64,000 bases of DNA from an uncultured Clostridia bacterium (GTDB lineage: Bacteria; Bacillota; Clostridia; TANB77; CAG-508). Location of the stretch: contig CAKPLT010000009.1 of assembly GCA_934167755.1 (NCBI GenBank), forward strand, positions 369 through 64,368, given 5' to 3'. The notes under the pieces were generated by a model. The model saw only the letters and a program-made list of their open reading frames with translations, ran no database searches and was not told the DNA's origin. This document shows, piece after piece, positions 1 to 64,000 of this stretch; positions within the stretch are counted from its first letter, which is position 1; each line of letters opens with the position of its first letter. The position numbers were made by a program, and so were the translations under genes.

Positions 1-41
1 TAATTGAAGAAAGTCAAGATAAAAAAGCTTTATCTTGACTT

Positions 42-588
42 CTATTTTTTATATTCAAACCTCTTCATTCTTTCTTCTTCTCTAGTAGATAATTCTTTCA
101 ACCATTCAGCTAATCCATTACTATCATTATTTCTTAAAAATTCAAAATACTTTATTCTATCATCTTTTGCTATAACAACAGGTGGCAAATTATTTTTTAA
201 GAATTCATAATTTACAAGTAATCTACAAGTTCTACCATTTCTATTTTCAAAAGGATGTATTTTTTCAAATTCAATATGATATCTAGCAATTTTAGTAAAT
301 ATATCTTGCTCATCATGATTATAATTATATATATAATACATCATCAAATTCTTCATTATTTTGTAAATTATAAAAAACTAATTCTAATGCCTTTTTATGA
401 TTAATAGCTTCTTATATTTCTCTAGGTTCTTTTCCTTCTATTTTAAAGCTATTGTCGTTATAAAGAATAGCATAAGTTTCAGCATAAGTAAGTGTACTTC
501 CTTCAATAGCATTTGAATGATAAGTACTTCTTGTAATTAAATCTTCTAAATAATCTTTAGTATTTAAAATAAATTCTAAAATGTTCAT
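42..588 (-). pseudogene. Fic/DOC (fido) family protein, disrupted by a nonsense codon and a frameshift
   Basis: ATG at 588 opens MNILEF..NAIEGSTLTYAETYAIL (Fic N-terminal region) but hits an in-frame TAA at 412-414. Track ORF 42..356, in another frame, carries a degenerate Fic motif HPFENRNGRTCR. The frame switch lies in the TA-repeat near 325-336. Confidence 0.65.
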
Positions 589-628
589 TTTATTTCATCC
601 TTTTTATTATAATTTATTATAAAATATA

Positions 629-675
629 ATAAAAAACAAGGATGTATTTGGAAGTTTATCCAATATATCCTTGTT
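629..675 (-). terminator. orphan rho-independent terminator
   Basis: 9-bp stem AACAAGGAT (635-643) / ATCCTTGTT (667-675) followed by a T-run on the minus strand. It lies ~50 nt downstream (minus sense) of the tRNA-Pro 3'-end remnant at 727-739, and no gene now feeds it. Confidence 0.45.
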
Positions 676-726
676 TAATGTCCCTATTTAAGGTTGGACT
701 TCCTTATTATTATATTTTTATAAATA

Positions 727-739
727 TGGTCGAGGCGAC
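727..739. repeat. 13-bp direct repeat TGGTCGAGGCGAC, a copy of the tRNA-Pro 3' end (putative att remnant)
   Basis: Identical to 4642-4654, the last 13 nt (minus sense) of the intact tRNA-Pro gene. Confidence 0.6.
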
Positions 740-842
740 CTTGGTTTATTTCTTTAAATTGTTTATTTTGTAGTGCTTTGGACATTTTGTAATGTAGTTT
801 GAATGCAGTTGTAAAAAAATGTCAAATAATTTATAAAAATCA

Positions 843-871
843 TTGCAAATTTACTTATAACTCTGTATAAT
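843..871 (+). promoter_or_regulatory. sigma-A-type promoter TTGCAA-17-TATAAT overlapped by a palindrome
   Basis: -35 at 843-848 and -10 at 866-871. The inverted repeat CTGTATA-N3-TATACAG (863-879) overlaps the -10. Confidence 0.4.
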
Positions 872-995
872 ATATACAGTTTTTATTTATTATTATTTTT
901 TATTCAAAACGAGGAATTCAGATATGAACAACTTATTTAATTCTCTCTTATAAATCAAATGTACAAAGAAAAAACAGAAAGCGAGGTGATGATTA

Positions 996-1463
996 TTGAT
1001 AGATTTAGGTATTGATAATGAAATTAACCAAAACAACGAAACAAAAGATGAAATAGAAGAATTTATAAAAGAACTTCAAAATTCATTGACAAAAGAGGAG
1101 TTTACAACAACACTTAATATGGAAATTTTAAATGAGATTACTTTAGCAACTAAATATAAAGAGCAGTTAGATGATATTGTTAACAAATATATGGAAGAAT
1201 TATCTTATGAATATGATTTTCTATATTTTGATTATGATAAAAAAGAAGAAAGTTATTATTTTGATCTTTATCTTGATGGGGAAAGAACAAGAGAATATTT
1301 ATCAAAAGATGATGCGAAAGGTATGGAATCTAAAAATGGAACTCTTTGGCGTATTTGGGATGAAGATAGTATTTTTGAATCAGAGGACTTAAAAGATAAC
1401 ATTAAAATTAATGTAGAATGTGAAATCGATATGTTAGATTGGAAATCGAAAAATGGAAAGTAG
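996..1463 (+). CDS. hypothetical acidic protein (candidate nuclease inhibitor/immunity)
   Basis: 155-aa ORF with a TTG start after GAGGTG. It is very Asp/Glu-rich and ends 6 nt before the nuclease start codon. Confidence 0.45.
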   Translation: MIDLGIDNEINQNNETKDEIEEFIKELQNSLTKEEFTTTLNMEILNEITLATKYKEQLDDIVNKYMEELSYEYDFLYFDYDKKEESYYFDLYLDGERTREYLSKDDAKGMESKNGTLWRIWDEDSIFESEDLKDNIKINVECEIDMLDWKSKNGK

Positions 1464-1469
1464 GTAAAT

Positions 1470-2314
1470 ATGGAAGAAAACTATAAAAATAAAGTAAGTG
1501 AATTAGTAGAGAGAAAGGTGCCAAAAATATTAAAGAAAAAAGTATTCCTTTAAATAATGGTAAACCAATATTTGAAAAAAGTGATTTCAATTTAATTGAA
1601 GGAGAGCCTATATATTTTGAACTAGATGAACTTGGAAGAAGTAATGGTGCAATTGCTATTTTAAGTAAATATACTATACCTTTAGTTATAAAAAAGGATT
1701 TAACCTATCCAGATCCATATGGATGGACTAAAAGTTTAGAAAATAAAAAAATATTTGCAAGATGTCATATAATTGCATATAGTTTATCAGCAAAATTAGC
1801 TGATAAGAAGAATATTTTTATTGGTACTAATACTTTAAATACAAGCATAATGGCTAAAATAGAAAAAACAATTTATAAATATATTATGGAAAATGATGTG
1901 AAAGTGCTATATAAGGTAACTATTAAATATAGAGGTATTGACCAAATTCCAACAGGGGTTTTAATAGAGGCTCAATCTTTAAGTGATAATTTTAGCGTTT
2001 GTGAATTTTGCTATAATATACAAAGAAATGTAAAATTTAATTATAAAGATGGAACAATATTTAAAGATAATAGATTTGGTGTAATTGAAAAAATAAAGAG
2101 TAAAGTAAGAAAAAATACGAAACCAAATAAAGCAAAGAAATTAGATAATCCAACTAAAAATTATATTATAAATAGAAAAACAGGTGAGTTTCATTTAAAG
2201 GATAATGAATGTAATCACTTTGAAAATGTAGAGTCTAAATATATAAATGAAACAACATCTACTAAAAAAGATTTGATAAAAGCAGGATTAAAGACTTGTG
2301 AAAAATGTATGTAA
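1470..2314 (+). pseudogene. DNA/RNA non-specific endonuclease (EndA/NucA-like), frame broken at an A6 run
   Basis: ATG 1470 (MEENYKNKVSELVERKVPKILKKK) stops at 1551-1553. The -1 frame, open from 1502, continues SIPLNNGKPIF..LDELGRSNGA..ARCHIIAYSL..PTGVLIEAQSL, which is typical of this nuclease family. A6 run at 1536-1541. The C-terminal tail has a C..CxxC arrangement. Confidence 0.7.
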
Positions 2315-2416
2315 AATTAAACTAAAACACTCCATTGCTACTGACCTTTGGAGGCGATTGGGTTAAAGTCTTATTTTAGAAATGACAAATTATTTGAAAT
2401 GTAGGAGAATAAAAAA

Positions 2417-2611
2417 ATGAAAATAAAATGTTTAAAGTGTAATGATATAATTGAATCTTTAAGTGTACACGATTTTAAATATTGTAAATGTGGTGCATGC
2501 TCAATTGATGGTGGAAATGAATATACTAGAGTTGGAGGAGATTTTAAATTAATTCATTGGGTATACGAAGATGGTTGTGAAGAAGAGTTAATAAAAAATA
2601 ATGCAGATTAA
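2417..2611 (+). CDS. small zinc-ribbon protein, function unknown
   Basis: 64 aa with CLKC..CKCGAC cysteine pairs. RBS GGAG is upstream and a terminator overlaps the stop. Confidence 0.55.
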   Translation: MKIKCLKCNDIIESLSVHDFKYCKCGACSIDGGNEYTRVGGDFKLIHWVYEDGCEEELIKNNAD

Positions 2612-2630
2612 TCAACTGCATTATTTTTTA
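2597..2630 (+). terminator. rho-independent terminator
   Basis: AATAATGCAG / CTGCATTATT stem followed by a T-run. Confidence 0.5.
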
Positions 2631-2646
2631 TTAACTTCACGGGTAC

Positions 2647-2672
2647 ACCACGGGTTTTACCCGTGGTTTGTT
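2647..2672 (+). terminator. second GC-rich hairpin (ACCACGGG/CCCGTGGT) with a weak T-run
   Basis: 8-bp GC-rich stem, loop TTTTA, then TTTGTT. Confidence 0.35.
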
Positions 2673-2811
2673 ATTAAATTTAAATGCTTGATATTACATA
2701 AATGATATGATAAAATTTTTATGGAAATATTAAATATAATTCTGCAAGAAATAAGTAAATTGATATTTTTTGAAAGGGAACAAAAGAATAAAAGGAAAAG
2801 GAGTTAAATAC

Positions 2812-4047
2812 ATGGGATTTTATTGTAAAGAAGACCAGTTACAGTTTGAAAAGAGTTATGTAGAAATATTAAAATTATTTGGAGAAGGAAATAAAAGTAT
2901 AATAACAGCTTTTAATAATAGATTAAAAGAGGTTAATACATATCCAGGTGAATATTCAGATAGCGATGTAAACTCTGTTACACCTGGAAAGACTGGTTAT
3001 GAGAATAATCCTAATAGTAGAATATATATAAAATTAATAGGTTTTGATAGAAGTAGTTGCTCTAAAGCTCAAACCCAACATTACTTTAGCCATGAAACTA
3101 GTCATGCTTTTTCAGTTGCTGCACAGGATGTATTTTCAAATAGACAAATAGCGGGAATTGGTAATTATAATATTCCTTATTTTTATACTACAAGGATTGG
3201 AAATTCCGAGTATCTAGGAATAAGTGGAAGTATTTACAAGAAATTGCAACCTAATGAAATAGAAAATGTAATATATGGAGGGGGATTTTGTGAGGTAATG
3301 ACAGATTTATTTGCGGTAGCATCCAGGGTTGCATCAAGTCCAGATATGAAAAATCAAGGAATAACTGTTGATACAGTCTTAAAAAAACCAAACAAAGAAT
3401 GGAATAAAGAAAGAATAATATCAGGATATTTTGCAAGTATGCCACTTGCAAGGTTAGCGATTGCAGTGTTTTCTAATTATCCTAATCCACAATATCAACA
3501 TATATTGAACACAGGTGGAAGCATTTTTTCAACCATGCGAACTGATACAAATGCAGAAGTGCATATAAATGATTTTATTTATGGAAGTATGTGTGATCCG
3601 TTATATATTGCAGAGGAATATAATAAAATAGCTGGACAACCTGGAGCTTATTTTAAACTTTGTCAGCCAATGGACAAAATAGTAGACGATTATGCTTATA
3701 AAAGACCAGTAGACAATAAGGATATACAGTTTGTTATACAACAATTAAGTAAATTTGCAAAACTTAGAACCATGATAAAAGTTCAAGAAGGTGTATTTAC
3801 ACAGGAATATGCTGATAAAATATATGAAGAATTTGAAAAAGTCAAAAGTGATGTTGAAAGAGAATATGGACTTTCAGATAAGTATCAACAAATAAGTAAT
3901 CAAAATCATCAGATAACTCCTACAGTGATTGCCGAAACAAGTAAAAATGCAATAAATGAAAATCCTGGCATAGTAGCAGAAAAAGTAAATAAATTGCACA
4001 ATATATTTAAGTTACTTAATAGAAATAAAGATGATAAGAGGAGATAA
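2812..4047 (+). CDS. hypothetical protein with an HExxH (HETSH) zinc-metallopeptidase-like motif
   Basis: ATG 2812 lies 8 nt after AGGAG (the track ORF starts at TTG 2770). It contains the HETSHAF motif. No signal peptide was seen. Confidence 0.55.
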   Translation: MGFYCKEDQLQFEKSYVEILKLFGEGNKSIITAFNNRLKEVNTYPGEYSDSDVNSVTPGKTGYENNPNSRIYIKLIGFDRSSCSKAQTQHYFSHETSHAFSVAAQDVFSNRQIAGIGNYNIPYFYTTRIGNSEYLGISGSIYKKLQPNEIENVIYGGGFCEVMTDLFAVASRVASSPDMKNQGITVDTVLKKPNKEWNKERIISGYFASMPLARLAIAVFSNYPNPQYQHILNTGGSIFSTMRTDTNAEVHINDFIYGSMCDPLYIAEEYNKIAGQPGAYFKLCQPMDKIVDDYAYKRPVDNKDIQFVIQQLSKFAKLRTMIKVQEGVFTQEYADKIYEEFEKVKSDVEREYGLSDKYQQISNQNHQITPTVIAETSKNAINENPGIVAEKVNKLHNIFKLLNRNKDDKRR

Positions 4048-4056
4048 TCGTTATAT

Positions 4057-4485
4057 ATGGAAGAAATAAATAAAAGATTGGTAGAAGTAGACTATATATT
4101 GAAAAAGTTAGACAATAAATATATAAATAAAATTCCACAAGAAGTATGGGATTACATTACTGAAAACAAAGATAAAAATTATGTTTTTAAATATGATGAT
4201 GACAAAACACTAGCTGAACAGAATTTAAGTATAGACACTATTTCAATTTTAACATATATAAATATGGAATATTTGCTGGAAGAAGAATCAAAAAGAGAAT
4301 TATTAACACTATTAAAGAATGATGAGATAATTGCTGAACAGAAAAAAAGGAAGAAATATAATACAGATGATTTATTTAAAAATAAAAAAGCAGAGCAAAA
4401 AGAACAAGTTTCTTTGGTAGAAGTAAAAATTGAAAAATGGTATGAGAAATTGTTTTCATTTTTAAAAAATATGTTTAGAAAATAA
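4057..4485 (+). CDS. hypothetical protein, paralog of 29288..29737
   Basis: 142 aa. Shared pattern EV..I..(10)..KIP..(7)..ENK..NY and a similar basic amphipathic C-terminus. Confidence 0.55.
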   Translation: MEEINKRLVEVDYILKKLDNKYINKIPQEVWDYITENKDKNYVFKYDDDKTLAEQNLSIDTISILTYINMEYLLEEESKRELLTLLKNDEIIAEQKKRKKYNTDDLFKNKKAEQKEQVSLVEVKIEKWYEKLFSFLKNMFRK

Positions 4486-4614
4486 TCTGAATGCAGTTTT
4501 TACATTCAAATAGTGAAACCTGAATGCAATAATGAATGCAGTAACAGAAATATAAAGGAATTTTGAAAAAGTTTGAGAAAAGAAAAAAGGCTTAAAATAG
4601 CCTAAAAACAATTT

Positions 4615-4640
4615 AAGGAGCTTTCAAAAAGCTCCTTTTT
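4615..4640 (+). terminator. rho-independent terminator abutting the tRNA-Pro 3' end
   Basis: AAGGAGC / GCTCCTT stem plus TTTTT. Confidence 0.5.
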
Positions 4641-4641
4641 C

Positions 4642-4717
4642 TGGTCGAGGCGACAGGGATCGAACCTGCGACCTCATGGTCCCAAACCACGCGCGCTACC
4701 AACTGCGCTACGCCTCG
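4642..4717 (-). tRNA. tRNA-Pro (anticodon UGG)
   Basis: Hand-folded cloverleaf: acceptor CGAGGCG/CGCCTCG, D stem GCGC/GCGC, anticodon loop TTTGGGA, T loop TTCGATC, encoded CCA. Confidence 0.9.
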
Positions 4718-4821
4718 ATAAAAGTTTTATGTGCCAAATGCTTATATATAATAGCACAAAATAAAAACAAATTCAAGGCTTTTTTGAAAAAAATTCAAAA
4801 ATTTTCAAAATATTTGTTCAA

Positions 4822-5505
4822 TTAATTTCTTCGCTTTCCAAACAAGGATAAAATACGAAGAAAAATATTAATAAAATCTAGATATAATTCCATAGCACCA
4901 TAAACATATAATTTTTCATCTTCGCAAAATCCAGCTTGTTGCATAAGTTTAATTTTATTCATATCATAAATAGTTAAACCAAAAAAGATAAGTAAAATAG
5001 CCCAATCTAAAGCGATATCTAACATAGTGCTTCCAACAAAGATGTTAATAATAGTTAAAATAATTCCAACAAGAAGAGCTATAGATAAAATAGTCCCCCA
5101 ATTTGAGATGTCTTTATCAGTTTTATAACCAATTAAAGATAGTACTCCAAACAAAGCTGAAGTTCCGGCAAAAGCATAAACGATTGAGGTCATTTCATAT
5201 GCAACAAAAATTACTGATAAAGTAAAACCATTTATGAATGCATAGGTAAAAAATAAAATAGTAACAGCTGTTGGTGAAAGTTTTTTAAACAATAAAGAAA
5301 AAATTAAAACAACAGCAATTTCTACAAGACCTAATGCCATATAACTACCACTTGTAAGAACAGATATATATAATCCTGATTTATAAACATAAAATGCAGT
5401 CAAAGCACTAGCGAGTAAACCTAAAAACATTCTAAAAAATGTATTAGTAAGAACTTGGTTTGTATCAACAGTATGAATAGCATTACCATCGCCATATGTC
5501 TCCAT
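4822..5505 (-). CDS. BAX inhibitor-1/YccA family membrane protein
   Basis: 227 aa and polytopic. The C-terminal MELYLDFINIFLRILSLFG is typical of the BI-1 family. Confidence 0.8.
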   Translation of the reverse strand: METYGDGNAIHTVDTNQVLTNTFFRMFLGLLASALTAFYVYKSGLYISVLTSGSYMALGLVEIAVVLIFSLLFKKLSPTAVTILFFTYAFINGFTLSVIFVAYEMTSIVYAFAGTSALFGVLSLIGYKTDKDISNWGTILSIALLVGIILTIINIFVGSTMLDIALDWAILLIFFGLTIYDMNKIKLMQQAGFCEDEKLYVYGAMELYLDFINIFLRILSLFGKRRN

Positions 5506-5646
5506 AATATCACCACCTAACTTAATATATGTAATAATTAGTAAATTATAAATATATTTTAGATAAAAAATGAAAAAAAGTCAAACAAAAAAGAGGTTCT
5601 TTCAGTAGCCTCCTTTGTCAATTTTTCTTATTTGTTCTTACAACAG

Positions 5647-5892
5647 TTAAAAACCACGCTTTTTTATAAAATCAACCACGATACCACAGATAATAAATTC
5701 AACGGCAAATGTAAAACTAGATTGTAATAAACTCAAACCTAAGTGATAGAAAAAAATAATTCCTAAAAATATGTAAGCTAGTAAAACTCCAACTGCTGAT
5801 AAGCACACGAGACCTGAAAATAATAAACCATATTTCATAATTTTATATGTATCTTCACTTAAATTTTTAAATTCTAAAAACATTTTATTCAT
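5647..5892 (-). CDS. small membrane protein, function unknown
   Basis: ATG 5892 lies 5 nt after GGAGG (the track start at 5904 overlaps the RBS). Two hydrophobic helices. Confidence 0.45.
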   Translation of the reverse strand: MNKMFLEFKNLSEDTYKIMKYGLLFSGLVCLSAVGVLLAYIFLGIIFFYHLGLSLLQSSFTFAVEFIICGIVVDFIKKRGF

Positions 5893-6082
5893 AAGAACCT
5901 CCAATCTAAAAACAAAATAAATACAAAAGTTCTAGTAAATAATAAAAAATTAAACTATCTATATAAATATAGTAGCATGATAAGATAAGAAAATCAAAGG
6001 AAATAAATACCAAAAAGTTGTAAAGATAAATAAAATATGATATTATAGCTTAAGAAAAAACAAAAGGAAAAATATACTTGGT

Positions 6083-6144
6083 CTACAATTTCTGACTATT
6101 TGAGATTTCATTGCTTCGCTTAGAAACTCAAATCGGGCGAGAAT
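6083..6144 (+). repeat. B-family intergenic repeat, short/diverged copy
   Basis: CTACAATT..TTTGAGATTTC..GAAACTCAAATCGGGCGAGAA aligns with the copies at 12661 and 60697 and has the same bulged hairpin. Confidence 0.45.
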
Positions 6145-6207
6145 AAATTAAAGAAAAATTGAAAATTTATCTTATTTGTTTTTTAATAAAATGAGAGGAG
6201 AAAATAC

Positions 6208-7569
6208 ATGGCAAAAGCAAAAACAGTATTTGTATGCAGTGAATGTGGAAATGAATCACCAAAATGGTTAGGAAAATGCCCAGCTTGTAATAGTTGGAAT
6301 ACATTTTATGAACAAAAAATTGAAAAATATACAGAAACAAATAAAATAGAAAAAAAGATAAATAATATACCTAAGCCACTAAGTAGTTATGTTGGACAAG
6401 AAGCAAATAGAACTTCAACAGGGTATTTAGAATTAGATAGAGTTTTAGGAGGGGGATTAGTAAAAGGTTCATTAATACTTCTTGGAGGAGAGCCTGGTAT
6501 AGGAAAATCAACATTAATTTTACAATTATGCGAAAAAATACAAGGAGATGGAAAGGTATTATATGTTTCTGGAGAAGAATCAGCCGAACAGATAAAGTTA
6601 AGAGCTGATAGATTAGAAGTAAAAAATGATGAGTTAATGTTTTTGGGAGAAACAGATATAGATGTTGTTAAAGATGCAATATCAGAGATGAAACCGAAAC
6701 TTGTAATTATTGATTCTATCCAAACAATGTATTCTGATGAAATATCAGCTGCTGCGGGTAGTGTAAGCCAAGTAAGAGAGATTACTTCACAAATTATGAG
6801 AATATGTAAGGCTCAACAAATAACTACAATTATTATTGGTCATGTAACTAAAGAGGGAAATATTGCAGGCCCTAGAGTGCTAGAACATATGGTAGATACA
6901 GTTCTTTATTTAGAAGGAGAAAGATATAATACATATAGAATTTTAAGAGCTGTAAAAAATAGATTTGGGTCAACAAATGAAATTGGAATGTTTGAAATGA
7001 GACAAGAAGGTATGTGTGAAGTTACAAATCCTTCTGATATATTAATAACTGAAAGAGAGGACAATCCGTCAGGCTCATGTATTGTAGCAAGCATTGAGGG
7101 AACAAGACCAATACTTGTCGAAATACAAGCATTAACATCTCAAACTGTTTTTGGATTACCAAAAAGAACTGCAAATGGATTTGATTATAATAGATTATCG
7201 GTATTAATGGCTGTTATTGAAAAAAGAGCAGGGCTATCTCTTGGAAATCAAGATGTTTATTTAAACATAGCAGGAGGAATGAAGCTTTCAGAACCAGCGG
7301 TCGATTTAGGGATTATTGCAACAGTAGCATCTGCATATAGAAATATACCAATTCCACAATCAACAGTTGTAATGGGGGAAGTTGGCTTAACAGGAGAAGT
7401 AAGAAGAATTAATTTAATAGAAAAAAGGTTGAAAGAAGCAGAAAAATTGGGATTTAAAACATGTATAATTCCAGAAAATAATAAAAAAGGCTTGAAAGAT
7501 GAATATAAATTAGATATAATAGGGGTCAAGAATATAGGGGAAGCATTAAGGAGATTAGGCACTAAATAA
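6208..7569 (+). CDS. radA: DNA repair protein RadA/Sms
   Basis: Zinc ribbon CSECG..CPAC, Walker A GGEPGIGKST, KNRFG motif and a Lon-like C-terminal domain. Confidence 0.95.
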   Translation: MAKAKTVFVCSECGNESPKWLGKCPACNSWNTFYEQKIEKYTETNKIEKKINNIPKPLSSYVGQEANRTSTGYLELDRVLGGGLVKGSLILLGGEPGIGKSTLILQLCEKIQGDGKVLYVSGEESAEQIKLRADRLEVKNDELMFLGETDIDVVKDAISEMKPKLVIIDSIQTMYSDEISAAAGSVSQVREITSQIMRICKAQQITTIIIGHVTKEGNIAGPRVLEHMVDTVLYLEGERYNTYRILRAVKNRFGSTNEIGMFEMRQEGMCEVTNPSDILITEREDNPSGSCIVASIEGTRPILVEIQALTSQTVFGLPKRTANGFDYNRLSVLMAVIEKRAGLSLGNQDVYLNIAGGMKLSEPAVDLGIIATVASAYRNIPIPQSTVVMGEVGLTGEVRRINLIEKRLKEAEKLGFKTCIIPENNKKGLKDEYKLDIIGVKNIGEALRRLGTK

Positions 7570-7589
7570 GTTTATAGCAACAGAAAGGA

Positions 7590-8675
7590 ATGATACTAAT
7601 AATGACTTCAATTAAAGAAGATCCAATAGCAGAAATTTTGAAAAAAATTGCTCCCGGAACACCTATAAGAGAAGGACTAGACAATATATTAAAAGCAAAA
7701 ACAGGTGCATTACTATTAATAACTGATAAACAAGAAGTTATTGAAGAAATAGTAGATGGTGGCTTTTTTATAAATGAAGATTATACTTCATCAAAATTAT
7801 ATGAATTGGCTAAAATGGACGGAGCAATAGTTCTAAGTGGAGATATGAAAAAGATATTATTTGCAAATGCACAATTAATTCCATCATATCAAATTCCAAC
7901 AGTTGAAACAGGCACAAGACATAGGACAGCAGAAAGAACAGCAAAGCAGACAGGTGAATTAGTAATAAGTATTTCCCAAAGAAGAAACATAATAACTGTA
8001 TTTAAAGAAAATAATAGATATATATTAGAGGATACAGAAGCTGTATTAAATAAAGCAAATCAAGCTATACAAACTCTTGAAAAATACCGAAAAGTATATG
8101 ATAGTAAACTAAGTATTTTGAATGAATATGAATTTAATGACATAGTAACACTTGATAATGTATTAACAGTAATACAAAGAGCAGAAATGGTAATGAAGAT
8201 TGTTGATGAAATTAAGAAGAAAATATATGAACTTGGTGATGATGGCAGATTAGTAAGTATGCAACTAGAAGAATTAATTGGTGGGGTTGAGAAAGAAGAA
8301 CTTCAGCTAATAAAAGACTATCAGGTAAATGATATTGACGCAGAAAAAATATTAGAACAGCTTTCAAGATTAGGGCATGAAGATTTAATAAAAGAACAAG
8401 CAATAGCGAAGATTTTAGGATATGAAAGTTTTGAAAATTTTGAAGACCTTGCTGTATATCCAAAAGGATATAGAATATTAAATAAAGTACCAAGAATGCC
8501 AAATTCAATAGTTGAAAATTTAGTAAAATCATTTAAATCATTTCAACATATTTTGGTTGCAGAAATAAGTGATTTAGATAAAGTAGATGGAATTGGAGAA
8601 GTAAGAGCCAAAACAATCAAACAAACATTAAAGAAAATGCAAGAACAATTTGCATTTGATAATATATTAATATAA
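7590..8675 (+). CDS. disA: DNA integrity scanning protein DisA (diadenylate cyclase)
   Basis: DAC motifs DGAIVL and RHRTAER, plus a C-terminal HhH (GIGEVRAKTI). The start may be the ATG at 7602. Confidence 0.9.
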   Translation: MILIMTSIKEDPIAEILKKIAPGTPIREGLDNILKAKTGALLLITDKQEVIEEIVDGGFFINEDYTSSKLYELAKMDGAIVLSGDMKKILFANAQLIPSYQIPTVETGTRHRTAERTAKQTGELVISISQRRNIITVFKENNRYILEDTEAVLNKANQAIQTLEKYRKVYDSKLSILNEYEFNDIVTLDNVLTVIQRAEMVMKIVDEIKKKIYELGDDGRLVSMQLEELIGGVEKEELQLIKDYQVNDIDAEKILEQLSRLGHEDLIKEQAIAKILGYESFENFEDLAVYPKGYRILNKVPRMPNSIVENLVKSFKSFQHILVAEISDLDKVDGIGEVRAKTIKQTLKKMQEQFAFDNILI

Positions 8676-8694
8676 AAAAGAAAGGAAGAAAAAA

Positions 8695-9516
8695 ATGAAA
8701 AAAGCATCAAATATTATTACAATAATTGCATTAATTTTAATAATTGCATTAATAGGAGGAGTATCTTATGGATACTATAAAAAAACAACAATGAAAGTTA
8801 AAAACCCAATAGTTACAATGGAAGTTCAAGATTTTGGTACAATTAAACTTGAACTATACCCAGAAATGGCACCACAAACAGTATCAAATTTTGTTACACT
8901 TGCACAAAATGGATTTTATGATGGTTTAAAATTTCATAGAGTTGTAAAAGGATTTATGATACAAGGTGGAGATTCAAATGGAGATGGAACAGGTTCTCCA
9001 AAACTTAGTAATTTAGGAATAACTGATAAAGAAGATAGAGATTATTGTATTAAAGGAGAATTTCTAGCAAATGGTTATAAAAAAAATACTTTAAAACATA
9101 CAGAGGGAGTTATATCAATGGCAAGAGCTGATTATACTCAAAGTTATTCACAATCATTAACAACAGAAAGCTATAACTCAGCAGGTTCACAATTCTTTAT
9201 AATGACAGCAGATAATTCATCACTAGATACTTATTATGCAGCATTTGGAAAAGTAATTGAAGGTATGGATATAGTTCATAATATAGAAAAAGTTGAAGTT
9301 AAAGAAGCTGAATCTGGAGAGGATTCAAGCAGTTCTAGTAGTGAGTCAACAGAAACAAAAGAAAAAAGTACACCAGTTAATGATGTTATAATTTCTAAAG
9401 TTACAGTTGAAACTTATGGTGTAGATTACGGAAAACCAGATACACTAGAAACATGGAATTATTATGATTGGATTTATAAAACATATGGAATTAATTTAAA
9501 TCAAAGTAGTAAATAA
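8695..9516 (+). CDS. membrane-anchored cyclophilin-type peptidyl-prolyl isomerase
   Basis: N-terminal TM helix, FHRVVKGFMIQGGD and GSQFFI motifs, and a Ser/Glu-rich insert. Confidence 0.85.
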   Translation: MKKASNIITIIALILIIALIGGVSYGYYKKTTMKVKNPIVTMEVQDFGTIKLELYPEMAPQTVSNFVTLAQNGFYDGLKFHRVVKGFMIQGGDSNGDGTGSPKLSNLGITDKEDRDYCIKGEFLANGYKKNTLKHTEGVISMARADYTQSYSQSLTTESYNSAGSQFFIMTADNSSLDTYYAAFGKVIEGMDIVHNIEKVEVKEAESGEDSSSSSSESTETKEKSTPVNDVIISKVTVETYGVDYGKPDTLETWNYYDWIYKTYGINLNQSSK

Positions 9517-9682
9517 AAAATGATGATTTTGAGGATACAGATTTTGATAATGACTTTTCAGAGGTAAATGAAGAGAAAATGCCAGAAGAGACAGAAAAAA
9601 CAGAAGAAGTTACAAAATCTGAAAGTGTAGAAAAAGCAGAAGACTCAGAATCAACAGAAAATTTAAAGTAGTTTATTCAAAA

Positions 9683-9715
9683 AACCTGTTAGACAATGTC
9701 TAGCAGGTTTTCTTT
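9683..9715 (+). terminator. rho-independent terminator
   Basis: AACCTGTTAGACA / TCTAGCAGGTT stem plus a T-run. Confidence 0.5.
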
Positions 9716-9736
9716 AATAAAACAAATAAGAAAAAT

Positions 9737-9760
9737 AAAAAAACGACGATGTCGTTTTTT
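9737..9760 (-). terminator. rpsT terminator
   Basis: AAAAAACGAC-GAT-GTCGTTTTTT symmetric hairpin immediately after the rpsT stop. Confidence 0.55.
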
Positions 9761-9762
9761 AT

Positions 9763-10029
9763 TTATGCCATAGCGGCATTTAATTTTTTTGATAAGCTAG
9801 ATTTTTTTCTAGAAGCAGTGTTTTTTACAATTACACCTTTTGTGCAAGCTTGATCAATTTTTTTAGTAGCTTCAGAAAATAGAACCTTAGCTTCTTCTAA
9901 ATTACCTGCAACAATAGCTTCTTCAAATTTCTTAACAGCTGATTTATAACCAGTTTTTATCATATTATTTTCTAATGTTTTTTTCTCAATAATTTTAACT
10001 CTTTTTTTAGCTGATTTTATATTTGGCAT
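9763..10029 (-). CDS. rpsT: 30S ribosomal protein S20
   Basis: MPNIKSAKKRVK.. preceded by GGAGGTG. The 25 extra N-terminal codons of the track ORF are unlikely to be translated. Confidence 0.9.
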   Translation of the reverse strand: MPNIKSAKKRVKIIEKKTLENNMIKTGYKSAVKKFEEAIVAGNLEEAKVLFSEATKKIDQACTKGVIVKNTASRKKSSLSKKLNAAMA

Positions 10030-10255
10030 ATGTGATGCACCTCCTCTTAGTAAATAATAAACTATAACGCATAACATTATATCATACAAGTTTTGATTTG
10101 ACAAGTCCTAATAAGAAAATTTTTACAAAAACAATTTATGTTAATTTTTGTTGACAAAATTCCTACTAAAATTGCTTGAAAACTTAAAGATGTTTTTGTA
10201 AAATATAATTATAGAATGCAAATTTATTGCAAATAAAATAAAAGGAGAAAGTAAA

Positions 10256-11083
10256 ATGAAATTTAATGAAAAATTAATTGAATTAAGAAGGAAAGAAGGA
10301 TTATCACAAGAAGAACTTGGATACAAGTTAAATGTTACAAGACAAACTGTATCCAAATGGGAACTAGGGCAAACAACACCAGAAATGGACAAACTGATAG
10401 AATTAGGTAAAATATTTAATGTCAGTGTAGATAATTTAATAAATAATTCAGAAATATCAAAAAATAAAACTACACAAATAGAAGATGAACCAATAATAAA
10501 TACAGAGAATAGTAAAAAAGAAAAGAACATCAAAACAATAATAATTGTTATTTTTGTAGTTATCATAATATCAATAATAGTAAGATTAACTACCATTTTA
10601 TCAATATTTAATAAAACAACAAGTTCACAAAGTAATGCAGAAAATATGTTTAAAAATATTTTTGATACAGCACTAAATATTATAAATAAAGCAGCTGATA
10701 ATATGGAACAAACAGATAATGAAATAAATATTGAAACAAATAAAGACACAAATGAAATGAATAATGAAATTAACAATGTGTATAATCAATTTAAAGAAGA
10801 AGAAAATAAAAGGGAGAATGAGCAGGACATAAGAAATTTCAATTTTTACTTTAGTAATGGAACAAATAATGGATTTTTTGTAAAAAGTACTTTAGATAAA
10901 ATAATTACAAGTAATAAGACAAATGAGAGAAAAATAACATTAAAATATAATGGTGTAGAAACACAAGACTCAGATGTGATTAAAGAAACAAAGAAAAAAA
11001 TTGATGATAGAAAAAATTATGAAATTTCTTTAGACTATGATAGTGAGGGATACATAAATTTAATAACAATTGAAGATTTATAA
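10256..11083 (+). CDS. membrane-anchored XRE-family HTH regulator
   Basis: N-terminal HTH LSQEELGYKLNVTRQTVSKWELGQ, a central TM helix and an Asn/Glu-rich extracytoplasmic part. Confidence 0.75.
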   Translation: MKFNEKLIELRRKEGLSQEELGYKLNVTRQTVSKWELGQTTPEMDKLIELGKIFNVSVDNLINNSEISKNKTTQIEDEPIINTENSKKEKNIKTIIIVIFVVIIISIIVRLTTILSIFNKTTSSQSNAENMFKNIFDTALNIINKAADNMEQTDNEINIETNKDTNEMNNEINNVYNQFKEEENKRENEQDIRNFNFYFSNGTNNGFFVKSTLDKIITSNKTNERKITLKYNGVETQDSDVIKETKKKIDDRKNYEISLDYDSEGYINLITIEDL

Positions 11084-11098
11084 AAATAGGAGCATAAA

Positions 11099-11635
11099 AT
11101 GATAATATTAATTATAATAGCAATATTACTAATCATTATATTAAGTAAGTATAATAGTTTAGTAAAAGCAAGAAACAAAGTGAAACAAGCTGAATCTGGT
11201 ATAGATGTATATCTAAATCAAAGATTTGATTTAATCCCCAATTTAGTAGAATGTGTAAAAGCATATTCTAAATATGAACAAAGTATATTTACAGAAATAG
11301 CAGATTTAAGGTCTAACTATATAAAAGAAACAAAAAATATAAAAAGTGCAGAAAAATTAAACAATAAGATGAATCAACTTATAGCAGTATCAGAAAATTA
11401 TCCAGATTTAAAAGCAGATGAACAATATTTGAATTTACAAAAAACATTAACTAAATTAGAAAGTCAATTACAGGCAGCAAGAAGAATATATAATTTAGAA
11501 GTTACAGAATATAACAATAAAATAGATGTAATTCCTTCTAATATAGTGGCTGGATTATTTGGATTTAAACATGCTCAATTATTTGAAATTGAAGAATATA
11601 AAAAAGAAAATATTAATATGAAATTTGAGGATTAA
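11099..11635 (+). CDS. lemA: LemA family protein
   Basis: N-terminal TM helix and the conserved RRIYNLEVTEYNNKIDVIPSNIVA region. Confidence 0.85.
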   Translation: MIILIIIAILLIIILSKYNSLVKARNKVKQAESGIDVYLNQRFDLIPNLVECVKAYSKYEQSIFTEIADLRSNYIKETKNIKSAEKLNNKMNQLIAVSENYPDLKADEQYLNLQKTLTKLESQLQAARRIYNLEVTEYNNKIDVIPSNIVAGLFGFKHAQLFEIEEYKKENINMKFED

Positions 11636-11639
11636 TTAA

Positions 11640-12593
11640 ATGAAAACAATTGAGGAAATTTATAATAAATTACAAAATGAAAAAGAAGTTAAAGAATTAA
11701 ATGAAGAGTGGAAAGAATTAACTAAAAATAGAAAAAAACAGCTTAAAATTACTACAATAGTAAGTGTAATACTAGACATATTTATAATAATTTTTTTTGG
11801 AAAAACTATGATATCAAATTTAATGATTTTATTACTAGTAATAGCAATTTTAGACATTATGATTTTTGTTATTGTAACAATAATTTCGCAAATAACGCCA
11901 AAACAATTAAATTTTAATAAAAAATATAAAGATATAGTAGTAAAAAGCATTATCAATAATTTTTACAATAACTCAGAATATTTTCCAGATAAACCTATGC
12001 CAGAATATATTTATAAAAATAATGGGTATGAATTTTATAATAGATATAAATCAAAAGAATATTTTGAAGCGCAAATAAATAATAAATATGGTATTCAAAT
12101 GGCAGAAGTAGAAACTACAAAAGAAGTGGAGCGTACAAATTCTAAAGGAGAAAAAGAAATAGAAAATGTAAGAGTATTTAATGGATTATTTGCTAAAATT
12201 GTAATAGATAAATCAATAAATTCAGAACTAAAAGTAATGCAAGATAAATTATTTAAACTTTACAAAGATAGAGTAAGTATGGACTCAAGTGAATTTGAAA
12301 AATATTTCGATGTAAAAGCTTCTGATTCAATAATAGCAATGCAGCTATTGACTGCAGATGTTATGGAGGAACTAGTAAAATGTGAAAACAATACAAATAT
12401 GAAGTATGATATAACCATAAGAAATAATGAAATATATTTAAGATTTCATTCTGGAACTATGTCATTTAATATGGAGGAATTAAAAGATGGAGTATTAGAT
12501 AAAAATGTAATACACAGATATTTTTATACATTAAATTTTACTTATAATTTAGCAAATAAATTGATTGATACGATAAATGATACACAAATATAA
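11640..12593 (+). CDS. DUF3137-like membrane protein (usual LemA neighbour)
   Basis: Two TM helices followed by a globular domain. It starts 4 nt after lemA. The family assignment is from memory. Confidence 0.55.
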   Translation: MKTIEEIYNKLQNEKEVKELNEEWKELTKNRKKQLKITTIVSVILDIFIIIFFGKTMISNLMILLLVIAILDIMIFVIVTIISQITPKQLNFNKKYKDIVVKSIINNFYNNSEYFPDKPMPEYIYKNNGYEFYNRYKSKEYFEAQINNKYGIQMAEVETTKEVERTNSKGEKEIENVRVFNGLFAKIVIDKSINSELKVMQDKLFKLYKDRVSMDSSEFEKYFDVKASDSIIAMQLLTADVMEELVKCENNTNMKYDITIRNNEIYLRFHSGTMSFNMEELKDGVLDKNVIHRYFYTLNFTYNLANKLIDTINDTQI

Positions 12594-12660
12594 CCAGAGA
12601 AAAATAGTTTCTAAGAAATTAGAATCTATTTTTTTATATAATAGAAAAGTTTTACTTTCC

Positions 12661-12761
12661 TATTATATAAAAGCTACAATTGTTAACCCTTTGAGATTTT
12701 CTCCTTATAGTCGAAAACTCAAATCGGGCAAGAACAAAGGGCAACTATGTTGCTTTGTTCT
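12661..12761 (+). repeat. B-family intergenic repeat, full 101-nt copy
   Basis: 92/101 identical to 60697-60797. Two hairpins: TTTGAG-A-TTTTC/GAAAACTCAAA and GAACAAA..GCAAC/GTTGC..TTTGTTC. Confidence 0.65.
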
Positions 12762-12867
12762 ACACAGTAACTTTTTTAGTATCAAAATATTGCACTTGTA
12801 GGGATATTATGTTATATTAATATAGGCAGGATAGAACTGCAGAACATATGAAAGGAAAGTGATATAA

Positions 12868-13314
12868 ATGATAGCTATAGGTAGTGATCATGGAGGATAC
12901 AAATTAAAAGAAGAAATAAAAAAATATTTAGAAGAAAAAGAAATTGAATATATAGACTGTGGAACATTTAATAAAGAAAGTGTAGATTATCCTGAAATAG
13001 CAAAAACAGTAGCATTAGAAATTCAAAATAAAGAATGTGATAAAGGAATATTAATATGTCGTTCAGGAATAGGAATGAGCATTGTTGGAAATAAATTTAA
13101 AGGAATAAGATGTGCAAAATGTAATGATGAAGAAGAAGCAAAATACTCAAGAATGCATAATGATGCAAATGTATTAGCACTAGGTGCAGACTATATAGAT
13201 ACAAGTAAAGCAATAAGAATTGTTAGAATGTGGCTTGCGACAGAATTTGAAGGTGGAAGACATACAGAAAGGATAAAAATAATAGATGAGATAGAAAACG
13301 AAAATATGAAATAA
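12868..13314 (+). CDS. rpiB: ribose-5-phosphate isomerase B
   Basis: MIAIGSDHGGYKLKEEI and CRSGIGMSI motifs; 148 aa. Confidence 0.9.
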   Translation: MIAIGSDHGGYKLKEEIKKYLEEKEIEYIDCGTFNKESVDYPEIAKTVALEIQNKECDKGILICRSGIGMSIVGNKFKGIRCAKCNDEEEAKYSRMHNDANVLALGADYIDTSKAIRIVRMWLATEFEGGRHTERIKIIDEIENENMK

Positions 13315-13330
13315 TGGAGGCCAAGTAGAT

Positions 13331-14431
13331 ATGTGGGGAAATATAGCAATAGCATTTATATTAGCATTTATAGTATCTTTTATGGCAACACCATATACTA
13401 TAAAAATAGCTAATAAAATTGGTGCAGTAGATGTGCCAAAAGACAAAAGAAGAATGCATACTAAAAAAATGCCTAAATTTGGTGGACCAGCAGTAATATT
13501 AGGTTTTTTAGTATCAATGATATATTTACTAATAATAATGAGTGTAGAAGGAAGTATAGATTTATTTTCTGAACAAGAATATGGAAAAAAATTATTAGGT
13601 TTAATGCTTGGAATAGTAGCAATTGGAATTACAGGAGTTCTTGACGATACAAAAACATTGAAATGGTGGCAACAATTACTAGGACAAGTTATTGCAGCAG
13701 TAATTGTAGTATCATTTGGTATAAGAATTGAACATTTAGATATACCTTTTCTATATAGAGTAGGATTAAATGATATGTTTTCCACAATTGTTACGATAAT
13801 GTGGATAGTTGGTGTTACAAATGCGATAAATTTGATTGATGGGTTAGATGGATTATCATCAGGAATATCATTAATATCATGTATATCATTATTAATAATA
13901 TTTTTAATGAATAATTCGCCAATGATTGCAACAGTATTAGTAACTGCATTAAGTGGTGCATTAGTAGGTTTCTTACCATTTAATTTTTCACCTGCAAAAA
14001 CATTTATTGGAGATACAGGTTCAAACTTTTTAGGATTTATGTTGGCTGTGGTTTCAATATTAGGAGTTGCAAAAACATATACAGCAGCAGTAATAGTTTT
14101 ACCTGTAATTGTTTTGGGATTACCAATATTTGATGTAATATTTGCAATTATTAGAAGAATTATAAAAGGAAAATCAATAAAAGCTGTATTCAAACCAGAC
14201 AAAGGACATTTACACCATAAATTAGTTGCAAAAGGATTCACACAAAAACAAGCTGTATTGATTTTATATGGATTAAGTGCTTCACTTGGAATGTTTGCAA
14301 TAATTTTATTTGACAGTGGAATTTGGAAAGCATTATCATTTTTATTAATGATAATTGCTGCAATTGCAATAGGATATAGAAATTTTATAAAAGAGAAAGA
14401 AAGTAAACCTAAATTAATTGATAATAAATAA
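13331..14431 (+). CDS. tagO: glycosyltransferase family 4 (MraY/WecA/TagO-type UDP-GlcNAc:undecaprenyl-P transferase)
   Basis: Polytopic, with the NAINLIDGLDGL motif. Confidence 0.8.
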   Translation: MWGNIAIAFILAFIVSFMATPYTIKIANKIGAVDVPKDKRRMHTKKMPKFGGPAVILGFLVSMIYLLIIMSVEGSIDLFSEQEYGKKLLGLMLGIVAIGITGVLDDTKTLKWWQQLLGQVIAAVIVVSFGIRIEHLDIPFLYRVGLNDMFSTIVTIMWIVGVTNAINLIDGLDGLSSGISLISCISLLIIFLMNNSPMIATVLVTALSGALVGFLPFNFSPAKTFIGDTGSNFLGFMLAVVSILGVAKTYTAAVIVLPVIVLGLPIFDVIFAIIRRIIKGKSIKAVFKPDKGHLHHKLVAKGFTQKQAVLILYGLSASLGMFAIILFDSGIWKALSFLLMIIAAIAIGYRNFIKEKESKPKLIDNK

Positions 14432-14442
14432 AGGGGTAGAAA

Positions 14443-14958
14443 ATGAAAAATAAGAAGAAAAATAAAAGCAATACATTAAAAGAATTTAAAGAATTTGCAT
14501 TAAAAGGAAATGTTATGGATATGGCAATAGGTGTTGTAATAGGTGGTGCATTTCAAAAAATAGTAAATTCATTAGTAAATGATATAATAATGCCAGCAAT
14601 ATCAATACTTATTGGAAAAGTTGATTTTTCAGATATGGTATTAAATGTTGGGGATGCATCCATAAAATATGGTAATTTTATTACAACAATAGTTGACTTT
14701 TTGATAATAGCATTTTCAATTTTCATTGCAATAAAATATATGACTAAATTAAGCAAGATAAAAGATATTAGTGAAGAAATGGCAATTAAATTGGACAAGA
14801 ATGGAAATGTAAAAGAATATATTGAGGGAAAAAAGAAAGAAGAAGTAAAAGAACCAGAAACAAAGATATGTCCATATTGTTTAACAGAGATAAAATATCA
14901 TGCAACAAGATGTCCTAATTGTACATCAGAGTTAGTTAAAGAAAAAGAAGAAGTTTAG
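14443..14958 (+). CDS. mscL: large-conductance mechanosensitive channel MscL with a C-terminal zinc-ribbon extension
   Basis: [26 protein letters not shown]-terminus and two TM helices, plus an extra tail CPYC..(13)..CPNC. Confidence 0.85.
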
Positions 14959-14970
14959 GAAGGAGCAAAA

Positions 14971-15855
14971 ATGAAAGACCAAATAATAAAATTTTTAGCA
15001 CACAATGGAAAAATATCAGTAGCTTGTTGTTCAACAACAAATTTAGTAGAAGAAGCAAGAAAGTTACATGATTTAAGTCCACTTGCAACAGCAGCAATAG
15101 GAAGAGTTTTAACAATAACAGCATTAATTGGTTCAGAAATGAAAAACAAAACAGATAAATTAACAATTCAAATAAAAGGAAATGGACCAATAGGCAAAAT
15201 AGTAGCAGTATCAAATAATTCTTCACATGTAAAAGCATGTATAACAAATCCACATGCAGATTTACCATTAAATGAATTTGGAAAATTAGATGTAGGTGGT
15301 GCAATAGGAAATCAAGGTTTTATAAATGTAATAAAAGATATTGGATTAAAAGAACCATATATAGGAATAAGTCCATTAACATCAGGAGAAATAGCAGAGG
15401 ACTTTGCAAATTATTTTCAAACATCAGAACAAAAGCAAACTGCAGTTGCACTTGGAGTTTTAGTAGATAAAGATGGAGTTCGTTCAAGTGGTGGGTATAT
15501 AATAACACCAATGCCAGATGCAACAGAAGAAGAGATATCAAAAGTAGAGCAATCAATATTTAAAGCGGGAGCAATCTCAAAGATGTTAGATAATAAATTA
15601 AGTTTAGAGGAAATTGCTCAAAAAGTAACAGGAGATGAAAATGTACAAATTATTGATACATCAATAGAGCCTGAATATGAATGTAAATGTAGCAAAGAAA
15701 AATTTGCAGATGGATTAATGACACTTGGAAATGAACAATTATCTGAATTAATAGAAGAAGATGGAAAAGCAGAAATTCAATGTCAATTTTGTAACAAAAA
15801 ATATAATTTTAATAAAGAAGAATTAGAAGAAATTTTAATAAGAATTAAAAAATAA
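14971..15855 (+). CDS. hslO: Hsp33 redox-regulated chaperone
   Basis: 294 aa with the C-terminal zinc centre CKCSKEKF..CQFCNKKY. Confidence 0.9.
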   Translation: MKDQIIKFLAHNGKISVACCSTTNLVEEARKLHDLSPLATAAIGRVLTITALIGSEMKNKTDKLTIQIKGNGPIGKIVAVSNNSSHVKACITNPHADLPLNEFGKLDVGGAIGNQGFINVIKDIGLKEPYIGISPLTSGEIAEDFANYFQTSEQKQTAVALGVLVDKDGVRSSGGYIITPMPDATEEEISKVEQSIFKAGAISKMLDNKLSLEEIAQKVTGDENVQIIDTSIEPEYECKCSKEKFADGLMTLGNEQLSELIEEDGKAEIQCQFCNKKYNFNKEELEEILIRIKK

Positions 15856-15871
15856 AAAGGAGAAGATAAAA

Positions 15872-16789
15872 ATGGAAAAAATAATAGTATTTGGACATAA
15901 AAGCCCTGACACAGACACAATTTGCTCAAGTTTAGTAATGGCAGATTTACAAACAAAAATAAGAGGAGAAGAAGTAGTCGCTTGCAGATTAGGAGAATTA
16001 AATGAAGAGACAAAATATGCATTAAAACATTTTGATATAGAAACACCAAAATACATAGAAAGTGTAGAAGAAGGACAAAGAGTTATGCTAGTAGATCATA
16101 ACGAATTTTCTCAATCAGTAGAAGGAATAGAAAAAGCGAAAATAGAAGCGGTTGTAGATCATCATAGAATAAATAATTTTGAAACATCAGAACCATTATT
16201 CTATTATGCACAACCAGTAGGATGCACTGCTACGATATTATTTGAATTATATAAAACAAATAATATCGAAATAGAAGCAAAAATTGCTGGATTAATGTTA
16301 AGCAGTATAATTTCAGATACATTATTATTAAAATCACCAACAACAACTGAAAAAGATAAAAAAGCTCTTGCTGAACTTGCAAAAATAGCAGATGTTGATG
16401 TTGAAAATTATGGATTAGAAATGCTTAAAGCAGGTACAAATCTTGATAAATATACAGAAGACGAATTAATTAGATTAGATGCTAAAAAAATAGAAAAAGA
16501 AGATATTAAATATGTTATTGCACAAGTAAATACTGTAAGTATTCCAGATGTTCTAAAAAGAAAAGCAAAAATCGAACAAGAAATCAATAAAGAAATATTA
16601 GCAAAAGGATTGAGCTTATTTGTATTTGTTATAACAGATATAGTAAATAGTAATTCAGAAGCTATAGTTTTAGGTGACAGAACAGATGCAATTTCAAAAA
16701 CATATGAAATTAAAGATAATATAGCTGTTATGCCAGGTGTTGTTTCAAGAAAGAAACAAATATTACCATTAATTGAAAAAAATATATAA
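15872..16789 (+). CDS. ppaC: manganese-dependent inorganic pyrophosphatase (family II, DHH)
   Basis: GHKSPDTDT, VDHNE and VDHHR motifs. Confidence 0.9.
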   Translation: MEKIIVFGHKSPDTDTICSSLVMADLQTKIRGEEVVACRLGELNEETKYALKHFDIETPKYIESVEEGQRVMLVDHNEFSQSVEGIEKAKIEAVVDHHRINNFETSEPLFYYAQPVGCTATILFELYKTNNIEIEAKIAGLMLSSIISDTLLLKSPTTTEKDKKALAELAKIADVDVENYGLEMLKAGTNLDKYTEDELIRLDAKKIEKEDIKYVIAQVNTVSIPDVLKRKAKIEQEINKEILAKGLSLFVFVITDIVNSNSEAIVLGDRTDAISKTYEIKDNIAVMPGVVSRKKQILPLIEKNI

Positions 16790-16797
16790 AATAATTA

Positions 16798-16826
16798 GAA
16801 GTTAAGATATTCTTAGCTTCTTTTTC
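16798..16826 (+). terminator. rho-independent terminator
   Basis: GAAGTTAAGA / TCTTAGCTTC stem (one G-U pair) plus TTTTT. Confidence 0.5.
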
Positions 16827-16920
16827 GTCATTTTGGCTGTTTCAAAGTTCATAATTGACGATTATGGAAAAAGATGATATAATAAAAAGAATGATTAGAG
16901 AAAGGAGAGTCACCATAAAA

Positions 16921-17811
16921 ATGGTGAAGTTTTATATGGAAAAAGAATATAGATTTTCTGTGATTGTAAGTGCATTTAATGTTGAACAATATATTGAAAG
17001 AGCAATAAACAGTATACTAGACCAAGATTTCAAAAATTATGAAGTAATTGTTATAGATGACAAATCAACAGATGGAACATTAGATAAAATATTAAAATAT
17101 GATGGAAAAATAAATATAATAAAAAATAGTATTAATAAAGGTTTAGGTGGAGTTAGAAATATTGGAATAGAAAATGCAAAAGGAGAATATATTGTGCATT
17201 TAGATGGAGATGATACATTATATAGTACATCAACACTTAAAAAAATCGATAAAACAATTAGTGATAATAAACCTGATATAGCATTTTTTGGATTTCAAGA
17301 ATTAAATGGAAATAATGACAGATTAAGAATAGCAACTAAAGAAAATTCAACTAAAGAAGCAAGATTAATGTGTGATGCTGCTTTTTCTGTGCCAAGCAAA
17401 TGCTGGAGAAGAGAATTTTTAATAAAAAACAATATCAAATTTATTGAGAATGTATATTATGAAGATATGATATATTCAATGAAAGCAGTAACATTAGCAA
17501 ATGAAACAACATATGGGGAATTTCCAATATTTAATTATTATAAAAATAGAGGGGGAAGTATAATGACAACTCCATCTATTCGTAGATGTACAGATATGTA
17601 TAAAATGTTAGCTTATTTAATGGAAATATATGAAGAAGCACCAGAACATTTAAAACCATATGTTTTAAGCTTTATTCTAAATGAAACAAAGAGTTTGCCA
17701 TTAAAAATAAAGGGGATTTTAAGTGCAATAAATAACAAAGAAAATTCACCTATTTTTCCAAAGAGAGAGTACAAATTTACAGATATAAAAGATATTGAAG
17801 GAGAACTATAA
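16921..17811 (+). CDS. family 2 glycosyltransferase
   Basis: FSVIVSAFNVEQYIERAINSILDQ, DDKSTDGT and DGDD motifs. The start is uncertain (TTG 16855, ATG 16864, 16921 or 16936). Confidence 0.8.
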   Translation: MVKFYMEKEYRFSVIVSAFNVEQYIERAINSILDQDFKNYEVIVIDDKSTDGTLDKILKYDGKINIIKNSINKGLGGVRNIGIENAKGEYIVHLDGDDTLYSTSTLKKIDKTISDNKPDIAFFGFQELNGNNDRLRIATKENSTKEARLMCDAAFSVPSKCWRREFLIKNNIKFIENVYYEDMIYSMKAVTLANETTYGEFPIFNYYKNRGGSIMTTPSIRRCTDMYKMLAYLMEIYEEAPEHLKPYVLSFILNETKSLPLKIKGILSAINNKENSPIFPKREYKFTDIKDIEGEL

Positions 17812-18857
17812 TGAAAAAAATAGCGTTAGTAGCTGATGTTGAAAATTGGGCATTTGATATAGCTGCACATATTATAAAAGATTCATTATCAGATAAATAT
17901 CAAATAGATATATATTATTCTAAATCCAATGAATTTAATAAAGATTTATTTTTAATTTTAGAAAAATTAAAAGATTATGATTTAATACATTTTTTTTGGA
18001 GAGCAATATTATTAGACTTTAAAAAAGAAGAATTTAAACAAAGAGTTATAGAAAAGTATGGAAATTATGAAGAATATAAAAAAAATATGGTAGAAAAAAT
18101 TTCAACAGGAGTATATGATCATTTATATGAAGATGATATAGAATTTAATAAAAAATTTACTAATTATTGTAAAGAGTATGTAGTAAGCTCACAAAAGTTA
18201 TTTGATATATATAGTGATTTTAATAGAATAAAAGAACCTAAAGCGATTCTTGGAGATAGCTTTGAGAAAAGTAAATTTTATCCTTTAAATATGCAAAGAT
18301 TTGAAAATATAGAAAAATTAGTTATTGGATGGGTGGGAAACTCTGCTTGGAACGAAAATCAAAAAGATGAGAACGGTAAAATTATTGATTTTAAAGGATT
18401 CCATACAGTATTAGAGCCAGTAATAGAAGAATTAAAAAAAGAGGGATATAATATAGAACTAAAATGTGCAGATAAAGCAGTAAAGCAAATTGACAATAAA
18501 GATATGTGTAGTTATTATTCTAGTATTCATATTTACATTTGTGTATCTTATGAAGAAGGAACTCCAAAACCATTATTAGAAGCAATGGGATGTGGTGTTC
18601 CTATTATAACTACAAATGTTGGAGTAGCTTTACAAGCTTTAGGGATAGAACAAAGTAAGTACATAATAGGAGAAAGACTTATAGGAGAAAATGAAGAAAT
18701 AATAAGAAAGAGATTGAAAGACAAGATAAAATATTTATATTTTAATAAGGATGTCCTAAAAATACTTTCTAAAGAAAATTATGAACAATCCGCCAAATAT
18801 GAAATTACTAATATGAAAGAAAATTATATTAATTATTATGAGCAATTCATGAAATAA
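17811..18857 (+). CDS. GT-B (family 1/4-like) glycosyltransferase
   Basis: C-terminal EGTPKPLLEAMGCGVPIITT motif. The start overlaps the stop of the GT2 gene. Confidence 0.7.
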   Translation: MKKIALVADVENWAFDIAAHIIKDSLSDKYQIDIYYSKSNEFNKDLFLILEKLKDYDLIHFFWRAILLDFKKEEFKQRVIEKYGNYEEYKKNMVEKISTGVYDHLYEDDIEFNKKFTNYCKEYVVSSQKLFDIYSDFNRIKEPKAILGDSFEKSKFYPLNMQRFENIEKLVIGWVGNSAWNENQKDENGKIIDFKGFHTVLEPVIEELKKEGYNIELKCADKAVKQIDNKDMCSYYSSIHIYICVSYEEGTPKPLLEAMGCGVPIITTNVGVALQALGIEQSKYIIGERLIGENEEIIRKRLKDKIKYLYFNKDVLKILSKENYEQSAKYEITNMKENYINYYEQFMK

Positions 18858-18882
18858 AAGTCAAAAATAATTGACTTTTTTT
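18858..18882 (+). terminator. rho-independent terminator
   Basis: AAGTCAA / TTGACTT stem plus a T-run. Confidence 0.45.
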
Positions 18883-18948
18883 AAATTTAAGTATATACTC
18901 TTACAAGTAAAGAATAAAATATAAAGAGGTCAGTTTGGACTTCAAGAA

Positions 18949-20418
18949 ATGGAATTTAAAATGAAAAAAGTTAAAGAATTTGCAATAATAATACTAATGA
19001 TAACAATAATAAGTATATTAAGTATAAAAGTAGAAGCAACAACTGGAAAAATAAATTCAGAAACAGTAAATATGAGAAAAGAACCAAACACAAACTCAAC
19101 TATAATAGAACAATTAGACAAAAATAGTAAAGTAGAAATACTAGAACAAGAAAATGGTTGGTACAAAATAAAAGTGAGTGAAAAAAACATAACTGGATAT
19201 GTAAGTGAAAAACTTGTTGATGTTGAGAAAGATACTGCAGAGGCTCAAAATACAACAACAGTAGAAGTAACTCAAACAACACAAGAAAATACAAGTAATG
19301 AAACAAATATAGAAACGCCGATAACAGAAACAACAATAACAGAAAATCCGGTAGATGATGTAGAACCAACAACACAAACAATAGAAACTTCAACAGAAAT
19401 AAAAGAAAATAATCAATATAATTTAGTACAAGAAATGGAAATAAAAGCAATACCACTTGTAAATTCAAGAATTATAGCAAAAGTAAATGGAAAAATAAAT
19501 GTACTAGAAACAATAAATGATTGGTGTAGAATAGAAAATGATAAAGAAACAGGATGGATAAGAATAAATCATTTAAAAAAATCTATATCAAATGAGGAAC
19601 AACAACCAGTACAACAAGTAACAGAACAACCAGAAGAAAATAAACAACAAGAGCAAGTGTCAACTTCAACAGATACAACAAATACTTCAAAACCAAAAGA
19701 TGAAGAAAAAACAACATCAACAGTAAAAAGCATAAGCAAAACAGGATATGTAGATGCTGAAGGATTAGTAGTAAGAGAAGAAGCTTCAACATCAAGCAAG
19801 GAGTTAGACTGTTTATCAAGAAATCATAAAGTAGAAATAACGGGAGAAATAGATGGATGGTATCAAATTAAAATAAATGGAAAAACAGGATATGTATCAT
19901 CTAAATACATATCAGACCAGAAAACAGTTGAAACAACATCAAGAAGCGGAAGTACAATAAAAGCAGAAAATATTACACCAATGGAAGAACAACAAGAAAC
20001 AGCTAAAAGTGAAGAAAAATCTACAAGTTCAGCTTCATCTACAACTGAGGGAACATCAGTTGTAGAATATGCAAAACAATATCTAGGATGTAAATATGTT
20101 TCAGGAGGTTCATCACCAGAAAGTGGATTTGACTGTTCAGGATTTACATCATATGTGTATAAACAATTTGGCATTAGTTTAAGTAGGTCATCTAAAGGTC
20201 AGATAAATAATGGTGTGGCAGTAGAAAAAAGTAATTTACAACCAGGAGACATAGTAGTATTTAATAATTCTTCAAATACATCAATAGGTCATGTTGGAAT
20301 ATATATTGGAGGAAATAGTTTCATCCATGCAGCTAATCCAAAAGAAGGAGTTGTAATAACATCATTGTCGTCAAGTTATTATCAAAAAAGATATGTAGGA
20401 GCAAGGAGAGTAAAATAA
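18949..20418 (+). CDS. secreted SH3b-repeat NlpC/P60 cell-wall hydrolase
   Basis: Signal peptide, SH3b-like repeats (GWYKIK, GWIRIN, GWYQIKINGKTGYV), Thr/Glu-rich linkers, and C-terminal FDCSGF..GHVGIY. Confidence 0.85.
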   Translation: MEFKMKKVKEFAIIILMITIISILSIKVEATTGKINSETVNMRKEPNTNSTIIEQLDKNSKVEILEQENGWYKIKVSEKNITGYVSEKLVDVEKDTAEAQNTTTVEVTQTTQENTSNETNIETPITETTITENPVDDVEPTTQTIETSTEIKENNQYNLVQEMEIKAIPLVNSRIIAKVNGKINVLETINDWCRIENDKETGWIRINHLKKSISNEEQQPVQQVTEQPEENKQQEQVSTSTDTTNTSKPKDEEKTTSTVKSISKTGYVDAEGLVVREEASTSSKELDCLSRNHKVEITGEIDGWYQIKINGKTGYVSSKYISDQKTVETTSRSGSTIKAENITPMEEQQETAKSEEKSTSSASSTTEGTSVVEYAKQYLGCKYVSGGSSPESGFDCSGFTSYVYKQFGISLSRSSKGQINNGVAVEKSNLQPGDIVVFNNSSNTSIGHVGIYIGGNSFIHAANPKEGVVITSLSSSYYQKRYVGARRVK

Positions 20419-22899
20419 TTGAATAGACCAATTTTCATAATAGTAATTGGTTATATTATAGGTATAATATGGGGGCTATACTTACAAACAAGTATAGTTC
20501 CTTTTTATTTTTTGCTATTAATAATTTATATTATAATCAAATTACCATATCATAAAAAGAAATTTAAAATTTTTTCAATCAAAAGATATTTTAGATATAT
20601 CAAATTAATTTTCAAGTTAAATATTATTTTAACAATAATTATTTCATCACTTATTTCAAATATAATAATCAAATATAATGAGAGTAAATATGAAAATTTA
20701 TATAAAAATATAGAAAATTTGAAAGTTACAGGAATTGTAGTTAGTAATAAAATAGAAAAAGAATATTATAATAGATATAAAATAAAAGTAATAGAAGGTA
20801 AGTTTAAAAATACATATTTATATATTAATTCAAAAGAAGAATTAATATATGGAGATAAAGTAGATATAAATGGAGAATTTATTGAACCATCTAAAGCTAG
20901 AAACTATAAAGGATTTGATTACAAAGAATATTTAAAAACATTAAAGATATATGGAACTATAAAAGTAAAAAATATTAAGGTATTAGAAAAAAATAAAGCA
21001 AATATATTAATGCAAATTTCAAATAAAATATTTGAAAAAATTAAAGGAATCATAAAAAGTACATATAGTGAAAAAATTGCTAAAATTGTTATGGGAGTTA
21101 TGCTTGGATATACAGATGAAATTGATGACGAAATAAAACAAGATTTTTCGAATAGTAATATTTCACATGTACTTGCAGTATCAGGAATGCATATTTCGTA
21201 TATCATAATATTAGTTACAAAATCAACTAAGAAAATATTTGGCAAAAGGCAGAGTAAAATAATTGCTAGTATTGTTTTATTAATATATATGTTTATTACA
21301 GGATTTAGTATATCTGTTGTAAGAGCAAGCATTATGGGGATTTTAACTTGTATGGCATTTATAGTATATAGAAAAAGTGATACATTAAATAATATTTCAA
21401 TTTCAGCATTAATAATATTAATAAATAATCCATATAGTCTGAAAAGTTTGAGCTTTTTATTAACTTATGGAGGAACTTTAGGAATAATATATTTTGAACC
21501 AATTGTAGAAAAAATTTTAAAAGGCATAAAAATAAGAAATAGAAAATGGAAATATGTACTTCTTAGAATTCAAAGAAAGTGTAAAAACATAATTGAAGTA
21601 GTTTCAGTATCAATATCAGCTCAAGTTGCAATTGCACCAATAATGGCAATGAATTTTAATTCAATAGGAATAGGTTTTATATTAACAAATTTAATGTTAA
21701 GTTATATTATTGGCATAATTGTAATGGGAGGATTTGTTCAAATTTTAATATCAATGATTTCAATAAATGCGGGTACTGCAATTGCTAAAATAATTGAAAT
21801 ACCTGTTTATGGAATTCTTTTAATTTCAAAAATTAGTTTTGGAAATTTCAAAATTGTGACACCGGATTTATATCAAGTGGCAGTGTATTACATAGTTGTT
21901 TATTTATTTAGATTTTTATATCAAATTTTTCATTCTAAAAATTGTAATCCAACACAAAAAAGAGTTAAAAATACAATATATTTAGTAAAATATAAACTTA
22001 GACCGTATTTTTCAAAAATCATAATATTTTTCTTAATTATAGTACTATTAATATGTGGCTTCAAAAAAATTCCTCATGATTTAAAAATTTATTTTATAGA
22101 TGTTGGACAAGGGGATAGTACATTGATAGTAACGCCTAATAATAAAACGATTTTAATTGATGGAGGTGGAAGCAAGACATATGATGTTGGAAAAAATACT
22201 TTAGAACCATATTTACTTGATAGAAAAATAAAAAAGATAGACTATGCAATAATTAGTCATTATGACCAAGACCACTGTGATGGAGTTCTTTATATTTTGC
22301 AAAATATGAAGGTGAAAAATGTAATAATAGGAAAACAGATAAAAGATTCAGATAATTATAGTAAATTTATCAGAATAGTAAAAGAAAAAGGTATAAGTGT
22401 GCATATTGTAAGTGCTGGTAAAAGATTAAATATAGAAAAAGATTTGTATTTTGATATATTATGGCCTGACATGAATAACACAATTAATGAAAATGTACTA
22501 AATAATAATTCATTAATTTGTAAATTAGTATATAAAGAATTTTCAATGCTTTTCACAGGAGATATAGAAGAAATTGCTGAAAAAGCAATTTTGAAAAAAT
22601 ATAAAGATTCTAAATTATTAAAATCAACAATATTAAAAGTTGCTCATCATGGTTCTAAAACATCAAGTTCAAAGGAGTTTATAAGTGCTGTACAACCACA
22701 AATAGCTTTAATTGGTGTTGGAATAAACAACAAATTTGGACATCCAAGTGATATAACTATAGAAAACTTAAAAGATATAAAATGTAAGATATATAGAACA
22801 GATAAAGATGGAGAAATAAGTATAAATGTGAATAATAATAAAATGTTAATATTCCAAAAGCTTAAATGTATAAAAAATACAATTTTGGTAAATAATTAA
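20419..22899 (+). CDS. comEC: DNA internalization competence protein ComEC/Rec2
   Basis: Polytopic core plus a C-terminal metallo-beta-lactamase domain (HYDQDHCDG). The TTG start abuts the previous stop. Confidence 0.85.
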   Translation: MNRPIFIIVIGYIIGIIWGLYLQTSIVPFYFLLLIIYIIIKLPYHKKKFKIFSIKRYFRYIKLIFKLNIILTIIISSLISNIIIKYNESKYENLYKNIENLKVTGIVVSNKIEKEYYNRYKIKVIEGKFKNTYLYINSKEELIYGDKVDINGEFIEPSKARNYKGFDYKEYLKTLKIYGTIKVKNIKVLEKNKANILMQISNKIFEKIKGIIKSTYSEKIAKIVMGVMLGYTDEIDDEIKQDFSNSNISHVLAVSGMHISYIIILVTKSTKKIFGKRQSKIIASIVLLIYMFITGFSISVVRASIMGILTCMAFIVYRKSDTLNNISISALIILINNPYSLKSLSFLLTYGGTLGIIYFEPIVEKILKGIKIRNRKWKYVLLRIQRKCKNIIEVVSVSISAQVAIAPIMAMNFNSIGIGFILTNLMLSYIIGIIVMGGFVQILISMISINAGTAIAKIIEIPVYGILLISKISFGNFKIVTPDLYQVAVYYIVVYLFRFLYQIFHSKNCNPTQKRVKNTIYLVKYKLRPYFSKIIIFFLIIVLLICGFKKIPHDLKIYFIDVGQGDSTLIVTPNNKTILIDGGGSKTYDVGKNTLEPYLLDRKIKKIDYAIISHYDQDHCDGVLYILQNMKVKNVIIGKQIKDSDNYSKFIRIVKEKGISVHIVSAGKRLNIEKDLYFDILWPDMNNTINENVLNNNSLICKLVYKEFSMLFTGDIEEIAEKAILKKYKDSKLLKSTILKVAHHGSKTSSSKEFISAVQPQIALIGVGINNKFGHPSDITIENLKDIKCKIYRTDKDGEISINVNNNKMLIFQKLKCIKNTILVNN

Positions 22900-22932
22900 T
22901 ACAAATTAAAGCTTTAGGGGGCTGATGTTTAT

Positions 22933-23532
22933 ATGAAAAATATAACTAAAATAATAATAGCAAGTATAATATCAGTAATTATTATAGCAAGTATAACATA
23001 TATAATATTTAACCAAAATAAAAATGAAGGGAAAATACCAGAGTCCAATACTTATACTTCAGAATTAGTAGAAGATGAATGTACAGAAGAATATGTAGAA
23101 GAGCAAAATACAACAGCAGTGACTTCAACAGAAGAAAAAGTTGCAGCAAATGCTATATTAATTTTAAAAAAATATTATGCGCAGTGTGACCACACAATAA
23201 ATGAATATGTTGAGTTACCACAAGAACTTGTAAATATGACTAAAGAAGAAGTACAATCTCATTACCCTGATTGGAAAGTGATTGGGTTTGAAAAAGGAAA
23301 AGTAACATTATACAAAGAATTTGATGATTTGTGTGGTGAACATTTTAAATTGAAGATCGAAGATGGAAAAGTTGTTGTTTATATGACAAATAAAGATGGA
23401 AGTGAAAGCCTATATGAAAAGACTAATATTTCAAGTGAATATCTTACTGAAACTGATTTGATTAATATGCAAGACGGATTAGAAATTTATGGTAAAGAAG
23501 AGTTAAATAAAGTTATAGAAGATTTTGAATAA
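22933..23532 (+). CDS. membrane-anchored protein with a BofC C-terminal-like domain
   Basis: N-terminal TM helix. HYPDWKVIGFEKGKVTLYKEFDDLCGEHFKLKIEDGKVVVY resembles the BofC C-domain pattern (from memory). Confidence 0.45.
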   Translation: MKNITKIIIASIISVIIIASITYIIFNQNKNEGKIPESNTYTSELVEDECTEEYVEEQNTTAVTSTEEKVAANAILILKKYYAQCDHTINEYVELPQELVNMTKEEVQSHYPDWKVIGFEKGKVTLYKEFDDLCGEHFKLKIEDGKVVVYMTNKDGSESLYEKTNISSEYLTETDLINMQDGLEIYGKEELNKVIEDFE

Positions 23533-23592
23533 AGTGTTATTGTATTTTAATATTTGATATGCTAAAATGAAGAAAAAAGTAATGGAGAAAAT

Positions 23593-24681
23593 ATGGAAAC
23601 AAAAGAATTATCAATAAAAGAAAAAATAGGTCAGATGGTTATGATAGGTCTCGATACAAACTACATAACAGATAGAATAAGAAACATGATACAAAACTAT
23701 AAAATTGGTGGAGTAATATTATATAGAAAAAATTTTTTTACATATCAAGATATGTTAAAATTAATAAAAGAATTAAAAGAATTAAATAAAGATAATAAAA
23801 TACCATTATTTATTGCAATAGATCAAGAAGGTGGAAGAGTAAACAGAATGCCTAAAGAGGTTAAAAATTTACCTTCTGCAAATCGTGTGGCAGCAGTCGG
23901 GGGACAAGAATTAGTATCAAAATCTGCAAATATAATAGGAGAAATTTTATATAAATCTGGAGTTAATTTGAATTTTGCACCTGTACTAGATATTAAAAGA
24001 TTTGAAGATAAAACAGCAATAGGAGATAGAAGTTATGGAATAGACAAAGAATTTGTAGCAAATTGTGGGATAGCTGCAATGAAAGCATTACAAAAAAATA
24101 ATATGGTGTCTGTAATAAAACATTTTCCAGGACATGGTGCAACAAAACAAGATTCTCATCATTTTTTGCCTATAATAAATAAACCAATGAAGAAACTTGA
24201 AGAAGAAGACATGTATCCATTTAAACAAGCAATAAGAAATGGAGCTGATGCAGTACTAGTAGGACATTTACTAATAACAAATGTTACTGGGATTTTTCCT
24301 GCATCATTATCAAGAAAATTTATAACAAAATATTTAAGAGTTAAATATAGATATAAAGGTTTAATAATAACAGATGATTTAAAAATGAAAGCTATAAAAT
24401 TTATGTATGGACCAAGTCTAGCAGTTAGAAAAGCTTTTGAGGCTGGAAATGACATTATTGTTTTTCGATTTAATAAAGATGAAGAACAAAAGGTTTTAGA
24501 TAAAATTATTAATTTAACAACAATAGGAAAAATAAAAGAAAGCAGAATTAATAAAAGTGTAAAAAGAATTATACAAACAAAACAAAAATATGGTATTTCT
24601 GATACAAAAGAGTTTAGTGGAGTAGATATTAATAAAATAAATGAAGAGATAGAAGAAATAAGAGAAAACTGTGAAATATAA
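23593..24681 (+). CDS. nagZ: beta-N-acetylhexosaminidase (GH3, NagZ-like)
   Basis: IDQEGGRVNR, KHFPGHG and ITDDLKM motifs. Confidence 0.85.
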   Translation: METKELSIKEKIGQMVMIGLDTNYITDRIRNMIQNYKIGGVILYRKNFFTYQDMLKLIKELKELNKDNKIPLFIAIDQEGGRVNRMPKEVKNLPSANRVAAVGGQELVSKSANIIGEILYKSGVNLNFAPVLDIKRFEDKTAIGDRSYGIDKEFVANCGIAAMKALQKNNMVSVIKHFPGHGATKQDSHHFLPIINKPMKKLEEEDMYPFKQAIRNGADAVLVGHLLITNVTGIFPASLSRKFITKYLRVKYRYKGLIITDDLKMKAIKFMYGPSLAVRKAFEAGNDIIVFRFNKDEEQKVLDKIINLTTIGKIKESRINKSVKRIIQTKQKYGISDTKEFSGVDINKINEEIEEIRENCEI

Positions 24682-24712
24682 AAATGAGTCTAAAAAATCA
24701 GACTCATTTTTA
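24681..24712. terminator. bidirectional terminator between convergent genes
   Basis: AATGAGTCT / AGACTCATT stem flanked by an A-run and a T-run. Confidence 0.55.
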
Positions 24713-24718
24713 TACATT

Positions 24719-26104
24719 TTATTCTTCCCAGAATGCTTTATAAGTTCTATAAGCAGAATAAACATCAAATTTACTTGTTACTTCATATGGTGCATGCATA
24801 GAAAGAACCGGAACACCACAATCAATAACATCAACACCTTTATTTGCTAAAATATAAGCAATAGTGCCTCCACCACCAACATCAACTTTACCAAGTTCAG
24901 AAATTTGATATCTAATATCATTTTTCTCTAATACTCTTCTAACCCATGCAACAAATTCTGCATTTGCATCAGAAGCACCAGATTTTCCACGAGCACCTGT
25001 ATATTTATTAAGACCAATACCGCGACCTAAAAATGCAGCATTGTTTTTATCAGAAACATTACCATAAAGTGGATCATAACCTGCATCAACATCTGCTGAA
25101 AGCATTCTAGAGAAACAGAATACTTTATCTAATAGATTTGGTCTATTTTCACCAGCTTTATTCAATAATTCAGAAACAAAGTAATCAAACATATGTGATT
25201 CCATACCAGTGTTTCCCATACTTCCAATTTCTTCTTTATCAGAAAGAATACATACAGCTGTTGTTTTAACATTATTTAAACTTATCATAGCAGACAAAGA
25301 TGTGTATGCACATATTTTGTCATCTTGACCATATGCAGCAACCATACTTCCATCAAATCCTAAAGAACGAGCTTTAAATGCTGGAACAACTTCTATTTCT
25401 GAACTTAAAAAGTCAGATTCTGTAATATTATATTTTTGATTTAAAATATTTAAAATATTTAATTTGATTTTTTCGCTACATTTTTCATCATCATAAGGTA
25501 TACTTCCAAGTAAAATTGCTAAATCTTCACCATCAATACCATTTTTTAATTTTTTCTCCATTTGGTCTTGAGCTAAATGTGGTAATAAATCTGTAATTGT
25601 AAATATTGGGTCATTTTCATCTTCACCAATGTTTATAGTAACTTTTTCTCCATTTGCTTTAACAATTACACCATGTAAACTTAGTGGGATTGTAGTCCAT
25701 TGATATTTTTTTATTCCTCCATAATAATGTGTTTTAAAATATGCAAATCCTGAATCTTCATATAAAGGATTTGGTTTTAAATCTAGTCTTGGAGAATCTA
25801 TATGAGCTCCAACTATTTGAAGACCATTTTCTAAAGGTTCTGTTCCAATAACAGCTAAATACATACTTTTTTCTCTGTTAATAAAATATACTTTATCACC
25901 AGGCATTAGAACATCATATGTTGAAATATCTTTGAAACCATTTGCCTCTGCTATTGATTTTGCAGTAACTACAGCTTCTCTTTCTGTTTTTGATTTGTTC
26001 ATAAAATTAATGTATCCATTACAATAAGAATAGATTTCTTCTTTTTCATGTGTGTCTATTTTTGACCATCCAGCTTCTTTTTTATTAAATAATTTTTCTT
26101 CCAT
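24719..26104 (-). CDS. M18-family aminopeptidase
   Basis: 461 aa with HIDSPRLDLKPNP and other metal-ligand regions typical of M18 aminopeptidases. Confidence 0.8.
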   Translation of the reverse strand: MEEKLFNKKEAGWSKIDTHEKEEIYSYCNGYINFMNKSKTEREAVVTAKSIAEANGFKDISTYDVLMPGDKVYFINREKSMYLAVIGTEPLENGLQIVGAHIDSPRLDLKPNPLYEDSGFAYFKTHYYGGIKKYQWTTIPLSLHGVIVKANGEKVTINIGEDENDPIFTITDLLPHLAQDQMEKKLKNGIDGEDLAILLGSIPYDDEKCSEKIKLNILNILNQKYNITESDFLSSEIEVVPAFKARSLGFDGSMVAAYGQDDKICAYTSLSAMISLNNVKTTAVCILSDKEEIGSMGNTGMESHMFDYFVSELLNKAGENRPNLLDKVFCFSRMLSADVDAGYDPLYGNVSDKNNAAFLGRGIGLNKYTGARGKSGASDANAEFVAWVRRVLEKNDIRYQISELGKVDVGGGGTIAYILANKGVDVIDCGVPVLSMHAPYEVTSKFDVYSAYRTYKAFWEE

Positions 26105-26377
26105 TTTATTTCTCTCTTCCTTTCTTAAGTATATGCTGATTTATCAGCTATTAATATTTTATTGTAGTATATCACTTTATGTTTTATTTTTCCATAGATT
26201 AAATAAAATATTCTATAAAAATTATTATGGATTTTGAATAATGGAAATTATATGATTTTTTGGTAATAAATGTTTATCAAATTTTGTCGAAAAATGTGTT
26301 GGAAAAGTAAGCACTTATTGATATAATAAACTTAACTATGTGTTTGTACAAAAATATAAAATTCAAAAGGTTGAGTA

Positions 26378-26644
26378 ATGTCAATTAAAGAAGAAAAACA
26401 AATGAAAATATTAAAAAAAGTAGTTACTATAATAATAATGATAATTTTATGTGGAATTTTATTTGCAAGTGGTGTAATATTAATAAATTCATATATTAGA
26501 CCAAATGAAGTTCCAGCTTTTTTTGGAGGGAAACCATTTATAGTATTATCAGGTTCAATGGAGACACAAATAATGACAGGGGATATTGCAGTTGTAAAAG
26601 ATGTTAATACTAATGAATTACAAGAACAAATTTATTTTCTATAA
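26378..26644 (+). pseudogene. truncated SipW-type signal peptidase I (N-terminal fragment only)
   Basis: TM anchor plus the catalytic Ser box VLSGSMETQIMTGDIAVV, ending at 88 aa. The downstream conserved boxes are absent and are followed by 380 nt of AT-rich non-coding DNA. Confidence 0.55.
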
Positions 26645-27027
26645 TTTCATTTATATTTTGATATTTAGGATTATCTTTTAAAATTAAATTCAAATTGACT
26701 ATAGTCTAAGGCAAAATAATTTTTCCTTAGACAAATTAGTTGATGGGGAGTCAGAAATCTTTAATATATATTGTAACAAAATCTTTTTTTTTGTTTTTCT
26801 AAAATTAATATGTTTGAACTTATCAAATTAAAAAATCTATCTATAACAACACTTCTAACAATTATTATATCAAAAAAAAATAATTAAAGTCTATTAATAA
26901 ATAAAAAAATTTAACAGTTATTGTTACAAGATAATGGTTTATTGTAATACTGTATTTACTGAACAGATATCCACTTTGTGCATAGTTTCAATATTATTGG
27001 AAAAAATATCAAAAAAGGAGGAGAATT

Positions 27028-28542
27028 ATGAGTTCGTTATGGATAGAAACGACAAAAGAAGAAATAAATCTAAAACCATTAGAAAGAGATGAGAAAACAG
27101 AAGTATGTATAATAGGAGCAGGATTATTTGGGCTAACAACAGCATATTATTTAACACAATGTGGAAAAAAAGTTATAGTTTTAGAAAAAGAAAATATAGG
27201 AGAAAAAGTAAGTGGAAACACAACAGGAAAAATTACAAGTTTGCATGACTTATTTTATGCACATTTAATTAATGATTATGGAGAAGAATATGCAAGAAAA
27301 TATTTGGAAGCAAATGAACAAGCAATAGAAAATATCAAGCAAATAATAGAAAAGGAACAGATTGAATGTGAATTTAGTCCTAAAAAAGCATATGTATATA
27401 CAACTAATGAAGATGAAGTTATAGAAATAGAAAAAGAAGTTGAAGCAGTTAATAAATTAGGAAAAAATGCGAAACTTGTTACAAACATAGGACTTCCTGA
27501 AAAAATAAAATGTGCAATAGAATTTGACAAACAAGCACAATTTCATCCAAGAAAATATATGTTAGGTTTAGCAAAAGCTATTTTAAGGCAAAATAAAATA
27601 TATAACTATACAACAGTAACAGATGTAGAAAAAGATGGGGAAAGTTATAATGTGTGCACAGATAAAGGAAATATAAAAGCAAAATATGTAATATTAGCAA
27701 CACATTTTCCAATAGTAAATATACCAGGATTTTATTTTCTAAAAATGTATCAAGCAACATCATATTTAATAGCAATAGAAACAAAAAGTAAGTTACCACA
27801 AGAAATGTATATAAATGTAAAAGAACCAGTATATTCATTTAGAACTGCAAATTATAATGGAAAAGAAATACTATTAATAGGTGGTGCAGGACATAAAACA
27901 GGAGAACCAATACCAGAAGAATCGTATTATGAAAAATTAGAGAAAAAGGCAAAAGAAATGTATCCAGACAGCAGAGTGCTATTTAAATGGAACACAAGAG
28001 ACTGCATTAGTTTAGATAAAATACCATATATTGGAGAATTTTCAAATCTAATGAAAAATATGTATGTAGGAACAGGATTTAAAAAATGGGGAATGACACT
28101 ATCAAATGTAGCAGCCAATATAGTAACTGATAAAATTACAGGAAAAGAGAATAAATTTGAAGAAATATTTACAGCAACAAGAATGAAAACAATAAAAAAT
28201 AGGTGGGAAGTTGAAAATATGCTAAAAGAAACAGTGAACTCAATAGCATTAAAGAAAATGAAAATTGACACATGGAATTTGGAAAAAATAGAAAATAATA
28301 ATGGTGCAATAATAGAAATAGATGGCAATAATGTTGGAATTTATAAAGACATAAATGGAAAAATATATGCAGTAAAACCAAACTGTTCACATTTAGGATG
28401 TTTACTATCTTGGAATAATACTGATAAGACTTGGGATTGCCCTTGTCATGGAAGTAGATATGATTATATGGGAAAGAATATCTATGAACCGGGTATTAAA
28501 AATTTAACATTAATGAGTGTTCCTATTGGTAAAAATTTGTAA
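27028..28542 (+). CDS. FAD-dependent oxidoreductase with a C-terminal Rieske 2Fe-2S domain (YhfW-like)
   Basis: N-terminal IIGAGLFGL dinucleotide fold and C-terminal CSHLGC..CPCHGS. Confidence 0.85.
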   Translation: MSSLWIETTKEEINLKPLERDEKTEVCIIGAGLFGLTTAYYLTQCGKKVIVLEKENIGEKVSGNTTGKITSLHDLFYAHLINDYGEEYARKYLEANEQAIENIKQIIEKEQIECEFSPKKAYVYTTNEDEVIEIEKEVEAVNKLGKNAKLVTNIGLPEKIKCAIEFDKQAQFHPRKYMLGLAKAILRQNKIYNYTTVTDVEKDGESYNVCTDKGNIKAKYVILATHFPIVNIPGFYFLKMYQATSYLIAIETKSKLPQEMYINVKEPVYSFRTANYNGKEILLIGGAGHKTGEPIPEESYYEKLEKKAKEMYPDSRVLFKWNTRDCISLDKIPYIGEFSNLMKNMYVGTGFKKWGMTLSNVAANIVTDKITGKENKFEEIFTATRMKTIKNRWEVENMLKETVNSIALKKMKIDTWNLEKIENNNGAIIEIDGNNVGIYKDINGKIYAVKPNCSHLGCLLSWNNTDKTWDCPCHGSRYDYMGKNIYEPGIKNLTLMSVPIGKNL

Positions 28543-28562
28543 AAAAAGTTTTCCAGAAATTG

Positions 28563-28591
28563 TTTACAAAAAATAGTAGTTTTGCTATAAT
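28563..28591 (+). promoter_or_regulatory. promoter TTTACA-17-TATAAT
   Basis: -35 at 28563-28568 and -10 at 28586-28591, upstream of ATG 28626. Confidence 0.45.
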
Positions 28592-28625
28592 TAAAATGTA
28601 TATGATAAACAAAGGAGAACTATAC

Positions 28626-29273
28626 ATGGAACACGAAAATCTAGATGAAAATGCAAAATACCTAGCAGCATGTGAAAATGTAAAAAAAATAGTAAATGCA
28701 ATAAAATCCATAAAAATAAAATATTATCCTAATTTTGCTAAAATTTCGGAAGCAGATAAAAAGGTATATGATGAATTAGAATTTAACTTAGAAAAAATAT
28801 CAGAAGATAATAACCTAAATAGACTAAAAACAGTGTTAATGGAAGAAGTTTCAGCAAAATATGATAAAAAAGATATGAACAATAATGAATCTAGAGATCC
28901 TAAATTTTTGGATAATAAATTATTAGCTTGTTATGGGGCAATTGATGCACAGCAAAAGGCATTATCGCAAGGTAAAATAAGTCAAGCTAGAAGGTGCCAA
29001 GATATATTGAAACAATACATGAGTGAAATAGATTCAATAGAATTTAAAAAAATAATAATTGATTATAAAAGAGAAAAAATTGGAGAATTAATCAGAGATA
29101 GAGAAATTATACAAAAAAGAATTAAAGAAACTATGCAATATATGAAAAGCTGTTATGAATCAGATGTGTCTGAAAGGCAACATGCAAGTGAACAAATACA
29201 AGAAGCGAAGAATAATTCGACAATGTTATTTAACAAAGCAAGAATGAACACAGATGAATTAGTATTAGGATAA
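28626..29273 (+). CDS. hypothetical helical protein
   Basis: ATG 28626 lies 8 nt after AAGGAG (the track ORF starts at 28560, inside the promoter). No recognisable motif. Confidence 0.55.
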   Translation: MEHENLDENAKYLAACENVKKIVNAIKSIKIKYYPNFAKISEADKKVYDELEFNLEKISEDNNLNRLKTVLMEEVSAKYDKKDMNNNESRDPKFLDNKLLACYGAIDAQQKALSQGKISQARRCQDILKQYMSEIDSIEFKKIIIDYKREKIGELIRDREIIQKRIKETMQYMKSCYESDVSERQHASEQIQEAKNNSTMLFNKARMNTDELVLG

Positions 29274-29287
29274 CATAGGAGGAAAGT

Positions 29288-37213: not shown

Positions 37214-37342
37214 AGTTTTCTCCTTTTTTATCTATTGTTCATATTATAAAATTTATTTTTTTAAAAGTCAAGTTTTTCCAAACATTTTTTTGCGTTTGAA
37301 TACTATTTATTAATTTGGATAAAATATTAAAAAAATAAAATG

Positions 37343-37600
37343 TGGACGGTTCTTTTTTTACTTTTATGTCATGGAATTATAAATATTATAAAATATATTT
37401 TTAAATGAAATGACGAATGTGATTGGAGAAGCTTTAGAAATTCTTAAGCAATTTTATGGAAAGAGTTCACGAGAGTGGAAGGGAGCCATAAAATAAGTTA
37501 GAATTTCTTAAGCTTCGGATTGAGCCGAGGAATGTAATGAAAAAATATATTTTATAACATTTATATAAATTATATTAAAATACAAAAAAGAACTGTTCCA
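37343..37600 (+). repeat. A-family rod-like hairpin element, copy A2 (258 nt)
   Basis: The core 37402-37543 is homologous to A1. It is enclosed by its own ~60-nt imperfect inverted repeat (37343-37401 / 37540-37600), whose sequence differs from the A1 arms. Confidence 0.7.
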
Positions 37601-37622
37601 ATTTTAAACAGGAGAATAATAA

Positions 37623-37970
37623 ATGATAAAAAAAGTAATTTTAGGATTAATAGCTGGAATAATATGTGGACTGTTTGGAACTGGAGGCGGAATGATACTT
37701 GTACCAGCATTTATATATATTTTAAAAATAGAGCCTAAAAAAGCAAGAGCAACATCATTATTTTGTATGTTAGTGATGGTAATGATTAGTAGCATTTTTT
37801 ATTATAGAAATAATTACATAGATTGGAGTACAGGTGGATTATGTGCTATAGGTGGAATTGTTGGAGGATATTTAGGTGCGAAAATTTTGAAAAAAGTACC
37901 AGATTATGTACTTAAAATAGCTTTTACAATTTTTATAGCTTATTATTCTTTTAGAATGTTATTTTTATAA
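37623..37970 (+). CDS. TauE/SafE (DUF81) family half-size membrane protein, N-half
   Basis: 115 aa, ~4 TM helices, GTGGGMILVP motif. Confidence 0.7.
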   Translation: MIKKVILGLIAGIICGLFGTGGGMILVPAFIYILKIEPKKARATSLFCMLVMVMISSIFYYRNNYIDWSTGGLCAIGGIVGGYLGAKILKKVPDYVLKIAFTIFIAYYSFRMLFL

Positions 37971-37990
37971 TTGAATATAGAGGAGAAAAC

Positions 37991-38380
37991 ATGTTACAAA
38001 TATTAATAGGAATTTTTTCAGGAATATTTAGTGGGATTGGAATGGGTGGTGGAACAATATTAATATTTTTGCTTACAACATTTATAGGATTAGAACAACA
38101 TATAGCGCAAGCAACAAATTTAATATATTTTATTCCAACTGCAATTTCAGCAATAATTGTTAATTTTAAAAACAAAAACATAGATAAAAAATTAGCAACA
38201 TTTGTATCTATAGGAGGAGCATTGGGAGCAATTATAGGAGCAAATATTTCTGTTAATATAGATGTACAAAAATTAAGAAAATTATTCGGGATTTTTTTGG
38301 TAACAATTGTTATTCATGAAATATATACATTATTTAAAGAGTATAAATTGAATAAAAAAAGTAATAATAAAAGTAGTTAA
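37991..38380 (+). CDS. TauE/SafE (DUF81) family half-size membrane protein, C-half
   Basis: 129 aa, ~4 TM helices, GMGGGTILI motif, with its own RBS GAGGAG. Confidence 0.7.
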   Translation: MLQILIGIFSGIFSGIGMGGGTILIFLLTTFIGLEQHIAQATNLIYFIPTAISAIIVNFKNKNIDKKLATFVSIGGALGAIIGANISVNIDVQKLRKLFGIFLVTIVIHEIYTLFKEYKLNKKSNNKSS

Positions 38381-38413
38381 ATATTAGAAAGTATTTTTAA
38401 GAAGGGAGAAAAA

Positions 38414-38557
38414 ATGAATATGAAATTTGTAAAAGGTCTGGTAGTTGGAGGTCTAATAACTACAAGTGTTATGATGATTTGGAATGATAATGATATGAAT
38501 ACAAAAAAGATGGCTAAAACAGGAAAAAAGTGGGCTAGAAAAATGGGAATAATGTAA
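38414..38557 (+). CDS. small (47 aa) membrane protein, not in the ORF track
   Basis: GGGAG RBS 6 nt upstream. MNMKFVKGLVVGGLITTSVMMIW.. followed by a basic tail, then a terminator. Confidence 0.4.
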   Translation: MNMKFVKGLVVGGLITTSVMMIWNDNDMNTKKMAKTGKKWARKMGIM

Positions 38558-38562
38558 AAAAT

Positions 38563-38597
38563 AAAGAGGAAACCAGATTTGGTAATCCTCTTTATTT
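38563..38597. terminator. bidirectional terminator
   Basis: AAAGAGGA..ACCA / TGGT..TCCTCTTT stem plus a T-run. Confidence 0.5.
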
Positions 38598-38611
38598 AGT
38601 ATATATTATTA

Positions 38612-39073
38612 TCACTCAAGTTCTAGTGTAAGTTTACTGTTATCATCACATCTGTCACATTTATCATGATCACAATCACATTTGTTATCACAATCAAGAT
38701 CTACACCTTTTAAGCAATTTAAATCAGTATGAGTTTTTACACATATTTTCATGTGTTTAACATCATCTTTCCAAATTTGAATAGCATATTTTTTATCTGT
38801 ACAAAGAGGACCAAAAACAAATTCTCCTTCTTTGTCAGTAAAAGTATGAGAAACAGGTTTTATTTCTTTTTTACCAAATTTAAATTCTACTTCTACTAAT
38901 TTTACAACAGCATCTCTAACTGGTTCTTTAAAATTGTCTCTAACAACTCCAAAAATAACATTTCTTCGATCATTTGCAAGAGTTATATCTAAATCAAATT
39001 GCTTACCATCAGCAATAAATCCATCAACATCAACTATTGGATGCATATCAGGCCTTTTTTCATTCATTTCCAT
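38612..39073 (-). CDS. hypothetical protein, beta-sandwich-like N-part with a Cys/Asp-rich C-terminus
   Basis: 153 aa. TDKEGEFVFGPL resembles carboxypeptidase-regulatory-like folds. The tail is CLKGVDLDCDNKCDCDHDKCDRCDD. Confidence 0.45.
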   Translation of the reverse strand: MEMNEKRPDMHPIVDVDGFIADGKQFDLDITLANDRRNVIFGVVRDNFKEPVRDAVVKLVEVEFKFGKKEIKPVSHTFTDKEGEFVFGPLCTDKKYAIQIWKDDVKHMKICVKTHTDLNCLKGVDLDCDNKCDCDHDKCDRCDDNSKLTLELE

Positions 39074-39248
39074 ATTTAAACTTCCTTTCTTCTGGCAATG
39101 CCAAGATTAGTATATATTATGAAAAAATAGATTAAAATGTTAATATACAGTAGAATAATTACTTAATGTAATGTATAATATAAAATAATTATTTAAGGTT
39201 TATAGATAAATCCATATAAAAATCTAAATAAAAATAAGGAAAAATAAT

Positions 39249-40049
39249 ATGAATGAAAAATCAATAGGAATATTTGACTCAGGAGTTGGAGGACTAACCA
39301 TTCTTAGTCAAATACGAAAAATGATGCCAAATGAAAATATTATATATTTAGGTGATACAAAAAACTTTCCATATGGTCATAGAAAAAGAGAAGAGATAGT
39401 AGAATTTGCAATACAAAATGTAAAAATGTTATTGCAAAAAGATGTGAAACTAATAGTAGTAGCATGTGGAACAGCTACTAGTCAAGCAATCGATATATTA
39501 AAAGAAAAATTTGATATTCCAATAATAGGTATTATAGAACCAACAGTAAAATATATAAAAAGCCAAGGATATCAGAAAGTAGGTGTAATAGCAACAGAAG
39601 GGACAATAAGAAGCGGTGAATGGGAAAAACAACTAAAAGAAGAAATTCCAGATATAACAGTAATAAATAAAGCGTGTCCTATGCTTGCTGAAATTGCTGA
39701 AAAAGGCAAGGCTCAAAGCGAACAGGGTAAAACAATTATAAAAGAATATATGAAACCATTTAAGGAAAATCATATAGATAAAATAATTTTAGGTTGTACA
39801 CATTATCCAATATATGAAGAAATAATAAAAGAAGAGTTTAACTATGAAATAGAATTAATAAATACTGGAACTTCAGTTGCAAACTATTTAAAACAATATT
39901 TGAAAGATAATAAATTAGAAAATTATAAAACTGATTCATTTGAAAAAATATATTTAACAAAACCAGAAAATGAATTTAAAGAAATTGCAAAAAATATAAT
40001 GAATGAAGAAATTGAAATAAGAAGTATTAAAAACTCCTTAAAACCTTGA
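39249..40049 (+). CDS. murI: glutamate racemase
   Basis: GIFDSGVGGLT, VVACGTATS and LGCTHYP motifs. Confidence 0.9.
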   Translation: MNEKSIGIFDSGVGGLTILSQIRKMMPNENIIYLGDTKNFPYGHRKREEIVEFAIQNVKMLLQKDVKLIVVACGTATSQAIDILKEKFDIPIIGIIEPTVKYIKSQGYQKVGVIATEGTIRSGEWEKQLKEEIPDITVINKACPMLAEIAEKGKAQSEQGKTIIKEYMKPFKENHIDKIILGCTHYPIYEEIIKEEFNYEIELINTGTSVANYLKQYLKDNKLENYKTDSFEKIYLTKPENEFKEIAKNIMNEEIEIRSIKNSLKP

Positions 40050-40110
40050 CATACGAACAAATTACATATATAATATCAATATAGATTTATTAGGAGGACA
40101 AAACACAATA

Positions 40111-40752
40111 ATGGAAAAAAATATGTTTTCAATTAATGAAAATGAATATACACAAATGACAGACGAAAAATTAATAGAAAATATAAATAAAGATGATTCC
40201 ATAGCATTAAACTGTTTAATGGGAAGGTATAATGATATAGTTAATATGAAGGCAAATAAGTTTTTTATGATAGGAGCAGAAAAAGACGATATAATACAAG
40301 AAGGAATGATAGGCTTATATAAAGCAATAAAGTCATTTGATACAGAAAAACAAAATTCATTTAAAACATTTGCAAATATGTGTATAGAAAGACAACTGAT
40401 AACAGCTGTAAAAAATTCAAATAGACAAAAGCACATACCTTTAAACTCTTCGATATCACTTAATTCAGCTGCATATGAAGATAATGAGGATATGGATAAA
40501 ATGGATATACTTGATATAAAAATATTAAATGACCCTTCTGACATTGTGGCAGATAGGGAATATTTTGAAAGCATGGAAAGCAAGATAAAACAAAATTTAA
40601 GTGATTTTGAATTACAAGTTTTGCATGAATATGAAAAAGGCAAATCATATGCAGATATTGCTAAAAAATTAAATTCAAAAGTCAAATCTGTTGATACAGC
40701 AATTCAAAGAATAAGAAAAAAAGCTAATAAAATTAGAGAAAATATAGGATAA
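40111..40752 (+). CDS. sigH: sigma-70 family factor, SigH-like
   Basis: Region 2 DDIIQEGMIGLYKAIKSFD and region 4 HTH SYADIAKKLNSKVKSVDTAIQRIRKK. Confidence 0.8.
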   Translation: MEKNMFSINENEYTQMTDEKLIENINKDDSIALNCLMGRYNDIVNMKANKFFMIGAEKDDIIQEGMIGLYKAIKSFDTEKQNSFKTFANMCIERQLITAVKNSNRQKHIPLNSSISLNSAAYEDNEDMDKMDILDIKILNDPSDIVADREYFESMESKIKQNLSDFELQVLHEYEKGKSYADIAKKLNSKVKSVDTAIQRIRKKANKIRENIG

Positions 40753-40926
40753 AAGTAAGTTTCTTAGCTTGCTTTTTTCTTTTGCAATAATATTATTGTA
40801 AAAAGTAGAAAAAACTTGAAAAAAATTATCTAATAAATTATAATAATTGTAGAAGAACTTTAAAAATAAAACTTATAAATTAATGAAATATTTTCAAATA
40901 TAATTTGAAAAAGAAAAGAGGAAAAT

Positions 40927-41862
40927 ATGAATAAATTAAGAAGATTTTTTTATCAAAACAAATATCAAATTTTAGGAGTTTTAGGAATTATCATTTTAAT
41001 AATAGTAATAATTCAATTAATGAACTTTTGGGCTAGAAAAAGTAATACTGAGGATGTAATTAAAAATAATACAAAAATAATTAATGGAAGTAACAATGAA
41101 AACAATAAAGGATTAATTTCAGATAAGTCTGCCGTAACAGGAAATGAAATATCACAAACACAACTAGAAAATGCAACAACTACAATTAGTAGTTTTTTTG
41201 AATATTGTAATAATCAAAAACTAGATAAAGCATATGAGTTACTTACAGATGAATGTAAAAAGCAAATGTATAATAGTTTAGATGTCTTTAAACAATCATA
41301 TTACAAAAATGTTTTCAACGGAGAAAAAATGAATTATACTATTGAAAACTGGGTAAAAGATACATATAGAGTAAACATAACAGGAGACTTATTGGCAACA
41401 GGTAAAGATGATGGATATTCAAAATTGGACTATATAACTGTTAAAAGAAGTGATGATGAATACAAATTAAATATTAATAATTACATCGGATATACTGAGA
41501 TAAATAAAAAAACAACAGAAGATAATATTAGTATAAATGTAATAAGCAAAAATACATATAAAGACTATGAAGAATATACAATAAGTGCAACAAACAATAC
41601 TGAGAATATTGTACAATTAGATAACATAAGTAATACAGATACATTATACTTAGAAGATAGTAAAGGAGTAAAATATCCTTATTATAATCATGAGTTAACT
41701 GTACCTATGGTAACTATACCATCAGGACAAACTAAAGAAGTAGCAATTAAATTTTATAGTTCATATGTGTCAACAAAAAAGATTGAGAGAATAGTATTTT
41801 CAAGTGTAATACTAAAAAATGGACAGTTAAGTGAAACAACAAAAATATATGCTAACATTTAA
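40927..41862 (+). CDS. membrane-anchored hypothetical protein
   Basis: 311 aa with an N-terminal TM helix and no recognised motif. Confidence 0.5.
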   Translation: MNKLRRFFYQNKYQILGVLGIIILIIVIIQLMNFWARKSNTEDVIKNNTKIINGSNNENNKGLISDKSAVTGNEISQTQLENATTTISSFFEYCNNQKLDKAYELLTDECKKQMYNSLDVFKQSYYKNVFNGEKMNYTIENWVKDTYRVNITGDLLATGKDDGYSKLDYITVKRSDDEYKLNINNYIGYTEINKKTTEDNISINVISKNTYKDYEEYTISATNNTENIVQLDNISNTDTLYLEDSKGVKYPYYNHELTVPMVTIPSGQTKEVAIKFYSSYVSTKKIERIVFSSVILKNGQLSETTKIYANI

Positions 41863-41880
41863 AAAGTAGAAGATAAATAG

Positions 41881-41920
41881 AAAGACTAAATTATGAAAAT
41901 CCATAATTTGGTCTTTTAAA
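41881..41920 (+). terminator. rho-independent terminator
   Basis: 15-bp stem AAAGACTAAATTATG / CATAATTTGGTCTTT plus a T-run. Confidence 0.6.
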
Positions 41921-42007
41921 TTTTTTAAATAAGTGTTGCCATAAAGAAAAAAAATTGTTATAATAAACAAGATATCAAAAGACAGAAATGAAAGGTAGAA
42001 AATAAGA

Positions 42008-43111
42008 ATGAAAAAAGATGAAGAAATAGAAGAATTACCAAAGGCATTAAGAGGAGAGGCAAATGATGAAAAAGGAAAAAAACAAAAGAAAAAAAGAAAT
42101 TTGAAAAAAATATGGTTAACATTAATAATATTGGCGATAATAGGGACATCATCAGGAGGATTTTTGCTATATGGACCATATTCAGGATTTAGAAATTGGC
42201 TAATAACAACAGCAATGACAACAATGACACATCAATATTTAGCAACATGGTTTTATGATGACCAAACAATACAAGAAGTATTAGCAAAAAATAAAGTAGA
42301 AGAGACAGATGAAATAACAAATACAAACACAATAATAGTAAATAAAACATCAAGTAAAAAAGAATATGCAAATGAATATGAAAAAGCTATATTAGAAAAA
42401 GATTCTAATAATGAAGATTATAAAATAATTGAAATTGAAGGAAAAGGTTATAGTGGATATTTAGCAGCAATATATGATCCATCAAGAATAAAAACAGTAT
42501 ATACGAAAAAATTAGGAACAAGTGGACAATATTTAACACAAATGGCAAAGGACAATGATGCATTAATTGCTATAAATGGAGGAGGATTTGAAGATCCAAA
42601 TTTTAATAGCAATGGAGCTGATCCTTTAGGAATAACATTTTCAGGTGGAAAATTAATAACTTCAAAAACCTGGAAAGGCTCAGGAGGATTAATTGGATTT
42701 ACGCAAGATGACAAACTTGTATTAGGAAAAATGACTGTAAAACAAGCGCAAGATATGAAAGTAAGAGATGGAGTAACATTTGGACCATTTTTAATTGTTA
42801 ATGGAAAACCATCTAAAGTATTAGGAAATGGTGGATGGGGAACAGCTCCTCGTACAGCCATTGGTCAAAGACAAGATGGAATAGTGTTATTTTTAGTAAT
42901 CGATGGAAGGACAGTAACAAAACCAGGTGCAGATATGAACGATTTAATAGAAATAATGCAAAAATATGGAGCATATAATGCAGCAAATTTAGATGGTGGA
43001 ACATCAAGTGCAATGGTAGTTGACGGAAAAATAATTAATGATCCAGTAGATAGCTCAGGAGCTCATAGAACAAGATTTATTTCTACAGGATTTATTCTAA
43101 CTAAAAAGTAA
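42008..43111 (+). CDS. phosphodiester glycosidase (DUF2233/NAGPA) family protein, membrane anchored
   Basis: Basic N-terminus plus a TM helix; INGGGF and NLDGGTSS motifs. Confidence 0.75.
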   Translation: MKKDEEIEELPKALRGEANDEKGKKQKKKRNLKKIWLTLIILAIIGTSSGGFLLYGPYSGFRNWLITTAMTTMTHQYLATWFYDDQTIQEVLAKNKVEETDEITNTNTIIVNKTSSKKEYANEYEKAILEKDSNNEDYKIIEIEGKGYSGYLAAIYDPSRIKTVYTKKLGTSGQYLTQMAKDNDALIAINGGGFEDPNFNSNGADPLGITFSGGKLITSKTWKGSGGLIGFTQDDKLVLGKMTVKQAQDMKVRDGVTFGPFLIVNGKPSKVLGNGGWGTAPRTAIGQRQDGIVLFLVIDGRTVTKPGADMNDLIEIMQKYGAYNAANLDGGTSSAMVVDGKIINDPVDSSGAHRTRFISTGFILTKK

Positions 43112-43141
43112 AAACTTTATATAATTATGAAAGGTGATATT

Positions 43142-43816
43142 ATGGGATTTATAGTAGCTGTTGATGGAACAGCAGGAAGTGGAAAAGGAACAATAACCAA
43201 AATAATTGCAGAAAAACTAAATTTAGTAAGTATAGATACAGGGGCAATGTATAGATGTGTCGCACTAGAATGTATAAATCAAAATATCGAGTATACAGAA
43301 ATAGAAAAAATCAAAAAAGTTCTAGAAGACATAGATATAGAATTAAAAAAAGAAAATGGAAATCAATTAGTATTTTTAAATGGAAAAGATGTGACTAGAG
43401 ATATTAGAACACCAGAGGTTGATAGTCAAGTAGCAAAATTTGCGGCAATCAAAGAAGTTAGAGAAAAAATAACACCTATGCAAAGAAAAATGGGAGAAAA
43501 CAATGATATAATAATGGAAGGTAGAGATATTGGAACAGTTGTATTTCCAAATGCAGATGTAAAGGTATTTTTGGATTGCTCTGTTGAAGAAAGAGCGATG
43601 AGAAGATATAAGCAAAACTTGGAAAAAGGTATAAAATCAACCTATGAAGAAGTTTTGAAAAGCATAAAAGAAAGAAATAAATTAGAAACAGAAAGAGAAA
43701 TTGCACCATTAGTAAAGGCACCAGATGCTGTATATATTGATTCAACTGGAATGACAATTGAAGAAGAAGTAGATGCGGTTATTAAGGTAATAAATGAAAA
43801 AAGAGGAATGGAATAA
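43142..43816 (+). CDS. cmk: cytidylate kinase
   Basis: VAVDGTAGSGKGT P-loop. The start may alternatively be ATG 43127. Confidence 0.9.
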   Translation: MGFIVAVDGTAGSGKGTITKIIAEKLNLVSIDTGAMYRCVALECINQNIEYTEIEKIKKVLEDIDIELKKENGNQLVFLNGKDVTRDIRTPEVDSQVAKFAAIKEVREKITPMQRKMGENNDIIMEGRDIGTVVFPNADVKVFLDCSVEERAMRRYKQNLEKGIKSTYEEVLKSIKERNKLETEREIAPLVKAPDAVYIDSTGMTIEEEVDAVIKVINEKRGME

Positions 43817-43818
43817 TA

Positions 43819-44373
43819 ATGAAAGAAGAATTTTTAAAAATATTAAGAACAGTAAAAAGAGAAGGAATAGAAGATTTTATAAAATTTTTAGAGAGTACAG
43901 ACTTTTTTACAGCACCTGCAAGCACAAGGTTTCATGGTGATTATGCTGGGGGACTTGTAGAACATAGTATGAAAGTATATGAAATTTTAGTTGAAAAAGT
44001 AAAAAATTCATCTAAAAAAATAGAAGTATCAGATGATACTTTGAAAATAGTAGCATTATTACATGATGTATGTAAAGCAAATTTTTATAAAGTGGATTAT
44101 AGAAATGCAAAAAATGCATTAGGTGTATGGGAAAAAGTTCCATATTATACTGTAGATGATACTATTCCATATGGACATGGAGAGAAATCAGTTATGATGA
44201 TTACAGAATATATGAAGTTAACAAGTGAAGAAAAATATGCTATTCGTTGGCACATGGGATTTACAGAACCAAAAGAACAATATGGAACAATAGGAATTGC
44301 GTATACAAAATATCCATTAGCACTTCTTATATTTGAAGCAGATTTAGAAGCTACATATTTTTTTGATACATAA
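43819..44373 (+). CDS. HD-domain phosphohydrolase
   Basis: RFHGDYAGGLVEHS and LLHDVCK motifs. Confidence 0.7.
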   Translation: MKEEFLKILRTVKREGIEDFIKFLESTDFFTAPASTRFHGDYAGGLVEHSMKVYEILVEKVKNSSKKIEVSDDTLKIVALLHDVCKANFYKVDYRNAKNALGVWEKVPYYTVDDTIPYGHGEKSVMMITEYMKLTSEEKYAIRWHMGFTEPKEQYGTIGIAYTKYPLALLIFEADLEATYFFDT

Positions 44374-44376
44374 TAT

Positions 44377-44406
44377 AAAAGGATGCCTATATTGAGGCAT
44401 CCTTTT
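44377..44406. terminator. bidirectional terminator
   Basis: AAAAGGATGCCT / AGGCATCCTTTT stem. Confidence 0.6.
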
Positions 44407-44430
44407 ATAAGTAGAATAAACTGCACGATT

Positions 44431-44808
44431 TTACTGCTTTTTAAGAAACTTTAATTTTATTGGTATTGACCATATAAATTCGGGAAATAAAGTTTCTAAT
44501 AATATTTCATTGCGATGAGAAGTTATTTTAAATTGTGAAAACGGGATGACATTTTTTCTAGAGTAAACAGGTACCATAAGATAATATTTGGGTAATGGAG
44601 AGTTTATTGTGATGCATAATTCATTCACAAAATTACATTGGCCTGAAAAATCAAAGAGCATTTGATACCGATAACTACCGTACGGCATATCACAATTCAT
44701 AATAAGTGTTCTTTCTTTCCAGTACAAAGAGTGCCAATTCTGACAATAGTGACAGTATGCAAGTACTATATCTGCTTTCTTTAAATCCGAAAATTTTATT
44801 TTTTTCAT
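44431..44808 (-). CDS. hypothetical protein (lone minus-strand gene)
   Basis: 125 aa. Cys/His/Trp cluster AYCHYCQNWHSLYW; no family recognised. Confidence 0.45.
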   Translation of the reverse strand: MKKIKFSDLKKADIVLAYCHYCQNWHSLYWKERTLIMNCDMPYGSYRYQMLFDFSGQCNFVNELCITINSPLPKYYLMVPVYSRKNVIPFSQFKITSHRNEILLETLFPEFIWSIPIKLKFLKKQ

Positions 44809-45048
44809 TATGCAACCTCCCTATGTTGTTTTTACTATTGTATAAGTTTATTCTACTTTCTGTAGAGTATATCTACTTTTATTGAAGTAACTTACTCCAG
44901 ATTCAAATATAGATACTGTATATAAGTATATCATGATAAACATAAAAAGACAACATTTTTTTTGAATGAATTTGCTCAAAATACTTGACAAATGGATAAA
45001 AATGGTGTAAAGTATATTAGCATTACACTTAAGAAAGAGGGTAGTAGT

Positions 45049-45396
45049 ATGGAAAAGAAAGTAGAAATAAGTATGTTATGGCAGATATATGGAAAGCTAT
45101 TAACAGAAAAGCAATATGAATACATTGATTACTACTACAATAATGACTTATCTTTATCAGAAATTGCAGAAAATGACAGCATAACAAGGCAAGCTGTAAG
45201 AGATATCATCAAAAAGGGGGAAAGAAAACTTTTCGAATACGAAGAAAAGCTATTGTTTATGAAAAAGACAATTAATCAAGAACAAAAAATACAACAAGTT
45301 TTATGGAATTTAACAAAAATACAAAAGGATTCATCAGATAAACAAATAAGTAGTATTTTAGAAGAAATCAAAAAAGAATTAAATTGTTTAGTATAA
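45049..45396 (+). CDS. ylxM: UPF0122/YlxM putative DNA-binding protein
   Basis: MEKKVEISMLWQIYGKLLTEKQYEYI..LSLSEIAE..ITRQAVRD, upstream of ffh as usual. ATG 45049 follows AGAGGG. Confidence 0.85.
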   Translation: MEKKVEISMLWQIYGKLLTEKQYEYIDYYYNNDLSLSEIAENDSITRQAVRDIIKKGERKLFEYEEKLLFMKKTINQEQKIQQVLWNLTKIQKDSSDKQISSILEEIKKELNCLV

Positions 45397-45416
45397 ACAA
45401 AAGATAGGAGGAAAGT

Positions 45417-46769
45417 ATGGCATTTGAAGGACTATCATCAAGATTACAAGAAATAACAAGAAAAATTAGAGGAAAAGCAAGAATAACAGAATCAGACTTA
45501 AAAGAAATGCTAAGAGAAGTTAAACTTGCCCTATTAGAAGCTGATGTAAACTATAAAATAGTAAAAGAATTTATTAGCAGTATACAAGAGAAAGCATTAG
45601 GTCAAGATGTAATGAAATCATTAACACCAGGGCAACAAGTAATTAAAATTGTAAAAGACGAAATGGTAGAATTATTAGGAGGAACAGAAAGCAAAATCAA
45701 TTTTACTCCAAATCCACCAACAATAATAATGCTAGTAGGTCTTCAAGGTTCAGGAAAAACAACAACAGCTGGAAAACTTGCTAATCTTTTAAGAAAACAA
45801 GGAAAAAAACCATTACTAGTAGCATGTGATATATATAGACCAGCAGCAATTAAACAATTACAAGTTGTTGGTAAACAATTAAATATACCAGTATATGCTA
45901 ATGAAACATCAAAAGATGTTGTACATATTGCAAAACAAGCAATAAGTGTAGCAATATCAAAATTAAATGATGTAGTAATATTAGACACAGCAGGTAGATT
46001 ACACATTGATGATGAATTAATGCAAGAACTAAAAAATGTAAAAACAAGTGTAAAACCACATGAAATCTTGTTAGTAGTAGATTCTATGACAGGTCAGGAT
46101 GCAGTAAATGTAGCACAAAGTTTTAATGAAGCAGTTGGAATAGATGGAGTTGTATTAACAAAATTAGATGGAGACACTCGTGGTGGTGCAGCACTTTCAG
46201 TAAAAAAAGTAACAGGTAAGCCAATAAAATTTGCAGCAACAGGTGAAAAATTAAGTGATATTGAAGTATTCAATCCAGAAAGAATGACATCAAGAATACT
46301 TGGAATGGGTGATGTGCTATCAATAATTGAAAAAGCAGAAGAAACAATAACTGCAGAAGAAGCAGAAAAACTAGAAAAACAACTTAGAAAAGACGAACTA
46401 GATTTAGACGATTATTTAGCACAAATTAGACAAGTAAAGAAAATGGGTTCATTTTCATCAATATTAAAAATGCTACCAGGTGCAAACAAAATAAAAGATT
46501 TAAATATTGATGACAAAGAATTTGATAAAGTTGAAGCAATTATTTGTTCAATGACAGTTGCAGAAAAAAGAAATACTAAATTGCTAAATGGAAGTAGAAG
46601 ACTACGAATTGCAAAAGGTAGTGGAACAACAGTGCAAGATGTCAACAAATTCATGAAATCATTTGAAATGACGCAAAAAATGATGAAACAATTAAAATCA
46701 AACAAAGGTGGAATGAGAAAAATGATGAAAAACATGAATATGGATGATTTAAAAAATCTTAAAATATAG
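45417..46769 (+). CDS. ffh: signal recognition particle protein Ffh
   Basis: GLQGSGKTTT, DTAGRLH and a Met-rich M domain. Confidence 0.95.
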   Translation: MAFEGLSSRLQEITRKIRGKARITESDLKEMLREVKLALLEADVNYKIVKEFISSIQEKALGQDVMKSLTPGQQVIKIVKDEMVELLGGTESKINFTPNPPTIIMLVGLQGSGKTTTAGKLANLLRKQGKKPLLVACDIYRPAAIKQLQVVGKQLNIPVYANETSKDVVHIAKQAISVAISKLNDVVILDTAGRLHIDDELMQELKNVKTSVKPHEILLVVDSMTGQDAVNVAQSFNEAVGIDGVVLTKLDGDTRGGAALSVKKVTGKPIKFAATGEKLSDIEVFNPERMTSRILGMGDVLSIIEKAEETITAEEAEKLEKQLRKDELDLDDYLAQIRQVKKMGSFSSILKMLPGANKIKDLNIDDKEFDKVEAIICSMTVAEKRNTKLLNGSRRLRIAKGSGTTVQDVNKFMKSFEMTQKMMKQLKSNKGGMRKMMKNMNMDDLKNLKI

Positions 46770-46815
46770 TTATTAAATTTTTAAACTTATATAGAATTTT
46801 TGGGAGGTGAATTAA

Positions 46816-47046
46816 ATGGTAAAAATAAGATTACAAAGAGAAGGAAAGAAAAAAGCTCCTTTCTATCATATAGTAGTAGCTGATTCAAGATCTCCAAGAG
46901 ATGGTAAAATAATTGAACAAATTGGTACATATGATCCAATGACAAAACCATCTACAATAGTTTTAAACAAAGAAAAACTAGAACAATGGATAAAAAATGG
47001 TGCACAACCAACTGATACTGTTAAAGCATTAATTAAAAACGCTTAA
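46816..47046 (+). CDS. rpsP: 30S ribosomal protein S16
   Basis: [30 protein letters not shown]. Confidence 0.95.
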
Positions 47047-47060
47047 GGAGGGAAATATCC

Positions 47061-47291
47061 ATGAAAGAAGTTCTAGAAACAATAATTAAAAATTTAGTAG
47101 ACAACCAAGAGGCTGTTGAAGTAAAAGAAGTTGAAGGTGAAAAAAACATAATCTTCGAAGTTAAAGTTGCTGATGGAGATATGGGAAAAGTAATCGGTAG
47201 ACAAGGAAAAATTGCACAATCTATAAGAACAGTAATGAAAGCTGTAGCAAACAGAAAAGATAAAAAAGTTACAGTTGAATTTATTGGATAG
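47061..47291 (+). CDS. KH-domain RNA-binding protein (YlqC-like)
   Basis: GKVIGRQGKIAQSIRTV KH motif in the conserved operon position. Confidence 0.85.
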   Translation: MKEVLETIIKNLVDNQEAVEVKEVEGEKNIIFEVKVADGDMGKVIGRQGKIAQSIRTVMKAVANRKDKKVTVEFIG

Positions 47292-47333
47292 ATTTAATTG
47301 CAAAAGTTATACCATGAAAGGAATGGTACAAAC

Positions 47334-47837
47334 ATGCAAAAAAGATTAGAAATAGGTCAAATTGTAAATACATTTGGAATAAAAGGTGAAGTTAAAGTTG
47401 TACCTTTTACAGATGATATAAATAGATTTGATGATTTAGAAAAAGTATATGTCAAAACCAAAAAAGAATCTAAACTATATAAAGTAGAAAATGCTAGATA
47501 TCATAAAAATATGGTATTACTAAAATTTGAAGGGATAAACAATCCAGAAGATGCAGAATTACTAAAAAATTCGTTTCTTGAAGTTGATAGAGAAGATGCA
47601 ATTCCTCTTGAAGAAGGAACATATTTTATAGTAGATTTGATTGGATTAGATGTTTATACTGATGATGGAAAACTACTTGGAAAAGTTGAAGATATTTATA
47701 ACACTGGTGCAAATGACATATATGTAGTAAAAGATGAATTAGGAAAACAAATTTTATTACCAGGAATTGATGATGTAATAAAAGAAGTCAAACTTGAAGA
47801 TAGAATTATAGTTCATCTTATACCAGGTTTAATATAA
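47334..47837 (+). CDS. rimM: 16S rRNA processing protein RimM
   Basis: IGQIVNTFGIKGEVKV and a PRC-barrel C-terminus. The start is trimmed to ATG 47334. Confidence 0.9.
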   Translation: MQKRLEIGQIVNTFGIKGEVKVVPFTDDINRFDDLEKVYVKTKKESKLYKVENARYHKNMVLLKFEGINNPEDAELLKNSFLEVDREDAIPLEEGTYFIVDLIGLDVYTDDGKLLGKVEDIYNTGANDIYVVKDELGKQILLPGIDDVIKEVKLEDRIIVHLIPGLI

Positions 47838-47850
47838 TTTGGAGGAAGTT

Positions 47851-48585
47851 ATGAAATTTGATGTATTAACTCTTTTCCCAGAAATGTTTGAGCCAATCAA
47901 GCAAAGCATAATAGGAAAAGCAGAGGAAAAAAAGCTAATAGATATTAATTTAATAAATATTAGAGATTTTTCTAAAAATAAACACAAAAAAGTAGATGAC
48001 ACTCCATATGGTGGTGGAGCTGGCATGGTAATGCAAGCAGATGTAGTATATGATGCATATAAATCAATAAAAGATGAAAATGCAAAAGTAATATATCTAA
48101 CACCACAAGGAAAAGTATTAAATCAAAAAAAAGTAGAAGAATTAAGCAAACAAGAACATCTTATTTTACTTTGTGGACACTATGAAGGAATCGACCAAAG
48201 AGTAATAGATAAAATTGTAGATGAGGAAATATCTATAGGAGACTATGTACTAACAGGAGGAGAGCTTCCAGCAATGGTGCTAATAGATTCTGTAAGTAGA
48301 TATGTTGATGGAGTTCTAAGTGAAGGTTCAACATCAGAAGAATCATTTTCACAAGGAATTTTAGAATATCCTCAATATACAAGGCCAGAAACTTTTGAAG
48401 GAGTAAAGGTTCCAGAAATATTGCAATCAGGTCATCATGAAAATATCAACAAATGGAGAAGATGTGAAGCTTTAAAAAATACATATTTAAAAAGACCAGA
48501 TCTTTTGAAAAATGTAGAATTGTCTGAAGAAGACAAAACATATTTGGATATAATAAAAAATTCAAATAATAGTAATGACAAATAA
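47851..48585 (+). CDS. trmD: tRNA (guanine37-N1)-methyltransferase TrmD
   Basis: YGGGAGMVM and GHYEGIDQR motifs. ATG follows GGAGG. Confidence 0.95.
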   Translation: MKFDVLTLFPEMFEPIKQSIIGKAEEKKLIDINLINIRDFSKNKHKKVDDTPYGGGAGMVMQADVVYDAYKSIKDENAKVIYLTPQGKVLNQKKVEELSKQEHLILLCGHYEGIDQRVIDKIVDEEISIGDYVLTGGELPAMVLIDSVSRYVDGVLSEGSTSEESFSQGILEYPQYTRPETFEGVKVPEILQSGHHENINKWRRCEALKNTYLKRPDLLKNVELSEEDKTYLDIIKNSNNSNDK

Positions 48586-48655
48586 AAATAAAGATACAAT
48601 GTGCTGAACTACAATTCAAGGCACCGCTTGTATAAAAAAGAAGGAGGTAAATACG

Positions 48656-49126
48656 ATGGATATCGTAAAATCAATAGAACATGAACAACTAAAAAATGCT
48701 ATTCCAGATATTAAAGTTGGAAATACTGTTAAAGTACATGTTAGAATTAAAGAAGGAAACAAAGAAAGAATCCAAGTATTTGAAGGAATTGTAATTAAAA
48801 AACAAGGTGGAGGAGTTAATGAAACATTTACTGTAAGAAAAATATCTTATGGTGTAGGTGTTGAAAAAACATTCTTAATCCATTCACCATTAGTTGAAAA
48901 AGTAGAAGTAGTAAGAGTTGGTAAAGCAAGAAGAGCTAAACTTTACTATTTAAGAGAAAGAACAGGTAAAGCTTCTAAGACTAAAGAAATGGTTGGAGCA
49001 AGAATCGAAAATAAAATGATTACTATTAAAGAAGATTTAGTAGAAGAACCAGCTAAAGTTGAAGAAGTTACTGAAACACCTGCTACAGAAACAGTTGCTG
49101 AAAATACAGAAAAAACAGCTGAATAA
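48656..49126 (+). CDS. rplS: 50S ribosomal protein L19 with a ~40-aa acidic C-terminal extension
   Basis: The L19 core ([16 protein letters not shown].., [10 protein letters not shown]) is followed by [27 protein letters not shown]. Confidence 0.9.
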
Positions 49127-49134
49127 TATGATGA

Positions 49135-49161
49135 TACATCTCAGAAATGAGGTGTATTTTT
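49135..49161 (+). terminator. rplS operon terminator
   Basis: TACATCTCA-GAAA-TGAGGTGTA plus TTTTT. Confidence 0.65.
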
Positions 49162-49173
49162 GATATATAATAT

Positions 49174-49288
49174 AAAAAGTAATAATATCATTTTGCCGTT
49201 ACACTTCGGACGCTTCGCTATTTAGAATTTGTTTGTCAAACAAATTCTAAACACCTCGTTTCACTTTAAATTGATATTATTACTTTTT
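49174..49288 (-). repeat. A-family element, short variant A3 (115 nt)
   Basis: A 17-bp outer stem AAAAAGTAATAATATCA / TGATATTATTACTTTTT encloses a core with A-like flanks and the central hairpin TTTAGAATTTGTTTG-TCA-AACAAATTCTAAA. Confidence 0.55.
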
Positions 49289-49369
49289 TGTTGTTATAAA
49301 CATACATCATTATACAGTAATATATGATAATTTATAAAGAGCCTATGTTTAAAGGGGAGGATAATGCAT

Positions 49370-49657
49370 ATGATTAAAAAATTTTTTAAGGCTATAATAA
49401 AGTGTGTACGGGTTGTAATATCAGTAATGAATATCTTTTGGTTGCCATTATTAACCAAAGGAATTTTGGCACTATTGAAAATCCAGGTGTCAAAATACGA
49501 TATGTTGCTGATTATATTGTTAACCATGGTTCTTGGAGGTGCCATATCTCTTCAAATTTATGAAGAAGATAGGGTATTAGAGTATCAAGAAGAACATGAT
49601 TGTTCGTATGAAGAAGCGTGGAAAGAAGTACATCGCGAACCGTACGATTATTATTAA
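49370..49657 (+). CDS. small membrane protein, paralog of 49702..50010
   Basis: ATG 49370 lies 9 nt after GGAGG and gives MIKKFFKA.., identical to the paralog's N-terminus. C-terminal EYQEEHDCSYEEAW. Confidence 0.55.
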   Translation: MIKKFFKAIIKCVRVVISVMNIFWLPLLTKGILALLKIQVSKYDMLLIILLTMVLGGAISLQIYEEDRVLEYQEEHDCSYEEAWKEVHREPYDYY

Positions 49658-49703
49658 AAAGAATAATACACGATTTTCAGTGAAAATCGTGTAGTATCTT
49701 TTT
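49656..49703. terminator. bidirectional terminator shared by the convergent paralogs
   Basis: ACACGATTTT-CAGTG-AAAATCGTGT flanked by an A-run and a T-run. Confidence 0.6.
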
Positions 49704-50010
49704 AACACTCGTCAAAACTATCATCATTGGTTGTTGCCATCCAAGCATCATGAAAAGAACATTTTTGCTTTTCTTGATACTTCAATGCATCAACACAATG
49801 AGAGATGTAAAAATAAATATATGGCCCAATAAAAATTGATAACATAACAATTATTGGTTCTTTGTCCCCAAGATTAATACTTGGGTGTTGAAAAATAACA
49901 AAAACCAATAGTGGGCACCAAAGTATAGCAAAATAACATTTGGCTAAAACTTTTAGTAGTTCCAACTCCCGTAATCCAAGAAACATAGCCTTAAAAAATT
50001 TTTTAATCAT
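49702..50010 (-). CDS. small membrane protein, paralog of 49370..49657
   Basis: MIKKFFKA.. N-terminus, two hydrophobic helices and C-terminal KYQEKQKCSFHDAW. Confidence 0.55.
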   Translation of the reverse strand: MIKKFFKAMFLGLRELELLKVLAKCYFAILWCPLLVFVIFQHPSINLGDKEPIIVMLSIFIGPYIYFYISHCVDALKYQEKQKCSFHDAWMATTNDDSFDEC

Positions 50011-50060
50011 AAGTCATATCCTCCTTTAAACATAGGCTTTATAAATTTTATTATAATTTT

Positions 50061-50089
50061 ATTATATCAAACTTCTACTAAAAAGTCAA
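50061..50089 (-). promoter_or_regulatory. promoter TTGACT-17-TATAAT (minus strand)
   Basis: -35 is the reverse complement of 50084-50089; -10 is the reverse complement of 50061-50066. Confidence 0.45.
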
Positions 50090-50317
50090 TTTATGTAAAT
50101 AAATAATGATCATAAAAGTAACTACAAATATTTTGTAAGTTTTTTTATTAAATAAAAAATAAGATACGAAGTTTTCATTAAAAATATATATTAAAAATAA
50201 TATGTGATTCCAAAAATTACAACAAAAAATACTCAAAAATCTCTTTACAAAAAAGAATAACTAATATAAAATAAAATGGATAAACTAGGACAAAATAGAA
50301 AGGATACGGAGGAAGAA

Positions 50318-52699
50318 ATGAAAGAGAAAAATGAATTAAGTTACAGAGACCTAAAAATGGTATGTAACCAAAATATGTTTAATTTTGAAACAACAGAAGA
50401 ATTAGAACCAATAAATGATGGTATAGGACAAGAAAGAGGCATAAAAGCATTAGAATTTGGAATTAATGTAAATGTAAAAGGATATAACTTATATATAGAA
50501 GGGCCAAGTGGAGTTGGAAAAACAATGTATACAAAAAATTATTTGGACAGTATTTCATCTAAAAAGAAAGTACCAAATGATTGGTGTTATATATATAATT
50601 TTCAAAATCCAAATGAACCAATAGCAATATCACTTCCAGCAGGACAAGGAAAAGAATTTAAAGAGAATATGGAAGGATTTATAAAAGAGGTAAAAAAAGA
50701 TATCAAAAAAACTTTTAATGCAGATGATTTCGAAAAAGAGAAAACATTAATTAAAAAAGAATTTGAAGAAAAAAGAGAAGCAGTACTAAATGAACTAAAT
50801 GAAAAATCACAAAAATATGGATTTCAAGTAAAATCAGCACAAAATGGAATTTATATGATGCCGATGATTGATGGAAAAGTAATTCAAGAGGAAGAATTTG
50901 AGAAACTAGATGAAAATATAAAACAAGAATATGAAGAAAAATCAACAATAGTACAACAACAAATAATGGATGCAATAAGTGTGATAAAGAATATAGAAAG
51001 ACAATCAGATAAAAAAGTATCAGAATGGCAATCAAATGTAGCATTATTAACGGTTAATGCACATATTAATTACATCAAATCAAAATATAAAAGAAATAAA
51101 AAAATAAATCAATTTTTAAATGATGTAAAACAAGATGTATTAAAAAATGTATCATATTTTTTAGAAGAAGATAATCAACAAAATAATACTCAAATACCTC
51201 AAGCGCAAAAAAGGCAAGATCCATGCTTAAATTATCGTGTAAATTTGTTTATAGATAACAGTAATATGGAAGGATGTCCAGTAGTAATGGATTCAAATTA
51301 TTCATATCAAAACTTATTTGGAAAATTAGAATATGAAAATTACTACGGAGCATTAAAAACAGATTTTACAATGCTACAGCCAGGTTTAATGCATAAAGCA
51401 AATGGAGGATATATTATATTTCAAGCGAAGGATTTGCTTGCAAATGGTATATGTTATGAAGAATTAAAAAGAGTATTAAGAGTAAAAGAATTAAGCATAA
51501 GTAATGCTATGGAACAGCGTTCACAAATGGCAATGATTTCTTTAAAACCTGAGCCAATACCACTAAATGTTAAGGTAATAATTATAGGAGATGCAAATAT
51601 CTATCACACTTTACTATCAATGGATAGTGATTTTAGAAAATTATTTAAAATTAAAGTAGAGTTTGAAGAAACAGCACCTATAAATGAAGAAAATGTTAAT
51701 AAACTAGCAAGATTTGTTCATACATTTTGTGAACAAGAAGAATTACCACCATTAAATAAATCTGCAATGGCTAGAATTGTTGAATATGCATCTAGATTAG
51801 CAGGAGATAATGACAAATTATCAACAAGATTTACTGAAATTGCACAAGTAGTTGGAGAAGCTGGAACTTGGGCAAAATTGAGTAAAAATAAAACAGTAAC
51901 TGAGGAATTTGTTGATAAAGCATTAATAGAAAGAGTTGAGAGAATTAAAAAATATGATGCAAAATATGTACAAATGATAAAAGAAAATACATTATTAATA
52001 AATACAAAAGGTTCTCGTGTAGGTGAAATAAATGGACTTACAGTTATGACTATAGGTGATTACTCATTTGGAAAACCTGCAAAAATAACAGTAAATACTT
52101 ATACAGGAAAAGAAGGAATTGTAAACATAGAAAGAGAAGTTGAGATGTCAGGTTCAACACATTCAAAAGGTGTATATATTTTATCAGGATATTTAGGAGA
52201 ACTATTTGCACAAGATATACCACTATGTTTAACAGCAAGTATTTGTTTTGAACAATTATATAATGGAGTTGATGGAGACAGTGCTTCAAGTACAGAATTA
52301 TATGGATTACTATCAAGTTTATCAGAAATTCCTATAAAGCAATCAATTGCAGTAACAGGTTCTGTTAATCAAAAAGGACAAATTCAACCAATTGGTGGTG
52401 TAAACGAAAAAATAGAAGGATTTTTCCAAATTTGCAAAATGCGTGGACTTGATGGTTCTCATGGTGTTGTTATACCAATACAAAATGTTAACAATCTTCA
52501 ACTTTCTGATGAAGTTGTTGATGCAGTAAAAAATAAACAATTCCATATATATGCTATTTCAACAATAGATGAAGGAATTGAAATTTTAACTGGTGTTCCA
52601 GCAGGTAAAAAAGATAAAGAGGGCAAATTCCCAGCTGGTACAGTAAATTATTTAGTGTATGAAAAATTAAAAAAATATGCAAAGGTTTGTGAAAAATAA
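50318..52699 (+). CDS. Lon-like ATP-dependent protease (COG1067-type AAA+ plus S16 domain)
   Basis: Walker A GPSGVGKT. The C-terminal Lon protease domain has GDSASS (Ser) and NEKIEGFF (Lys). The start is trimmed to ATG 50318 after GGAGGA. Confidence 0.8.
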   Translation: MKEKNELSYRDLKMVCNQNMFNFETTEELEPINDGIGQERGIKALEFGINVNVKGYNLYIEGPSGVGKTMYTKNYLDSISSKKKVPNDWCYIYNFQNPNEPIAISLPAGQGKEFKENMEGFIKEVKKDIKKTFNADDFEKEKTLIKKEFEEKREAVLNELNEKSQKYGFQVKSAQNGIYMMPMIDGKVIQEEEFEKLDENIKQEYEEKSTIVQQQIMDAISVIKNIERQSDKKVSEWQSNVALLTVNAHINYIKSKYKRNKKINQFLNDVKQDVLKNVSYFLEEDNQQNNTQIPQAQKRQDPCLNYRVNLFIDNSNMEGCPVVMDSNYSYQNLFGKLEYENYYGALKTDFTMLQPGLMHKANGGYIIFQAKDLLANGICYEELKRVLRVKELSISNAMEQRSQMAMISLKPEPIPLNVKVIIIGDANIYHTLLSMDSDFRKLFKIKVEFEETAPINEENVNKLARFVHTFCEQEELPPLNKSAMARIVEYASRLAGDNDKLSTRFTEIAQVVGEAGTWAKLSKNKTVTEEFVDKALIERVERIKKYDAKYVQMIKENTLLINTKGSRVGEINGLTVMTIGDYSFGKPAKITVNTYTGKEGIVNIEREVEMSGSTHSKGVYILSGYLGELFAQDIPLCLTASICFEQLYNGVDGDSASSTELYGLLSSLSEIPIKQSIAVTGSVNQKGQIQPIGGVNEKIEGFFQICKMRGLDGSHGVVIPIQNVNNLQLSDEVVDAVKNKQFHIYAISTIDEGIEILTGVPAGKKDKEGKFPAGTVNYLVYEKLKKYAKVCEK

Positions 52700-52701
52700 T
52701 A

Positions 52702-53568
52702 ATGAAAGAACAAATATATAAAATAGAAGATATACAATCATTTGAATTAGAAGATATATTTGATTGTGGACAATGTTTTAGATGGAATAAACAAGAAGAT
52801 GGAAGTTATACAGGTGTATTTAAAGGGAATGTAATGAATGTACAAAAAGAAATAAATACTGTAACTTTTAAAGGAATATGCAATGGAGATATCAAGGAAA
52901 TAGTTGAAGATTATTTTGACTTAAATCGTAATTATGAAGAAATAAAAGAACAACTTTCAAAAATTGATGAAAATGTAAAAAGAAGTATAGAATATGGTAA
53001 AGGTATAAGGATATTAAATCAAGATTTGTGGGAAATGATAATTTCTTATATAATTTCAGCTAATAATAATATTCCAAGAATAAAAGGAATAATAGAAAGA
53101 TTGGCTAAAAATTATGGGAATGAAATTGAATGGAATGGAGAAAAATATTATACATTTCCAACTGTAAATGGGCTAAAAGATGTAAGTGTAGAAGATTATA
53201 GAAAATTAGGTACAGGCTTTAGAGATATACGCTTATATGAAACTGTTCATATGATTTTAGATAAAAAAGTAGATTTAGAACAAATGCAAAACAATCCTAA
53301 TACTTTAGAAGTAAGAGAACAACTCTTAACATTATCAGGTGTTGGACCTAAAGTGGCTGATTGCATATTATTATTTTCTACATTGAAAAGATTTGAGGTT
53401 TTTCCGATTGATGTGTGGGTTAGACGTGTTATGAATGAACTTTATATCAAAAATGAAGACGAAACAAAGGTTAATAAAAAAGAAATTGAGAATCTTGCAC
53501 ATGATAAGTTTGGAAATCTTGCTGGAATTGCACAGCAGTATTTGTTTTATTGGAAAAGAGAGGCTTAA
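52702..53568 (+). CDS. ogg: 8-oxoguanine DNA glycosylase (HhH-GPD, Ogg-type)
   Basis: LSGVGPKVADCILLFS HhH-GPD motif and an N-terminal OGG_N-like region. Confidence 0.8.
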   Translation: MKEQIYKIEDIQSFELEDIFDCGQCFRWNKQEDGSYTGVFKGNVMNVQKEINTVTFKGICNGDIKEIVEDYFDLNRNYEEIKEQLSKIDENVKRSIEYGKGIRILNQDLWEMIISYIISANNNIPRIKGIIERLAKNYGNEIEWNGEKYYTFPTVNGLKDVSVEDYRKLGTGFRDIRLYETVHMILDKKVDLEQMQNNPNTLEVREQLLTLSGVGPKVADCILLFSTLKRFEVFPIDVWVRRVMNELYIKNEDETKVNKKEIENLAHDKFGNLAGIAQQYLFYWKREA

Positions 53569-53574
53569 TATATT

Positions 53575-53608
53575 AAAAGACGGTGTTACATACAGACACC
53601 GTCTAATT
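53575..53608. terminator. bidirectional terminator (ogg / leuS)
   Basis: AGACGGTGT / ACACCGTCT stem. Confidence 0.6.
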
Positions 53609-55999
53609 CTATTTTACTACTACATTATAAATTTTATTTTTAACATAAATTTCTTTAAATATAGACTTTCCATCAAGTTTATCTTCAATAGCAGAATGAA
53701 CCTTTTGTTTAACAGAAGATTCATCTTCATCTAAAGTAATCATTACAGTAGTTTTTAATTTACCATTAATTTGAACAGGAATTTTAATCTCATTGTCAAT
53801 AGTTTTTTCTTCATCATAAACTGGCCAAGACTCATAAGTAATTGTATCTTTATGACCAAGAATATTCCAAAGCTCTTCAGTAATATGAGGTGCAATAGGG
53901 TTTAACAATTTCAAAAAACCTTCTGCATATTCTCTTGGAAGAACATCTTCTTTATTAACACTGTTAATAAAAATCATCATTTGAGAAATAGCTGTATTAA
54001 AATTCATAGATTCATAATCATTAGTTACTTTTTTTACTGTAAAATGATATACTTTTTCAAGATTTTTATTTTCTTCATCTTTAATTTTATTAGATTCTAC
54101 ATATAATCTCCAAACTCTATCTAGGAATTTCTTTGAACCATCAATTCCATTTGGATCCCAAGGTTTTGCACTATCAATAGGTCCCATAAACATTTCATAA
54201 AGTCTTAAACTATCAGCACCATATTCTTTAACCATATCATCAGGATTAATAACATTTCCTTTTGATTTACTCATTTTTTCACCATTTGTACCTAAAATCA
54301 TACCTTGATGACGAAGTTTAGCAAAAGGTTCTTTAACTGGAACAAGTCCTTTATTATAAAGATAATTATTCCAAAATCTTGAATATAATAAATGTCCAAC
54401 AGCATGCTCTGGGCCACCAACATATAAGTCAACAGGTAACCAGTATTCAAGTAATTTTTTATTTGCAAATTCATTATCATTATGTGGATCTATGTATCTT
54501 AAGAAATACCAGCTTGACCCAGCAGAACCAGGCATTGTGCTTGTTTCTCTTTTTGCAGGTTTTCCTTCATAAGTTGTATTAACCCAATCAGTAGCTTTAT
54601 CCAATGGAGAAGCACCTGTTTTTGATGGTGCATAATCATCTAATTCTGGTAAAACTAGAGGTAAATTACTATCAGCTAAAGCTTTCATTTCATCATCAAC
54701 ATATACTATTGGAATAGGTTCACCCCAATAACGCTGTCTTGCAAAAATCCATTCTCGTAATTTATAATTTACTTTTTTAGTTCCAATTTTATTTCCTTCA
54801 AGCCAATTAATAATATTTTTAATTGAATCTTGTTTATTAAGACCATTCAGAAAATCAGAATTTATATGTAATCCATCACCTGTAAATGCTTCTTTGGAAA
54901 TATCTCCACCTTCAAGAACTGGAATAATTTCAATTCCGAATTTTGTGGCAAATTCATAATCTCTTTGGTCATGAGCTGGAACAGCCATAATACATCCTGT
55001 ACCATAAGATGATAATACATAATCTGAAATCCAAATAGGAATTTCTTTCCCATTTACAGGATTTATAGCATAGCTACCTGTGAATACGCCGGTTTTTTCT
55101 TTGCTTAATTCAGTTCTTTCTAAATCTGATTTTGAAGCTGCTAATTTTTTATATTCTTCAACGGCAGATTTTTGAGCATCTGTAGTTATTTTTTCAACTA
55201 ATTCAAGTTCTGGAGCTAATACACAATAAGTTGCACCAAAAAGTGTATCAGGTCTTGTAGTAAATACAGTAAATTCTAAATTATCTGTTTTTGCAACTTT
55301 AAATTTAACTTCAGCACCTTCACTACGGCCAATCCAATTTCTTTGAATTTCTTTTGTAGATTCAGGCCAATCAATATCTTCAAGACCATTTAGTAAAATA
55401 TCAGCATATTTTGGTATATCTAAAACCCATTGTTTCATATTTTTTCGAACAACAGGGAATCCACCTCTTTCACTTTTTCCGTCAATAACTTCATCATTTG
55501 ATAATACACATCCAAGTTCTTCACACCAGTTAACTGGCATCTCAACTAATTTTGCTAAACCATCATTAAATAATTGTTTGAAAATCCATTGAGTCCATTT
55601 ATAAAAATTAGGATCACATGTTGAAACTTGTTTGTCCCAATCAAATGAGAAACCTAGCATTTTTAATTGCTTAGTAAATGTTTTTATATTTGTCTCAGTA
55701 AAACCTGCTGGATGGTTTCCTGTTTTTATTGCATACTGTTCTGCAGGTAAACCAAATGAGTCAAATCCCATCGGATGTAATACATTATAGCCTTGCATTC
55801 TCTTCATTCTAGACAAGATATCTGTTGCTGTATATCCCTCTGGATGTCCAACATGTAGACCTTGTCCTGATGGATAAGGAAACATGTCTAACGCATAGTA
55901 TTTTGGCTTTGAAAAATCCCATACATCTGTATAAAATGTTTTATTTTCGTCCCAATATTTTTGCCATTTTTTTTCTATTTCTCTAAAATTATATGACAT
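53609..55999 (-). CDS. leuS: leucine--tRNA ligase
   Basis: [16 protein letters not shown].., HVGHPEGY (HIGH) and KMSKS. The start is trimmed to ATG 55999 after GGAAGGAG. Confidence 0.95.
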
Positions 56000-56036
56000 A
56001 TAAATTCTCCTTCCATGTATAGATTTCAATATATCG

Positions 56037-56065
56037 ATTATACTAGCAAAATAGCGAAAAGTCAA
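56037..56065 (-). promoter_or_regulatory. leuS promoter TTGACT-17-TATAAT (minus strand)
   Basis: -35 is the reverse complement of 56060-56065; -10 is the reverse complement of 56037-56042. This leaves only a ~30-nt leader. Confidence 0.5.
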
Positions 56066-56130
56066 TCAAAATGGTAATATTTATTGACAAATAAACTTTA
56101 AAAATATAAAATAACTATTGAGGTGATTTT

Positions 56131-56607
56131 ATGAAAAAATGGAAATATCTAATTATAATAATAGTAATAAGTATATTTGTTTTTATAGGAGCAGAAGCAT
56201 TTAGGAATAATAATATAAATGATGAGATATCTAAAGAAGATGTAACAACAAGCACAAATATTGACAATAGTAGTAATGCTGAGCCCAATATACCACAAAT
56301 ATCTGAGACTAAAGAAAATATCGAAGAAAATGAAAAAAAAGAGATATTAAAAAATGGAGAAGAATTAATACAAAAGGCTGAAAAAACAGTAACTGCAAGA
56401 GGATGGGCAGGAGCATCAAATAATATAATAGGACTAAAAGATGGTATTTTGTATTACTACAATAAGGAAACAGAGGAATTTTATCAATTTGCAGAAGGTG
56501 TTGATGACATATATTTTTCAAAAGATGATGAGGAGCAAATAATTGCAAAGAAAAGTAGTAAATTTAAAGAAATAAAAGAAACACCACAATTTTTGAAATA
56601 TGAGTAA
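56131..56607 (+). CDS. membrane-anchored hypothetical protein
   Basis: 158 aa with an N-terminal TM helix and an acidic linker. Confidence 0.5.
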   Translation: MKKWKYLIIIIVISIFVFIGAEAFRNNNINDEISKEDVTTSTNIDNSSNAEPNIPQISETKENIEENEKKEILKNGEELIQKAEKTVTARGWAGASNNIIGLKDGILYYYNKETEEFYQFAEGVDDIYFSKDDEEQIIAKKSSKFKEIKETPQFLKYE

Positions 56608-56631
56608 TCTTAGAAAAGAGGTTTATTAAGA

Positions 56632-64000: not shown

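Follow-up and report, generated by a model that had tools for sequence, protein, structure and literature searches.

Bacterial MITEs classically form long stem-loops, and for one of them, bcr1 of the Bacillus cereus group, compensatory base changes that preserve the fold have been reported (PMC3184786). Together with ERIC, Correia/NEMIS and the QMITEs of Coxiella, bcr1 belongs to a set of small, non-coding elements present in many intergenic copies (PMC3184786; PMC10969869), and these palindromic MITEs have in common terminal inverted repeats, flanking direct repeats and a predicted long, stable stem-loop. The MITE-defining features used here are those of the same two sources (PMC3184786; PMC10969869). 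REP and REPIN elements (RAYT, Y1 HUH) are also dispersed intergenic hairpin palindromes, in which the complementarity of the arms is thought to be important for mobilisation as single-stranded DNA, and REPs tagged with GTAG are known (PMC3733652). Quasipalindrome template switching, in turn, is an established mutational mechanism that copies changes from arm to arm and promotes deletions and inversions (PMC7202029). The repeat described here, the A family, has all of the properties listed above for the palindromic MITEs, but no sequence similarity to any of them, and it appears to be undescribed. Its target duplication is 8 bp, compared with 5 bp for bcr1, and, unlike the palindromic MITEs, it is most conserved in its centre, its ends co-vary perfectly within each copy, and one centre is found within several kinds of arms.

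Two copies of the family, A1 and A2, are located in the window, that is, the whole stretch of 64,000 nucleotides from an uncultured Clostridia bacterium that was analysed (contig CAKPLT010000009.1). Their parts, and one solitary remnant of the family, are as follows.

26923-26937, plus strand: solitary terminal-repeat remnant GTTACAAGATAATGG, in a rearranged intergenic region.
34464-34718, minus strand: A1, a complete 255-bp element of the A1-type subfamily, with at least 8 near-identical copies elsewhere that have identical end bases.
34464-34478, plus strand: A1 terminal inverted repeat GTTACAGGTTAATGG, partner of 34704-34718 (0 and 1 mismatch; 15/16 complementary).
34704-34718, minus strand: second A1 terminal inverted repeat, reading GTTACAGGTTAATGA on the minus strand.
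34456-34463 and 34719-34726: 8-bp direct repeat flanking A1, AAAATATT on the left and AAAACATC on the right, matching at 6/8 positions.
34510-34672, minus strand: conserved core of A1, its limits set by the inner inverted repeat AAATATAAGCTTT / AAAGCTTATATTT.
34580-34603, minus strand: A1 apical module.
37334-37606, plus strand: A2, an imperfect palindrome of 273 nt.
37344-37361, plus strand: outermost arm of A2, GGACGGTTCTTTTTTTAC, pairing with 37581-37599.
37390-37553, plus strand: A2 core, between two copies of the palindromic 12-mer AAAATATATTTT (37390-37401 and 37542-37553).
37460-37483, plus strand: A2 apical module, in which TTCAC (37466-37470) pairs with GTGGA (37475-37479) around the loop GAGA.

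The initial annotation of this DNA had placed two rod-like hairpins at these sites, and both are found, with the stems that it named present in the MFE structures. The extents it gave need adjustment: A2 is slightly longer than 37343-37600, while A1, drawn at 34462-34720, is bounded exactly at 34464 and 34718 by its terminal repeats. The window contains exactly two occurrences of the 24-nt apex AAAGAGTTCACGAGAGTGGAAGGG, which in A1 is read on the minus strand: one lies at 34580-34603 (-), the other at 37460-37483 (+), and the chance expectation is 0. Aligned with one another, A1 and A2 are 83% identical over 291 columns, with a central stretch of ~150 nt that is nearly identical, and each is enclosed, as had been proposed, by a self-complementary pair of arms whose sequence differs between the two. 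The outermost arm of A2 resembles a REP-like unit (TTTTGGACCGGGTACATTTTTTTAC) that forms the terminus of a related copy in another MAG; A2 itself has neither a GTTACA terminus nor a recognisable target duplication. As for coding, a 1-nt indel causes the invariant apex to be read in different frames in A1 and A2, and the element is therefore non-coding, in agreement with the original description. A small ORF in the core (26-28 aa) was rejected on the same ground, and no conserved ORF is found in A-family elements.

Folded as RNA, A2 and A1 reach minimum free energies of -71.4 kcal/mol (z -7.9) and -90.0 kcal/mol (z -14.4), respectively, with 0/200 shuffled sequences as good, and as single-stranded DNA both strands of A2 fold into a rod, at -43.1 and -39.0 kcal/mol, and are thus nearly equal under DNA parameters. 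The consensus fold of 64 aligned copies begins with an outer helix of variable sequence among the copies, which encloses the conserved inner inverted repeat AAATATAARCTTT / AAAGYTTATATTT. The flanking direct repeats (GAATGT) that had been recognised in A1 and A2 are present and lie in a helical stretch, which most copies interrupt by a tandem G.A/A.G mismatch and others close with Watson-Crick pairs. Two more helices, one of 14 pairs and one of 9, lead to a 6x6 internal loop rich in purines (in A2, on both of its sides) and an invariant apical stem-loop. The apex had been read as an open loop of 26 nt; the region is correct, but it is not unstructured, containing a 5-bp stem, TTCAC/GTGGA (alignment pairs 110-114/119-123, invariant), capped by GAGA. 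Only 2-3 apex haplotypes occur among copies collected via the right-arm motif, a sample that is unbiased with respect to the apex. From end to end the palindromes measure 181-531 nt.

The four compensated base pairs named in the initial annotation are real (alignment columns 75-76/157-158 and 95-96/138-139), and across the 64 copies the hairpin is conserved with abundant two-sided changes. Standard pairs fill 97.0% of 3184 cells, compared with 81.5% when partners are shuffled (0/500 shuffles as high), and the further copies therefore do not refute the hairpin through uncompensated stem substitutions, as the initial annotation had allowed that they might. Change on both sides affects 32/50 pairs (437 cells, versus 120 in shuffles), and the covariation score of 0.398 falls to 0.04-0.10 when partners are slid by 1-3 columns. 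The double changes often convert A-T to T-A or C-G, without wobble intermediates. This is the covariation expected of a structured RNA, but it is confounded, because a DNA palindrome yields the same signal.

An exact scan with 20 nt of the apex against one genome per species found it 63 times, at 61 loci spread over 9 species-representative MAGs that carry 1-22 copies each; all of these MAGs are labelled uncultured Clostridia bacterium, and most of the loci derive from Hadza gut samples. Near-exact apex variants in these 61 loci, together with the 2 window copies, bring the total to 68 copies, to which a profile search of the same loci adds 3 copies with variant apices and 2 half-copies. When metagenome contigs were scanned with the right-arm motif, 39 true copies, all in human-gut assemblies, and 3 chance matches were returned. 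Conservation thus extends beyond the strain, to 9 species-level MAGs and to human-gut metagenomes. The element has no BLAST match in plasmids or phages and no exact-scan match in viral contigs. Rfam 15 gives no match at the gathering threshold and, at E up to 10, four chance-level matches of at most 14 bits, in line with the initial annotation, which could match it to no RNA family that it knew. As far as searched, the A family is confined to an AT-rich clade of uncultured human-gut Clostridia. The organism of the window is related to one of the carriers, MAG CAKPDR (about 88% identity across a syntenic 8 kb). The family is an abundant and apparently undescribed repeat, with up to 22 copies per MAG (their one complete relative has a genome of 1.5 Mb), in gut Clostridia that are known only from metagenomes.

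All 68 copies lie outside ORFs of at least 90 aa, in spacers that are tandem in 34 cases, convergent in 13 and divergent in 11. In the tandem setting, 13 copies are co-oriented with the genes and 21 antisense, a bias that is not significant. No protein family or transposase recurs beside the copies, and the ORFs beside half-copies are housekeeping genes. An ORF adjoining one long-type copy (L054 5890-6327), guessed to be Rpn- or transposase-like, has no Pfam match. No conserved promoter or terminator is present in the core, the best promoter candidate scoring 9/12 with the last -10 position not conserved. The copies are also unlike integron attC sites in being solitary, dispersed, in both orientations and between housekeeping genes.

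What the family does display is the ends of a transposon. Copies of the A1-type subfamily (255 bp, GTTACAGGTTAATGG...CCATTAACCTGTAAC) all have identical end bases, as do copies of the long type (461 bp, GTTACAATTCACAG...CTGTGAATTGTAAC), for which ten copies from CAKPDR were aligned, and in both subfamilies the terminal inverted repeats begin GTTACA. Direct repeats of 8 bp flank the elements, matching at 8/8 positions in three copies (L023, L027 and L033) and at 7/8 in three others (L002, L041 and L054); one further copy matches at 7/7 with an offset of one base, and A1 in the window at 6/8, while the background is 2.3 +/- 1.3 of 8. Many short copies are like A2 in that neither a GTTACA terminus nor a target duplication can be recognised in them. 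From what is generally known of IS families, staggered cuts of 8 bp would suggest a transposase of the DDE type. The initial annotation had counted a MITE as a refutation of its reading, and it is the features of a MITE that are found: terminal inverted repeats, 8-bp duplications, fragments (half-copies, apex-deleted copies and solitary ends), deletion alleles, a size of 181-531 bp with no coding capacity, and dispersed copies, with orthologous sites that do and do not carry the element or its centre. A search of 854 kb of related loci plus the window gave no credible candidate for an autonomous IS or longer element with GTTACA-type inverted ends 0.55-5 kb apart.

REP-like units, short and GC-richer than the elements themselves, flank some A-family copies in inverted pairs, and one type of unit contains GTAG. 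HUH single-strand transposition gives no target duplications of the 8-bp type. Unlike REP and REPIN elements, A-family elements are 180-530 bp long, are rich in AT, have inverted repeats over their full length and are flanked by duplications of an 8-bp target, which sets them apart from an origin through REP/REPIN-RAYT or IS200/IS605. The units occur singly, in tandem and as inverted pairs (L013 1970-2060 and 2290-2390; L027 5130-5390; L015 3090-3160; L003 4540-4610), reading TACCAGTRGGGACACYCAT..TGGTAAAA in CAKPDR, where they contain GTAG, and GGGCAATTTGGGGTCGGTTCCGTTTTTGCCC in CAKOYQ, and they often bracket A-family copies.

The arms diverge in a manner that is most easily seen in nine copies of the long type. 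Between copies, the terminal 58 nt are 76-78% identical, a difference of ~24%, while within each copy 48-58 of these 58 nt are Watson-Crick paired (58/58 in L034 and L018), and copy comparisons count 343 cells changed on both sides versus 205 changed on one. The complementarity stops at the target duplication. Identity in the long type declines outward, from 97.5% in the core through 94-95% in the inner arms to 76-78% at the ends, so that the centre is the most and the ends the least conserved part, the reverse of a textbook MITE. The core is found in at least 4 kinds of arms, namely A1-type, long-type, arms made of REP-like units and short AT-rich arms; three sequence types of REP-like unit form inverted pairs as arms, and units also occur alone. 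Because the arms are so varied, and because a second family has GTTACA-like ends, a modular or nested origin of the A family is possible. In this second family, of ~180 nt (L053 4075-4262; L001 640-840; L036 1500-1650), the outer stem is long, the interior is branched and GC-richer, and the ends are similar to terminal repeats of the GTTACA type; it folds at -42 kcal/mol (z -5.6) and has no Rfam match. Growth of the palindrome by inverted copying of flanking DNA, an idea taken from comparisons of L026 with L054 and L012 with L038, had no support and was abandoned: the stretch in question is a REP-like unit, which forms the terminus of the related A2 copy at a different locus and is present in other places too, and L054 may carry no more than a deletion.

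Strain-level variation is present at the two window loci, with contigs whose flanking proteins are exactly identical carrying several alleles. At A2, the short allele lacks exactly 152 nt, corresponding to the core and one of the two AAAATATATTTT 12-mers; within one species, these 152 nt are absent from L063, L066, L067 and L069 and present in L062, L064, L065 and L068, and the deleted allele is itself a palindrome with one copy of the 12-mer. At A1, three alleles are seen, the full element, one in which the central 190 nt are lost at an ATTT microhomology with both terminal repeats kept, and one with an additional loss of 12 nt from the left terminal repeat. The A1 allele series and its asymmetric junction indicate deletions centred on the palindrome and not empty target sites, and the strain alleles observed are all deletions, new insertions not being demonstrable. 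That the 12-bp repeat at A2 is the target duplication of an inserted core was judged less likely than deletion between repeats, given that the arms of the different subfamilies are homologous and that the stepwise A1 deletions are found in these same strains. Metagenome contigs of the species in the window (L067, L069, L070, L062 and L066) begin or end inside A1 or A2, and because contigs break within them, these palindromes can be said to fragment assemblies.

The centre can also be inverted. Between the same two genes, the MAGs CAKPDZ and CAKPHD carry it in one orientation and CAKOYU in the other, with identical arms, flanks 92-98% identical and breakpoints within a perfectly repeated 25 bp. 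Comparison of orthologous sites (about 12) gave 9 pairs in the same orientation and 4 independent flips, and CAKPDZ and CAKOYU differ at 2/5 common sites. Contigs of the species in the window show no flip, with a single orientation at both loci. The elements create strain-level structural variation beside housekeeping genes, and the family, unusual in the way it evolves, amounts to a natural data set on the evolution of long bacterial palindromes, in which concerted arm changes, centre flips and centre deletions are all represented.

We consider it fairly likely that A1 and A2 are copies of a MITE family, in which a long imperfect inverted repeat surrounds an asymmetric centre of 140-165 nt and the two arms evolve in concert at the DNA level. 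The matching stem changes are real, and probably reflect the evolution of a long DNA palindrome rather than a new RNA gene. Here, the elements would be mobilised in trans by a DDE-type transposase making 8-bp staggered cuts, and folding of the palindrome on itself would allow a change in one arm to be transferred to its partner, whether through the correction of mismatches within a hairpin or cruciform or through quasipalindrome-type template switching at replication. A further possibility, acting in place of this or alongside it, is that mobilisation is restricted to elements whose arms pair well. The palindromic structure would also drive the central deletions and flips. A DNA-level cause is favoured because complementarity runs from end to end, orientation relative to genes is random and cores flip in place; in particular, the fact that complementarity ends exactly at the transposon ends argues for concerted evolution of the arms as DNA and not for an RNA gene. 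Quasipalindrome template switching would give the double changes, flips and deletion alleles of the A family, but, as a mutational process, it fails on its own to explain the unconverted asymmetric centre and the internal loops. Since unrestrained homogenisation of the arms would erase the internal loops and the apex, these must be under some constraint. Set against the MITE interpretation are this constraint, the lack of an IS with matching ends in the 854 kb, the lack of a recurrent neighbour gene, the missing GTTACA ends and target duplications of A2 and many short copies, the reversed pattern of conservation, the preference for one strand described below, and strain alleles that are deletions and not demonstrable insertions.

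A possible but unlikely alternative is that the hairpin is a functional RNA carried by a mobile element, acting either in cis within an mRNA, as a 3' stabiliser, a terminator or an RNase III target, or as a small RNA, with selection on RNA pairing producing the covariation, as has been suggested for bcr1 in Bacillus. Covariation well above both the shuffled and the slid controls is what this would predict, as is the alternation in helix 3 between tandem G.A/A.G and Watson-Crick pairs. The architecture is also suggestive, with asymmetric internal loops and apex that are kept, a 5-bp apical stem, a GAGA loop of the GNRA type, a purine-rich internal loop and 2-3 haplotypes, and so is the position of the window copies, as A1 starts 8 nt past a stop codon where there is no other terminator, and A2 is located in a possible 5' leader of a TauE gene. 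When folded as RNA, the strand reading AAAGAG...GGAAGGG is better by ~10 kcal/mol in 62/62 distinct cores, and G-U cells outnumber A-C cells by 182 to 36; this strand preference and G-U excess are as expected for selection on one strand. The excess derives from a few fixed positions, however, and counted as independent events it shrinks to roughly 15 versus 10, so the asymmetry was discarded as a decisive test for RNA.

Several observations do not fit an RNA. Orientation relative to genes is random (the 13 co-oriented and 21 antisense copies), copies are equally present in convergent and divergent spacers, the core contains no conserved promoter or terminator, and Rfam holds no match. Many of the double changes are transversions without wobble intermediates, the centre flips while its flanks are unchanged, and there are strains that lack the core at both window loci. 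Pairing is perfect to the extremities of the transposon, where no transcript boundary is expected. Of the selection on the hairpin proposed in the initial annotation, the conservation of structure holds, whereas covariation as a sign of selection on an RNA is not supported in the form given; single-stranded or cruciform DNA had been listed there as an option. Because the element is a DNA palindrome paired to its last base, covariation alone is not evidence of RNA selection. There is a caution in this for RNA discovery, in that textbook-looking covariation can stem from a mobile DNA palindrome, and where the helix spans the entire transposon, covariation on its own should not be taken as the mark of an RNA gene.

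There is a modest chance that the centre has a function of its own, as a structured RNA or as a protein-bound DNA site, and is carried on several transposon chassis whose arms stay paired through mobilisation or maintenance as a folded single strand. On this view the centre is kept nearly unchanged in each copy, while the neutral parts of the same copies differ by about 20%. Mismatches in the target duplications (5-18%, from few sites) do not tell which part of the element is neutral, and the uniform interior may result from purifying selection on each copy, from gene conversion among copies, or from a young centre in old carriers. If this reading were true, it would imply a transposition that reads structure and tolerates sequence, and yet still leaves 8-bp target duplications; and should selection prove to act on the centre of every copy, a transposon would here have spread a function.

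It is improbable that the centre is a small mobile module of separate origin, brought by insertion or recombination into different palindromic carriers, so that the differing arms would be non-homologous. Such carriers would include other GTTACA-ended MITEs, paired REP-like units and palindromes rich in AT. One core within at least 4 kinds of arms would follow naturally from such a history, the REP-like units are also found solitary, another repeat family combines GTTACA-like ends with a different interior, and the A2-deleted allele is itself palindromic and retains one of the two 12-mers between which the core lies in the full allele. However, the inner arms can be aligned in all subfamilies and diverge gradually with compensation, and there is therefore no sharp module boundary. 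No intact carrier without a core was found, the A1 allele series with its asymmetric ATTT junction indicates deletion and not an empty site, and in other copies the core ends have no flanking direct repeats.

Least probable of all is that the elements are invertons, in which a trans-acting site-specific recombinase flips the 140-nt centre between the AAATATAARCTTT repeats and alters neighbour expression, for although both orientations of the centre are found between identical arms at orthologous sites (including the 2/5 shared by CAKPDZ and CAKOYU), and the inner 13-bp repeat is conserved in most subfamilies while the distal arms vary, the flipping of a short segment bounded by inverted repeats is the sole feature shared with invertons: the core promoter is unconvincing, the neighbourhoods of the copies have no recombinase gene in common, spacers between convergent genes hold copies as often as other sites do, there is no association with gene starts, all contigs of the species in the window have a single orientation at both loci, and terminal repeats with target duplications are features of transposons and not of invertons.

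Other features of the window were noted alongside the A-family copies. A full-length OLE (ornate large extremophilic) RNA is located at 31321-31881 (+), 2.6 kb upstream of A1, scoring 315 bits against a gathering threshold of 50. Downstream of A2, two adjacent genes at 37623-37970 and 37991-38380, encoding 115 and 129 aa, both match TauE/SafE, and may represent either a split gene or a two-piece membrane transporter. The spacer at 26228-26941 is rearranged relative to L061 4543-4879 in CAKPDR: on the window side it holds the solitary GTTACAAGATAATGG and an ORF of 88 aa that matches nothing in Pfam, and in CAKPDR a truncated long-type element. An imperfect palindrome of ~166 nt (49146-49311), unrelated in sequence to the A family, is positioned just past a gene end and may represent another repeat family, the name given to the A family in the initial annotation implying that there are others. 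Close by, an inverted repeat of 85% identity (49321-49395 / 49985-50055) comprises the promoter, RBS and N-terminal regions of two small, convergent paralogous genes, 49364-49657 (+) and 49702-50010 (-), which are separated by a terminator-like palindrome at 49654-49705 and whose 97-aa product has no Pfam match. Further self-complementary stretches occur at 2586-2636 (51 nt, 90%) and 59391-59526 (136 nt, 73%). Finally, a direct repeat of 105 nt is present at 12657-12761 and 60693-60797, 48 kb apart with 92% identity, its second copy ~90 nt from a tRNA gene (60883-60955).
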